DNA of 64,000 nucleotides from Dicyema japonicum (taxonomy: Eukaryota; Animalia; Dicyemida): positions 1,311,528 to 1,375,527 of the forward strand of contig RDEW01000003.1 of NCBI GenBank assembly GCA_011109175.1, in the 5' to 3' direction. Shown here one piece after another: positions 1-64,000 of the stretch; position 1 is the stretch's first letter, and each line of letters opens with the position of its first letter. Both the position numbers and the translations under genes were made by a program. The notes under the pieces were generated by a model, which was not told the origin of the DNA, did not search any database, and was given only the letters and a program-made list of their open reading frames with translations.

Positions 1-160
1 GGTCCTTTTTTTCTTCTATTTGAGTATTTCGTTTATTGATATTTTCTTTAGCAACAATATTTATATTTTTCAACTCATTTAAGCGTGTGAATCGAATTTG
101 TAGGGTTAAAAATATCAAAACACAAATCGGATAACTATTCATTAAATCCTTACATATCAT
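1..160 (-). CDS. 5' end of a putative secreted protein, paralog of the 1023-3210 gene (runs off window)
   Basis: Translates MICKDLMNSYPICVLIFLTLQIRFTRLNELKNINIVAKEN..., aligning with MLATRLMNYCLTCVLIFSTLQFRLTRLNELKNI at 3210. Upstream DNA, including TATATAAG (164-171), is also conserved. Confidence 0.7.
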   Translation of the reverse strand, partial: MICKDLMNSYPICVLIFLTLQIRFTRLNELKNINIVAKENINKRNTQIEEKKD

Positions 161-289
161 TTTCTTATATACTAAGAATATCATCATGTCGTTTAATTTC
201 ACTATTCTATTCTGATTAAATTTCTTATTTCTATAAACTAGATAAAATTCGGGAGAACTATTTATTTTTTAACATTGTCTGTAATGATT

Positions 290-870
290 ATCCCTTTGGT
301 TGCGACCTGGGATGGATTTCTCTCGAAGTGCTTAAAGAATTATTTTGATACGAAGGACAACGATGTCTTGCATCCAATCAGTTGTGTTGAAAAGCACTCT
401 CGAAAGCATGCTAATTAAACACGGGATGAAAGTCTCCGATGAATAGTTTACTTTAGCTTCCGACCAGCTTGTAGAGCTGCCATGTTGTTACTGAGGAGAC
501 TCTAATGAATTCTTCGTAGAAAGCGTTCAATTCCTCCTGGTCTTTAAAAACAAGGTAACTATGTGGGGCGTACACATTTACGATCGATGTTAGCTGTTTA
601 GATTTCCCTCTGGGACCAATAAGTAATTGAATGACACTAATCCGATCATTTATATTCTTATAGCGATGTAATCTGGAAACTAAATCCTTATGCAAAACAA
701 AACCCTTTCCATAGTATTTGCAGTCCGATGGGAGTAGGATTAACTGTAGTTTCCAAACATTCGTCAAGCCTTCCTCTGATCTTTTCTCTTGAAAACAGCA
801 GACTATACATAGATCCTTCTTAAGGTTCACATATAGTTGATGCCTCTTAGATCATAAATGTTGCCCTAAG
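290..870 (-). mobile_element. RTE-like non-LTR retrotransposon relic, APE endonuclease region
   Basis: ORF 453-830 has CCFQE, GKGFVL, DRISVIQL and IVNVYAP motifs of LINE APE domains; flanks are degenerate. Confidence 0.8.
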
Positions 871-1022
871 CTGCCTGCTCTATATACTGTCTCGATGGAA
901 AAACTTATTTGATGTTGTGAGTTTAATTGCTTTATAGGGTTTTAGTGCATATTTTAGAGAATTAAAAAATATTTCCAAATATTAGTATTTCTGTAAGAAC
1001 TTAATTAATTCAATTTGTAAAT

Positions 1023-3210
1023 TTAGGCAAAATGTCTTTGAATGAGGTTTTCTTCACGTGAAGATAACTCAGAGTTAATTAGGTTCTCTTTTAATAAATT
1101 TTGCTTGAATTGTTGGTTTTCCTTTTCAAATTCTAGTTTTTTGTCTATCGATTGTAACATTTTTCTAATAGCTAAATTTCCGTCTTGTAAATGTGATCTT
1201 TGGGTGAATAATGGGCTTTCATTGCGCTGTGGCATTTGTTCGGAAGCCAGTCTTTCATTTAATGATTTCCACATTTTTCCTAAGTTGGAATTTCTTTTAT
1301 ATGAAAATGGTATTCGATTAGAAAATTGACTCTCTTCAATTTGAGGTATTTGTTCGAAAACCAGTTTCTGATTTAGTGAGTTTAACGTTTTTCTAAGATC
1401 AGAAATTCCGTTTTGCGAATATGTCCTTTGTGCGAACGATAAACTTTCATCACGTTGTGGTATTCGTTCGGAAGCCAGTCTTTCATTTAGTGAACGTAAC
1501 ATTCTTTTGATGTCTGAATTTTCGTCTTGCAAATATGGTCTTTGATTGAACAATGGACTTTCGTCACGTTGTGGTATTTGTTCGGAAACCAGTCTTTCAT
1601 TTAGTGATTCTAACATATTTTTAATATCTGAATTTTTGTTATGCGAATACGGTCTGCGATTGAACAATGGACTTTCGTCACGTGGTAGTGTTTGCTCTGA
1701 AGCCAGTCTTTCATTTAGTGAGTTTAACGTTCTTCTGAGATCAGAAATTCCGTCTTGCAAATATGGTCTTCGGTTGAACAATGGACTTTGGTCACGTTCA
1801 AGTATTCGTTCTGAAGCAATCCTTTCATTTAATGATTCCAACATATTTCTAATGTCAGAACTTTCGTCTTGCAAATATGGTCTTCGATTGAACAATGGAC
1901 TTTCGTCTCGTTGGAATATTTGTTTTGAAGCCAGTCTTTCATTTAGTGAACGTAAAACTCTTTTGATGTCAGAAATTTCGTTCTGCGAATATGGTATTAG
2001 GTTGAACAATGGAGCTTCATCATGTTGTAGCATTTGCTCGAAAGTTAGTCTCCTATTTTGTGAGTTCAGCATTTGTCTGATATTATAAATTTTATCTTGC
2101 GGAAATGATCTTCGGTTAGAGATTGGGTTTCCTTTTTCAAACAACAGCATTCGAGCAATAGCGAGCTTTTCGTTGAGAGAGTCTAACATTTTTCTGATGT
2201 CCAAATTTCTGTTCCTTTGATTAAAATTATGATTTTCATTTTTTTGGTCATATTTTTTGATTTCTATCTGCTGTGTTTTTTTTCTATTCAATTTTATCGT
2301 TTCTGTAACTTGCTTTCGTTTTGGTGGAGAGTTTTCCCCCTCGTCGGGATAACTTTCGTTTAATGACGGTTGTGTTTTAACGGAACCTGATTTTTCTGTT
2401 TCTGTAACTTGTTTAGGTGTGACGAATGAGCTTTTTTCCTTATCAAATAATTTTCGTTCATCGGGAGATGTTTTATTTGTCGACTGTGATGTTAATTCTA
2501 TGTCTGATTTTTCTGTTTCTATAACTTGTTTAGGCGTGACAGCTGGTCCTTCTTTATTATGTCGTTGATGTTCGTCAGAAGATTTTTGATTAGGTGACTG
2601 TGTCGCTATTTTGATGTTTGATTTTTCTNCGTTGATGTTCGTCAGAAGATTTTTGGTTAGGTGACTGTGTCGCTATTTTGATGTTTGAATTTTCTGGTTT
2701 GTTAACTTGCGTAGGAAGGATGGATGTCTTTCCTTTATTATTGAGCAATCTCGGTTCATTGAGATATTTGTTAGTCGATTTTGCGGTGTTTGATTGTTCT
2801 GTTTCTGTTTCTTGTTTAGGAGGGACGGAAATACTTTCGCTTTTGGTAAACTTTTTTAAATGATCGGGAGACTTTTTATTTGTTAATTGGTTTGTTTTCT
2901 CGATTAACAAATTTTCCGTTCCTAGGACTTGCTGAGGTGTGACTGATGAAGTTTCTTCTTTGTTGCCTTGCATGCTTTCGAGGGTTACCCTTTCTTCTAT
3001 TGGGGAATTTTGCTTGAAGATTGGTCTTTCTTTTTTAAATAGATTTTGTTTGGGGGATAGCCCTTCTAATTGAAGATTTTGTTCATTAACAGTGGCTTTA
3101 AGTTGACTCGCTATATTTTTCAATTCATTTAAGCGCGTGAGTCGAAATTGCAAGGTTGAAAATATCAAAACACAAGTAAGACAATAATTCATCAGTCTAG
3201 TAGCGAGCAT
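1023..3210 (-). CDS. Intronless putative secreted repeat protein (about 700 aa), split by a single-N assembly junction at 2629
   Basis: Hydrophobic N-terminus. The frame of ORF 1023-2291 stays open upstream to the N at 2629, where about 65 nt is duplicated on both sides. Contains 39-aa and 38-aa repeat arrays. The likely start is the second Met (3192). Confidence 0.75.
1130..2230 (-). repeat. Coding tandem repeat, 114 nt / 38 aa, about 9-10 copies
   Basis: RDESPLFNRRPYLQDESSDIRNMLESLNERIASERILE-type units; aacaatggacttt recurs every 114 nt. Confidence 0.9.
2300..2945 (-). repeat. Coding degenerate tandem repeat, about 117 nt / 39 aa (S/T/K/E-rich)
   Basis: TPKQVTETEKS / TPKQVIETEKS / PPKQETETEQS units; gtttagg at 2411 and 2528, 117 nt apart. 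Confidence 0.7.
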
Positions 3211-3213
3211 AAA

Positions 3214-3221
3214 CTTATATA
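3214..3221 (-). promoter_or_regulatory. TATA box (TATATAAG)
   Basis: 29 nt upstream of ATG 3192; identical motif and spacing in the paralog (171 vs ATG 142). Confidence 0.55.
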
Positions 3222-3899
3222 CTAATAAAATCGGTATTTTGCATTATTCTAATCTGATTAAATTTAGCACTTCCGCTAACTAAAGCAGTGGGTATTTAAA
3301 TGTTAATCTTAAAAATTGAAAAACATTGAGTGTTATTATTGTTCTCTCAACCGGATGGCGCGATGTAATGAGTGCCGGGCAAGAGGCTGATGGCCCGTAG
3401 TTCGAGCTCGCAGCTACAGTTTCGATTGAAGGTTCCAGGCATCTACTATATTTTGGCTAGATGAGTAACGTCATCAGTAGATATTTCACTGCGGAACTGG
3501 ATCGTCTTTAAAGGACATACAAGCAACAAAGAGTAAAAAAGAAGTGAGGAGGATTCCTTGGTTCTCCCTCAACGATTAGTTATCATAACTGTTCTGTACT
3601 AAAATAGTGAGTAACTAATATGGCTTTTCGTAAAAGTACAGTTTTTTTCTCCCAACTGTTTTATACACGTACCAGAGTAATCCAAACAAAACGTTGTGTG
3701 GCTCAAGTTTTTTGGAAAACTAATTACTTATTTATGCTATTAAAAATCAATTTATTGCGGGAAAAGCTAGCAAATGGTGATATAGCGGCCGCCCTGACTG
3801 AGTGGTATTCCATGAAAAATTAAGTCTTTTTTAATATCAGTAAAGATTACTTCTCAGTGTTAATTCGTTAGTAGTACCTCATTAGCGACCTCTCTGATG

Positions 3900-4093
3900 T
3901 TAGTAGAAACCCCTGAGGCTAAATTCAAAAAGAAATATTACTATGAATCAAGTCTGTTCAAATATATCCACAATTCCCGTCTTAGCAAATATTCGTTGTA
4001 CCATTCTTCTGTCACCGAATGTTCTAGAAATTGTCTTGCTAATTGGCATTCTAAGCACGAAAAAATGGTAAGGAAAATCAAAAAATGCATCAT
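3900..4093 (-). CDS. 56-aa putative secreted peptide, copy A (one 23-nt intron, 3919-3941)
   Basis: MMHFLIFLTIFSCLECQLARQFLEHSVTEEWYNEYLLRRELWIYLNRLDSY|LRGFY*. Signal-peptide-like N-terminus, GT-AG microintron, upstream TATA box and an intact paralog at 16193. Confidence 0.7.
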
Positions 4094-4114
4094 TAAAATA
4101 TTACGGATAATTTC

Positions 4115-4122
4115 TTTATATA
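4115..4122 (-). promoter_or_regulatory. TATA box (TATATAAA)
   Basis: 29 nt upstream of ATG 4093; conserved in the paralog. Confidence 0.55.
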
Positions 4123-4409
4123 TTGGTAAGCTATTGATTTTCGTAAATTATTGTGATTCGCTCACATTCGTGAAATTTAAATTTTTAAAATGATTGGAAT
4201 ATAGTATTAAAGATTTTTTGTTTATTCTGAATTTTTGGAATTCATTAATTTCAAGATTTTTGATAGTAAGAATAGTAACCAATTTGAAAATCAATTGACC
4301 CTTACAATGAATATTTAGCAAATAATTATTTTAACATTTTATGAATATCAACAACATTCAAAAATAATTTATATATTTTTTATTAACTAATAATTTTTTT
4401 AGAAATTAA

Positions 4410-5170
4410 AAGTTACGGAGCTTGAATGGCCATACTGTTTTTTTCTGTAGATAGCTATCAAGATACGATCTAGAAGCCATCCAGTCTCACGTGGATTCTT
4501 GGTCACTCCTTGGATTATTGAGATGATCCGAAGAACTAGATCGTCTACTCGTGGGTCAAGGATTCTTGAGGTCTAAACAGAAAATGGAAAAACAAGATAC
4601 TGATATTGCGACCTCACTGCAAAGGGCACAGCTTACGGATGACCTTAGTCGTTATGAAGTTTCTGTACCCTGCTTTCAGGAAACAAAAGTAAAAAAGGAC
4701 ACTTGAAGTCGTGGGATCAGAGTTATACTGCTAGAACCAGAATGCAGACATTATGGACAGGGATTTGCTATGGACAGGGAGTTGATCAAGACTATTCTAA
4801 ATCATGTTCCCGAAGCATTTGCGTGATGGCCTCTGAAAATGAACGAACAAAAGACGGAGGTCACAACTGTTAAAAGAGAAACTCTATTGACATTAGAAAT
4901 GGAGAACAAAGAGTCGGCTCACTACTCGGTGATTGGGAAGATGTTCAGCGAAGGAAAATGTTATCGACTCTTGCACTTAAAGACTAAAGTCTACTAGAGT
5001 CTCAACCCCCATATAGGTGCGTTTATACGATGCATTTGTTCTGCCTGTTTTGCTATACAACTCAGGAACGTGGGGTTTGAATCAAAATTGTACTGAAAAT
5101 CTGCTTTTCACAGAAAACAACAGAGATCTCCATTGAATACCTATCCGAAGGTGATCAGCAACCAGAAGAC
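4410..5170 (+). mobile_element. RTE-like LINE relic (5' leader, APE, and post-RT fragments with internal deletions)
   Basis: CFQETK, HYGQGFA and RLYDAFVLPVLLYNSGTWG motifs with stops; leader homologous to 10430-10630 on the - strand. Confidence 0.75.
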
Positions 5171-5869
5171 TAAATTAGTGTTGGTAGAAGACATATATTC
5201 TTTTTAGGATTAAGGACGTAATGAAGATATTTTTTGTTTAGTTATAATCACTGTTTTGGCATATTTAGTGTTCAGCATTTTAGAGGTCGTACAATTAAGT
5301 TAGGTGAATGTCTGGGGTTCCGTTGACGGTTTTCTAATAATACAGATGACCATACCTGATCCTCAGTCTTCCATCCGATTAGACATAAGACATCAAAGCA
5401 ATGATCGAGTTGAGAAATTCGGCAACCATGTGTCCAGTGAATGAGAATTCCTAACAGTACTGCACGTGATAGGAAAGGCTTCCGTTTGATATGCCAGTTC
5501 TTCCATATATTTGAGATCCTTCATTATGTGCTTCATTGACTGGTATCTCATCTGCAATCTCTCCATATCCTAATACGCCTAATTGCTTAATTAAATCACA
5601 GTGACTAGTCTAAATCCCACACTCATTGAAAGGTCTCCAAGCGAACTGGTTACAAATGGCGATACATGGAGTCCAAATCACTGTTGGTGTTAAATAATCA
5701 TACTGGTTCTTTCTTCTCCTTTGCCACTTGTAAGGAGTGCCTTAACTGATAGAGGTCTTCATTTCCAAACATAGATGCTATAAAACAGTTCTCGTTTTTA
5801 AAATATAAAAAATCAAATATACAAAAGTATTACAATTTAAACAGGCCATTATTAGACCAGAGATTGCTA

Positions 5870-6270
5870 ATTACTATATCATAAAGAGCGTATGGAATTA
5901 TGACAGGGAAAAACAAGTTGAAATTATTCCTTCAGCAGAATATAAAGGAGTTGTCGTTATTACATTCTCGACCTCGGCCTATTCTTTCCTGCTAATATAA
6001 ATTATCTTGCTGGTCTTTATGATTATTCACTACTAGCAATGTCTCTTCTGATCAGTTTAGTGAGAAATTGATGGATATGGGCTTTCCTACAAACCATGTA
6101 CATAAACTGTGTTCTGTTTTTAATGAATTGGTTCTCTACCTTATCAGGTCAATAATATTTAAGGGTTCCCATTCAAAATGGCTTCCAATTAATTTTCTCA
6201 GGTTTTAGATAAGTTCATCAATAGACATCACGAGATATTTTACCAAGGTCCTCGATATCTTTAGGTAAAA
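5870..6270 (+). pseudogene. Possible COMMD4-like gene relic
   Basis: Exon NVSSDQFSEKLMDMGFPTNHVHKLCSVFNE resembles COMMD4 [30 protein letters not shown]; upstream frame is broken. Confidence 0.3.
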
Positions 6271-6479
6271 AAGTCATCTTTTTTTAAATCTTATATAAAT
6301 TGATTTTAAGGGGTCCTATGAGTAAGTGGAACATTTTGCCAAAATCCTCGACATCTTTAGGTAAAAAAGTTATCTTTTTTAATATTTTTATTTAACTTTA
6401 AATGAAAGATTTATTTTCAAAAGGAAAAAAAAATTAATTATTAAATCACATTTAATCTATTTATATCTTCATTATTTAT

Positions 6480-7260
6480 GTTGTTGAAAATTTCTAATTC
6501 CAACATTTTTTTGTTAATATTTTGGTCCTATATGGAACATGCAGCAATTTATCCGTGCAATTGGAAATGACTTTTGAAAAGAGTTTATTGCTCTTTTTTC
6601 AAAATCTGAAAAAATAACTCTCAGTTCTTAATCCGGAATGAGACGTTTAATTATTAGAAGCATTGTGTCAGATTCATTTTTAGTTTTTGATTTTAAAAGA
6701 CAGATTTGATTATTCTGAATGCTTAAACAAGCATTTAAGAAAATCGATCCGTTTATGAATTAATTCATTTTTAGTTGGTGAATAATATTAACAGTTTATT
6801 TGAATTCACTATATGAAGTAAGATTCGAATTTATACTTCCACTTTCATTAAAAACATTAACATTTGATTACCAATTCTATTGTAATATCAAAAAGTAATA
6901 TAGACATTAAAATCAACGTTCTCCAATCCACTTTATGGCTTTTCTGTGAAAACAATGTTTTAATAAATTTAAATATAATTGTATTACAAGGCCTTCGCCA
7001 TTCTGTCGTCCAAGTTATTTTCGAAATGATGTTTAATTGATATTAATTCCATATCTTAAAAAAAATTTATTAAAAGTTATTTCTGTTCTAGTACAAATTC
7101 TATTTCATCTGGAAGTGTATAAAATATAATTCAAGAAACCTGATCTTCTCACATGGCTCGAAAATATTTGTCTCGTGTTTTTTAATATATCAGAGGCATA
7201 ATTTTCCAAATTATATATTCTTTCACTCAATTAACGTAATACAACAATTTTTTTAAAACA
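6480..7260 (-). mobile_element. Mutator-like (MULE) transposase pseudogene
   Basis: Reverse strand reads VIFSDFEKRAINSFQKSFPIARINCCMFH, the MULE DFE...FP...CxFH signature, with stops. Confidence 0.85.
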
Positions 7261-7261
7261 A

Positions 7262-7767
7262 NNNNNNNNNNNNNNNNNNNNNNNNNNNNNNNNNNNNNNN
7301 NNNNNNNNNNNNNNNNNNNNNNNNNNNNNNNNNNNNNNNNNNNNNNNNNNNNNNNNNNNNNNNNNNNNNNNNNNNNNNNNNNNNNNNNNNNNNNNNNNNN
7401 NNNNNNNNNNNNNNNNNNNNNNNNNNNNNNNNNNNNNNNNNNNNNNNNNNNNNNNNNNNNNNNNNNNNNNNNNNNNNNNNNNNNNNNNNNNNNNNNNNNN
7501 NNNNNNNNNNNNNNNNNNNNNNNNNNNNNNNNNNNNNNNNNNNNNNNNNNNNNNNNNNNNNNNNNNNNNNNNNNNNNNNNNNNNNNNNNNNNNNNNNNNN
7601 NNNNNNNNNNNNNNNNNNNNNNNNNNNNNNNNNNNNNNNNNNNNNNNNNNNNNNNNNNNNNNNNNNNNNNNNNNNNNNNNNNNNNNNNNNNNNNNNNNNN
7701 NNNNNNNNNNNNNNNNNNNNNNNNNNNNNNNNNNNNNNNNNNNNNNNNNNNNNNNNNNNNNNNNNNN
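7262..7767. other. Assembly gap (N run)
   Basis: Run of N. Confidence 1.
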
Positions 7768-8447
7768 GGATCTTTGTTTGTTAGTTATTTTAATGTTTGG
7801 CCGGTTTCCTTCACTTGAAGGGACTGGAGGATAAAAAATCATAATTTTCTTACGTACCCTTGCTTTTGAGACAACTGATCGACAAGCATAAAAGTCTGTC
7901 TTTGATCAAAATATCTCCGAATACAGTAAGATCTCCAGTTCTGTCCTCAAAAGATGATGAAAGAATGTCCATTCAGTATTAACATGGATTCTATGTAGCA
8001 CACGAAACCCCAAGGAAAGTAAGAAAAGGGAGGTCGAAAAGATAAACTCGTCCAAGTTCATCCAAAATTGGACACGTGTGAATCGAGTCAAGAACATATG
8101 TATATGGCACATCCTTAATTCCAAAAGTTCGTGCATCCTGAAGTTCCATTAGTTCATTGTCCACCCTCATAAGAAAAAATGGACAGGGGGATACAGCTAT
8201 CTTGAAAAATGCAAGAGGAGATAACAGACTAATTAGAGATTCGTAACCACCTCAACTTCAGCACGTGCAGATCCTAACTCAGACTTTATTGCAAGCGACC
8301 AGTCAAATTAATATAAGAAAAGAAGACCCAAGGTAGAGTTAGTCGATACATCTCCAACCCAATAACTTCATGGGGGAGAAGTAAATGCAAAACAGAGTAG
8401 AATTTTTTTCATAAAACTAACAGCTAAATTTCGCAAAAATAAAATAT

Positions 8448-9478
8448 TCAATTCCATTTGATTAGACCTTCCTCGAAAAACAGAGCATAAATCTTCATGG
8501 CAATGTCCTCCCCCAACCTCCTCTTACTTTCAAAAATTCCAGCCATACGTCGTATTTGAATATCCCCCAAAGTCCTCACAGCATCCGTTCTGGAGCCAGC
8601 CAAAGTCATCTAAACTATTACTTGACTTCTTACAGCTTCAATGAGAGATTTCATGGTGGGGTAAGCAGAGATCACACAAGCGGCAATATCGTCGGAAATC
8701 CCGGGGATCTGCTGTAGTATCTTATAGTAAGCATTAGCCAGATTGGAAGACAGGGGAGGCAAATTATCGTTACAACTCCGCTGAATGTAAAAATCGGAAG
8801 AAGTTCTGATTATTTCAAGTTTTTTCCTAAAGAATCAAATTTCCTTCACTTTGCAGGGGCCTCAGCTATTGATTTTGTTATTTGCCAAGTCAGGACCGCT
8901 GCCTCTGAATTGGAATTAGCGAAGTGGAAGGAGACAGTAGGATTTCCTAGTAGCAACAAATCGAGGGAATGCTAGGTTGTTAAAAATTAAAACTTGTTGC
9001 GCCTCAGTAAGCAAAGTAGCTTTCTTTTGATTTCTAGCAAATTTATATTTAATTTAAACTTTATAAAAATTATAATAATTTTAAATAATTCATATAATTT
9101 TTGAATTTCACAAATATCTGGTTGTGCTGTGGTCATTTTATTTAAATTCATAAAAACAAGTAAATATCCTTCATTTTTGTATTCAAATTCGATTTCCTAA
9201 AATCATGATAAGAAATAATCACGTTTAGTCTGTAATCGACGCCAATCGGTATTTTTCTATTCCATTGGATAATCTCAAATTTGCTAGGATTTTCTAATGG
9301 GACTGTGACTATGTTGCATGTGGTCATCTCTTGTTTAATAAATGTGTCTAATGGAGCATTCAAGTTGTCCGATATTAGTAGCTGCATGTACTAAATTGAA
9401 TCTTTATCTTACTTTGTGGCACTGTTTTATATTTTCGCTCATTCGTTTCTCGGTTTCTAATTGTTTGTTGAGTGACAT
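8448..9478 (-). CDS. EME1: Crossover junction endonuclease subunit EME1 (spliced, compact)
   Basis: Spliced translation includes ITKSIAEAPAK, KILQQIPGISDDIAACVISAYPT and LGDIQIRRMAGIFESKRRLGEDIAMKIY, matching EME1 FTKAVAEAPFK / [20 protein letters not shown] / [28 protein letters not shown]. Confidence 0.85.
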
Positions 9479-9639
9479 AACAAAGTAAAGCCGGTTATTT
9501 ATTTTTCGGTTATTTATTTTAAGATTTAAATTAGGAATATATTATTTTAAAAAATATATATTAGTCGTTTCTATAATTCTGACTTAAAAATATATTTTTT
9601 TAAATTTCCAAGTATTTTTCTACCCCTTCACTTTTTTGG

Positions 9640-10000
9640 ATGTATGGGTGACGTCCCTCTACTAATGTTCGACTCACGGTCGGATGGTTCTAATGCACCA
9701 ACCTTACTTTCAATGGCAGAGGTCTCAATGACTGATTGAGAGGCAGTTACTTTGTCAGGACTTGGCTAAGTACAAAAAATCGATATGCTGTCTTTAAGAA
9801 ACGAAAGTCAAAGAAGGCCTCGATTATTGGAACGAAGATTACAGACTAATTTACTTCTGACTGTATACACTATTGAAGGGGTACGCGATGGGTAAGGACT
9901 TACTTAATGGACTATACCGTTTCATGATAATCAGTGACAGAATATGCGTTATTCAATTACGCATCAGGAAATTCATGTCCATTGTCAACTTATACGCTCA
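9640..10000 (+). mobile_element. RTE-like APE relic
   Basis: Frameshifted ETKVKEG, GYAMG and ISDRICVIQL segments paralogous to the 453-830 ORF. Confidence 0.7.
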
Positions 10001-10429
10001 GTTGTCTTGTTTTGAAGAATTGAAAGAGCTTGACGTACTCTAAGACAATCTCGCCTGATTCTTTGTGTGCTGGATTCCTCCACACCTTTTTCCATTGCGG
10101 GTAGCTGGAGTGTTGCTGAATGATACGATAGTAAACAATGACTATTCTGAACTTGAAAATTGCTGTACCAATTCAGAAAGGATACAAACAAGGACGATTG
10201 AAACCATATGCCATGTAGTCCTATTAAACACACTATGAAAGGTCCTTGTCTTAATTGCTCTCAGCTTTATAACTTGTGATTTATGTAGTATCCTTTTTCA
10301 ATGGTCGTAACCCGGTCTGGGAACCTACGTTTGTTATACATACTTTCCAAAAAATTTGGTCGCTTCAATCTCGGAATCAGTTCATGCTTCTAAGCAGTCG
10401 AGGATCAGAAGAGAAGGAAGTGCCGAAGC

Positions 10430-10630
10430 ATTTTAGAAGATCAGTTGTTAGTCCATTTGCTGTTGAGACGTCAGAAATTCTTCGCTAATAAGCGTACGAT
10501 CTATTCCGTCGGATCGACTCAATAATCCAAATAGTCACCAAGGATCCATGTGAGGCTGGATGGTTTCGAGAGCGAATCTCGAGCATTATTGTAAAAGGAA
10601 CAAGCCCGGCAATTCAAGCTCCCTTGTAAG
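10430..10630 (-). mobile_element. RTE-like 5' leader relic
   Basis: Reverse complement aligns with 4417-4580 (ggagcttgaat...ccatccag..tcac.tggat.cttggt.act..ttggattattgag). Confidence 0.65.
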
Positions 10631-10779
10631 TATTTTTTGATAGAATCATATTTTTGATTAAAAAAATACATTTTTAGAAATTTTTAAAAAATTTGACAAA
10701 ACGTGAATTTTTTACTTCAATGACAAAAATTGCCCTAATAATATATAATTTATGTATGTAGTACGTTACAATGATGTTT

Positions 10780-11200
10780 TAGTTTTTGACGCTATCCTAG
10801 GGCTTGAACTATTTCCCAATCCTATCCCTTTCGTATTTGCCAAAGTAATGGAGGTTTTATATTTCTTCAATTTGAACTAATTTAGTTGTTCATCAAAAGT
10901 TCCAAGAGGAACTGAAGCTAGATAAAGCAGAGGACTTAAATGCTTTTCGCAAATTCGCATTATAGAGATATCTCACGGAAAGAATTGTCTATACATTTCC
11001 ATAAGCAATGAGAAGATAACTCTTTCAGTTGAGTGTTATGCAGAGATTCATTGAATACTAAGAGAATTTGATGTTCTCTTTTACCCATACATAATTGTAA
11101 ACAGGATATCTTGTGGAATTTTGTTTAGCAGATTAATTTATTCTTTCCAAATGGCTAATTGCCCGAAACCTGAGATAGTAATGTAATTCGATTAAACCAG
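10780..11200 (-). mobile_element. MULE transposase relic
   Basis: Degenerate LLYLASVP (LAFVP motif) and CLWKCI segments on the reverse strand. Confidence 0.5.
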
Positions 11201-11279
11201 GTATTTATTTTGCTTTACGATGGATGAGAGCCAATACGCACCTTTTACTCATAACCATGGACTGTTGATGGCCTATTAA

Positions 11280-11540
11280 GCACTCTCCATAGTAATTACA
11301 ATCCATGTGCAGCTCGAGAAACTAGTACCAAAACAAACTTCCTCAACTTGCCCCTATCATACACAAGCTCACGTAGTTTACCGAGATCATCTCCCTCTCT
11401 TAAGCGTCTCCCGATCTTTTGAAGGTGTAAGTCGAGGACCATAAGGAGAGTGGTGCTCAATCGTCCGTGGAATTGGGGATCTTGAGGTGATAAGTCCTCC
11501 ATAGCCACGTTAGTTAGGGCATCCAGTGTGTTTTCAGAAA
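11280..11540 (-). mobile_element. RTE-like LINE 3' relic
   Basis: FGRFL, GRLSTTLLMVL and LRELVYDRGKLR resemble the RTE C-terminus (GRPxTT...DRxxWR). Confidence 0.6.
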
Positions 11541-11704
11541 GCGTCCAAAGACATAGCGAAATAAATATTTAATTTTTGTTCCATAAATTAATTAAAATAT
11601 TATTTAATTTAAAGTATGAATTATTTATTAATAATAATAAAATTATTTTGTAATTTTAAAATATTAATATTTTGTATTCTTAGTTGTCCAATACAAAACG
11701 TTTA

Positions 11705-12879
11705 ATGCCGAAGACTAAAAGAACACAGTTGTTGATTGAAAGCTTTATTTTAGGAAATTCATCCACGAATTACAAGAAGAGTTAGACAGAGAAGCTGAGA
11801 GTAAATTACAAAGAGAAGAGGCCAACGCTGAGCGTGCACCAAAACCTGAAACAAATCCAAAACAAGACAATAAGAAGAGCTTTTGGGGTCAGAGGGAGGA
11901 AAAGGGCGCTGATTTAAAAGAATGTGAAGATCTTATGAATCAATTTCTGATTGACCTTAAGCCCGAACAACGAAAATTTGAATATCAACACTATGATTTT
12001 ATTCCGATAAAGTATTTAAATTTTTGTTTTTTATTTTAAATTAAAAATTTTTTATTATTCAATAGTAAAAATTATGTCATTATTATTTATTTTTTGTCTT
12101 TACATTAACTAAATCGATTAAACTAAAAAATAGAATTTTAATTTTTTTATTATTTTTTTAATTTTTAATAAATTTTTAAATAAAGTTTTTAGTAGTGTTG
12201 ATGTTCCCGATTCCTCAAAAGCAGATGCCTCTCTTTTTGGAGGTTATTATTTTGCGTATAATTTGCTAGAGATGGTTCTCCCGTCCTGCTACTATAGTGG
12301 GAATATAAATTGATGTTCCCGATTCCTCAAAAGCAGATGCCTCTCTTTTTGGAGGTTATTATTTTGCGTATAATTTGCTAGAGATGGTTCTCCCGTCCTG
12401 CTACTATAGTGGGAATATAAAAGAGAAGGTTTTGTTTTTTTTTTAAATTTGTAGATTCCTCCTTTTCGGTTAGGCCGGTTCAGTGACTATGCATTGGTGA
12501 TGTTGTTCTATCTGAACACACAAAACGAATTGCACGTGAAAATCACCATTGAGCTGTTGGTATTGGTGGTTACTCTTCAGTTACCGTCGTAATTGGAGGT
12601 ACCATAAACTACAGCAAATTTGGATCACTGGAGTGACCCCGGAAACCCAGAATATGATCCAAAATTAAGTCAAGGGATCAACTTAGTGCTGTGTTTGCGT
12701 ATATTGACCCCACTGATATGAAAAGGGTAGAGTTTCCGTCTTCTGACTTTTCGTAGTATATGAAGGAGATCTTTATTGGTCCAGATACTCTGTCTTGGGT
12801 TGAATACGCGGAATTGCTTAAAGATAAGGGACCGTCGGATCTGGCGGATGCGACTGCTGCTTTGCTTAGAAGTCTTTGA
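11705..12879 (+). CDS. CNOT2: CCR4-NOT subunit NOT2-like (NOT2/3/5 box), with a 112-nt tandem duplication and one frame break as assembled
   Basis: Spliced FRLGRFSDYALVMLFYLNTQNELHVKITIELYRRNWRYHKLQQIWIT...AVFAYIDPTDMKR matches the CNOT2 NOT box (KLGRYGEDLLFYLYY...ELFNRDWRYHKEERVWIT...YYFFD). Confidence 0.75.
12198..12421 (+). repeat. Exact 112-nt tandem duplication inside CNOT2 (likely assembly artefact)
   Basis: 12198-12309 is identical to 12310-12421. Confidence 0.85.
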
Positions 12880-13999
12880 TTTTTTGGTTTTTTCTGTTTT
12901 TTCTGTTTTCAATGTATATTTGTTGATTTATTATTTTTTATCAGTCCTACTAGGTCACTTTCTGCGTACTTCAATTGTTATCGAATTGATGTCTTTCGTG
13001 GAGATCGACGACTACTATACTCATAGTTCTGAATAATGACCTCTCACAACTGAGCCTAACGACGTAGTGATGAATTACTGGTGGTGGCGTCAATCCAAGA
13101 AGCTGATGTCGGGCTTCCGGAGACCGTTTGCAAGAACGTTCTTCACATGTTGAGAAAAGAGACCAGGGGTCCAAGCTCACTCTCAGTATGGAAACTGAAT
13201 AGACACCTCCAAGATACAATACCGGAACCCTCTGGATTGTTCAGGCACTTAGGAAACTCCACAATCCCGCCACTGCTGATTTTGAGTAATTTTTAAATGT
13301 TAATGGATATATGCACAAGAAGACTTGAATGCTGTGCGTCCAGGGTCACGTTCAAGGGTTCTCTCTAGCCCAGTTGTTTGCATATATGCGTGGATATTCT
13401 TATCCACTTCCAACTGCCTCATGAACTCCCTGCTGAAATTTGTAGTGGTACACCACATAAGGTAACATGTTGATTATCTTCACGATCGACTTATTCCCAA
13501 TTTAGAACCAGGCGGTATTTAAACACTCAAATTGGAAGATCCGTCTCATATTGAGGAAATGAAGGAACCTACGTCATCCATCAATACTGAACACTAAAGA
13601 ATCATAATAACAACTATCCGATAGTGAAGGATCTGAGAGATCTCCAAGTTCTTTCAATTTGGTTAACAGAATTTGAATCTGAATTTTTCGTGCATCCGAA
13701 AATTACTTTCTTGAGGAATTTGGGCTTATATGTTTCCAGAATCCACCATTTCGCCCAAAGCACACAAGGAAGCTGTCAATAGCTTTTATCCATCCATTTC
13801 TTCCTCGAATCCCAGTAGCTTCTCCAATTAATCTCGCTATCAGGAGAGGCAATGATCCATCAATTATGTTGATAGAGATAATAATTTCTGTCTCAACGTT
13901 ACTAGCACGGTACGTGAACTGGTTCAAGAGTCTTTCGTTTATCTTCCATTTGAGTTTAAAACAGACAAGTATCGGTGTGGTAGCACGGTAGAATGTTAT

Positions 14000-14330
14000 G
14001 GAGATCAGACCCTTTCTTGACGAAGCGCAAAACGACTCCCAAGACATAAAGCAATTAACAAAATTTTAAAGCGAGCCGTATAGTCTGCGGGATACTCCTC
14101 CATAATGGAACCCAGTGACTTAAACGGGGGAGACGAAAAGCAACAGGACGGAATTACAATCTTTCCGCTTAAGGAGAGGAAACCGTTAGTCTGGGATACA
14201 ACATGTGTCAACTCTGTCATCAACCAATACAAAGGTACTTTCTGCTGCAGAGAACGCAGAGAGTGCTAAAGAAAATGAGTATAGATGACCCCCCGACATA
14301 TATACCTTCTACGAGATTGCTGTAAAGATA
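14000..14330 (+). mobile_element. CRE-like (restriction-like endonuclease) non-LTR retrotransposon 3' relic
   Basis: RHKAINKILKRAV*SAGYSSIMEPSDLNGGDEKQQDGITIFPLKERKPLVWDTTCVNS matches the RH..N...EP.GL...DGKRPDG.T..PW..GK.LVWD.TC RLE signature. Confidence 0.75.
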
Positions 14331-14902
14331 ACCAGAGCAATAAGCATACTGATGGTAATTTGAACCATTTGGTATTAATTTCAATATTCAATTTCTTTAT
14401 TTGTAATTTAATTTCGTCCAAATAAAAATCGCCTGGAAAAGTTCATCTATGAAATGCGGCTAAAGTAGTTCCACACGTACACGTGATTAGGAAACTTGCA
14501 AAATAACTCGCAAAACAACTGAAAATAAAATCAACATAATTATGAAAATATATTTTTAGCCAGAAAAGAATTCTTTATATTTGAACAACCACCTGAAGGA
14601 GTAGTTGGCTAACCACAGCAACACATTACTCTCTGAATTTTCAGAGTACATGGATTTGTCAGTTACCCTTCATAGAGGGTCCACAAAAGCCTCTAGAAGT
14701 AACCGATTGTAACCTAACTGTAGCGTTAGTATTACTTACAATTATAGTAGCAGTCGGAGGAAAGTGAAGGCCTTCGAGAACTCCTCAGCCATCGCATAAT
14801 CCAATAAGTCATTAAATCCTATAAATATAATTAAGTTTCAATTTAAAATTAAAGTCCACAAAGGAAAATTCACACGTGGAAAAAATCAAATTCTGATTTT
14901 TC

Positions 14903-16024
14903 TATGTACCCCACCCCAATAGAGAAGTGCCCCAAATATAGAGGGTATATATAATTCTTACATTTTTAAACTATTATTTGTATTTTTAATAACAAAATAT
15001 GTTGTTTCGATTAAAAAAAGAATTTAATTTATTTTGTGTGAAATAATCAGTAATTTTGAATCCAGTGTAATTCTTATTTCTTAGAATTTTTGAAATTTTT
15101 AGGAATTCGTATTATTCTTTGAGCCCGCATCTTGGCGATTTAAATTCCCCGATAACAAGGGGCTTTAATTTCTCACTTTCAAGACTGCAGCATGAAAGAA
15201 CTGAAACTCGTTCTTTGCTTTTCGTTTTACCAAAACAATCATCATTTGAAGAGACAAATAATTATGAATTTTTTTTAACAAAAAGAGAGGTTTCGTCGCT
15301 GTTAAAAATATCTTTTTTCTCGTATTTATCAAATAAATTGTCGTAATCGTTGAAAAAATCTTCGATTTTATTTTTGTCACATGAGTTCTTTTCACCCAAA
15401 ATTACTTTGAACAATAATTCATGGCGCTTTTTAAATCGATCCAACCATCCATTTGATGCTTTGAAATCATTCAAGATTAGCTGCAATTTTTTTTGCAATA
15501 GTTTTGAGAAGAAATCCTGAAACTGAAATACCATCTCTCTCAAATTTTTAAAGACTTCGAATCCTAAGCCATCAATTCGAATAGAAAGATCTGATTCGAA
15601 CTTCTTAGATGAGAGTTCATCAGAGCATATTTGTGTTATTGATACCCCTTTTCCGATTTTTTTTAATTCGTGACACAGTTCCTTTTCCAATATTGTATAA
15701 TTGACAAATTTTTCTTTCTGCCATATTTTCTTTCATTAAAGAATCGATTTCAGGTGGCGACTAAGGTTCGCAGGCATGCTTAAAATATTTTAAAATTAAT
15801 TAAATAAATATAAAAATGAATTAATAAATTTTAATATTATTGATTGAAAAAGTGCCCCAATAAGCGGGGTTTTGTATTTTAAATTTAGGCTTCATATTGG
15901 TCAAAAAATTAATATTTATTAAAAAATCGTTATTATTATTCAAAATAATATTTATTGAAAAAATCGCCCCCAAAACAGAGGGTGCCCCAAGGCCGGGGTT
16001 TTATTGGGGCGGAGTCGTACTGTA
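14903..16024 (-). mobile_element. Tigger/pogo-type DNA transposon relic
   Basis: ORF 15262-15690 has FKASNGWLDRFKKRH (CENP-B-type HTH) and DIFNSDETSLF. The right end reads TA-CAGTACGACTCC on the - strand, with repeated GTGCCCCAA subterminal motifs. Confidence 0.85.
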
Positions 16025-16163
16025 AATGTTAAAATATTGATTTGATCTTTATGCAGAACAGACTACTTCTGTAAAGCGTACATAGATTATCCCAGAAATT
16101 TAATATTCATGAAATTTTATACAAATCATATCAACTTACAGTAATCAATACGCAAGTTACTAA

Positions 16164-16171
16164 TATATAAA
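16164..16171 (+). promoter_or_regulatory. TATA box (TATATAAA)
   Basis: 29 nt upstream of ATG 16193. Confidence 0.55.
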
Positions 16172-16192
16172 GAAATTATCCGTAATATTTTA

Positions 16193-16386
16193 ATGATGCA
16201 TTTTTTGATTTTCCTTACCATTTTGTCGTGCTTAGAATGCCAAGTAGCAAGACAATTTCTAGGGGATTCGGTGACAGAAGAAAAGTACAACGAATATTTG
16301 CTAAGACAAGAATTGTGGCTATTTTTGAACAGACTTGATTCATAGTAATATTTATTTTTGAATTTAGCCTCAGGGGTTTCTACTAA
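16193..16386 (+). CDS. 56-aa putative secreted peptide, copy B (one 23-nt intron, 16345-16367)
   Basis: MMHFLIFLTILSCLECQVARQFLGDSVTEEKYNEYLLRQELWLFLNRLDSY|LRGFY*; same length and structure as copy A. Confidence 0.7.
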
Positions 16387-16759
16387 CATCAGAGAGGTCG
16401 CTAATGAAGTACTACTAACGGATTAACACTGAGAACTAATCTTTGCTGATATTAATAAAAACTTAATTTTTCTTACAAAGTGAAAGTGCCCAGTCAAACC
16501 TCAAAGCATCAACACAAGACCAATTATGTATGTGAAAGGCTAACCCCCGCAAAGAAAATACGTGGACAACTAATTGAAATATTTTTAAATTTAAAATTTT
16601 TTGAGTCAAACGTTTTATGAATAATCACGGAACGGAGGACAGTTTTCATTTGTCTGTGTTTATTCTAGAATCCAGTGCAGTGAAATCTATCAGCATGATT
16701 AGATGAGTGGGAGATGAGCGTAAGTGGGAGATGAGCGAAATCACATGTAGGAAAACGTC

Positions 16760-17380
16760 ACTAATTTTTGAAAGGACTAGTTTTCCTAATAGTTTTTTTC
16801 ATCGAACATAGGATCGAGACAGGCTTCAATGAAAGTGGATTGCTCTCCTGTCCCCCAAGTGTCAGAATTGTTTGCATATAAAAATGTTTCCATATAGACG
16901 GAAGTATGTTTTTGTTAAAATATATGTTGAATAGCGGGGTTAGGACACCAGTACTCAAAACTCGCAGATTTTTTAGTAAGAAGATCGAAATCCCGTTAGG
17001 CTGTTTTTTATTTCGGTTTTTTTAACGAATGCAAGGACGGATGACGTTTTACGGTTTTTGTGGAGATTTTAACATAGAATTTAACAGACTATTGTAAATC
17101 CTGCAATTTGTAATCTTTGTCATACATGTTTCTGCCAGCTTTAACGCGTTTGGATTTCCACGCTGATAATTTCTACGGCCTCATTTATCGTACGTATTTG
17201 TGAGGGGAATTCTTTGGCCATTTCTATGTCGACGAGTTACTGAAGCCAAGTCAAACAACCTTCCTATAGTTTTTGAATCTTTCATTTCAACTTGCTATGT
17301 CAGGCGTCTTGAAAATCTTCTTAATATAAAAAGGATGGGACTTTGGTCGCTGGAAAAACCATAATTTACATTCCATGAAG
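16760..17380 (-). mobile_element. LINE reverse transcriptase N-terminal relic (I/Jockey-like)
   Basis: LTPLFN...ILPSIWK...SLKPVSILCSMKK resembles RT domain 0-2 motifs (P..WK...YRPISLL). Confidence 0.65.
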
Positions 17381-18626
17381 CAAGTCCCCTAAATAGCTTT
17401 AATTTTTCAGCATTAATTTTTTTTGCTCACCGTAAATTAAAAAAATTTAAATATTTTTTTACCAATATCTTTATATTAAAATAACCGCTAAATAGCTTTA
17501 ATTTTTCAGCATTAATTTTTTTTGCTCACCGTAAATTAAAAAAATTTAAATATTTTTTTACCAATATCTTTATATTAAAATAAAAAAATATTACTAACAA
17601 ATATTAATTTAAACACCAAACAAAAATTTCTCATTTTGATTGGTACCATTCCGATTTGAATGACACTGTCTCATTAAGAATAACACTATTCTCATATTGA
17701 ATGACACTGTCCCATTTTGAATGATACTATTCTCATTTTGATTGTCATTATTTTCATATTGAATGAGAAATGGTTTAGATGTGATGGATTTGTTTTCACT
17801 CACAAATATGAAAATATTAATTAGGAAAAATGTTTTTAGTTAAACGGTGGATTGCTTTAATATGAAAGTGAATTTCTGAATATATTTCAAAAGTTCCCGT
17901 ATTTCCCCAAAAATTTAAACACATTTTTTTTCTTTTAAGTATATACTACCTCCGAAAAAATAGTTTGATCTGTCTGATAGTTTGAACGATCAAAGTAACT
18001 TTCGAAATAATTTGGATTATTTTAATATGGATCATCGNCGGTGGATTGCTTTAATGTGAAAGTGAATTTCTGAAAATATCCCAAAAGTTCCCGTATTTCC
18101 CCAAGAATTTAAACACATTTTTTTAAAGTATATACTACCTCCGAAAAAATAGATTGATCTGTCTGATAGTTTGAGAGATCCAAGTAACCTTCGAAATAAA
18201 TTGGATTATTTTAATATGGATCATCGACGATGTTAAGCAAATTGCTCAAGATTTTGAGGGTCCTAGGGCTGACTAGAAATTACTCAAGTTTATTTACATT
18301 ATTTAAAAGACTATGTAGCTTATTTAACACCTCAGAGTACATGGATACGTCAGTTAACCTCCGGAATGAGTCCACAGTTCCTCAAGAAATAACCGATTGT
18401 AACCGGACTGTACTCTTAGTATTACTTACAATTATAATGAATTTCAGTTGTATTATTTCTCACTTTTGAAAAAAGTTTTTGACCACGTGCTTTTTAGTTT
18501 TATGTGGGACATTTTTATTTTGATTTAAAGTACTCAAAAGGATAGAAACAAGCAATTTAATATTGCCACTGTAAGAAGAGTGTTTATTTGTCAGTATAAA
18601 GAAATTAAGGTTTTTTTTACACACGT

Positions 18627-19603
18627 NNNNNNNNNNNNNNNNNNNNNNNNNNNNNNNNNNNNNNNNNNNNNNNNNNNNNNNNNNNNNNNNNNNNNNNNNN
18701 NNNNNNNNNNNNNNNNNNNNNNNNNNNNNNNNNNNNNNNNNNNNNNNNNNNNNNNNNNNNNNNNNNNNNNNNNNNNNNNNNNNNNNNNNNNNNNNNNNNN
18801 NNNNNNNNNNNNNNNNNNNNNNNNNNNNNNNNNNNNNNNNNNNNNNNNNNNNNNNNNNNNNNNNNNNNNNNNNNNNNNNNNNNNNNNNNNNNNNNNNNNN
18901 NNNNNNNNNNNNNNNNNNNNNNNNNNNNNNNNNNNNNNNNNNNNNNNNNNNNNNNNNNNNNNNNNNNNNNNNNNNNNNNNNNNNNNNNNNNNNNNNNNNN
19001 NNNNNNNNNNNNNNNNNNNNNNNNNNNNNNNNNNNNNNNNNNNNNNNNNNNNNNNNNNNNNNNNNNNNNNNNNNNNNNNNNNNNNNNNNNNNNNNNNNNN
19101 NNNNNNNNNNNNNNNNNNNNNNNNNNNNNNNNNNNNNNNNNNNNNNNNNNNNNNNNNNNNNNNNNNNNNNNNNNNNNNNNNNNNNNNNNNNNNNNNNNNN
19201 NNNNNNNNNNNNNNNNNNNNNNNNNNNNNNNNNNNNNNNNNNNNNNNNNNNNNNNNNNNNNNNNNNNNNNNNNNNNNNNNNNNNNNNNNNNNNNNNNNNN
19301 NNNNNNNNNNNNNNNNNNNNNNNNNNNNNNNNNNNNNNNNNNNNNNNNNNNNNNNNNNNNNNNNNNNNNNNNNNNNNNNNNNNNNNNNNNNNNNNNNNNN
19401 NNNNNNNNNNNNNNNNNNNNNNNNNNNNNNNNNNNNNNNNNNNNNNNNNNNNNNNNNNNNNNNNNNNNNNNNNNNNNNNNNNNNNNNNNNNNNNNNNNNN
19501 NNNNNNNNNNNNNNNNNNNNNNNNNNNNNNNNNNNNNNNNNNNNNNNNNNNNNNNNNNNNNNNNNNNNNNNNNNNNNNNNNNNNNNNNNNNNNNNNNNNN
19601 NNN
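18627..19603. other. Assembly gap (N run)
   Basis: Run of N. Confidence 1.
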
Positions 19604-21927
19604 AATACAAACTTTTTACAAATTTCATATTCTGATATGGCCAAAGATGTGAGAACAGGCACTTTCGTAGTGCATGGTAACAATTTTCGTAGTCCTCTTC
19701 TTCACAGAACTCCCGAGCACGGTTGAAGAGCAATTCACATATCTAAAATGAGACAACAAGACAACATCCAGAGTCAGTTGTTCTCCTGTGTCACTAAGAG
19801 CTACAATAAATGAATTTTCTAACCAAATCTGACTGACTGGATAGCCTTGTCAGAAAATCCGAGTCTCTGTTGCACGGCAGAGAGCTCCATGCTGATTTCA
19901 GTGGAGTACTGGACCAACTCGAGAGCGTTTTCGAACGCATAAACAGCCTTTTGTAATTTGTTCAACGCAGCTGAACACGATCCCAATCTGTGCCAGAGTT
20001 CACCCTAAGCAGATTATTACAAGAAATCACCGTGTTTGAGTTCTGTGTGAGAAGATCAAGCACAGTTTCAGCAAGGGCGTAATTTTCACACAAAAATAGA
20101 GCTTCAGCGACCACGTGGTAATGATAGGCATGTATATTAATGTCATAGTTTAATATTTCCTCCACGAAGATCTAAAATATATTAAAAGACTGACTGGGGA
20201 ANCTTGTCAGAAAATCCGAGTCTCTGTTGCACGGCAGAGAGCTCCATGCTGATTTCAGTGGAGTACTGGACCAACTCGAGAGCGTTTTCGAACGCATAAA
20301 CAGCCTTTTGTAATTTGTTCAACGCAGCTGAACACGATCCCAATCTGTGCCAGAGTTCACCCTAAGCAGATTATCACAAGAAATCACCGTGTTTGAGTTC
20401 TGTGTGAGAAGATCAAGCACAGTTTCAGCAAGGGTGTAATTTTCACACAAAAATAGAGCTTCAGCGACCACGTGGTAATGATAGGCATGTATATTAATGT
20501 CATAGTTTAATATTTCCTCCACGAAGATCTAAAATATATTAAAAGACTGACTGGGGAAAGCGAAGAACAGTTGATTCCACACAAGGAAATCACCAACTTT
20601 GAGCAGAGGTCGATCGAAATTTGAACAGTCGGATAAATACTAAAATAATCATTAAAATTTTTTATTAAAAATAAATTGAATTTTGAAATATTAAATAAAT
20701 ATTATAATAACAACAAACAACTATAGTGGGCAATTTTTTTTAATTTGGCACATTAGAGAAGCATATGAGAGATAAAGAAAAGAAAACAGTACCTTGTCAC
20801 ACTTTCATTCATCCACTCAACATGAACCTCAAAATATTGACTGGCTATCTAACTATGAATATCCGATCACCTCAATCACGTGTTTGAATTTTTTAACATT
20901 AATCAACAGGTCTAGTAAGTTAGTCATGTCCCCCTCTGCCATCAAATCAGGGCGAAACTTCAAAACCATCATTAGCACGTCGGCAGCCTTATCGACAATA
21001 TCATTCTCATAAAAATACTGAAATTACCATTTCACTTACATTGGTCAGCTCGTGGAACAATTCCGTGTATTTCTCATCGTCCTTCTCAAAACAATGCAAA
21101 AGTGAACGATAGCAGTCGATAAGCCGCCTTTTGTTGGCTGTTTCTTTCAATAACTCGTATCTGATAAGCTGTAGTTCAGGGTTGTTTGGGCAAATTCGTA
21201 AGACTAACATTTTTGATAGAAACTTACTGTTGTTATAGCAACGAGTCAGCTTAGGGATGTCGCTGACTGCTAGTTCAGCGCACCGAGTCCAAATATTAAT
21301 GTCATTTTTCGTTATTATCGCGGCCAAAAAGTACCACTAAAATTAATTAATTTTAAAATTATGTTTAATTCAAAAATAAATAAAATATTTAAATATGTTA
21401 CCCACGTGGGTAATTTGTGCGTTATACAAATTCATACTTTTAAAGCATTTTCTGAGTCCCCGGCCATATCGCTGATCTCTCCCAGGATTTTGTAAGCTAC
21501 TCCCGATGCACATGGTTCTAAACGAGTAACAATGTGGTCCTACCTAGCCTGATTGCCTGCATGGCGAACTTTGTGGCTTCATTGTAATTCTCAATCTGGT
21601 AGGAAGTAACGGCCATTTCTATCAATCCTTTAGCGAATGACTCAGATCCTTTTTTGAGCTTTATAGAGGTTATATGTAAGCTGAACCTTACGTCTCTTTC
21701 GTTTGATTCCTAAAAATAAATAAAATAATTTCACTTTTGCGTTCGTCCATGGTAGGCTCTTCCACCTCCTGTAAATCAGAGAAATCATCAAATAACAATG
21801 CATCCTCTTTAAAATTTGTTTAAATGGTTAAACCTTGCATTAAGATGTTGAACACATCATCTGGGTGCATATTCTCTAACGTGCAGTCCATATTATCATG
21901 GTTCACTATATTGTCAACGTCGTTCAT
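19604..21927 (-). CDS. GTF3C3: General transcription factor IIIC subunit 3 (TPR protein, Tfc4); 3' part lost in the gap; about 357 nt duplicated at N 20202
   Basis: Spliced GLIEMAVTSYQIENYNEATKFAMQAIRL, AYKILGEISDMAGDSENALK, WYFLAAIITKNDINIWTRCAELA and DCYRSLL follow the TPR order of GTF3C3 (LMGEANIRFARGEREEA...GDMEKSLQFELIAAHL...WVRLAEM...DGYRRIL). Confidence 0.75.
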
Positions 21928-22976
21928 AATTTATTGAAAGTTCTATTTAATTTTTAAATATTTTTTAATAATATTAAAATTTATTTTAAATATATATTTT
22001 GATATTAACAAATGTTAACTTAATGGTATCTTTAAAGATTCCATAATATTTTAAATCAAATCTACTTAATTTTAAGTAAAATTAATAAAGGACTTTAATC
22101 TTGGTGTTACACATGCAGACGTTTTCCACACACAACCTTTCCATTAGTCAAGCCAAACCTGTTCAGCCGACATAAAAACCAAAGGTGTCAAGGATTTAAG
22201 TATTCAGACCTCTCCCATATTGCATCAGTTCCTTAAAAGATTTGGAGCTTCTTAGGCATTTTATAAGTTCAAATTCAACATTTTAAGTTCAAGTGACTTT
22301 TTCCGAAAGATGCTGGTGATTTAGTATATTCTTCTTATAGTTAAAAAAGAGGTTAATCGTCGGCTTACAGGACTGGGGAATGGTAAGCCTAGAATCTACG
22401 TCCTTACGTATTCTGATAAAATGAAGNATTATTATGGTTCACTTTACTGTCCACGTCGTTCATAATTTATTGAAAGTTCTATTTAATTTTTAAATATTTT
22501 TTAATAATATTAAAATTTAATTTTAATATATTTTTTGATATTAACAAATGTTAACTTAATGGTATCTTTAAAGATTCCACAATATTGTAAATCAAATCTA
22601 CTTCCATTTTAAGTAAAATTAATAAAGGAATGTCCTTTCTAACTTTCATCTTGGTGTTGCATATGCAGACGTTTTCCACACACAACATTTCCATTAGTCG
22701 TCCAAACCTGTTCAGCCGACATGAAAACCTAAGTTCTCAGTGATTTAAGTATTCAGACATCTCCCATATTGCATCTGTTCCTTGGAAAATTGGAGCTTCT
22801 TTGGCATTTTATAAGTTCAAATTCAACATTTTAAGTTCAAGTGACTTTTTCCGAAAGCTGCTGGTGACTTGGTATATTCTTCTTATAGTTAAAGAAGAGG
22901 TTAATCGTCGGCTTACAAGACTGGGGAATGGTAAGCCTAGAATCTACGTCCTTACGTTTTCTGATAAAATGAAGTT
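21895..22976. repeat. Two diverged copies of about 540 nt around single N 22427 (probably uncollapsed haplotypes)
   Basis: 21895-22426 vs 22428-22976: colinear, with many substitutions and an indel. Confidence 0.8.
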
Positions 22977-24294
22977 ATTTTCGATTTCAAAACAATAATA
23001 TGGAAGCTACGTTCAGTAAAATCTTGAAACTACTGTGATTTAAGGTAATATTCTGAGGTCCCGAATAAGATACCATGAGATATTAAAATAATACTCAATA
23101 GTTCTGCCTATTGTATCACCAGACTTTATCATTGTAGTGTAACAAGTACCGATATAACGTTGTATAGAAACTTGAATCTTATAATAATAATAACTCCTAA
23201 AGAATTCGATGCCTCTTGGTATTCCTATTCTGTGACACGTTTAGTTTCAGTCATCATTCATCCTCTTACATGTATGCAGGGAGTGGTTTTCTCTCAGGAG
23301 TGGAGGAGTGGTCATTTATGCAGGAAGTGGTCATTTTATGTCCTGGATTATAAATTCTCCGTCACACCAGTTCGCATTATTGAATCCGTACTGACAGATA
23401 TTTATATAAAAGCTTAATGAAACTAAATAGACTACTTTCACCACGTGCTGTATTACTTTTTTAACCACGTGTTTATATGCAACAAATTTTGCCGCTTTTT
23501 TGAAGAGCTTTTTGATGATGCGACCGATTCTACATAGTTAGCAATGGAATCCCGTCATCACAGAGAGTGACCCTTCTGCCTGATGACGACCAACTAAAAG
23601 ATTGTCACGAGATACAATATTTTTGTTTTTTGAACCAGTCTGTTGACAAACTAAGTAGCTTTTTGATGATGCGACCGATTCTACATAGTTAGCAATGGAA
23701 TCCCGTCATCACAGAGAGTGACCCTTCTGCCTGATGACGACCAACTAAAAGATTGTCAAGAGATACAATATTTTTGTTTTTTGAACCAGTCTGTTGACAA
23801 ACCAATACCTAAGAAGACTATGGCACTCCCAGATATTAATCAAGGTGACCTACGCCACAGTAGATATATCTGACTAATATCTATGAATGTCCGCTTTGTT
23901 GTTACTTTTTTGTTAGCCACAGGTTTCCTTCACTTGTAGGGGGTTATCAACAATTTTGAACCGGACAAGGTTTGAACCCTGATCCTCGGTCATCGACACT
24001 TCCTTTGTTCGGAACTTCGGGCTTCCAGCAAAAAATACAATTCATACTCGTAGACGTTAAAAATTATTAGATACCAGTTCAGAATTCAACATTTTTTTAA
24101 TTCCTCGCTTTTTTGAATCTATACATTGTCGCATATAAATTCTATCAGTGATTATCCATTTTTTCATTCACCTCGATCAAATTTGTTTCATTAAAAATTT
24201 TTGACCAATTCGATATTTTATTATGAAAAAATTATTAAACATTTTGACAAATTATTAAAAAGAATATTAAAAATTATTTCGTAATTAAAAAAAT

Positions 24295-24737
24295 TTAATT
24301 ATTATTCTTAACAATAGTCTCCTTTATATCAAAATGTTCTTTAAGCCACAGTGGAGTGCAATTCACAAACGAGTTTTCTGTGAAGGGCAGTAAAGTGCAT
24401 TTCTTCATTGGATAATAAATGCTGGGGAAGTGAACATTTTCATATTTTTGAATCACTTCCAATTTGTCAGAATACATGTACGGGACCACGGGACCACATC
24501 GATGTGTGTGACTCTCTCCATATCTCATTAACACTGGCTCCCTCACGCATAACCAGACACTACAACCTGCTTCGATTTGAGCACATTATTACTGCCTTAA
24601 TGATCCTCCTACCAAAACTGTAAGATTCTTCTAATTTTTTGGCTACAAAGTAGTTGAGTCCGTCAATGGCTGTAGGAAAGTCTAATTTTAAGTGAAAATT
24701 CAAATTACTTCGTTTTCCTAGGATATCCTATCAATGA
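24295..24737 (-). CDS. 3' end of a LicD/FKRP-like phosphotransferase (partial, runs into gap)
   Basis: Spliced RIIKAVVVSDMERVTHIDVVPWSLIQKYENVHFPSIYYPMKKCTLLPF...WLKEHF weakly parallels FKRP RVQYSESNHLHVDLWPF...VEFPEHFLQPLVPLPF...FLELKFG. Confidence 0.4.
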
Positions 24738-25737
24738 NNNNNNNNNNNNNNNNNNNNNNNNNNNNNNNNNNNNNNNNNNNNNNNNNNNNNNNNNNNNNNN
24801 NNNNNNNNNNNNNNNNNNNNNNNNNNNNNNNNNNNNNNNNNNNNNNNNNNNNNNNNNNNNNNNNNNNNNNNNNNNNNNNNNNNNNNNNNNNNNNNNNNNN
24901 NNNNNNNNNNNNNNNNNNNNNNNNNNNNNNNNNNNNNNNNNNNNNNNNNNNNNNNNNNNNNNNNNNNNNNNNNNNNNNNNNNNNNNNNNNNNNNNNNNNN
25001 NNNNNNNNNNNNNNNNNNNNNNNNNNNNNNNNNNNNNNNNNNNNNNNNNNNNNNNNNNNNNNNNNNNNNNNNNNNNNNNNNNNNNNNNNNNNNNNNNNNN
25101 NNNNNNNNNNNNNNNNNNNNNNNNNNNNNNNNNNNNNNNNNNNNNNNNNNNNNNNNNNNNNNNNNNNNNNNNNNNNNNNNNNNNNNNNNNNNNNNNNNNN
25201 NNNNNNNNNNNNNNNNNNNNNNNNNNNNNNNNNNNNNNNNNNNNNNNNNNNNNNNNNNNNNNNNNNNNNNNNNNNNNNNNNNNNNNNNNNNNNNNNNNNN
25301 NNNNNNNNNNNNNNNNNNNNNNNNNNNNNNNNNNNNNNNNNNNNNNNNNNNNNNNNNNNNNNNNNNNNNNNNNNNNNNNNNNNNNNNNNNNNNNNNNNNN
25401 NNNNNNNNNNNNNNNNNNNNNNNNNNNNNNNNNNNNNNNNNNNNNNNNNNNNNNNNNNNNNNNNNNNNNNNNNNNNNNNNNNNNNNNNNNNNNNNNNNNN
25501 NNNNNNNNNNNNNNNNNNNNNNNNNNNNNNNNNNNNNNNNNNNNNNNNNNNNNNNNNNNNNNNNNNNNNNNNNNNNNNNNNNNNNNNNNNNNNNNNNNNN
25601 NNNNNNNNNNNNNNNNNNNNNNNNNNNNNNNNNNNNNNNNNNNNNNNNNNNNNNNNNNNNNNNNNNNNNNNNNNNNNNNNNNNNNNNNNNNNNNNNNNNN
25701 NNNNNNNNNNNNNNNNNNNNNNNNNNNNNNNNNNNNN
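24738..25737. other. Assembly gap (N run)
   Basis: Run of N. Confidence 1.
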
Positions 25738-26590
25738 TCCATCTTTAAACCCAACAGCAAAACGCTGACAATCAGTGAACAAGCAGATTGAAGTCGCCGG
25801 TCTGTAGTGCCGAGTCCACATATTGTGGACTTCTTCGAGTAAATCCAAAGAGAGTGTCTACCATAATAAGACAAACTCACCTTAATGAGAAACCCATCCG
25901 TGATTATTACCAGATTATTCAGCTCAGTCGCTGTTTGAAAGATCGTTGATTTTCCAGGAAATGTAAAAAGCTCAGATTTGAAGAGGACCAAATGAGTCCT
26001 TTCGTATTTTACTTCAAAAATCTTAAATTTTAGGAAATCAGTACTTTTATGTTATTTGAAGTCACAACCACGAATTGTCTCCCGTTGGAAAGACTGCATA
26101 TTCCTCGAAGGGTGGTTTCAAGATTAAACACGTGGAGCACTTTTCTAAGATTCGAGTCAATCAACTTTAAAATAAAGATTCCAGAATTACCAAAATCTTC
26201 CCAGTTTCGGAGTTCCAAGCGAGTATTCTGTCCATACTAGGAAGAACTGGCAGACAGGCGTTTACTTTCTCAGGAAAGACCTCTGAGAAGTTTTCCTGGA
26301 TGACATTAAGGAATCCACCATTCATTTCATCGTCAATTACAAAAATATTCTATTTGGATAGCCAAAGATTACTTCGTGGTCACTAGTTTGAGAAAATGTG
26401 ACTATCTTCCGACCAAGTGTAATGACTCGATCAACCTCAATGGACTGAGTTAACATAATATCTTTATCGATGGATTTTTGGAAGTGGAAGGACTTTGACG
26501 TTATGTAAAATTTCAATAATTTCCATAAATATGCAGATTTGTATGAATTGATTTGTTTACTGCATTATTAAGTTAAATTTCATACGTCAT
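25738..26590 (-). CDS. WD40-repeat protein, 5' part (runs into gap)
   Basis: Open spliced frame from ATG 26590 through five microintrons, ending HYRPATSICLFTDCQRFAVGFKDG (WD40-like). Confidence 0.65.
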
Positions 26591-26734
26591 TCACTAACTT
26601 TTATCACCATGCAACATAATTTTCAAACAAAGTAATAGTTTTTGGTTCATCCACAAAAAGAATTTTAGGCGGCAAACTTATTTATTTATTTAAAATTAAT
26701 AAAAGCTTTTAAATTTTATTAATAAAAACAATAA

Positions 26735-28104
26735 TTAACAAAATTTAAGTGCATAATTAATAATTATTTTTAATTAAATAATTAAATTGTCAAACTCTCA
26801 ACAATGCACAGCCACAACGTGTCTTATAAGAAGGGTATACATCACTCCTCTCAATTCCTATTCTTGAGACCACACTGGATCCCAGAAAAGCGCACGAGGA
26901 GAAAATGAGAAATATGATTGAGGCCTTCGAGATCACTTAATTAATTTAGTAATTAAATTAACTATTGGTGTTCTTGGGTTAATAATAATAATGGAAGGTC
27001 TAAGGGTTTTTTTTAATGTCCAATTGGTATCAAGCGCCTTTATGACGGCGAACCACATGACATCCTATAAAAATAAGCCGTGTCACATAATTAGTTTGCT
27101 TTGAAACCTTTTAGGTGATCTTTGGTTTTTAGATAAATAAATTTTAAATTAAAAATCTAAGAGAACTGTTTAACTCTGTCAGAGCTGTTTTCAATTTCCA
27201 TCCACCTCGCCGAGAGCAATCGATCTACGCTAGAAACTTATATTTACCGTCTCAGATTAATAATAGCTGACCTCTTAGTTATAGTGAGGCCAGTGTATCT
27301 TAACTAACTAANATTAACAAAATTTAATTGCATAATTAATAATTATTTTTAATTAAATAATTAAATTGTCAAACTCTCAACAATACAGAGCCACAACGTG
27401 TCTTATAAGAAGGGTATACATCACTCCTCTCAATTCCTATTCCCGAGACCACACTGGATCCTAGAAAAGCGCACGAGGAGAAAATGAGAAATATGATTGA
27501 GGCCTTCGAGATCACTTAACTAATTTAGTAATTAAATTAACTATTGGTGTTCTTGGGTTAATAATAATAATGGAAGGTCTAAGGGTTTTTTTAATGTCCA
27601 ATTGGCATCAAGCGCCTCCATGACGGCGAACGGACGGACGGAAAAATCTTTATTAGGCAAAAAACAAATGTTAAGTAATCAGGGNCACGAGGAGAAAATG
27701 AGAAATATGATTGAGGCCTTCGAGATCACTTAACTAATTTAGTAATTAAATTAACTATTGGTGTTCTTGGGTTAATAATAATAATGGAAGGTCTAAGGTT
27801 TTTTTTAATGTCCAATTGGTATCAAGCGCCTCCATGACGGCGAACCACATGACATCCTATAAAAATAAGCCGTGTCACATAATTAGTTTGCTTTGAAACC
27901 TTTTAGGTGATCTTTGGTTTTTAGATAAATAAATTTTAAAGTAAAAAATCAAAGAGAACTGCTTAACTCTGTCAGAGCTGTTTTCAATTTCCGTCCACCT
28001 CGCCGAGAGCAAGCGATCTATGCTAGAAACTCATATTTACCGTCTCAGATTAATAATAGCTGACCTCTTAGTTATAGTGAGGCCGGTGTATCTTAACTAA
28101 CTAA
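26735..28104 (+). repeat. Overlapping duplicated or triplicated segment at Ns 27312 and 27685, containing LINE 3' ends
   Basis: Near-identical copies. AHEEKMRNMIEAFEIT* parallels the LINE end KHRERMRTLAERIEIT* (35353); tails CTTGGGTTAATAATAAT and CTTAACTAACTAA. Confidence 0.75.
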
Positions 28105-29191
28105 CGTTGTCATTTAATTAAAAAATTCAACGAGAAGGGTTATGGTTAAGACAAAAGATCGGAATAGCCATACTCCAAGGGAACTCGTTCGCAATTCACG
28201 CAGCAGGCTTCCTCAACTGACATTTGTTTAATTGTTAAAAAAAAATTTTTGTTAACAAAATTAAAAAATTTATTTAAATAAAATATTTTATAAGATAAAA
28301 GTTAATAGCTACAACTTTCATAAACTGAGTTCGTATGATTTCACCCTGAGTGCTCAGGGAGAGCCATTGTGTTGTTCTAACCTCTCCCTTGTAATTAGAC
28401 GTGGTTTTAATTTTCTTAATATCATCTTGTTCTATCAACTATATAAATTTAATATGCTGATATAGATAAGAGGTGGTGGAATAATAATTGAGGAAGCTCT
28501 AACTCGCAGAGACTATGCAAGAACTGAGAATTATCTCTCATGATTGAAACCCCAGTGTTCTGGGCAAACCATGTGTTGTTTTAGGCTCTCTTTGTGATGA
28601 GGCATGAACTTAATTATTTTAATTTCATGCTGTTTATAATATGTACCGTAAATATGCTTACATAGTTAAGAGGTGGTCGAGTGATAGCTGAAAAGTGAAG
28701 TGGCTCTTAGGCTTAGGTTTTGATGGACTCTAACAATAATCACCAAGATTACTCGAATTATTATTAACAAGGAGGAATTATCTCTTGAATTATTCATCAA
28801 CCTCTGGAAATCAAGATTGAGGATTAAAGTGATCCGATTCCATTGATTATTCGATGTCCATCCATTTACCGCCTCTCCTTTCAAGTGAATGAAATCGGTA
28901 ACTAACAAAAACCGGAAACACTAAGAGATCAGTCAATTTGCGGTGGAGAAATCGAAGGTGTGTCGTGAAAGATAAAAGACTACTTGTTCGAGGAAAAAAT
29001 TTGAAAACAGTCCAGTACTAAATACTTTGCTTCTTTATACAGTTTGTCTTGAATTAAAATTATTAATTAACGAATATTGTATTTAACGTCATTATAATAA
29101 AGATGAATATTTAAAGTAATAATTTTAATTAAAAAAAATTTAAATTATAATAATAATAGTAGATTTATAATTTAAATAATTATCAGGCCAT

Positions 29192-29976
29192 ATGTCATCT
29201 GAGTACAGTAATGATTAAAACTAAGGAAATTAAAAAAGAAGTTGAAAATTAAAATAAACGACGAGGAGAATAATTTCATCGAAAATTACGATTCCTCACT
29301 CCGTCTTTCCCCCAATATTCCTTTAGACACAATCCGCACCTTTATAAATCCCCCCTCAGAAGCGTGCTATCGGGAATGGCTCATTTATAACCGTAAAGTT
29401 TTGAATAATTTTAGTGTTCACTTTCTGCGAGAACATTGGCCTAATTTTCAACCCAATTTCTATTTTCTGTGAGGGACACTGCGAGAATATGCCGGCTTCT
29501 CCCACGTTCTCATTCTTAAGCTATAATAGCCGGAATTATCAATGGGTGGATTCAAAAGGGAAGCTAAAAAGCTACTCAGCCTTCAAGTATGTCATTATGG
29601 CTCTGGACATGATCGACAATTCCATGGAAGACCCCTCCTTCGAATCAGGTTTCACTATTCCCTCATTTCAGAGACAAACTTGAGCTCATTTCACACCAAG
29701 ATCGCCAGTTTGTTCGAACTGCTCTTTCGGGTCCTCTCGCACATTCTTTTCGTCCATTACCAGAAGTTGACCGAAATGGACCTCAACGGTTACTGTAATC
29801 TGATCTTCGTCCATTTCATGCTGTTTGTGGAACACTTCAATCTCGTTGGGGCCGATGAGTGCTCCATTCTAAGCAAAAGTCTCTCAAAGTTCTTAAATGA
29901 AGGCCAAAAGCCTGTTGAGAGCATCATGACTCTTGAGTCTGATAATTATAATTACTCAATCAATGTGAATGATTGA
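29192..29976 (+). CDS. MOB2: MOB kinase activator, MOB2-like (four 22-24 nt introns)
   Basis: Spliced REWLIYN, YQWVDSKGKLKSYSAFKYV and LLFRVLSHILFVHYQKLTEMDLNGYCNLIFVHFMLFVEHFNLV match MOB2 (YYWYDERGKKVKCTAPQYV...LFHVLAHIYWAHF...HLNTLYVHFILFAREFNLL). Confidence 0.85.
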
Positions 29977-30085
29977 TTTTTGGCTTTTGCCGTCAATAAA
30001 TTATTTTTTCTGTACAATAAATTTTCATCTGCCTCGTCCTCGTGGAATTTTAGGTGGATGAGCTGTGACGCCACTTGAACTATAA

Positions 30086-30310
30086 GTTTTATTTATTAAC
30101 CCAGTTTCCACGGTCGCCTATGTAGGGAACATCCAATCTCATAAACAAGTATATCCAGAACCAACGGGAATTGAAGCATACTTCAGTTTTTTCAGCTGTG
30201 GGAATTTGTCAGTAATGTGGGTGAGAGGAAATTGTCCTTTTCTTACCATCCTGTCACTGGCATCTGAGACAGGTGGATCACACGACGCCAGTCTAGTAGA
30301 ACGAAAGTAG
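30086..30310 (-). mobile_element. Short non-autonomous retroelement copy (family of 36043-36405)
   Basis: Shares GACAGGTGGATCACAyGACGCCA and CCAGTTTCCAC with the 36 kb copy; GGGTTAATAAATAAA tail on the - strand. Confidence 0.55.
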
Positions 30311-31377
30311 ACAGCAGTAGATGAAGAGTGTAGTTTGATATCCTAACCATAACCTACCTGAGTCTTGATGTTATATTCCTTTAAGTAGGACATTCATATT
30401 TTAAGAATCTTAATTTGTTGATACAGCTTTATTTGTGTTGTCTAAAATTTTGTGTTTTTCGGTTTTTTCTATCTGATATTGTTATTGTCTCCGTTTTGGT
30501 CACTCGCTTTGGTAATGTCCACCATTCTAACAGTTGAGCTTGTAGCTTAGTGGCTAAGGTATATTAACAACACTTTGTGGGTTCACATTCGTGTTATGCC
30601 AGACGTGTTGTGTTTGACCTTGATTGATTTTTGAATTATATACCTAATTAACCTTTTCAAGTTTAACTGCTTCTTGTAAAATCACCTTGGCCCTTAAAAT
30701 CTACATGATTCTTGTACTAAAGTCGTGTGTTACACTCTTTGCGGAGACCGCGGGTAGTTCAACTTCAAGGAAGCAAAGACCCCCTTCTACGCATCCTTTT
30801 GACAGTTTGTGAAGACTTTTACTAATTGAGGTTATATTTGACCAAATTATTCATTTTATTTCCCAGGGTCACTGATTAAAGAATGACCTCATCTCATGAC
30901 TAGTTAACCACGTGGTTAATTGGTCAGAAAATTTGTGTAACGATGTAGCTCTATTGCTCATAATATCTACTTAGCAGTAAACAGATGAAAGTCCTTGTCT
31001 TCATTCTTTTTGTAAACATGAAAGAGGTGTTCAATTTTTTGAGTTAAACGGGCGTTATAAAAAATTAATTTTACTTAAAATTTAAATAAATAATGTGACC
31101 TGTTTCCATAAAATGATCTATATTTATTGGACGGGTGTTAAGCTGCTACGAGACTCATTAGGCCATTTTTCACTTTAAGTGTCAAAAAAGTCGCAATCTC
31201 AAAAATATGGAGACGTGGGTGGTGTTATATATTGCTCATCTCCTGAGGTAGCGTTAAATGAAACCCTAGACCATACTTCCATAGCTCAAATTAACATTAA
31301 ATTATTGGATGGGCATAACATTTTTCCTTAGATACAGTTTCTATAAGTGACTTGTTTTCTAAATATAAAAAACAAGT

Positions 31378-31822
31378 CAGTAGGACCCCGTTCTGGAGCA
31401 CTAAGTGCGTCAAAAACCGAAGGTGCTCCAAAATCCGAGAATAAAAATAATTTGCTTAACATCAAAATTAATAATGAATAAGCAAGTTTTATTAAAAATA
31501 ATCCGTTATTTTTTCCCTACATTCTTTGTTTTTTAATATCTTCAGATAAAATCTTACGAAACTCGTAATATTTTGTTAGAGTTTGTGGCATAAATTTATG
31601 AATACCTTTTTCTAATTCATTCTATGGACAATATTTTCGATGTAATTTTCTTCAATTGAATGAGCATTGTCGTGTTTTAATATTCTATGTTCATTTATTT
31701 TCTGCCAACAATTTTCAATCAAAAATTTCCAAATTTGGGAATTAATACTTAAAAATAGGCATGATTCACAAAGTGCCCCAAAATCCGAGGGTGGGGTTTG
31801 GCTTGGGGCGTGGTCGGACTGT
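31378..31822 (-). mobile_element. Internally deleted Tigger/pogo element
   Basis: CAGT-type ends (cagtaggacc at left, ggtcggactgta at right), GTGCyCCAAAATCCGAG subterminal repeats as in the 15-16 kb element, and a LIENCWQK transposase C-terminal motif. Confidence 0.7.
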
Positions 31823-31959
31823 AATATGTACCACATAATTAGTCATAAAATATTAATTAAAAAATTAAACATTAATTGTTTATGAATTTTATAGATTTCT
31901 TTATTTAATTATTATGGCTGTGAGTAGTGATTCTATTTGTGCAAAAATTTTGAGTTTTA

Positions 31960-32150
31960 AAGACTGGGCAAGACATGAGCACATATTCACCAAAGCAATC
32001 CGAAGACTGGTTTGGAACTACCTACTGGATGGCCTTCCCCCTCTGGTTGATGACTCGGAGACAACCCTAGACAGAGACACGAGGAAGAGTCTAGCACAAT
32101 TACGCTCTGGACAGTTCCTCCTAAAAGATGAATCGGGCTCTTGGCTTCAG
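31960..32150 (+). mobile_element. I/ingi-like LINE C-terminal relic
   Basis: PPLVDDSETTLDRDTRKSLAQLRSG motif. Confidence 0.7.
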
Positions 32151-32837
32151 ACCAGTTATCATTGATTTTTCAAAGAACTTTCTCCTGCCCAGGACCTGTG
32201 GAAACTTGGGATTCTGGATTCCCCCAGTTCCTTCTCTTAACTCTTCAACTAGATATGATCCACCTGTTCATTACCAAAGGATCTTTTGCTCTCCCCCACT
32301 TCACTAATGAGGTTCCCATAATTCAATGATCGGATATTATCATCTCTTTCTCCTGGTTCTGGTTAAACTTGTGTCTGAAATTCCAAGGTCTCTACTTCTG
32401 CCCACGTGGTACTGGATACATTTAATAGCTACTGTTGACCTCTCAGTGTACCCTTGTTAATAAATTAGATTGTTCTATTGGTCACGTGGACTAAATACAT
32501 CAATCACTAAGTCAATTAAGTCAAAGTTATTTTCTAGGACGTCATATCTTAATTGGTTCTTTGTGATTCCGGATGGCTCCAAGGTAGAAAGACAAATCCA
32601 CAATCTAATTAAGGCATATCTCTACAGGGTTGTTATCGATAAGCGGGTCAGTGACGTTGGATTACGCAAATATTAAGATTTAATCTTTAGTTGATATAAT
32701 TTCGAACAGATTTCCACGAAAATCGCTTATCGCAATCAAAATTCAATTTATAATTCCGACTAACGCTATCACAATTTATTGCACGTTCGATCTAACCCGA
32801 CTATTCCTGGTGTCGCCAGTCATAATAGGAGAATACA

Positions 32838-34715
32838 ATGTCCTTTACTACGGAGAACCAAAAAACCGTAATCGTACGGAACAAGGAACGAACTTCCCAG
32901 CGATACGTCAAGAATTCGTTCATATACAGAAATGACCAAAAATGTTGTCCAACTAGAAAAAGCGAAAATCTGACGTTATATGTTATCGGACTTGTAGTGA
33001 TAGCATGCCAATCACCCCCCTCTCGATCATTCTGGACCGAATTAGCAAGACCAGGGAGAAGATCGCTAATGTGAAAAGTCTGACCGCAAAGTTGCTTCAT
33101 AAATAATTTTTAGCCCCGAAAAACCGAACAATCAAAAACGTAAACAAAATAGTAAATTGAGCTTTAGTGGCTGTCGAAATTTTGACCAGCTCAGAGTTGG
33201 AGTTGGAAAAATGCATAGAAAGTTTACTTTCTCTCCCCATGGACAAGTCAATAAGGGAGATGACCTCGGATTCCGTAGATCACTGACTAAAGCTTAGTTC
33301 CAAAAAATTCTGACGAATGAACTGTCCTATATAAAGCACATGCAACCCAATGGCAAGCAGGTGACACAATATATCGCTGAAAATTTTACTGGTAAGGTAG
33401 TTGGTGACCCCCTAGAATCGGGAGATTCGATCCCCGAAGAACCTATGGTTAACACCGCGAAAATATCTCGTCATAGAACCTTCAGAAGTGAAATAAAATT
33501 CAACAACGATATCAGAATTTACCACAAAGAGAAAAAACTGACAGTTTTCGACTTCCATGACTTTTAGGTCATACCAAATATCGACAAGTGGGGGATCGAC
33601 ATCTTCACTATCGAAGAACAGTTCCCCAACCGAGTCCTAACTGTGATTGCCTACACTATTTTCATAGTAGACTTTAATTCTTTAGCAGAATTTTAATCTG
33701 GACGCCAAACTGAACATTTGTCGGGAAAAATGGCAAAGTTTCTAGTGCAGTTGGAGGAAATGTACCACAACGATGTTGTTTACCACAACTCTACCCATGC
33801 GGCTGATGTTCTCCAATGTGTCAACGTCTTCTTGAATTTTCCTCGCTTTGAGGTTGTTTTGTTAATATTTAATTTATTAAATAATATTTTAATTATTTTT
33901 TAATTCAATTTTAGGGGGTTTTTTCTGATTGTGAAATTTTTGCCGCTATTTTGGCTGCTGCTGTGCACGATTTGGATCACCCAGGATTTAGCAATCACTT
34001 TCTTATTCGAACAGGTACCTCCCGAATTTCTACTCAGATTCAAATTTGGCGACAACTTACAACGATATCTCCGTTTTGGAGAACCATCACGTGAGCACTG
34101 CCTTCAAGATTATCAAAAAACCGAGCCTTGACATTTTAAGCTCACTCAAGAAAACTGAGCAGACTTATGTGAGGAAAATAATGATCGAAATGGTTCTGGG
34201 CACCGACATGTCCAAACATTATGACCACGTGGCCCAAATGCTGACCATCTCTAAAGCCCTAGAAACTGACCCTAAGAAGTTCTTTCAATCAAGCACAGAG
34301 CGGATCAAAGTAATAGTCCCTTTGATTTTCTTAGGTTCTGAAATCCATGATACACTGCGCTGATATCAGCACTTCTGCCAGGCCCGGTCACATCTATAAA
34401 AAGTGGGTGGACCGGGTGACAAATGAGTTCTTTATACAAGGGGATCTGGAGAAGCTCTTGGGCTATGAACCGAGTCCCATGTGCGACAGAAATAATATTG
34501 ACGTTCAACAGTCGCAGACCACCTTCATTGAATATGTAGCCTTACCGCTGTGGGAAAGCTGGGCGCAAGTTGTGTACCCTTCAGCTGAGGAGATGCTTGT
34601 TTATATGCAAGAGAATAAAGTCAATTTGGGAGACGTTACCTTTAATGAATACAAAATTAATTATGACAAAATTATTGATGAATATGGACTTAAGTATTAT
34701 ACAGAGACAACATAA
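32838..34715 (+). CDS. PDE4: cAMP-specific phosphodiesterase 4 (dunce-like), long form with UCR1 and UCR2
   Basis: UCR1 SQR...NSFIYRND...ITPL; UCR2 [10 protein letters not shown]...GKQVTQYI; catalytic [45 protein letters not shown]. About 10 introns; an extra 5' exon is possible. Confidence 0.95.
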
Positions 34716-35124
34716 TTTGTTAATATTTGAATTAATTTTTATTTATTTAAAAAAATGACTGTTAAGAATGTGAGTCGTGCCTGCTTTCATGATTCATACA
34801 TTTAGGAATAGTCTTTAGTGCGACTTATTGGCTTACATTCACATTTCTTATTAATTGCTCCTTAAATCTTGGTGAGTCATTTGGAGAGTGGTAAGGGAAG
34901 GGTGTAATGACGTGGGAAGCAAATATGTAGTTCTTAATCTAATTGAATATAATTTTTCGAATTTAGATGAAAACACTGCAAATTTTTTTTACATATCGGA
35001 AATTGTCCTTTAATAATACAGACCGGTTAACGTCCAGGGCCGCCATGGTTGAGTAATCGGAGACTCAGTGGCCATCGCGAGAGGCAACGCTAAGTTTATT
35101 ATGTCGGGGGTTAATAAAGAAATG

Positions 35125-36030
35125 TTAGTTAAGTTAGTTAAAAACTTCTTCGCGCAGCCCTAAAAGGGTTTCGCTTGAGCCATGCTTTACAGCTATCCTC
35201 CTCGCCCACGCCATCTTGTTTTTGGCCCAATCGGTCGTAAATTGATGACAGCGACGACCTGGATGATGTTCGAATGAGGGTCAGAAACAAGATACAGGTA
35301 AAAAAATTTTATTTATTTAACACCCAAGACCACGTTAAATTAAAACTAACTATCACGTGATCTCGATGCGCTCCGCCAAAGTCCTCATTCTTTCCCGGTG
35401 CTTTTCCCTTGTACCCACACAAGCTCGTACAGGGCGGCTGACTGTATTTGTAGGGCCACCTTCCCGCATGCCGAAGTTTTGTTTAATGAGGGCCTCCAGA
35501 GTAGTCGGTCCGGTTCTGTGTCTTTCACAAGACAACCGCTCCGTCATTCTAAAAGCCTTCTATTGAACGTCCACAATTTTCTTAGTGTTCGTCCATGATA
35601 ATGAAGGTCCCCACGAAGCACACGCGTACGAGAAGCATGGTTCGATGTATTGATTGTAAATGTTCATCAAGACTGGGTGGGTACTTGTCTTCCATATTCC
35701 AGATAAACATTTTAATACATTGATCCTCTTCTCGCACTTCATAACAACGTTTGCCACGTGTGGTGACAAACATAAGTGTGTATCCAGTGTCACGCCCAAG
35801 ATCTTCTGACATTTGTTGAGGGATTTCAACGTTGTCCAATTTTAACTTGACAGTCATCTTCCCCAACTTTTTGTCCAACGTAACATAGACGTGACCGACA
35901 TTCTGGAATTTATCGTGAGTTGAGTCTGTCCAGGTAAATTTGTAATCTTTCTGTAGCATTTTGGATATCTCGATCACCCGAGGCAAAAACAATGTCGTCC
36001 GCATATGTGAGTAGAATATCGTTATTGGAT
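35125..36030 (-). mobile_element. I/ingi-like LINE relics: RT (YADD) to 3' tail, plus an adjacent second 3' end
   Basis: LLTYADD at about 36000, KILGVTLD and YACASWGP; tail GTCTTGGGTGTTAAATAAATAAAA. Closely similar to 57920-58500. Confidence 0.85.
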
Positions 36031-36042
36031 TCTGCCAGATAT

Positions 36043-36405
36043 TTTTTTATTAACCCTGGATACACCGAGAAAAAAGTTTTTTTTTATTTATTAAGAAGTT
36101 TTTTTTATTAAAAGAAGTTAAAGTAACCAACTAATTAAGTGCATCCAGTTTCCACTTCTACAGAAACAGAGTCCATCCGGAATCAGCATAAAGGGTAAAC
36201 GTCCATTACATGCAGTTGTGGAAACCCCTCCAGTGGAGTGGGGAAGAGCAAATGATCCTTTTTCATGCCGGCCTGGCACTGGGCGTCACCTAGACAGGTG
36301 GATCACATGACGCCATTCTATTAGGAAGAGAGAGGAGGAACAGACAAGCAAGCAAAAAATTTAAGCCAATTAACCACGCAGCACCAGATGGCGCCACGCG
36401 GCAAG
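36043..36405 (-). mobile_element. Short non-autonomous retroelement insertion with 12-bp target-site duplication
   Basis: TCTGCCAGATAT at 36031-36042 and 36406-36417; A-rich tail at left; homolog at 30086-30310. Confidence 0.65.
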
Positions 36406-36531
36406 TCTGCCAGATATAAATTGAATAAAGTAAAAACATTAAACTTGAATGAAAAAAATCAGTTATTTTTATTTATTTAAAAAAATCAAGATTAAATTAA
36501 TTTTAATTTTTAAATAATTTAAAATTTAAAC

Positions 36532-37124
36532 ATGTCTTCTGGATTCACTCAAGGTGTCAAATATGCGACTAAATTTTTCAAAAGGGAGCAGTTAAAACGA
36601 TTGACGTGGGTTGAACTAATTCGATTAAAGTTTAGCGGTTTTATGAGAGAAACAGGACTATTCACAAGCTTCAAATATTGACGTCAAGAAAAGCCCTAAC
36701 AAACTCAACACGTGTAAGAAAAGAAAAGAAAGAGTCAAGTAAAATGGTAACTACTCTCAACTAACCAAAGCTGTTTGAGACCCGTTTGCTGGGTGCCTGT
36801 TCAGAATTTAATGTCTCCGCCCATGACGTCCTTGAAGGTCTTTCTAGGGTATTTTGGTGACTTATTTAGTCAAATATTTTCATTGACAGAAAAATACTAT
36901 CAATTTTGGCAATTTATGAACCTAGAACATTCAAGGTTCACTTTTTTAAATATCATCTAAATTTAATTTATTGTTATTTTTCAAATTTATTTTTAAATTA
37001 TTTAATTTAATTATTTTAGACCCTGGTGGATGTCGGGTCTACTGCTATGATGAACAGTGGGACAAGTTTGTCTCATGTGCGAGGAATTACTGAAAATATT
37101 ATAAATAAGGACTTGCTTGGTTGA
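36532..37124 (+). CDS. MRPL20: Mitochondrial ribosomal protein bL20m (four introns)
   Basis: Spliced LFETRLLGACSEF...SNIFIDRKILSILAIYEPRTFKTLV matches L20 LWINRITAASQEH...[22 protein letters not shown]. Confidence 0.9.
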
Positions 37125-37389
37125 TGTGATAATAAAACTTACACATTCTTAACTTTTCAGTTATTTAATTTAAATTTTAATATTATGCATAAATTTTCTT
37201 CAATAGTAAGCATTTCTAGTTAGTGAGACCGCATTTTCGCACAAATGTTAAGAGTGGATGTGCTCAGTATGGCATCTCTCTTCAACTCTCCCTTTTTCTT
37301 TTTGTCATCAACAGCACGAAAGAAGGAAAATAAGTGAAAAATAGCTATTATTATTTTAATTTGAAAGACAATTATTTAACAAAGAAACA

Positions 37390-37760
37390 AATGTTAGTTA
37401 AGGAAGCCGGCTGCGTGGATCGCGAACGGGTTGATAGTTTCCCCTCCTAATCATGAGCCAGATGTTCTGGAAAACCAATTGTCTCGTTCTATGTTTTTTC
37501 TGTATTTCGAGGGGATTCAGAGCTGCTTTGTGACGATCTTTAGGATGGTCATTCTTTTAATCGCAGCATTAAGTTGGTTTCCAACATGTTTGGCGAAAAA
37601 GTCTCTGATCAAACATGACTCCAAGGATGTTAGGTGTGCTATTGACTGCAATAATCGGTATGTCACGGTCCGTTGGTTGTCCACAACCTTTTACTTGGAT
37701 ATCGCAGTCCCTTTTACTGACAATAAATAATGTTTTTTTATGTCTAATTTTGTACGAAAA
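37390..37760 (-). mobile_element. Diverged LINE 3' relic
   Basis: TPNILGVMFDQRL motif and GCCGGCTTCCTTAACTAA tail shared with copies near 28200 and 38930. Confidence 0.65.
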
Positions 37761-37922
37761 TAAATATTTTAACATCTGAGTATTAATGACAATAATTTCG
37801 TTTCCCTCCTCAAAAGAGACTCATCCAAGTAACTCTAATTTGGGTCGGACAAGATTCAAACATAGACAACAAAACTTCGTCCCTCTTTACGACCTTCAGA
37901 AGGGTGGTCTACCAAAACTTGT

Positions 37923-38024
37923 AGACACGTGAATTTAGTATTCTCAATCATGAACAGATAACAATTTTTTATTTTATAATTTTATATAAAAATATAAACA
38001 GTTATTAGAGAAATTCACGTGTCT
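37923..38024. repeat. 14-bp perfect inverted repeat flanking a 74-nt AT-rich spacer
   Basis: AGACACGTGAATTT (37923-37936) / AAATTCACGTGTCT (38011-38024). Confidence 0.85.
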
Positions 38025-38039
38025 GCCAATACTGAATTT

Positions 38040-38600
38040 CTCAATTACGTAAGCGAGTATCTGCCACATTCAAAAATTGGTTCTTAAAGATAAACACCGA
38101 CAAAAATCCTTACTTCTGGTGCTTTCAGAAAACTATTAAAAATATGGCGCTCATGTAAAAATTTCAGTGGAAAAATAAAGCCAAAGAAATACAAATGGTT
38201 TGTCATCCTAATTTATAATTGTGATACATGGGGGCTTGTCAAAAACGGCCATCGACAGCTTTCATCGCATCATGCTCCAAAGGCACTCAATAAACTATAT
38301 GCGATGAAGATAGTAATGAAAAGTTATACAAATTATGTAACACAAAACTACTGACGATGGATATCTACGATCGAGGTGGACACTGTTGGTCACATTTTAC
38401 AACCGAATCGTGTGATGGAGGAATATTTCTTCTAACAAGGAAGATTTTTCTGAGGAACACCCAGGAAAACTCTATAATCTGTGCTACATAAAGAATTAAA
38501 AGACATCGGAAAAAAAACTAAAAACTTGCGAAAAAGAGAGGACCTTGGATGAGACTTTACAACGGGAGGCAGGTGCGACACAAGGGAATCTTAATTGACT
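38040..38600 (+). mobile_element. RTE-like post-RT relic
   Basis: ILIYNCDTWGL, IDSFHR and RWTLLVTF-like segments with frameshifts. Confidence 0.65.
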
Positions 38601-41600
38601 TTTTGTTTTTATGTGTTTTTAGCGCTGCTCATAATGATAATTCACTGAAAGATTTTTGCTGAGAAACAAAGCTAGTCAACCGATCAGAATCCTCTCTTAC
38701 GAAGGGCATCCAGGTAAACCTGGCTCGTCTACGATGTGATCACCACCCCTCTTTTCCATCACACGTAAACTAGATAATATAAAAGATGTTCTTTGGTTTT
38801 TTTGCAACCTCTATCAAATCACTTTTTTGAACTAATACACTGTTCGTCTTCAATGTAAAAGTTAACCAATCTATAGAGGGACCGGCATTTGCTGAATCAT
38901 ACATATTAGCTGCTGTTCTACAAATTATCAAGGCCGGGGTTACTTAACTAACTAAAATGGTAGTTTGAATCAATTCTAAGTTTTCCTTATAATTTGAACA
39001 AACTAGTAATACAATTTAGTACATGGAAATAAAATTTTATATATACCACTTCATTGACGAATGAGGGCGTCATCAGTGATTCACCAGTGCGGAACCGGAT
39101 TATCTCAAGGACTCACAGGCTTACAATGGTAAGCCCAGCACAAAAAGTCATAAATAATTAATGAAGGAACCAAAGAGATAACCATCTGCTTGTGCCGACC
39201 AAATCTATCTTTCAATACTTCATTACAGGCTTCCACTTCCGAAAAGAGGTGGAGAAGTAGATCCACACTCTTCCATTTCGTCTTACCGTCGCGGACATCA
39301 CTTAATTCTTCAGCGGAATAGTTTTTATAATGTAATCCTCATCAAAGGATTTGCTCACTGACTCACATACAAGCAAAAAGAAAAGAACAAGAAGTAAGAG
39401 CAACTTCGATATCTTAGATAATGTCTTATTTAATTATCACAATTGTTTTTTACTTTTTAAATAAATTAATAAATAATAATTTAATTTTAAGCATAGTGCG
39501 ATTACAAACATTATTACTCTTTGGTGGATGGGCTTAATTATGCCACTTTCTTCTCCCCCTACAAATTTGGACTGATGACAACTCACCTAGAATCAGACTC
39601 GAAAGTGAGCAGATTTTTCAAAAAGTCTAAGCGACGAACCAGTCACCTTCAAAAAGTCGAGGATAAATATACCACTTCATTCAAGAGTAACGCAGGTCAA
39701 TAACCATGCTGAACTGTTTTGGATTGCTCATTGTGAAGTGAAGAGAGATAACCAAGAGAGGCATTGGGTTATCGAGCCTGCTCTTTACAAATCACTTGGG
39801 GAAATACGTTTACAACTCTAATAGCGGCTATTCTCGACTGAAAGGAACCTTTTAGTAATTATAGTTGTTTATGTATACTCCTATCGCACATGGTAACATT
39901 TTAATAAGGTGTCAATATAGTTAGTCCTATCTGACCTTTATCCTCCTAGAAGAATCATCGACCCACTACTTTTTCTTCGTTTCTTTGCGGAGATCAATCA
40001 ACTAAACTTGTTATCCGGTACTAAAAAGGCTAATCTTATGTTGCAATACACTAAACCACGTCAGAATGAGGTTCTAAGATTATTTGAAATTGTAAGCGAC
40101 ATACGATGCAGCGAACGTTACCACCACTCTATAAGTTCTTGTAATTTTTATACAATCCACCAAATCCTTCATATTTTACTTATTGGGAAGATACCACTTA
40201 GTCTCCATAGCACTTAGTCATTATGCCTTATATCAATCGGTTTTTCCCTCTTTCGCAAAGAATCGATAATTTTTGCAATCAAGTGATTATTTTTTTCCTT
40301 TAAATTGAATGTATTTGTTTAAATGGAATCAATAAAGTCAGCTATTATGAACAGATCTCCATCATGACCTTCGAGAATTGAGTACATGGGAGTTACTTCT
40401 CATAATCACTATTTCAATGTTCTAGAAAAGCCATCGTCTCATTCTAGACTCTCGCTTCCTCTGTCCTGCAAGACGATTGAATGGTTAATTGATCGGAAGG
40501 TTGTGACGAAGATGTGCATTCATTGCACAGAATGTCTACTTAGCTTATTGTGAATGAGAGCATTTGTCTTCTTTCTCATAAGTTTGGACTAAGAAAAAAA
40601 ATATAAAACTAGAAATTTTGAGTTAGCTACGATTGATATGGTCAAATTAAATAGTGACTGAAAATAACTAGTAATAGATATATACACTATGTATTTTAGT
40701 AATAACTCAGATCAAAGTGTTTTCTCGTACTTCAACGAGATCGCTTCTAAAATCATCAACGTTAATACTTCAATTTCAAAAATAATAACTACAACGAAAC
40801 AACATTAAACACGTTATGTTCAAATTTAATTAGTTAAAATTTTATTGGTTTTAATTTTAATAAATAAATAAAAGTTTCTTTTCCTCGAGTAGAAAAATAA
40901 TCTTAACCATTTATATTGTTTTGACCTGCATCAAGGTCAGCGGATCTTGGTTAATCATCTATTCTCTTTACCTATTGGTTCTCTGCTTGATAACAAAAGC
41001 TTTCATACCACGGTTGTCTTACACCTTGTGTTTGAAATAAGTGAGTTTTGCAGAAGTCGTTGGGAGAAAATTATTAACAGTTAAAGATTCATAATCTACC
41101 ACGAAAAAGGATTCAGAAAGGTTTTTTTCTAACTCTTAAACAAAACGAGCTCCGGAGAGCTGTTTCTACAAATAATGAATTTTTACCTCTATGGACAATA
41201 AGATGTGTAGACATTTGACGTATTGACGATCTTTGGTGTGGGATGCAAAATACGTCGACACCCTACTTACCTTATAATTGTCCTCGTCAGCTTGTGAGGA
41301 TTACAAACATGCCGACTGAGGAACTGAGAAAACTAAATAAATACTGTTTGTGTGACCGTTTCAGCTTTCCGCTATTTTCCGCTAAACCCATGGAAAGATT
41401 TCGACTATCGCTAAAACTACAATTGTCTAAATCGAAAATGCTATCAAGACTCTGTCATCAAGACACATAGAAGCAACCAGGGTTTCGACATTGTCCGTCT
41501 CCATTGTCTCTCGGAACTACTTACTCTTAAGGGAATGCGCTCTAAAGAACTACTACCGGGCAATAATAAATTCCAACTCAAAAATACAACTTGCTTATCT

Positions 41601-43470
41601 AAAATCGGTTTTTTCTTTAAATTAAGTATTTTTTAAATTACAAGGGTAAATTCAGTCACAAATTAATACTCGTTAAAGTATATAAACTTTAATAGGCACA
41701 ATAGACTTCCCTTCAATAGTCAGATTTTCGTTTCTATCAGAATTTGACTGAAAATTCTTTTCGGCGTTTTTGTCACTGGATTTTTCACGACTATTCCTTA
41801 CCGACATAGTCCATTCCAACCAGTGTCTTTTGGCCATTATTATACGCCTATATTATTGGTTTTATAATGAATTTAAGCTCTAGCTGTTCAAATTTTAAAC
41901 AATCAATATTACGACCATTAAAATCAATCACTGTTAACGTCAAGGGCGAAAGGTTCTTCTGCCCGTGGCGAGCGTATGATAATCATCCCTTTATAACTAA
42001 CTTAAAAAGTCCGGACTAAATAAATTATAAATTTTTCAGCATCGATTGATCGTTTTCCTCATGTTTTTTCTACACTCACATATCTAAGCAGTCTCTCAAG
42101 GCATCATTCTTAGGTTCTCTAAGCTTTTTCCTGAGGCGATTTTTAGCCCCGATGGGATGTATTCGCTTCGGATCAAATTAAAGGAAACCAATATAAACAA
42201 GAAATCAAAGCAGAAGACTGTAATATAGAAAAACAACCATCGCTTCGCATGTTGTGCTGCGCAAGCGTGAAATCATCGTCATAACAAGGAGAAGGTCACT
42301 GATAATGCTTTATCACGTAGAGCAATAAGGGAATTCAAAGAGAACACGCATCTGATATCGATCAAATCCAGTGTGCTCNNNNNNNNNNNGGGAATTCAAA
42401 GCGAACACGCATCTGCCATCGATCAAAACCAGTGTGCTTCAAGTCTTCATCGATGTCAATATAAAATTGTGATCACTAGCAGTCGATCTTGTCTATGAAG
42501 AAAAAACATGAAAAAAGTGAGTATAACGTAGTAATATGAACTATATGGTTTGGATCTGCTGCTCCCTACAGCGTGCTGCCCGGATACCCTACCCTATTTC
42601 ATCTATCTTAAATCTATCTACGTATTTTTTGCAGGTCATCACCTAGTTTCCAAGCAATTAACCACTCAACTTATGGAATTCATTAATAGAGTACAACCAT
42701 TCGCATATCTCATTTTGATTGTTTGATAAATTCATTATTAGGATTCTTATGACGACCACATTTAATTAGAACGAATAATTTTTAGAAAAGAGTTGCGGAC
42801 TAAAAAATTTTCTTAGGGATTTTCATATGCTGTGATATTTTATGGGGAATTCTTGTGCTTTTATGCAAGATTTATAACTAGTTTATGTTCAGTTGTATTA
42901 GATGGAAACTTTATGGAATGAGAGCTTTGCGTATAAGTTTGTTTACTTGAGAGTCAATAAATTCAATTATAAAAACATAGAAGCTATGATCTATATGGTC
43001 CCTGGGTTGATGAAAATCCTCTCGAATGACCAGCAGCTTCGTAAAGTTTTCTGAAGGGAGTGAGATAAGATTTCCAAGTTTAAAAAAAAGCGTAAGAGAA
43101 CAGTCTGAGAGTTATGAATGTTTCCACAGAAAAATGAACAAAAGTCAAATCACCAGAGAAATCAGCATACTTCCGAAATTTAGATGGAACAATCGAAGAA
43201 AAACTGTCGAGTAAAGTGTGCATCAAAAACATAGCAATAGAGATAGGAGCCAGATCAATATTCGACTAACAACTTGGTTAGCGTGAATTAATAGAAAAAC
43301 TTGCTTTTCAATTTTCGATAGCATAATATTTTAATAAGAAATATGTTATTTATTAGAATATTTAGGAATCTTAATTAACAAAATAATTAATAAAAATTTA
43401 AAATTACATTTAACTGTTGTTTGTCGTGGTTGGTTTTTTGTATATTATAAAACTAGTTATTCCCAAATAT

Positions 43471-46400
43471 ATGACAGAAACCGCAGACGGGGAACTCCAA
43501 CTATGCTTAACTACTGATGAGTACAACTATCTTCCTCATTCTATTAAAAACAAGCTTACAAATCTAGTAGATTCTAAGCTACAAGACATCGGAAAACTTA
43601 GGAAGACGTTCCTCAAGAAATTCATTGAAAAGGGTAAATTCAACTCAACATGAAAGAACAAAACTTGTTGGAAGCGGATTCCTTAACACGTGAGCAGAGA
43701 TATTCGACTCAAGGATTCCATAAGGACTTGGAAAGTTAGCAGTTTTAGCTAATTTTCAGAGGAGGTTGAGGAAATTCGCAAAATCACGGAAAAACTGACC
43801 TCGGAAAAGTACGAGTTGCTAGGAAAACTGGAAATAGTCGAAAGTGAGGGAATATCTTCAAAGGTAGTAATTTTACTTATAAAGTACCAAATTGAACGGT
43901 ACGAGACTGAGAAGACAAACCTTAGAAGTCAAGTTGAATATCTGCAGACTGAATTGCATAAAATGAACAGTGAGGTGTTGTCCTCTAAGCAGCAATACGT
44001 AGTTCGTTTGTATTACTGTAGAATATTGACTCCATGCACGTGAGGATTGAACTGGACGAACAGAAAAACCAGGTACTCTTTAGTATTTGCTTTATAATTT
44101 GGTTACCATTGTTAGAGTCGTGTTTGTATGAGTTTTAGCTATATGACTGATTTGTAGATGTTTGGTATTTTGGCGGTTATTTTCGGTCATTTAATTTTAA
44201 TCTATACATTTATAACCACTTAATAATAATAATTTTAGTGCATGTGTAGTTATTGACTTGTTTTAGTGTTATGTTGATCTTTTTATATTTTATAGTGTTT
44301 TTTGTTGTTATATTTATTATTAATTACTACTCAAACAACACTCATATTACATTCAGCCTTATGTTCCAACAGCCTTCTCAGCCATCATTTCCTTAATGCT
44401 CATTCGTACTGTGACAAATGAATTAGATTTTGTTATTTAATGTTTGTAGCAGGCGCTTTCACTTTAATCATAATACTTATACTCATGACACACTATGCTA
44501 CTCTATTGTTAGTAGACGATCTATTTAGTTCCATTTTCATCTGTTTTACTCTTTTTACTGTTCTTAGTTTATTAAATTTTTATTAATTTAATACATTATT
44601 AATTAATTAATAAAATGGAAAATTTTGTTATAATAGTTTCGATAATTTTATTTACCCTTTTATAAATTTTACATATTTTTGGTATTCCGCCTATTTTGCG
44701 TTATTTTTAACTAAAAATGTTCTATTTTGATGCTAATGTTTCAAATTTTACATATCATTCATGAATTTTTATGCTAGAATGCTTTACTGAGACAACAATT
44801 GGAGTCGATGAGGGTAAAATACGAAGGTTTAGAGAACAACTATGAAGATTGTGTTAAAAGGATGGCTGAGTCACAACAAATACAGAACCAGCTAGAACGT
44901 GTCTTTCATGAAGAACTCTCAGCGCAAAAACGACTATCTGACACTCTTCAGTCATCCTCCTATAATTTTCTGCAAACTAACCAGACATTATCCAATAAAC
45001 TGGCAGATTCACAGAATAGGTTCAAAAATCTTCTACAAAGTTACCAAATTGATTTATTTCAGAATACAGCCAACTCGAACACCATTCAGTCACAGAAATT
45101 CGAAATTTAAGGGAAAATATCCAAAATAAAGGTTTTGGTGGTCATTTATGTAGATTGTGAGATTGAAGAATTGACAGAGAGACTTAACACTGCGAATGAT
45201 TTAAGCGCCAAAATTGGTAAATTTGTTGCTTTATAATTAGCCATCTCTGAGGAGGAACTCTCTATGCTGTGCCCGACTGCATATGCCAGTCAAAATATGC
45301 TTAAATCCTCAAAGAATCTAACTGAGGTGGGTTTACCTATAACTCTAGATATATGCTGAATATTCTAATATTAATGAAGCCTTTATGAGAGAAAGAAGTG
45401 AGAATATTCGCCTGACAGAGTCTGTGTCGATACTAATGCAGGTTTGTACTTTAATTCCCTCTCATTACATGATCTGTTAATTTACTCTTTAATCTTGTTG
45501 TTGATATTTACAAATAATCATACTAACTCAATCTTGCAGTGTGACCGTAAGGCTGGCGGACGCTTTCCCTTTTTGATTTGTAAGGAAATGCCTCAATGAG
45601 CCAGCTCCTCTCTCGCTCATTTCCACTTTGTTACCTTTTATTAGCTTAAATTTTTCTGTCACGTTGATATTAATTTTATATCTAATTTTGCTGAATTGGA
45701 CTTTGTATTTCTTATAAATGTCATCTAATCAAACTTATTGTGCTTTTCTAGATTTCCTTAGCTTTATTAACTTTAATCTGTTGATAGCTTTACTTATGTC
45801 TCCCATTAAAATGGTCAGTGCTCATCCTCTTATTTCTTAGCGATTCTTATATAAACTTTTTCTTAGTTTTACTTTAGCTTTATGTTGGATTATTGCTATT
45901 ATATACTTTTTGGTCTCAAAGTTAATTTGTAGGAAGCTGAGGACAAGGCAATGCAGTATAAAGAAATTAAAGAGCATAATTCAAGACTAATGCAATCCAT
46001 GAATGAGACTCAAAGCAATATGGAAAACTACTTCCAAGTATATTTTTGCCTTATTCTAGCAATTACAACGAGCAAAGGCTAATGCTGATAAAGTGACTCA
46101 AATGAACGACAAAATGAAGGCTGAATGTGGACAATTTAAACACCAAAACAACGACTTGTCGCTCCAAGTGCGAATTCTTCTCAAACAAATCCACGAATTA
46201 CGTGGAGGAGAAGTCGTTAATGACATTGACGACTCGGAACCAGTCAGAGATAATTCTGTGGAACAGATTATAGCCGGAAATTTGGTAAAATTCAGGTTCG
46301 AATGATTTTTAATATAAGAACGATCGAGGAATTACAAACCCGAAATTTGCAGTTGCTGTCCATTGTGAGGTATATGAGTGAGGAACACGGGGAAACTGAG

Positions 46401-49400
46401 AAATATGAGGAAATGTTAAACGAGAGCAGATTGAGGATTGAAGAGCTGACCAAATCCAATGAAGAGTTATCCTCACTGAGAGTCCGGGACTCTGACTTGG
46501 TATTTCCGTGATTTTTACCTAAGCTGGATGTGATCTCCAAACAACGAGATCTCTACCACTCAATGCTTTCAAAATCTGAAAGTGTTCAAAATATGGACTT
46601 TTCCGTTCATTCAGTGAACGAGAGTGTTAAAAACACGTGTCTTTCATTGCATTCAATTGAAAGTATGATGATCAATGAAGAATCATTAGTTGACGCTCCC
46701 AACACGTGTATTGAAGACGGAGATGAGACTACAAGTCATCTAAGAGACCAATATGAACAAATCAAGCTGAGATTCGAGCAATATAAGGAGAATCAGTCAG
46801 AAAATGAAAAGTAGACTATAAAATCACATTTTAGAATATTACAAGAGGAAATTGACAGATTGCGGTGTATAAACATGGATCTTAAGCAAAGCAATGGAGA
46901 GCTGTCCTCTAGAGTATTATCCCACTAATAAAATAGCTTGAATTCCACATTATGAGATTTGCCACTATAGAAAACGACATTAAGTTGTATCAGGCGGATA
47001 TTGAGGTACTAAGGAGACAATATGAGGACAAACGAACACATAATGTACTCCTCGAAGAGAAAATCGGGAAATTGAACCAGGTTAGTGGCTCCATTTCTAT
47101 TGAAGGACATTAGTGATGTAAGAAAGCAGTTTGATGAAAGCAAACTGTCGGCAATTTCAGTCAATAACGAAAGAGATGGCCTTATCAGTGAAAATAATAG
47201 ACTTTTGTCTGAAAATTGTGCCCTTAGATCGCAGCAGAGGGCCTTTAGTTCCATTGCCAACGATATTCTACATATAAAGTCTGCTGTGGAAAGGTAGCTA
47301 TTGTAAACAAGCAGAAATGACTCTGATGATCGTATGGCTGTAGAAAAGAGAGTCCAAGATCTTTCCTTTGACTTGATGGAGTCGAGGAATCTCCTATCTA
47401 AAATTGACCGAGAAAGCTCAGCCGAAAAGGCCACTCTCTTGGTCGTGTTTAGTACTTATTACAGATAAGGACAGAAGAGCTTGAAAATCAACTAGCAGAA
47501 GTTGGAAAAGACCTTGAAGAAGCAAAGTCGACTATAATTTCGTATCAGAGTGAGGTTTTTGTTTATAAGTGACTCAAGATTGCTGCCTTGAGGATTAGAT
47601 TCGGTACTGAACAGGAGATAGGTTTGTTTGCCCCAATAATGAAAATAGGAGACATTGAGGGCGAAATGAGAGAGGAAAAGCTAAATATGACAAAGGAAAT
47701 CAAACTCCTCAGAGTTGAGTTGGAAGGTTGAGAAATGGAAGCAATTTAGGGACAAAGTCTCAGTTAAACAGCGCTCAGAACTCTGTCAGGGAGTTCACTA
47801 GCTTGGCAAACCAGTACGAGACCGCACTGCAAGAACAAACCAGCATTTGTAGGGAAATTGAACAAAATTATAGCTTAAAGGTCAATTCTCTACAAATCGG
47901 TGGATTATAATAACCATTTTAGCGCTAAAAAAGGCAGAGGATGAGCTTACCGTGGTTTCCACTAGCCTTTCTATCGCGGAGACCGAAAACCTTGCTAATT
48001 TGCAGAAACTAGAGGAATCTGTAGGAAATTGGATTTAACCTAGAAAACTCAGATGGAATCCATGAAGAATGAATATTCTCAAATATCTCTCCTAAAGGAA
48101 GACTTTAAAACCAGGGAGGCTGAAATGGTGGAGCTTCTTCGAACGAGAGATGAGATCATATGTCAGAGACAGGAACGTTACCAGGATGAAGTCAAGAGAC
48201 ACGCAGAACGGATATCAGAAGTGGAGGAACTAAAGAAAGAGGTATCTCAGTGATTTGACCTTCAGGCTGAGGTTACGACTGCCATGTCAGCCGATCTTCT
48301 ACTACAGTACAATTCTGTTAGGGAGGAGCTGAACAGTGTTAATGTATGCAATTTTTTTTACCAGCAGAGTCGAGTTGGACTGGAGAGGGATAGGCTGATG
48401 AGGAGTGTTGCTGACATGGAGGAGAGAAATAATGAATTGACTGAGATTAATGGTTCTCTTTTATTGCAATTGGAAGAGGTTGTGTCTGTGGGTTTAGTTT
48501 TAGGTGGTATCTTTGTCCGGTAAGGGTGGGACTTCTGAATATGAGGAATCTGCGCTTTTGGATAATCGGTTTTCTCCCGAGAAGTTGATGCAAGTGATTG
48601 GGTTAATTTTGTTTATTATTTGAAATTTATATAAATCAATTAAAGATAGCCAACTTATTAAAGTTATTTAAATTTATTATTATTTAATTTATTTAAAATG
48701 TTAATTTTTTTATTAAATTTAAATTAGATTATTTTTGTAGATTTTTACGTAAAAAGAAAGATTTAATATCGGCACAATATGAGCTATTATTGGCTGAGAA
48801 TAACCGTAATATGACGAACCTATCAATCGCCCACAAGGAAATAGAACTGTCACAAAAACGAATTTGTGAACTCAAGTCTACCATTGAGGTATCTTTATTT
48901 ATTAACCAGATTAACTCCCAACAAGTTTCCGAGTTCTTTAGGGTCAAGAAAGAACTGGAGGACCTTCAGGACGTCCTCAAACAGAACCGAATCCTGGTCT
49001 CTGAGAATAAGTCTCTCGAGGATGCTATCCTAAAGAAGTCATCAGAGGTATAAGCTGAATAACGTTCAGAATGAGAGACTTAGAAGAATCTCTGATGAAA
49101 AGGAAATGCTTGTTTCTCAGACTATGGCTCGCTGCCAGGCTTTAAAAAGCACTAATAGTCAGATTGTGAGCGAGAATGCCCGCTGGAGGACACGTGTTTC
49201 ACATTTGGTCAACGAAAACGAGGATTTGGAGCAGAATAGGCTAAAAGAGAAGATGTGAGTGATTCCTTTGACTTGTAGCTCCCAATGTGAGCACCTAGAA
49301 TCTGAAGTGGAGTCCCTTAGGCAGTGTTTACTGGACGTGAAAGCTGAGAATGCCGGTTTGACTGACGAAAGGCAGATTCTATCCCTGCGTGTTGAAGAAC

Positions 49401-50533
49401 TGATGGAATCGAGCACTTCCCAGAGGTTCTGTAAGTAAATGACTTTCAGTGCTTCAATCGAGGAACTCAATTCCAACAATGCCACTTTATCTGAGCACGT
49501 GGCTAAGGTATCTGTCAACGATTATTGTAGCTAAGGAAACTGGGTCGTGATTACAGGGATAAGTACGAGAAGCTTAGGAATGAAAGTGAGACTGAGAATG
49601 TTGAGAAGAAAATAGCTGTATTCTACCCACGTGGTGATTTGTAGGACGCAGTTACAGAATGTGAGGAGAAGGCCTTTAAGATGGTGGAATCTATGAATAG
49701 TCAGAATTCACTTTTAAGAGAAGAAATAATTCTTCTAAAAGATGCTGCTAAATCTCTTGAAGGTGAATTGGCGGGAATATTCGTAGAAAAACAGTCTGAA
49801 CTCCTCACACTTTTGGAGGACAAGCAGTGTCGCATCAACATCTTGGAGCTTTCTGTTTGGTCCTTACTTATTTTAGGTTAACCGACATGCCCTGAGTAAT
49901 CGTGCTACCACTTTCGAGGGAATTCCTGAAGCTCAGACTCTTCCAGTGGTAGCGGAATCAGACTTACCTGAGAAAAGGACTGTGGAAGTGGACAGGAATT
50001 AGTAAATTTGTAATTAATACTGCAGTGATGATAATCCACTACTATCGAAGAGACTAAAGATGATTCCTGAGGTTGTTGAGGAATGGGAGGAAGAAGAACT
50101 CGACTATGAACCTTCTGAGGGAGGTTTGCCTTGCTGGTGACGTTTTAGAACTTCCATGTTGTGAAGAAGTAATCGTATTTGATAGTGTGGTTTGTGAAGT
50201 CACTGATTTGTAGTGGGATACTGACCAGAATCCAGAATATGAGGGGGAAGCACCTGCTGAGAAGTTGATTAACCCCCCGAAAGAGGTAGGCAGGCTTTTT
50301 AAGCTGCTAGAATGAGGAACCTGTGATTGACTGTGTCGACGTGGAAAAGTTTTGGCGTGATTTTTGATTTTTAGTATCAAAGCAGAGGATGTTTGTACGT
50401 TTGTGGATCAAAGTGATAAGCCGCCTTTGAAGAAGGAGCGACGTTTGAAGATTTGTTATTTGTAGCTTTGAGGATTCCTCCACAAGATTGGAGAAGGGAG
50501 AGAGGACGGTTTCCTCGTTTAAAACGATTTTAA
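43471..50533 (+). CDS. TPR: Nucleoprotein TPR / Megator (nuclear basket coiled-coil), about 40 introns
   Basis: Continuous spliced frame with ISEEELSMLCPTA, NLTEIYAEY, LQVRILLKQI, IIAGNLVKFRTIEELQTRNLQLL and QVIGFLRKKKD, all characteristic of TPR/Mlp. Confidence 0.92.
45450..45880 (-). mobile_element. LINE RT relic inside a long TPR intron
   Basis: ILMGDISKA (DxxKAFD) and degenerate GVRQ segments on the reverse strand. Confidence 0.5.
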
Positions 50534-50907
50534 TTTTGTAATTTTTGTTACATTCGCTTAAATGTTTTAATCAAATTCTTTATTGACCTTTTTCTTAAAA
50601 ACTATTAAATATTTTATAGTCGGAGGAGTTAAGCATCTTCACTGACTTGACGCTGCCAAACACTCTGAGACAAGAGTATTTATGTTGATGATGTGTCACA
50701 AGTTATCTATATCTGAAGAGATCTCTTAGAGAAAATTAAGGAAATGTAGGAACATGTTGGCAGATAATGGAAATCTTTGGAAATGAGTTTTTCCTTAGAG
50801 AAAATTACTATGCGCATCTCAGAAATATAAGTATTGGAATTTACGCAGCACTATGGACGGTGTAAGAAATATCGAATTTTTTCTGATATTCCGGAGTCAG
50901 GCTTTAA

Positions 50908-50980
50908 TCTAAAGCAGTGACCGCGGACCGATGCAAGTACGTAGACCAATTTGTACCGGGCCGTGCAAGAAATACATTAT
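50908..50980 (+). mobile_element. hAT (Charlie/Buster-like) 5' end relic
   Basis: ATCTAAAG followed by CAGTG...CCGCGGACCG...GTACCGGGCCG...CAAGAAATA, resembling Charlie-type left ends. Confidence 0.45.
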
Positions 50981-51349
50981 AGAAATATAGCATGCATATA
51001 GAAAATATAGTGTCGTGAGCTCGAAAATGATGGTGACTGAAAGTGGATGATATGTCGATATCGGACGTGTTATCTATATCGTTAGAGAACTCTTAGGAAG
51101 GATCATGGATGTGTATGAAACATTAAGCCCTACCATGTTGGTCTTTCGAAACACTCCTTGATGAGAATTGCCTAAGGATCGGACGTATACTAGCGATACA
51201 GATGCCGTTGTTGAGGGTGCGTTGATGCCAAAGGTTTACATCTTCTGTCTTGCCGACAGAGTGACCCTCACCACGAGAATGAGATCACTGCATCGAAACC
51301 CTACAATAAAACTGGATAAACAAAGGCGTTGTATAGCCTTAGTCGAAAT

Positions 51350-51800
51350 GATATATCGCTTACAGTCTAATAGTTTTTTTAACTTTGTTTAAACGCAGCA
51401 GTAGCAAGGGTCTCTCTTCGAAATATTTTCTCACTGTCTCTAAATAAAAATCCAAACTTGTTTGTCTTCCTGACTCATCCAATCTTTTTTTCATTCTTTT
51501 GAGATTGACTACGTTCCTTAGGAAAAACATTAATTGATAGAACCATTTGTCAAGTTCATTAGGAGACATTGTCTATCCCTCTGTATAAAGTCGACGTCGT
51601 CAGCATAAATGAACTCAGCTATGCCAACTTCATAAAATTTTTGGAGATCACGTAGTGCCTTTTCCGAGTAAATGACAAACAACAAAAGAAGAAGGGACCC
51701 GCTTGAGGAATACAACATTAATGAAAATGTTTTTAAATAATTATTCCAATTCTAACTCGTAGCTTTATGTTGGATAATAAGACTCGTATAAGGAATCCCT
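51350..51800 (-). mobile_element. RTE-like RT relic
   Basis: LFVIYSEKALRDL...EFIYADDVDFI (YADD motif). Confidence 0.8.
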
Positions 51801-52859
51801 CCGTCGCTTTCGACTTCTTTCAAGGATGAATTTCGACAAACAGCACAGAAAGTCATTAGGAAATCAGTGCAAAGGATTTTAGTTGCGATCGTTATCTTTG
51901 GTTTAAACTGCAACGCAATTTGTGACTTCAGACTATATGTGTCTTTTCTCCCTGTCTTGAATCAAAAATAACTGTCGCTCGCGTCGGAAAAGAAGAAATA
52001 GAAGAAAATATTACTAAGAAAGAGGTTTCACGAGGATCGATATAATTTAAAATACTAAGAGTAGTCAAAATTTACTAAAGTTCAACAATGCGTTCATAGT
52101 TCATGAGCTACCAGGCAAATACTCAGAAATAAATATGTCAAAATTTACGTGTTTCATTGAAGACAACTGCAATAGGTTTTCAAAGCCATAGGGGAGGAAA
52201 ACTTTTAGAAACAATTGATTTGTCTACAAAGTTAAGAACAATCGAAGAAAATTCTTAAAGATCGGTGAAACTCTTTAAACGTGGATTACGTTATAGAGAT
52301 TGTATTCTCTTAAAACTGCGTTATGGACACTTTTACGTAAAAAATTAATTGAAAATATCATGTTCGGCCAAGAATCAGCCACTTAAACAAAGATTTAACA
52401 TAAACATTTGATCACGAAAAACTAATAAATTCTTAAATAAATAAAAAGAAAAAATTATTCGAAAAGCTGAGGGCAAAACTCAACAAGCTAATTGATACTA
52501 ACACGCTCCATCGATTCTAAAAGTCGTTTTGAGGTAACGAAATTATTTCCCGGAGAAAGAATTGTAAGAGATTTGTGAATGACGGCCAAGCATTCGGCGT
52601 CTCTTTGGTAAGGTGGATCCAATGAAGTTATCAGAAAAAAGGAAGATAAATTTTTAACCAATTAGCAAATAGCATCACATGGCACACATGACTTCAATGT
52701 AAATGACGCTATAGAGACTGCATCATGGAATAGGACTTTTTTGATTAATGAATTATCAAAATAGATTATTATAATTATAAAATTAATATAAATATCATTT
52801 TTTAATTATTAAAAATAAATTCATCAATATAACAAGTGACCTAATTTATACACATCGAC

Positions 52860-54042
52860 GTGTTCATTTTACATATTTATGTTATGGTTATGTTTTTGCA
52901 CTCAATCACGAATTTCAACTATAAACATAATGTAGTAAATTTTAAAAGTTTATTGAAAAGTACTGATGCAAATGTATTTTATAAATAATAATGGTAGACA
53001 AACGATTATTCAATTAACCCGATGTCCTACTATTCTCATGATAAAATGCCGTATACAATCAATATGAATAACTTGATCTACCAATTTTTTATTGATTTCT
53101 CAGACGAATTTTACAACATTTCAATAAAAATAAATTAAAATCTAGTATTTAATAGTTAACACATAAAGATAGTGAAACCTATACAAATACAACATATCTT
53201 CCGAATATTAAACAAGGAGATTATTACAGATGCGGATATATATCCGTAAACTTTGAGAATGGTGATATGCTAACATTATATTCTTTGGAGATAGAATTTT
53301 ACACTAATCAATCATATTCATGTTTTATTGGAAAAGGTTTTATATAATTTTATTCAGCACATGACTGTGATCCATCTAACAATCCAAATGTTAGAAATTG
53401 GTATTTTATTGAGAAAAATCGACTGAAAGCTATATTAAGTGGGCATTTTAAAATCACATTTTTTCATAATCGTAATGTTGAAATAGTAAATTGTATATTA
53501 TAATATTAGATTAATGATTTAAAGTTTTTTTCGACTATTTGGAAACGAAGATTAATTTTGATAACAATAGTGTTGAGCTAACTCTTGAGGGGGATATTTT
53601 GAAATACATTTGACATTTATTTTGTCTCAAGACAAATATTATATGTCTAAAATTCAGTTAATCATCAATAAAATCTATAATGGGTCTTGGAATTCTAATA
53701 ATTCTAAATTGATTGATGTTGGAAATTCTTGTAAATTCAAATTGTCTCTCACTAAATTTTCTGATGACATATATGCTGAGTTTTCACCATTTAAGGTACA
53801 AATTCTTCGAGATGATTCTAAATTCTGTTATACTGGAAAAGGTTTGATTTTTCCTGAATTTTAGAGTCGCAGTGTTTTGAAAAAGTAACTCATAGAAAAA
53901 TACAAATTCTAATGATTCAAAAAATTTTCTAATTATAGGAATTATGTTTTCTTTTCTAACACTTATAATCATCGGACTCATCACATTTGTTATTAAATCC
54001 CGAAATTTGATAAGACCAATGGAATATCCTCTTGTTAATTAA
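52860..54042 (+). pseudogene. LAMP-like type I membrane glycoprotein with two luminal domains (GTG start, frameshifts)
   Basis: Microintrons, two paralogous halves each ending ..GK|intron, GNSCKF and FKVQI motifs, TM segment FLIIGIMFSFLTLIIIGLITFVI, and a YPLV tail (YxxPhi). Confidence 0.55.
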
Positions 54043-54996
54043 CTGCTATTAATTTTTCTCGTTGTTTTTTTATTTTAGTTACCCAAGCACGTTAATAATA
54101 ATTTGTAAATTATCTTTTTTCAAGTAGCTTTTTTTTTTGTTTTCTCTCTTGAGTATTCGAGGTATTCTGCATTTTCAACTCTATTTCTGATATCGTGATT
54201 ATGGGAAACCGCAGACAGGATCACAGTTTTTCAATTCTCTCTGGAAAATATGATTCGCAATGTAGCATCTGCATACACCTTTTTGTATTCAAAATCATAA
54301 GATTCTCCATTGAATGCTTAGGAGACATCGTAGTATTCGAGAACTTAAATAACAAAATATAACAGCCTCTGACCAGATTTCATCAGTAGACCGTTGTCGC
54401 CAAGACGAGTGAAGTCATAGGGCCTTTGAAGATATGCTTTTAAAATCACTTAGGTCAATTAATCGAAATAGGGCAACCTTTATATTAATTGTAACAATCG
54501 ATTTCGAGTTATAATTAGCTTGAATTTATAATATATTTTTTTAACTCCTTATCACTTTTTCTTATTCGCGTTGAGCGATCTAATTCTGTCTATCAGAATA
54601 ATGAAAGCGACTGGTCAAAAATGAATTGCACACTAGACATACGTATTTTTTCACCTTTAGGGTCTCACCCTTCTCCAAAGCAGAGACTGGGTTAGTTGCT
54701 GTCATAACAAGGTTGGAAAGAGAGAGGCAATCCACACAAGTGGTTTCGCATTGATTGTCAACACAATCGACTAATATGATAGAAAAACAAATCCATTCAT
54801 TTTTTCCACCGTATACATAATATGAAATTAATTAGAAATTTAGTGGAATAGCAGCCCGACCATTATTCAAATTGATTAACTTGTCCCATCCAATTTAAGA
54901 ACTCAAAAGCACAAAAATATATTAATAATGTGTTAACGATTTGTGTCTGAATTTTATTTATGCTGCTTATATATTGAATATTTGTATTATTTGTTA

Positions 54997-55195
54997 ATGC
55001 TGGCTTTAATTTTTATATTTATTTTACATTCAGAATTTTCTTTAAGTATAATTTAGTTTATTGTTAGATTATAATGTTATCGATGGAACATATGATGAAA
55101 TAATCCACGATCTCAACTTTTATAGTTCATCAAATCTATCCGTCAGAAATAAACGAGCCAAAAACATATTTAGCAGAAATGAAATAATAACTTAA
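54997..55195 (+). CDS. Possible 58-aa secreted peptide or truncated relic (22-nt intron, 55046-55067)
   Basis: MLALIFIFILHSEFSLNYNVIDGTYDEIIHDLNFYSSSNLSVRNKRAKNIFSRNEIIT*; TATATA 29 nt upstream; RNKR site. Confidence 0.35.
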
Positions 55196-55714
55196 TAACA
55201 AACCCAAATATTACTTTAATCTTCAAAACAAGAATAGTGAAAACTTGGTCATACACCGGCCTTCTTGACTGCGTAGCTATTCCCTTTCAGGATGGATAGA
55301 GCGAATGCTGGTCTTTCCATAGATCGGTCAGTCTTTGTCTGGTGATACTTACGTCAGTCGAGAAGGGTTGTAAACGAGACAAATTTATCCGGATGTCCTT
55401 GGAACAGAGGATTTTGAATAGTCGATTGGAGGAAGGGGGCCTGCGTAATATTTTATTATCATCGAGTCTAGAGATGGTTATCGTAGAAACAAAATCGTGT
55501 ATCTGTTCAAACGTCCACTGTCTATGAGGCTAAAAGGGAATGATGATAGCATTCAAAACAGGTCCCAAGATGTCCTAATTTTTTTTGTGTTTGGATTTGC
55601 TTAGAGGAATCGAAAATATAATAATTACTATTAATTTAATATTAAGATATTTTTAATGTATTTATTAAATATACAATTATAACCTCTGTTTAATAAATTT
55701 ATGTTAACCTATAA

Positions 55715-56539
55715 ATGTTTATATCCATATGCGCATTTGAATTATTAATTATCTTAATAGCTTCAATTATTCAAGAACAGATGATATTTACAGATAATAG
55801 TTTTGATTAGTTATTAATTGAACGTAGAAAATAAATGCTCCGAACCATTAGTAAAAAATAGAAAAATATGGGAAACAGGTGATCTACAAAATAGAAAAAA
55901 ATCAATGTTACGCGCAGGTATAAATGTAGATTATAAGATGGAAAATAAAGTCGTTAATTATCTACAATATTAGAAATTGCATTTTAAATTTCAGGATAAT
56001 TCCAAATTACATAGGGTTACATCAAGAAATAAAGTTGTTCTATTTTTACCATCGTCATACATTTATATATATTTTACCATTTCCTTGATATCTGATGAAA
56101 GACATTACTTAGACAAGATAGAACTTTTTATTTGTGATTATAATCAGTCATATTTTGACAATTCTGATGATTATACGATTAAACTTGATCGGAATGTGAT
56201 ACCAAATAATCGGCATTATTTTTGTCAAACAATTTTTAAACAATTTTCCTCTGATGTTTCTCTAAATATTTCCTGTTTAATGTTTCAAATATTCAAACCT
56301 TAATTTACAGGAATTTACCGGCGATGGTTGTGTATTAATATGTTTTAGTCCAACAATGCTTCAATTCGAGTAAGCTAACTGTCTTGGATAAGCAATTTCA
56401 TAATAAACTAAAATTCAAAATAGTAGTCGCTGTTGTTTCATTAACAGTTGTCGTGGTATTAATTATTGCTACATATTATTTTAACAAGAGAAGACGTTAC
56501 GAAATTCGTAGTTTAGTAACAATTAATTATTATTATTAG
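55715..56539 (+). pseudogene. LAMP-like single-domain membrane protein with one frameshift near 56300 (pseudogene or sequence error)
   Basis: Signal peptide, three microintrons, IPNNRHYFC...LMFQIF...FTGDVQQC (LAMP P.G.SY.C...QAF...FG..C), then TM IVVAVVSLTVVVVLIIATYYF and KRRRYEI. Confidence 0.6.
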
Positions 56540-56939
56540 CTATAACATTGTGGTCTTGGGTCTCAATAATAATAATAATGATCTTCAAAACATAGTAATA
56601 TCAACAAGCATCCATTACATTCACCTTCTGACGGACGATTTGCAAAGTTCTTTCAATTTTGGAGTAAACAAGATTTACACCGATATTCTTGTACACTTGA
56701 GACTTACTTTTTTAAGATTTTAGATTTTCGTAATTTCGTCCATGTGCAAGAAAAGAAAGACAAGGGTTTTTATCTATAATGTATCGAAGAATGTGTTGTA
56801 GAATTACCAATCTCTACATAAAACCATTAGTTACATTCTGTGCAACCAACATCGTCAAGGATATACTCAATATTTCCTCATTAATTGACATCAGCTCTCC
56901 GATTTATTAAAATTAAAATTATAGCGTTGCGTTATGTGG

Positions 56940-58505
56940 TCCACCAATTCAAAAAATTCAAAAGGATATGCAACGCCCAGAGGGCTTCTAATACCCTTCC
57001 GAAAAGGACCATTAGACCCTTCCCCAGGGGTCATTATCGACCCCCGGCGATGTGTTTCAAGAAAGTCCAAACATTCCCGGCGAAAACCCTCAGCCCACTA
57101 GTGAGAAAAGAAATTTACTGCTCTCCAATTAAACATCAACGGAATTAAAAAAATCAGGTAACTCACGTTCAATCCTGGCAAATCAGGAGATCGATGTGGC
57201 CATTATTCAAGAAACTAAACTCCGCATGCATGATTCCACTCCTTCATTCCCTGGATACGAGGCAATTAGGATAGACCGTAAAAAGAGAAGAGGGGGTGGA
57301 CTACTTACTCTATTCAAAAAGAACCTGAAATGCAGAGACATTACTCGGAAGTGAGGAAACTTGTTGGAAATGACGAGGTTACTGAGGCAATTGGAATTTC
57401 GCTTAGGACAACGAAAGGAAGTATGTGCCTCGTGAATATCTACTTGCCTCTTCCCGGCTCCTGCCCAAAGGACTTGTTATTCCAAACCTATCAAGATTGG
57501 CTATCTACGATGAGATAATCATATGTGGAGATTTAAATGCAAAGCACCCATTATGGTTGTCAACCCAACAGGCCGACACGAGAAAGAAGCTATTGTGATT
57601 GAAATCGGACTCCCTAACGATACTGAACGATCCAGCGAAAAATACAAGGAACCCACTCAGAGAGACAGATCAGTTTACCTTACCTGATGTAACACTCTGC
57701 TCATCGTCGCTTTTATCTAAAATTGATTGGTCAGTCCTCTACGAACAAGAAGCGACCATAATCCAATTGTGATGAAGGTCATGAGAGAAGTCAGAGTGAG
57801 GAGAACACCAACTAGTTATATTACAAAGCTGCTAATTGGGAATTGCATGGCGCAATCTCTGATGATAGACTGAAGAATTGTTTGGAAATTGACTGTCAAG
57901 ACTGAAGAATTGTTCGGACAAAAGGTTGGGGAAAATGACTGTCAAGTTAAAATTGGACAACATTGAAATCCCCTTCACCAAATGTCAGAAGATCCTGGAC
58001 GTGACACTGGATATATACTTATGTTTGTCACCGCACGTGGCAAACATTGTTCTGAAGTGCGAGAAAAGGATCAATGTATTAAAAAGTTTATCTGGAATAT
58101 GGAAGACAGGTTTTTCTGGAATATGGTACCCACCCAGTCTTGATGAACATTTACAAGCAATACATCGAACCATGCTTCTTGTACGAGTGTGCTTCGTGGG
58201 GACCTTCATTATCATGGACGAACACTGAGAAAATTGAGGAAGTTCAAAAGAATGCTTTAAGAATGACGGAGCGGTGGTCTTGTGGGAAACACAGAACCGG
58301 ACCAACAACTCTGGAAACCCTCATTAAACAAAACTCCGGCATGAGGGAAGGTGGCCCTGCAAATACAGTCAGCCTCCCTGTACGAGCTTGTGTGGGTACG
58401 AGGGAGGAGTACCGGAAAGAATGAGGATTTTGGCGGAGCTCATCTGGATCAAGTGATAGTTAGTTTTGGTTTTACCGTAGTCTTGGGTTTTAAATAAATA
58501 AATTA
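56940..58505 (+). mobile_element. I/ingi-like LINE, internally deleted (APE plus post-RT 3' end)
   Basis: LQLNING, IDVAIIQETKL, RIDR..RRGGGLLT, ICGDLNAKHPLW and PDVTL APE motifs; 3' part matches 35310-35880; same tail. Confidence 0.9.
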
Positions 58506-59059
58506 AATAAATCAGCTCTCCGTTGATTGTCATCAGGGTCCATTTTTATAAAAAAAAAAAAAAAAAAACGGTCCACATCGTTCTGAAAAGTTGTGGCATT
58601 ATATGTTATATTCGCATGAGGTAAAGATTGTGTCGAGAAATGTAAGACAATGCGGAGTCATTTTTGTTTGTAGTAGAGTTGAGCTTTTCTTGTCGGATAG
58701 CGGAATAAAGGAAATTGGCGTCTTCAGCATTGAAGATAGATGTTCCTTGGAGAAAAGCAGATATCGTTGCTATCACTTGAGAAAAAGTCGTCCTTCCTGC
58801 ATGTCATTTGACCTCCATTTGGAAGATTCTGCTCTAGTCCGAGGTGCAGGGAGAGTAATTCTGACTGTTCTTTAATCTCCACCAATGGTGTTATCGTCTA
58901 GAAACCAGACGTTAAGCGATACCCTGATTGTGAGATCGATTAAGGCAAATAATAGAGTTCAGATGGAGTATCTTTGCTTCCCACTCAGTACCCAAAAATG
59001 GAAGGAGACAATGAAACTTGGATCGCTTTTTGAAACTCCGAAGACATTGACAAAGCAAG

Positions 59060-59560
59060 TTGTTATCTACGTTCACCATTCAATAGCTTCTAAGGGAAAA
59101 ATCAAAAGATGTCATGTCTACCCAGCAATGTGACTCTGATTGTATGAGACTTTCCCATCTGATCCTTACGTATAACACTGGAATATGGGGAATCTAGAAA
59201 ACCCACGAAAAAGGCTTGACTTTATTAATAGGAATCAACTTCGGTCTCTCTTGAGATTAAAGTGGTGAATGGTTGTAAAGAGCGAAGCATTGTACAAAAA
59301 TACTTTTCTGGATCTCCGATCATTAAGAGTCGTTGGAAACTGTTTGGTCACATTCTAAGAATGGAGCGAGATACGCCAGTAAACATCTTAATGGAAAAAT
59401 TTTTTCAAGCGTCTGGAGAAACGTTTTCGCGTATAACTCTCCTCGAAGTCCTTAATGAGACTTGAAACTAGAAACAGAACATTAAGGGACGATGTATACC
59501 TGTTGTCTCTGGGTCTGGTTTGCATAAAAAAGGTGGGAGAGACTAGTATCTTAGATCATA
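59060..59560 (+). mobile_element. RTE-like post-RT relic
   Basis: ILTYNTGIWG and RWKLFGHILRMERDTP motifs. Confidence 0.75.
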
Positions 59561-62500
59561 CCAACGCGGCACAAATAGATTTAGCTCATATTATTCCAAT
59601 AATATTACCTTAGTGAATACTGAACTTAAAAACAAGGAAATGACCTGAAATAATGTTACCATGGAGGATGTCTCACTTGAGTCACTTTATGGCTCTCCAA
59701 TAATAACCATCTTTTACGATTTATCCAGTACTTTAATATATTACGTGAAGAGCTCCCACATAGAATTACTAGGTTGTCCTTTTGATGGCTCTGAATATCC
59801 CCTGTATATTTAGAAGGACAAACTAATCGGTACTTTTTTTTTATTTTTCGAGGAGGGCGGTGATTAAGACCAGCCTTAAAGTCAATGTGAAGGAAGGAAT
59901 GATGACTATGCTGTAGACAAAAATGAAGGTTTCTCTTTTGAGACATTACATATATAAAGGCATTTTTCTCCCTAAATTTCTTCCTTAGATCAATGTTCTC
60001 CAACTTTTTTGTTACCGCGGAAAGCTATATGCTAAAAAATTTTACCGCAGCTCGGAGGTAGATTTTAAATTTGCAACCTACATGTGCCAGCGTACAACAA
60101 TATGAAAAGAAAAAACTCGAAATATATTAAAAATCCCATTGATAGTTTACATTGTAAATTTACTTTATTTTTTCAAACTAAATACAGTACACAAAAAATA
60201 ATAAACGTTCTATGAACATTTTAACTTACTAGAACACCGAGTCAATGTAACTAAACCAAAAAAGTGACGTCATTCAGTGGAGTTTGAAATCGATCACGGT
60301 TCGATTTCTATTAATGCCATCAATAGCTCAGTAATTAACGACCTCCTTAGACTATTCGGAAGCAAGGTTTCTCTACAAGGATGGTCGTATCTACTGTCAA
60401 GACTTGCAGTTGTATCATATAAAATTTATGTCTATATTAACATAATTAGACAATAGGATGCAAGCTTTCTTCTTGTACCTTCAAAACTTTTAGAAGATTG
60501 GCAATCTCTTATCCGGATATGCATACTAGTTTTGGGCAAAATAAACTTGACGGACACTAAGAGGCTTCATCATTTGTAGCTACTTTTTTGTTAGTGAGCG
60601 TTTTCTTAGCTTGAAACCACTGAAGTAAAAATAAATCAGACAACTTTCACTGAGAAAAATAAAAAATAGTCATTTTCCAATATTCAATATTAAAATTTGA
60701 AAATTATAAAATATTCATAACAAAAGTTTTATTAAATTTAATGGCGATGTCCACAGGAGATTAAAGTAAATTAAAAAACATAATCAAGCTATTCATAGAA
60801 TATTGAAGAAATAAGATGCTAAACATAATAATAATAATAATAACAGCCTTTTTTACGGAGCAGTGGTAACAGTCCAGAATCTTAAATTTTTTTGTTTGTT
60901 ATATTGAGATACTTTTAGTATACAAACAGCAAAAGTGTCCATAATTTAAGCTGTGATTTCATACCTTTGTTAATATTAGACAAGAATTTAGAATTCTTTG
61001 ATTTGTCTGGATCTCAATTAATTATAAATTATTAAACCCGTATTTAACCAATTGACTTTTAGATAGCTATTCAAAAGAGGAATTCAGCAGTTTAGTTTTC
61101 TAAAAATTTCGCAATTTTTCTAAATATTGACAAAGTCATATAATTATTATTTATTACAGATTGAATCAAATTTTTTGATCCATAATTTGGTCAATGCTAT
61201 TTTTTATTTTGAGCATAAAGATGAGCTTATTTGTTATACATTAAATAATATTCGTGAATGTGATTCTGAAATTCGATTTACTTTATAAACTATTTTTGAG
61301 GTAGTTGGTAAGTTTACTACAGTTTATTTGTCGGTTGTTGACAACATCAAAAAATCCTAATGTAATTCGAGAAATTATGTAATTTTGTTAGTAAATTTTG
61401 TAGGTATTGTCTGGACTCCAAAATAAGTGATGAGCACATTTCTCAATCTTATCGATGGTTAGAAATTATGTAAATATAGCTTTATTTATAAAGCCTTACT
61501 TGTTGTTTTAAAAACTTATTGTTGTGATTATAAGGTAATTACATTTATATGTTTTAAGTTTTCATAAAGGATGATTAAAACAAAATCTTCATCAGAGGTA
61601 ATGAAGTCTCCTACCATACAGCCAAAGCACAAACCAGGAGACCTCGAAGACAATCCACCTGTGCATCGGTTGTCTTCAAATAGAACTGCAAGACGGGGGC
61701 CATGTGCTGAAGGAATCGTAGAAATCGATTTATTGGAGTCTCATTCTCAGACGTGAATCTCAAAAAGACCACAATAATAATCTCTTGTAACTGAGACGAT
61801 GACAGAACGCACATGAGTCTATTATAAAGCATAAAATAACTTTAATGAGTTCAACTCGAAGTGAGGCTTTCCACGGTGGGAAGTTTATTAGCAGCGTACC
61901 TTTTGATCGTCTCATGGGCTTCTGAAATGAAATGAGAAACGTAATCTGTTATTTCACTTTCTTCCTCATCACTATCTTCACTTTTTTCGATTTAAATCCT
62001 CCATCGAAAAGATGAATTCAGCTCATCCCCTAAGTTTTTGTAAAAGTAAGCAAACTCAGAAATGCACACACTATTATATTGGAAGTATATAAATTTGTCG
62101 AAAGATTATATTAATTAGTTAACATGATCTTCGATTAAAATACTTGGTGTTCAAAGTGTATAGCGAGATACTGACTTTTCTCCTTCGACTATGGACCTCC
62201 GTGTTCATCGGGAAATGATTCTGAATTTCGTATCACCCTTATGAATAAATTTTTGCCACGTCAATGATTAATCGTTTCCATAATAGCTATAGATTGTAAT
62301 GCTATAATTAATTTGTATTTTTATTTAAATTGTTAATGTGACCTTTTACTTTTAGTGAAGGTATACAAGATTTTCTATTTGGGAATCTTCTAGTAAGATC
62401 TCTTTAGCAGATACTTAGATTATTCCACTCCTTATTCATCATATTGTTAATTAGAAAATTTTTTCTATACGCATTGTGATGTCGCTCAAATAACAATATA

Positions 62501-64000
62501 GAAAACATTTTCCTACAATTTCGGAATTCTTAGTTTGACACTATTATGTCACATGGGCACGCGATATCTATAGGCAGCCAGTTATATTAACTTTAAACAC
62601 AGATAAACTTGATTTTATTCATAAAAACCAATATTATTTGGTTTTCCAAACGCACCTATTCCAAATGATCAAATTCGTTAAAATAATTCATATGAAAATT
62701 GGTATCACCAGGAATTCTATAAAGAAAATTTGGTATTACCAGAAATTTTTTGAAGTCCACAAACCGTAATTATAACAGCCTTTTCATGAGAGCCATAATA
62801 TTTATAATTCCGCATAGGCAGGACACACTTTATTTAAGTAAAAAAGTTAATTTTACTAATCGTAGAACCAAAAAATGATTTTCACTTTTTTTTTTCTTGT
62901 TTGTGGGTCCTTCTAGACAATCCAGTTCCTCAGTGAGTTTCCACTGATGACGGCGTCGCTCGTCAAGCTTCTTCAGCATCGTAGATTCGTTGAATTTTTT
63001 ACCAGGTGAACATCAGCGAGATTCGAACCCTTAACCAAAGCCACATTAGCCCGACACTTAACCACTATGCCATCCGGATACAAACCCTCCATATTCAAAA
63101 AACCAATCAAAATATTCAGTAGTAATTTTATACTCTTTGATAATGAAAAATGTAACCAGCAAAGGTAAGTATGTGACTTTCCGTGTTCAAAGTCTTCCAC
63201 ATGAATCATCCAAACATTCTTAGCTATATTTTAAAAATACAGCAAATAAATTGTTTTTAGTGTGCTTATATAATAGTGGCTGAGCATTTCAAAAAATCAA
63301 AATCACAAGATCAGTCCATACATAATTGACGATCAGTCCAACAAAATGAATTAACATTTTACATGAAAACAGGTCAAACTCACCATTTAACAGTCTCCCG
63401 ACAATAGTTAAAGTATGCTAATCTGTAAATTAGGTCATAAATTTCTACAATATGATCTTCCTTAATACATGTAAACTGATTTGAGTCCACATCGAGCTTG
63501 ATTCGTCACAGTCCCCTTTCCTCTACATCCTTTCAAATATGGATAACCAAGACCACAATGTCAGAGGGAATCTTGTTTCAGAATTACCAAGACTTTCTTC
63601 GATGGTCCTTCGAAGAATTGAACTTTCTTGGTTCAATCACCCCTACATTTAATGAACAGTCAGAAGGGAACCGTTTGTGTATAATTCCGTCAATTTGGGC
63701 ATTTTTCAACCCATGATTCGATGATTGATATCCAGAAATTGTTTAATAATACGTCTCCCAACAACCATACAAGAGGAATGCCTATTCTTGGAAAATTATA
63801 AAACTTTTGCAATTCTGAATGAATAATTCTCTGTATTTACAAAAATCGAGGATTATCTTTTAAACAGGCTAAATGATTCAAGAGTGTCCCACAAATTTCA
63901 CCCAACTTAATCTTAGCAAATCGTCTCCATAAGCAAAACGCGGGGTAAATTTTCTTAAGTTTTCAATTCAAGTTGAGTGGATTTGTTTAAAGGCAGAAAC

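Follow-up and report, generated by a model that had tools for sequence, protein, structure and literature searches.

Two candidate micro-genes lie in inverted orientation in the analysed window, a 64,000-nucleotide stretch of a Dicyema japonicum contig (Table 1). In copy A, the first ATG at 4093 (-) opens 50 codons that run up to an in-frame TAG, and a GT...AG stretch (3919-3941) begins with the G of this TAG. Without the 23-nt stretch, six further codons and a TAA follow, and the frame ends at 3900. Copy B is laid out in the same way. The first-pass annotation had described 3900-4093 (-) and 16193-16386 (+) as intact paralogs represented in the ORF track only by an antisense shadow, and our analysis agrees on both counts. 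Both frames are intact and sit in an inverted repeat with arms at 3814-4129 and 16157-16472 (316 nt, 94% identity), while the default listing gives only a 98-aa ORF at 3897-4193 (+), since the 50-aa sense ORF falls below the 60-aa cut-off. According to blastn, the homology between A and B extends to approximately 371-377 nt at 89%, the outer part being of lower identity. Upstream of unit B the homology is lost because a fragment of a pogo/Tc5-like transposon sits there; this element has at least 40 genome copies (79-93% identity) and carries a Tc5 HTH domain in the ORF at 15265-15690 (-). The high-identity 316-nt unit shared by A and B is almost exactly coextensive with the putative transcript. 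This coincidence calls for an explanation, and candidates are gene conversion and the insertion of transposons close by.

Both genes lie in uninterrupted sequence, 3.1 kb (copy A) and 8.3 kb (copy B) from the assembly gap. As the two gap-free pieces that hold them are separate (2630-7261 for copy A and 7768-18037 for copy B), their relative orientation and 12-kb spacing rest on the scaffold join. Downstream of the TATA-like box, a TATCCG block is common to all four paralogs described below according to the alignments, and the box stands so near the ATG that the implied leader would be a few nucleotides only.

Table 1 Features of the two micro-genes and their surroundings (positions within the window)
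Feature	Position	Strand	Remarks
Copy A, whole conserved unit	3814..4184	-	Promoter-proximal block to homology end just past poly(A) signal; inverted-repeat arm and blastn extension
Copy A, TATA-like box (TATATAAAG)	4114..4122	-	Starts 29 nt 5' of first ATG; putative promoter role
Copy A, exon 1	3942..4093	-	50 codons and first 2 nt of split Tyr codon
Copy A, codons 1-16, predicted signal peptide	4046..4093	-	Hydrophobic core, then L(-3), E/D(-2), C/S(-1); cleavage site predicted by inspection
Copy A, codons 17-31, hypervariable start of predicted mature peptide	4001..4045	-	Nucleotide identity and pN/pS
Copy A, candidate 23-nt GT...AG micro-intron	3919..3941	-	Read from sequence and alignment
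Copy A, exon 2 coding part	3900..3918	-	Rest of Tyr codon followed by L-R-G-F-Y and TAA
Copy A, ATTAAA poly(A)-signal variant	3830..3835	-	16 nt short of homology end; putative function
Copy B, whole conserved unit	16096..16472	+	Inverted repeat and blastn
Copy B, TATA-like box	16164..16172	+	Sequence and alignment
Copy B, exon 1	16193..16344	+	Same layout as copy A; ATG at 16193
Copy B, candidate 23-nt intron	16345..16367	+	1 base different from copy A intron
Copy B, exon 2 coding part and stop	16368..16386	+	Identical to copy A
Copy B, AATAAA poly(A) signal	16454..16459	+	13 nt short of homology end; read from sequence
Assembly gap, 506 N	7262..7767	.	Between copies A and B; overlaps neither
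Pogo/Tc5-like transposon fragment, high-copy	15000..16043	.	Ends ~50 nt upstream of unit B; not a family part

The published D. japonicum assembly comprises 67.5 Mb in 377 scaffolds with a GC content of 36.7% (PMC6736024). A genome-wide search for further copies, as proposed in the first-pass annotation, recovered two intact paralogs, one fragment and one pseudogene, and the DNA, profile and 21-mer searches all returned the same places. There are hence four intact copies (A-D), one 3' fragment (E) and one broken copy (F), at six places on two scaffolds. Paralogs C and D are on the same scaffold, 50-60 kb upstream, such that all four intact copies fall inside 75 kb, in the interval 1,252,700-1,328,000 of that scaffold. 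Fragment E, a 92% tandem duplicate of D that adjoins a single-N junction, resembles either a haplotype copy of D or a duplication left by overlapping contigs. Copy F, on the other scaffold, is a pseudogene that has lost its start and its stop and carries a 4-nt deletion. Two sources of artefact had been raised at the outset, namely that the copies belong to a transposable-element consensus or are mis-scaffolded alleles. The first is rejected by the six places genome-wide; the dispersed repeats beside the unit have at least 40 matches each, never containing the unit. The second is rejected for A and B because they share no more than 94% identity over the 316 nt and have unrelated flanks, while heterozygosity is approximately 1.2% and alleles are expected to be near-identical into the flanks.

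The proposal that the family is lineage-specific is supported by the database searches, for which the exon-1 products served as queries (the six codons of exon 2 are too short to search). The four products matched no Pfam-A family at E up to 10, a profile word search over 5.8 billion protein clusters returned no relative at E ≤ 1, and HMMER, run on 1.84 billion representatives, had no match at E ≤ 0.001. In the ESM Atlas the best score was 0.88, under the usable level.

The first-pass annotation had further proposed one 23-nt intron that differs by 1 nt between A and B, and a candidate GT...AG stretch of this length with that one difference is present in both copies. Its size is normal for the genome, D. 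japonicum having many introns of 20-27 nt (PMC13644364), and within the window a 23-nt GT-AG stretch (29649-29671) with a matching frame shift interrupts a conserved Mob1/phocein-like gene. All six copies keep the GT and AG ends; the stretch measures 23 nt in copies A-C and 25 nt in copies D-F, and the frame and stop position of exon 2 are kept in A-E despite this difference. Four of the six variable exon-2 sites fall at third positions of the spliced frame (binomial P ~0.1). The ORF stays open with or without intron removal, retention making it only six codons shorter. Comparative support for the putative splicing is weak.

The sense frame is the sole frame that is stop-free in all four intact copies; the antisense ORF (92-98 aa) is broken in paralog C. 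Indels are present in the intron and 3' UTR, and the coding sequence of the intact copies has none. Between distant pairs, nucleotide identity is 75-90% in codons 1-16, 53-67% in codons 17-31, 80-95% in codons 32-50 and 74-89% in exon 2, compared with 61-83% in the intron, 58-74% in the 3' UTR and near-random values outside the unit. Conservation is higher in the signal-peptide and C-terminal segments than in the intron or UTRs. The N-terminus had been called signal-peptide-like, which inspection supports in all four paralogs: a hydrophobic h-region at positions 4-14 is followed by L-(E/D)-(C/S), with L at -3 and C/S at -1, and the n-region has no basic residue. AlphaFold2 models the exon-1 product as two helices (residues 2-24 and 29-49, mean pLDDT 77). 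We therefore favour, with moderate confidence, the reading that A and B belong to a lineage-specific micro-gene family with four intact members, each encoding a candidate exported peptide; the four copies probably form a lineage-specific secreted-peptide family. The analysis establishes their paralogy, their intact frames, the segment-wise conservation and the lack of relatives in the databases searched; transcription, splicing, secretion and any extracellular role are putative. By residue count, the predicted mature peptide (residues 17-56) carries a net charge of approximately -1 in both A and B, +1 in C and -2 in D, and on these values a cationic amphipathic antimicrobial peptide was rejected.

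The first-pass annotation regarded the family as diversifying, having counted eight codons that differ between A and B (11 F/L, 18 L/V, 24 E/G, 25 H/D, 31 W/K, 39 R/Q, 43 I/L and 44 Y/F), all of them replacements. Our codon table gives the same eight of eight, and no codon is purely synonymous. These codons hold 11 base changes, and Nei-Gojobori path counting places two synonymous steps within the two-hit codons 24 and 39, so that Sd = 2, Nd = 9, pS is 0.069, pN is 0.074 and dN/dS is 1.08. In a 50-codon pair, a finding that all differences are non-synonymous has next to no statistical force, and in the present case it goes together with a dN/dS of approximately 1. Across the four intact paralogs, dN/dS ranges from 0.66 to 1.17 (overall ~1). 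The data uphold a real small multigene family but do not establish diversifying selection on it. Only residues 17-31 exceed a pN/pS of 1, with 1.72 against 0.41 in codons 1-16 and 0.83 in the C-terminal segment, a value that is not significant given ~9 synonymous sites and pairwise sums that are non-independent.

Those segment values speak for positive (diversifying) selection acting on the mature peptide, of the kind that host-interacting effectors or mating/recognition peptides might experience, and the eight-of-eight pattern would then be its adaptive trace. The nucleotide identity of codons 17-31, no higher than that of the intron and UTRs, points the same way, as do the 7 of 11 changed bases that fall in three adjacent-base clusters. 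Further, 7 of 8 polarisable coding changes between A and B lie on A's lineage versus 1 of 3 in non-coding parts, although this asymmetry has a one-sided Fisher P of ~0.15. Against selection, the A-B pN is close to the divergence of the non-coding unit parts (8/147 nt, 0.054; coding sequence, 11/169 nt), family-wide dN/dS stays around unity, and relaxed constraint on a spacer-like segment yields the same picture as the high ratio in residues 17-31. Near-neutral post-duplication divergence, chiefly on the lineage of A, accounts for the A-B differences no less well than positive selection does, and we regard adaptation as a possible but doubtful explanation.

The same near-neutral ratios raise the question of whether the unit is coding at all, or instead a low-copy repeat or small non-coding RNA gene in which a 50-codon frame stays open by chance and descent. 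Sense-frame dN/dS is no lower than in other frames, differences are even over codon positions with no third-position excess, and the replacements show no conservatism beyond that of randomly placed substitutions (BLOSUM P 0.18-0.74). The database searches for protein relatives were empty, the 3' 'UTR' has well-kept TACTAAC-type blocks, five copies share the final 20 nt of 'exon 1' without a single difference, even at synonymous sites, and the identity between A and B stops at the unit edges. Nevertheless, when the observed substitutions were placed at random, the frame remained open in 0.38 of the A-B trials but only in 0.05-0.24 for B-C, B-D and C-D, and for C and D jointly the chance of an open frame is estimated at roughly 0.02-0.09. 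The ORF is also free of indels, its two outer segments differ less between copies than the non-coding parts around them, residues 2-14 stay hydrophobic through nine replacements, and the off-cluster copy F has decayed. A structured non-coding RNA in particular was not indicated, with no Rfam match in the window, an RNAalifold covariation term of -0.06 kcal/mol and single-sequence fold z-scores of -0.25 to -1.9. We consider a non-coding unit unlikely.

It is more improbable still that the genes are real but encode small membrane-anchored or intracellular micro-proteins with the N-terminal hydrophobic stretch as anchor and no secretion: residues 2-24 form one unbroken helix in the AlphaFold2 model, the n-region bears no positive charge and the signal peptide was judged by eye, but at ~11-13 residues the uncharged stretch is on the short side for spanning a bilayer, it leads in all four paralogs into a motif that plausibly serves for -3/-1 cleavage, and the variable region starts with the residue right after this motif.

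Under the favoured reading of an exported-peptide family, each gene would be a self-contained unit of approximately 320 bp. The conserved TATA-like block ~29 nt before the ATG would be followed by an exon 1 with 49-50 codons, a GT-AG micro-intron of 23 or 25 nt starting within the next codon, six codons Y-L-(R/G)-G-F-(Y/F) with the stop, and a ~85-nt 3' UTR with an AATAAA-type signal. The full product would be a helical peptide of 55-56 residues whose first 16 residues may act as a cleavable signal peptide. If the intron were retained, the overlapping TAG would stop the protein six residues early with no other disruption. The exported product of ~40 residues is predicted to be cysteine-free, aromatic- and leucine-rich and near-neutral in charge. 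Between paralogs its opening ~15 residues would be free to vary, and the kept C-terminal amphipathic helix (E-Y-x-x-Y-L-L-R-x-E-L ... N-R-L-D-S) would be the likely interaction surface.

Dicyemids, parasites of about 30 cells to which the octopus-kidney species D. japonicum belongs, have a published gene set that holds 5,012 genes only. Genes of ~260 nt split by 23-nt introns are invisible to ORF-based and homology-based annotation, and a clustered family of lineage-specific exported peptides, if true, would add to a largely uncharted dicyemid secretome. Such peptides would also be concrete candidates for population-density signals, because dicyemids, which to our knowledge have no nervous system, are thought to sense population density by chemical signals. 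According to the literature, no candidate chemical is known for the dicyemid reproductive switch (PMC6854800). The family might consist of the parasite's own extracellular signalling peptides, such as the long-sought density cue that would move dicyemids from asexual reproduction as nematogens to sexual reproduction as rhombogens in the octopus renal sac, or of host-directed effectors, with the C-terminal helix binding a receptor and the first 15 residues tuned by positive selection. We put this forward as a long shot, its sole tie being that these are secreted-type orphan peptides.

Although no sequence or profile similarity was found to anything searched, the family is comparable to the precursors of conotoxins and amphibian skin peptides, secreted superfamilies in which the signal is conserved and the mature part hypervariable. 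Shared traits are clustered small paralogs, a constrained predicted signal segment, hypervariable residues after the predicted cleavage site, and duplicates with a pseudogene that suggest birth-and-death turnover. In contrast to those precursors, the dicyemid mature part has no cysteine framework, acidic propeptide or conserved dibasic site, its C-terminal half is conserved, and it is not cationic. The schistosome micro-exon genes, taxonomically restricted genes for small secreted parasite proteins with many symmetric micro-exons, are likewise similar in that the dicyemid genes are orphans of a parasite genome with a signal-peptide-like N-terminus, a tiny product and clustered paralogs, easily lost from automatic annotation. 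However, the dicyemid genes are predicted to have two exons, their small element is the candidate intron (23-25 nt) rather than the exons, and they show no sign of alternative exon use. Neuropeptide and peptide-hormone precursors differ in their processing signals, as the dicyemid family has no conserved mono- or dibasic sites (positions 38-39 are RR, RQ, RK or RN) and no C-terminal Gly for amidation, the chain ending in G-F-Y or G-F-F. The likeness to them lies in a predicted signal peptide ahead of a short product, whose activity might reside in its conserved C-terminal segment.

The best reading of our results is that copies A and B, the paired intact micro-genes recognized by the first-pass annotation, belong to a dicyemid family of four clustered, lineage-specific micro-genes whose predicted products are exported helical peptides. 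The pairing was upheld and extended to four intact copies, including two further paralogs (C and D) on the same scaffold. The family is unannotated and without known relatives, and a hypervariable segment lies right after the predicted signal peptide. We regard it as an instance of an under-annotated secretome and not as a new kind of system. Within the conserved unit, a TATA-like block stands 29 nt before the ATG, and an AATAAA or ATTAAA signal 13-16 nt ahead of the homology end. In copy A, the G of the in-frame TAG opens a 23-nt GT...AG stretch, and removing this stretch adds Y-L-R-G-F-Y and a TAA. The exon-1 end reads ...GATTCATA ahead of this candidate intron. As previously noted, the default ORF listing shows only an antisense frame; this frame is 98 aa long, and the sense ORF (50 aa) is below the length cut-off.

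Locations of the gene family and of surrounding features (window positions unless a scaffold label is given; the window lies on scaffold C223)
Feature	Location	Strand	Remarks
Copy A	3900-4093	-	Intact; ATG ATG start, then 50 codons to in-frame TAG
Candidate intron of A	3941-3919	-	23 nt; TAA after exon 2 ends at 3900
Copy B	16193-16386	+	Intact; layout identical to copy A
Copy C	C223 ~1,252,754	+	Intact
Copy D	C223 ~1,262,635	+	Intact
Copy E	383 bp after D		3' fragment
Copy F	scaffold C323		Broken
Inverted arms holding A and B	3814-4129 and 16157-16472		316 nt, 94% identical
N run	7262-7767		Between copies; 3.1 kb from A, 8.3 kb from B
Uninterrupted piece with A	2630-7261		
Uninterrupted piece with B	7768-18037		
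Single-N-junction duplicates	2563-2695; C223:1,246,082-1,246,486, 1,262,073-1,262,642, 1,262,765-1,263,526, 1,266,494-1,267,093, others		
pogo/Tc5-like transposon fragment	15000-16043		Ends 50 nt upstream of unit B
ORF with HTH_Tnp_Tc5 domain	15265-15690	-	Within the pogo/Tc5-like fragment
Other dispersed repeats	3333-3653 and 4605-5167		160 and 420 nt from A
Dispersed repeat	C223:1,262,875-1,263,145		Right after D, E and F
Second inverted pair	4458-4595 / 10445-10582		Between A and B; 138 nt, 76% identity
38-aa-repeat open frame	1023-2291 and 2590-3210	-	Directly downstream of copy A, same strand
Exon-1 end and 3' UTR block, copy A	3855-3960	-	Counterparts in B, C and D
Mob1/phocein-like gene	~29280-29976	+	
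Its 23-nt intron	29649-29671		GT...AG
Its probable second intron	29393-29414		22 nt

Whole-genome searches with the 341-nt unit, an exon-1 product profile and an invariant 21-mer from the exon-1 end all agreed on the same places. The further copies comprise intact C and D, fragment E and pseudogene F; a marginal profile match on scaffold C2 (E=0.95, 24 residues) was taken as chance. C and D share 73-79% DNA identity with A and B, and 55-58% protein identity with A. Copy F is considered a pseudogene: its start codon and exon-2 stop are both gone, its signal region has indels, and 4 nt are deleted close to where exon 1 ends. Fragment E starts immediately past a single-N junction and is one of many such 200-620-bp duplicates in the region; rather than being a gene of its own, it probably duplicates D through contig overlap or as a second haplotype.

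As intron retention would merely swap the last six residues for a stop, ORF integrity cannot prove splicing. Both splice-site dinucleotides, GT and AG, are present in every one of the six copies, and the 2-nt length difference (23 vs 25 nt) falls within the intron only, with the downstream frame and stop kept in A-E. Exon 2 is better conserved than the sequence on both its sides and identical between A and B, whose introns differ by one base, in agreement with the first reading. Of six variable sites in exon 2, four occupy the third codon position of the spliced frame (binomial P about 0.1). Judged from these sequence patterns, the balance tilts modestly towards splicing of the candidate 23-25-nt intron. 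Longer introns from the same GT (29, 48-52 nt) were rejected, as they meet an immediate stop or their AG is missing from paralog C. An intron of 23 nt is normal in this genome, as indicated by an in-window control and by published lengths. The control, a Mob1/phocein-like gene (Pfam PF03637), matches as two pieces, each in its own frame, on either side of a 23-nt GT...AG stretch whose removal restores the frame; a second, 22-nt intron is probable. The D. japonicum assembly (67.5 Mb, 377 scaffolds, GC 36.7%) has a mean intron of 38 bp (PMC6736024), and a 2026 survey found this species to be the sole non-myxozoan animal with introns this short, its 20-27-nt length classes being well populated (PMC13644364). 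The Mob1/phocein-like gene is itself divergent from a second copy on scaffold C124.

The invariant exon-1 end/5' splice site of A, B, C and D can pair with a TACTAAC-GAATTAA block conserved in the 3' UTR, which would enclose the intron and exon 2. Conserved RNA structure, this helix included, found no support given the absence of covariation and non-significant z-scores (-0.25 to -1.9 for the fold). Such pairing could be a reason for conserved synonymous sites.

Whether the unit encodes protein at all was weighed from several sides. Against coding, Nei-Gojobori dN/dS was 0.66-1.17 across all pairs and not below that of other frames, codon positions differed evenly, and replacements were no more conservative than chance. 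On the other hand, the sense frame alone is stop-free in all four intact copies. When the observed substitutions were placed at random, the fraction of trials with the frame still open was 0.38 for A-B and 0.05-0.24 for the B-C, B-D and C-D comparisons; on a tree with ~47 substitutions outside the A/B pair, we estimate the chance of C and D jointly staying open at 0.02-0.09. Furthermore, the coding sequence (169 nt) has no indels, while the intron and 3' UTR have at least three. Segment identities among distant pairs follow a gene-like pattern: 75-90% for codons 1-16, 80-95% for codons 32-50 and 74-89% for exon 2, against 61-72% from TATA to ATG, 61-83% in the intron, 58-74% in the 3' UTR and 30-56% in the 60 nt either side of the unit. 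Strong heterogeneity between segments of the gene reconciles the two bodies of evidence: pN/pS is 0.41 in the signal segment, 1.72 (pN 0.45) at residues 17-31 and 0.83, with both rates low, at residues 32-50. We consider a real coding gene family likely. Five copies share exactly the same final 20 nt of exon 1, a hint of extra nucleotide-level constraint or gene conversion. Among other frames, none was open in all four copies or had clearly lower dN/dS, and the antisense 98-aa ORF was ruled out as a real gene, as paralog C does not keep it open.

The codon table confirmed that all eight codons differing between A and B change the residue, from which diversifying selection had been proposed. 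The coding sequences differ at 11 bases (Sd 2, Nd 9, dN/dS 1.08) and the non-coding parts of the unit at 8 of 147, so that replacement divergence equals the local neutral proxy. Of the eight A-B coding changes that the outgroups C and D polarise, seven fell on the lineage of A, compared with one of three non-coding changes, which is suggestive of acceleration in A (one-sided Fisher P about 0.15). Diversifying selection is therefore no more than possible.

In each of the four copies, residues 1-16 comprise a short hydrophobic stretch without charge and, after it, L-(E/D)-(C/S); variability begins at the very next residue, a pattern that fits a predicted cleaved signal peptide. The predicted mature peptide has ~40 residues, with an abundance of Y, W, F and L, no cysteine and a net charge between -2 and +1; across the four paralogs it has no conserved dibasic site or amidation signal. 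AlphaFold2, run on the exon-1 alignment, predicted two helices (2-24 and 29-49; mean pLDDT 77). Protein searches used the exon-1 products, the six codons of exon 2 being too short. They returned no relative in Pfam, among 5.8 billion protein clusters (profile word search) or in HMMER against 1.84 billion representatives, and the best ESM Atlas score (0.88) was under the usable level. When looked up exactly in public assemblies, neither the 50-aa sense nor the 98-aa antisense product was on record, this genome's own records possibly being outside the scope of that look-up.

Two of the findings that the first-pass annotation named as undoing its reading concern the origin of the copies, and both were checked. 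The first, that the unit is a transposable-element consensus, was ruled out: the unit occurs at few places, and the dispersed repeat families around its members have at least 40 copies each, those copies being without it. These repeats explain the abrupt homology ends, and the unit need not be a transposable element. The pogo/Tc5-like fragment beside B likewise has at least 40 copies on many scaffolds (79-93% identity), which suggests a fairly recent burst. The second, that A and B are mis-scaffolded alleles, was excluded by their 94% identity over 316 nt between unrelated flanks, with weaker similarity reaching ~60 nt further upstream (blastn 371-377 nt at 89%). Because the assembly gap lies outside both genes, only their relative orientation and spacing rest on the scaffold join.

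At nearly all single-N junctions in this 100-kb stretch, a flanking segment of 200-620 bp is duplicated in tandem (87-98% identity). The duplicates resemble contig overlaps left unmerged, or haplotype ends, and would give rise to spurious 'tandem repeats' and to incomplete gene copies, E among them. The long open frame downstream of A holds at least nine 114-nt (38-aa) tandem repeats (R-D-E-S-P-L-F-N-R-R-P-Y ... S-L-N-E-R-L-A-S-E) and matched no convincing Pfam family (CSN5_C 29.8 bits, no domain stretch passing alone). That A is a 5' exon of this gene was ruled out, since no such homology is present downstream of B, C or D. The second inverted pair is probably another repeat family.
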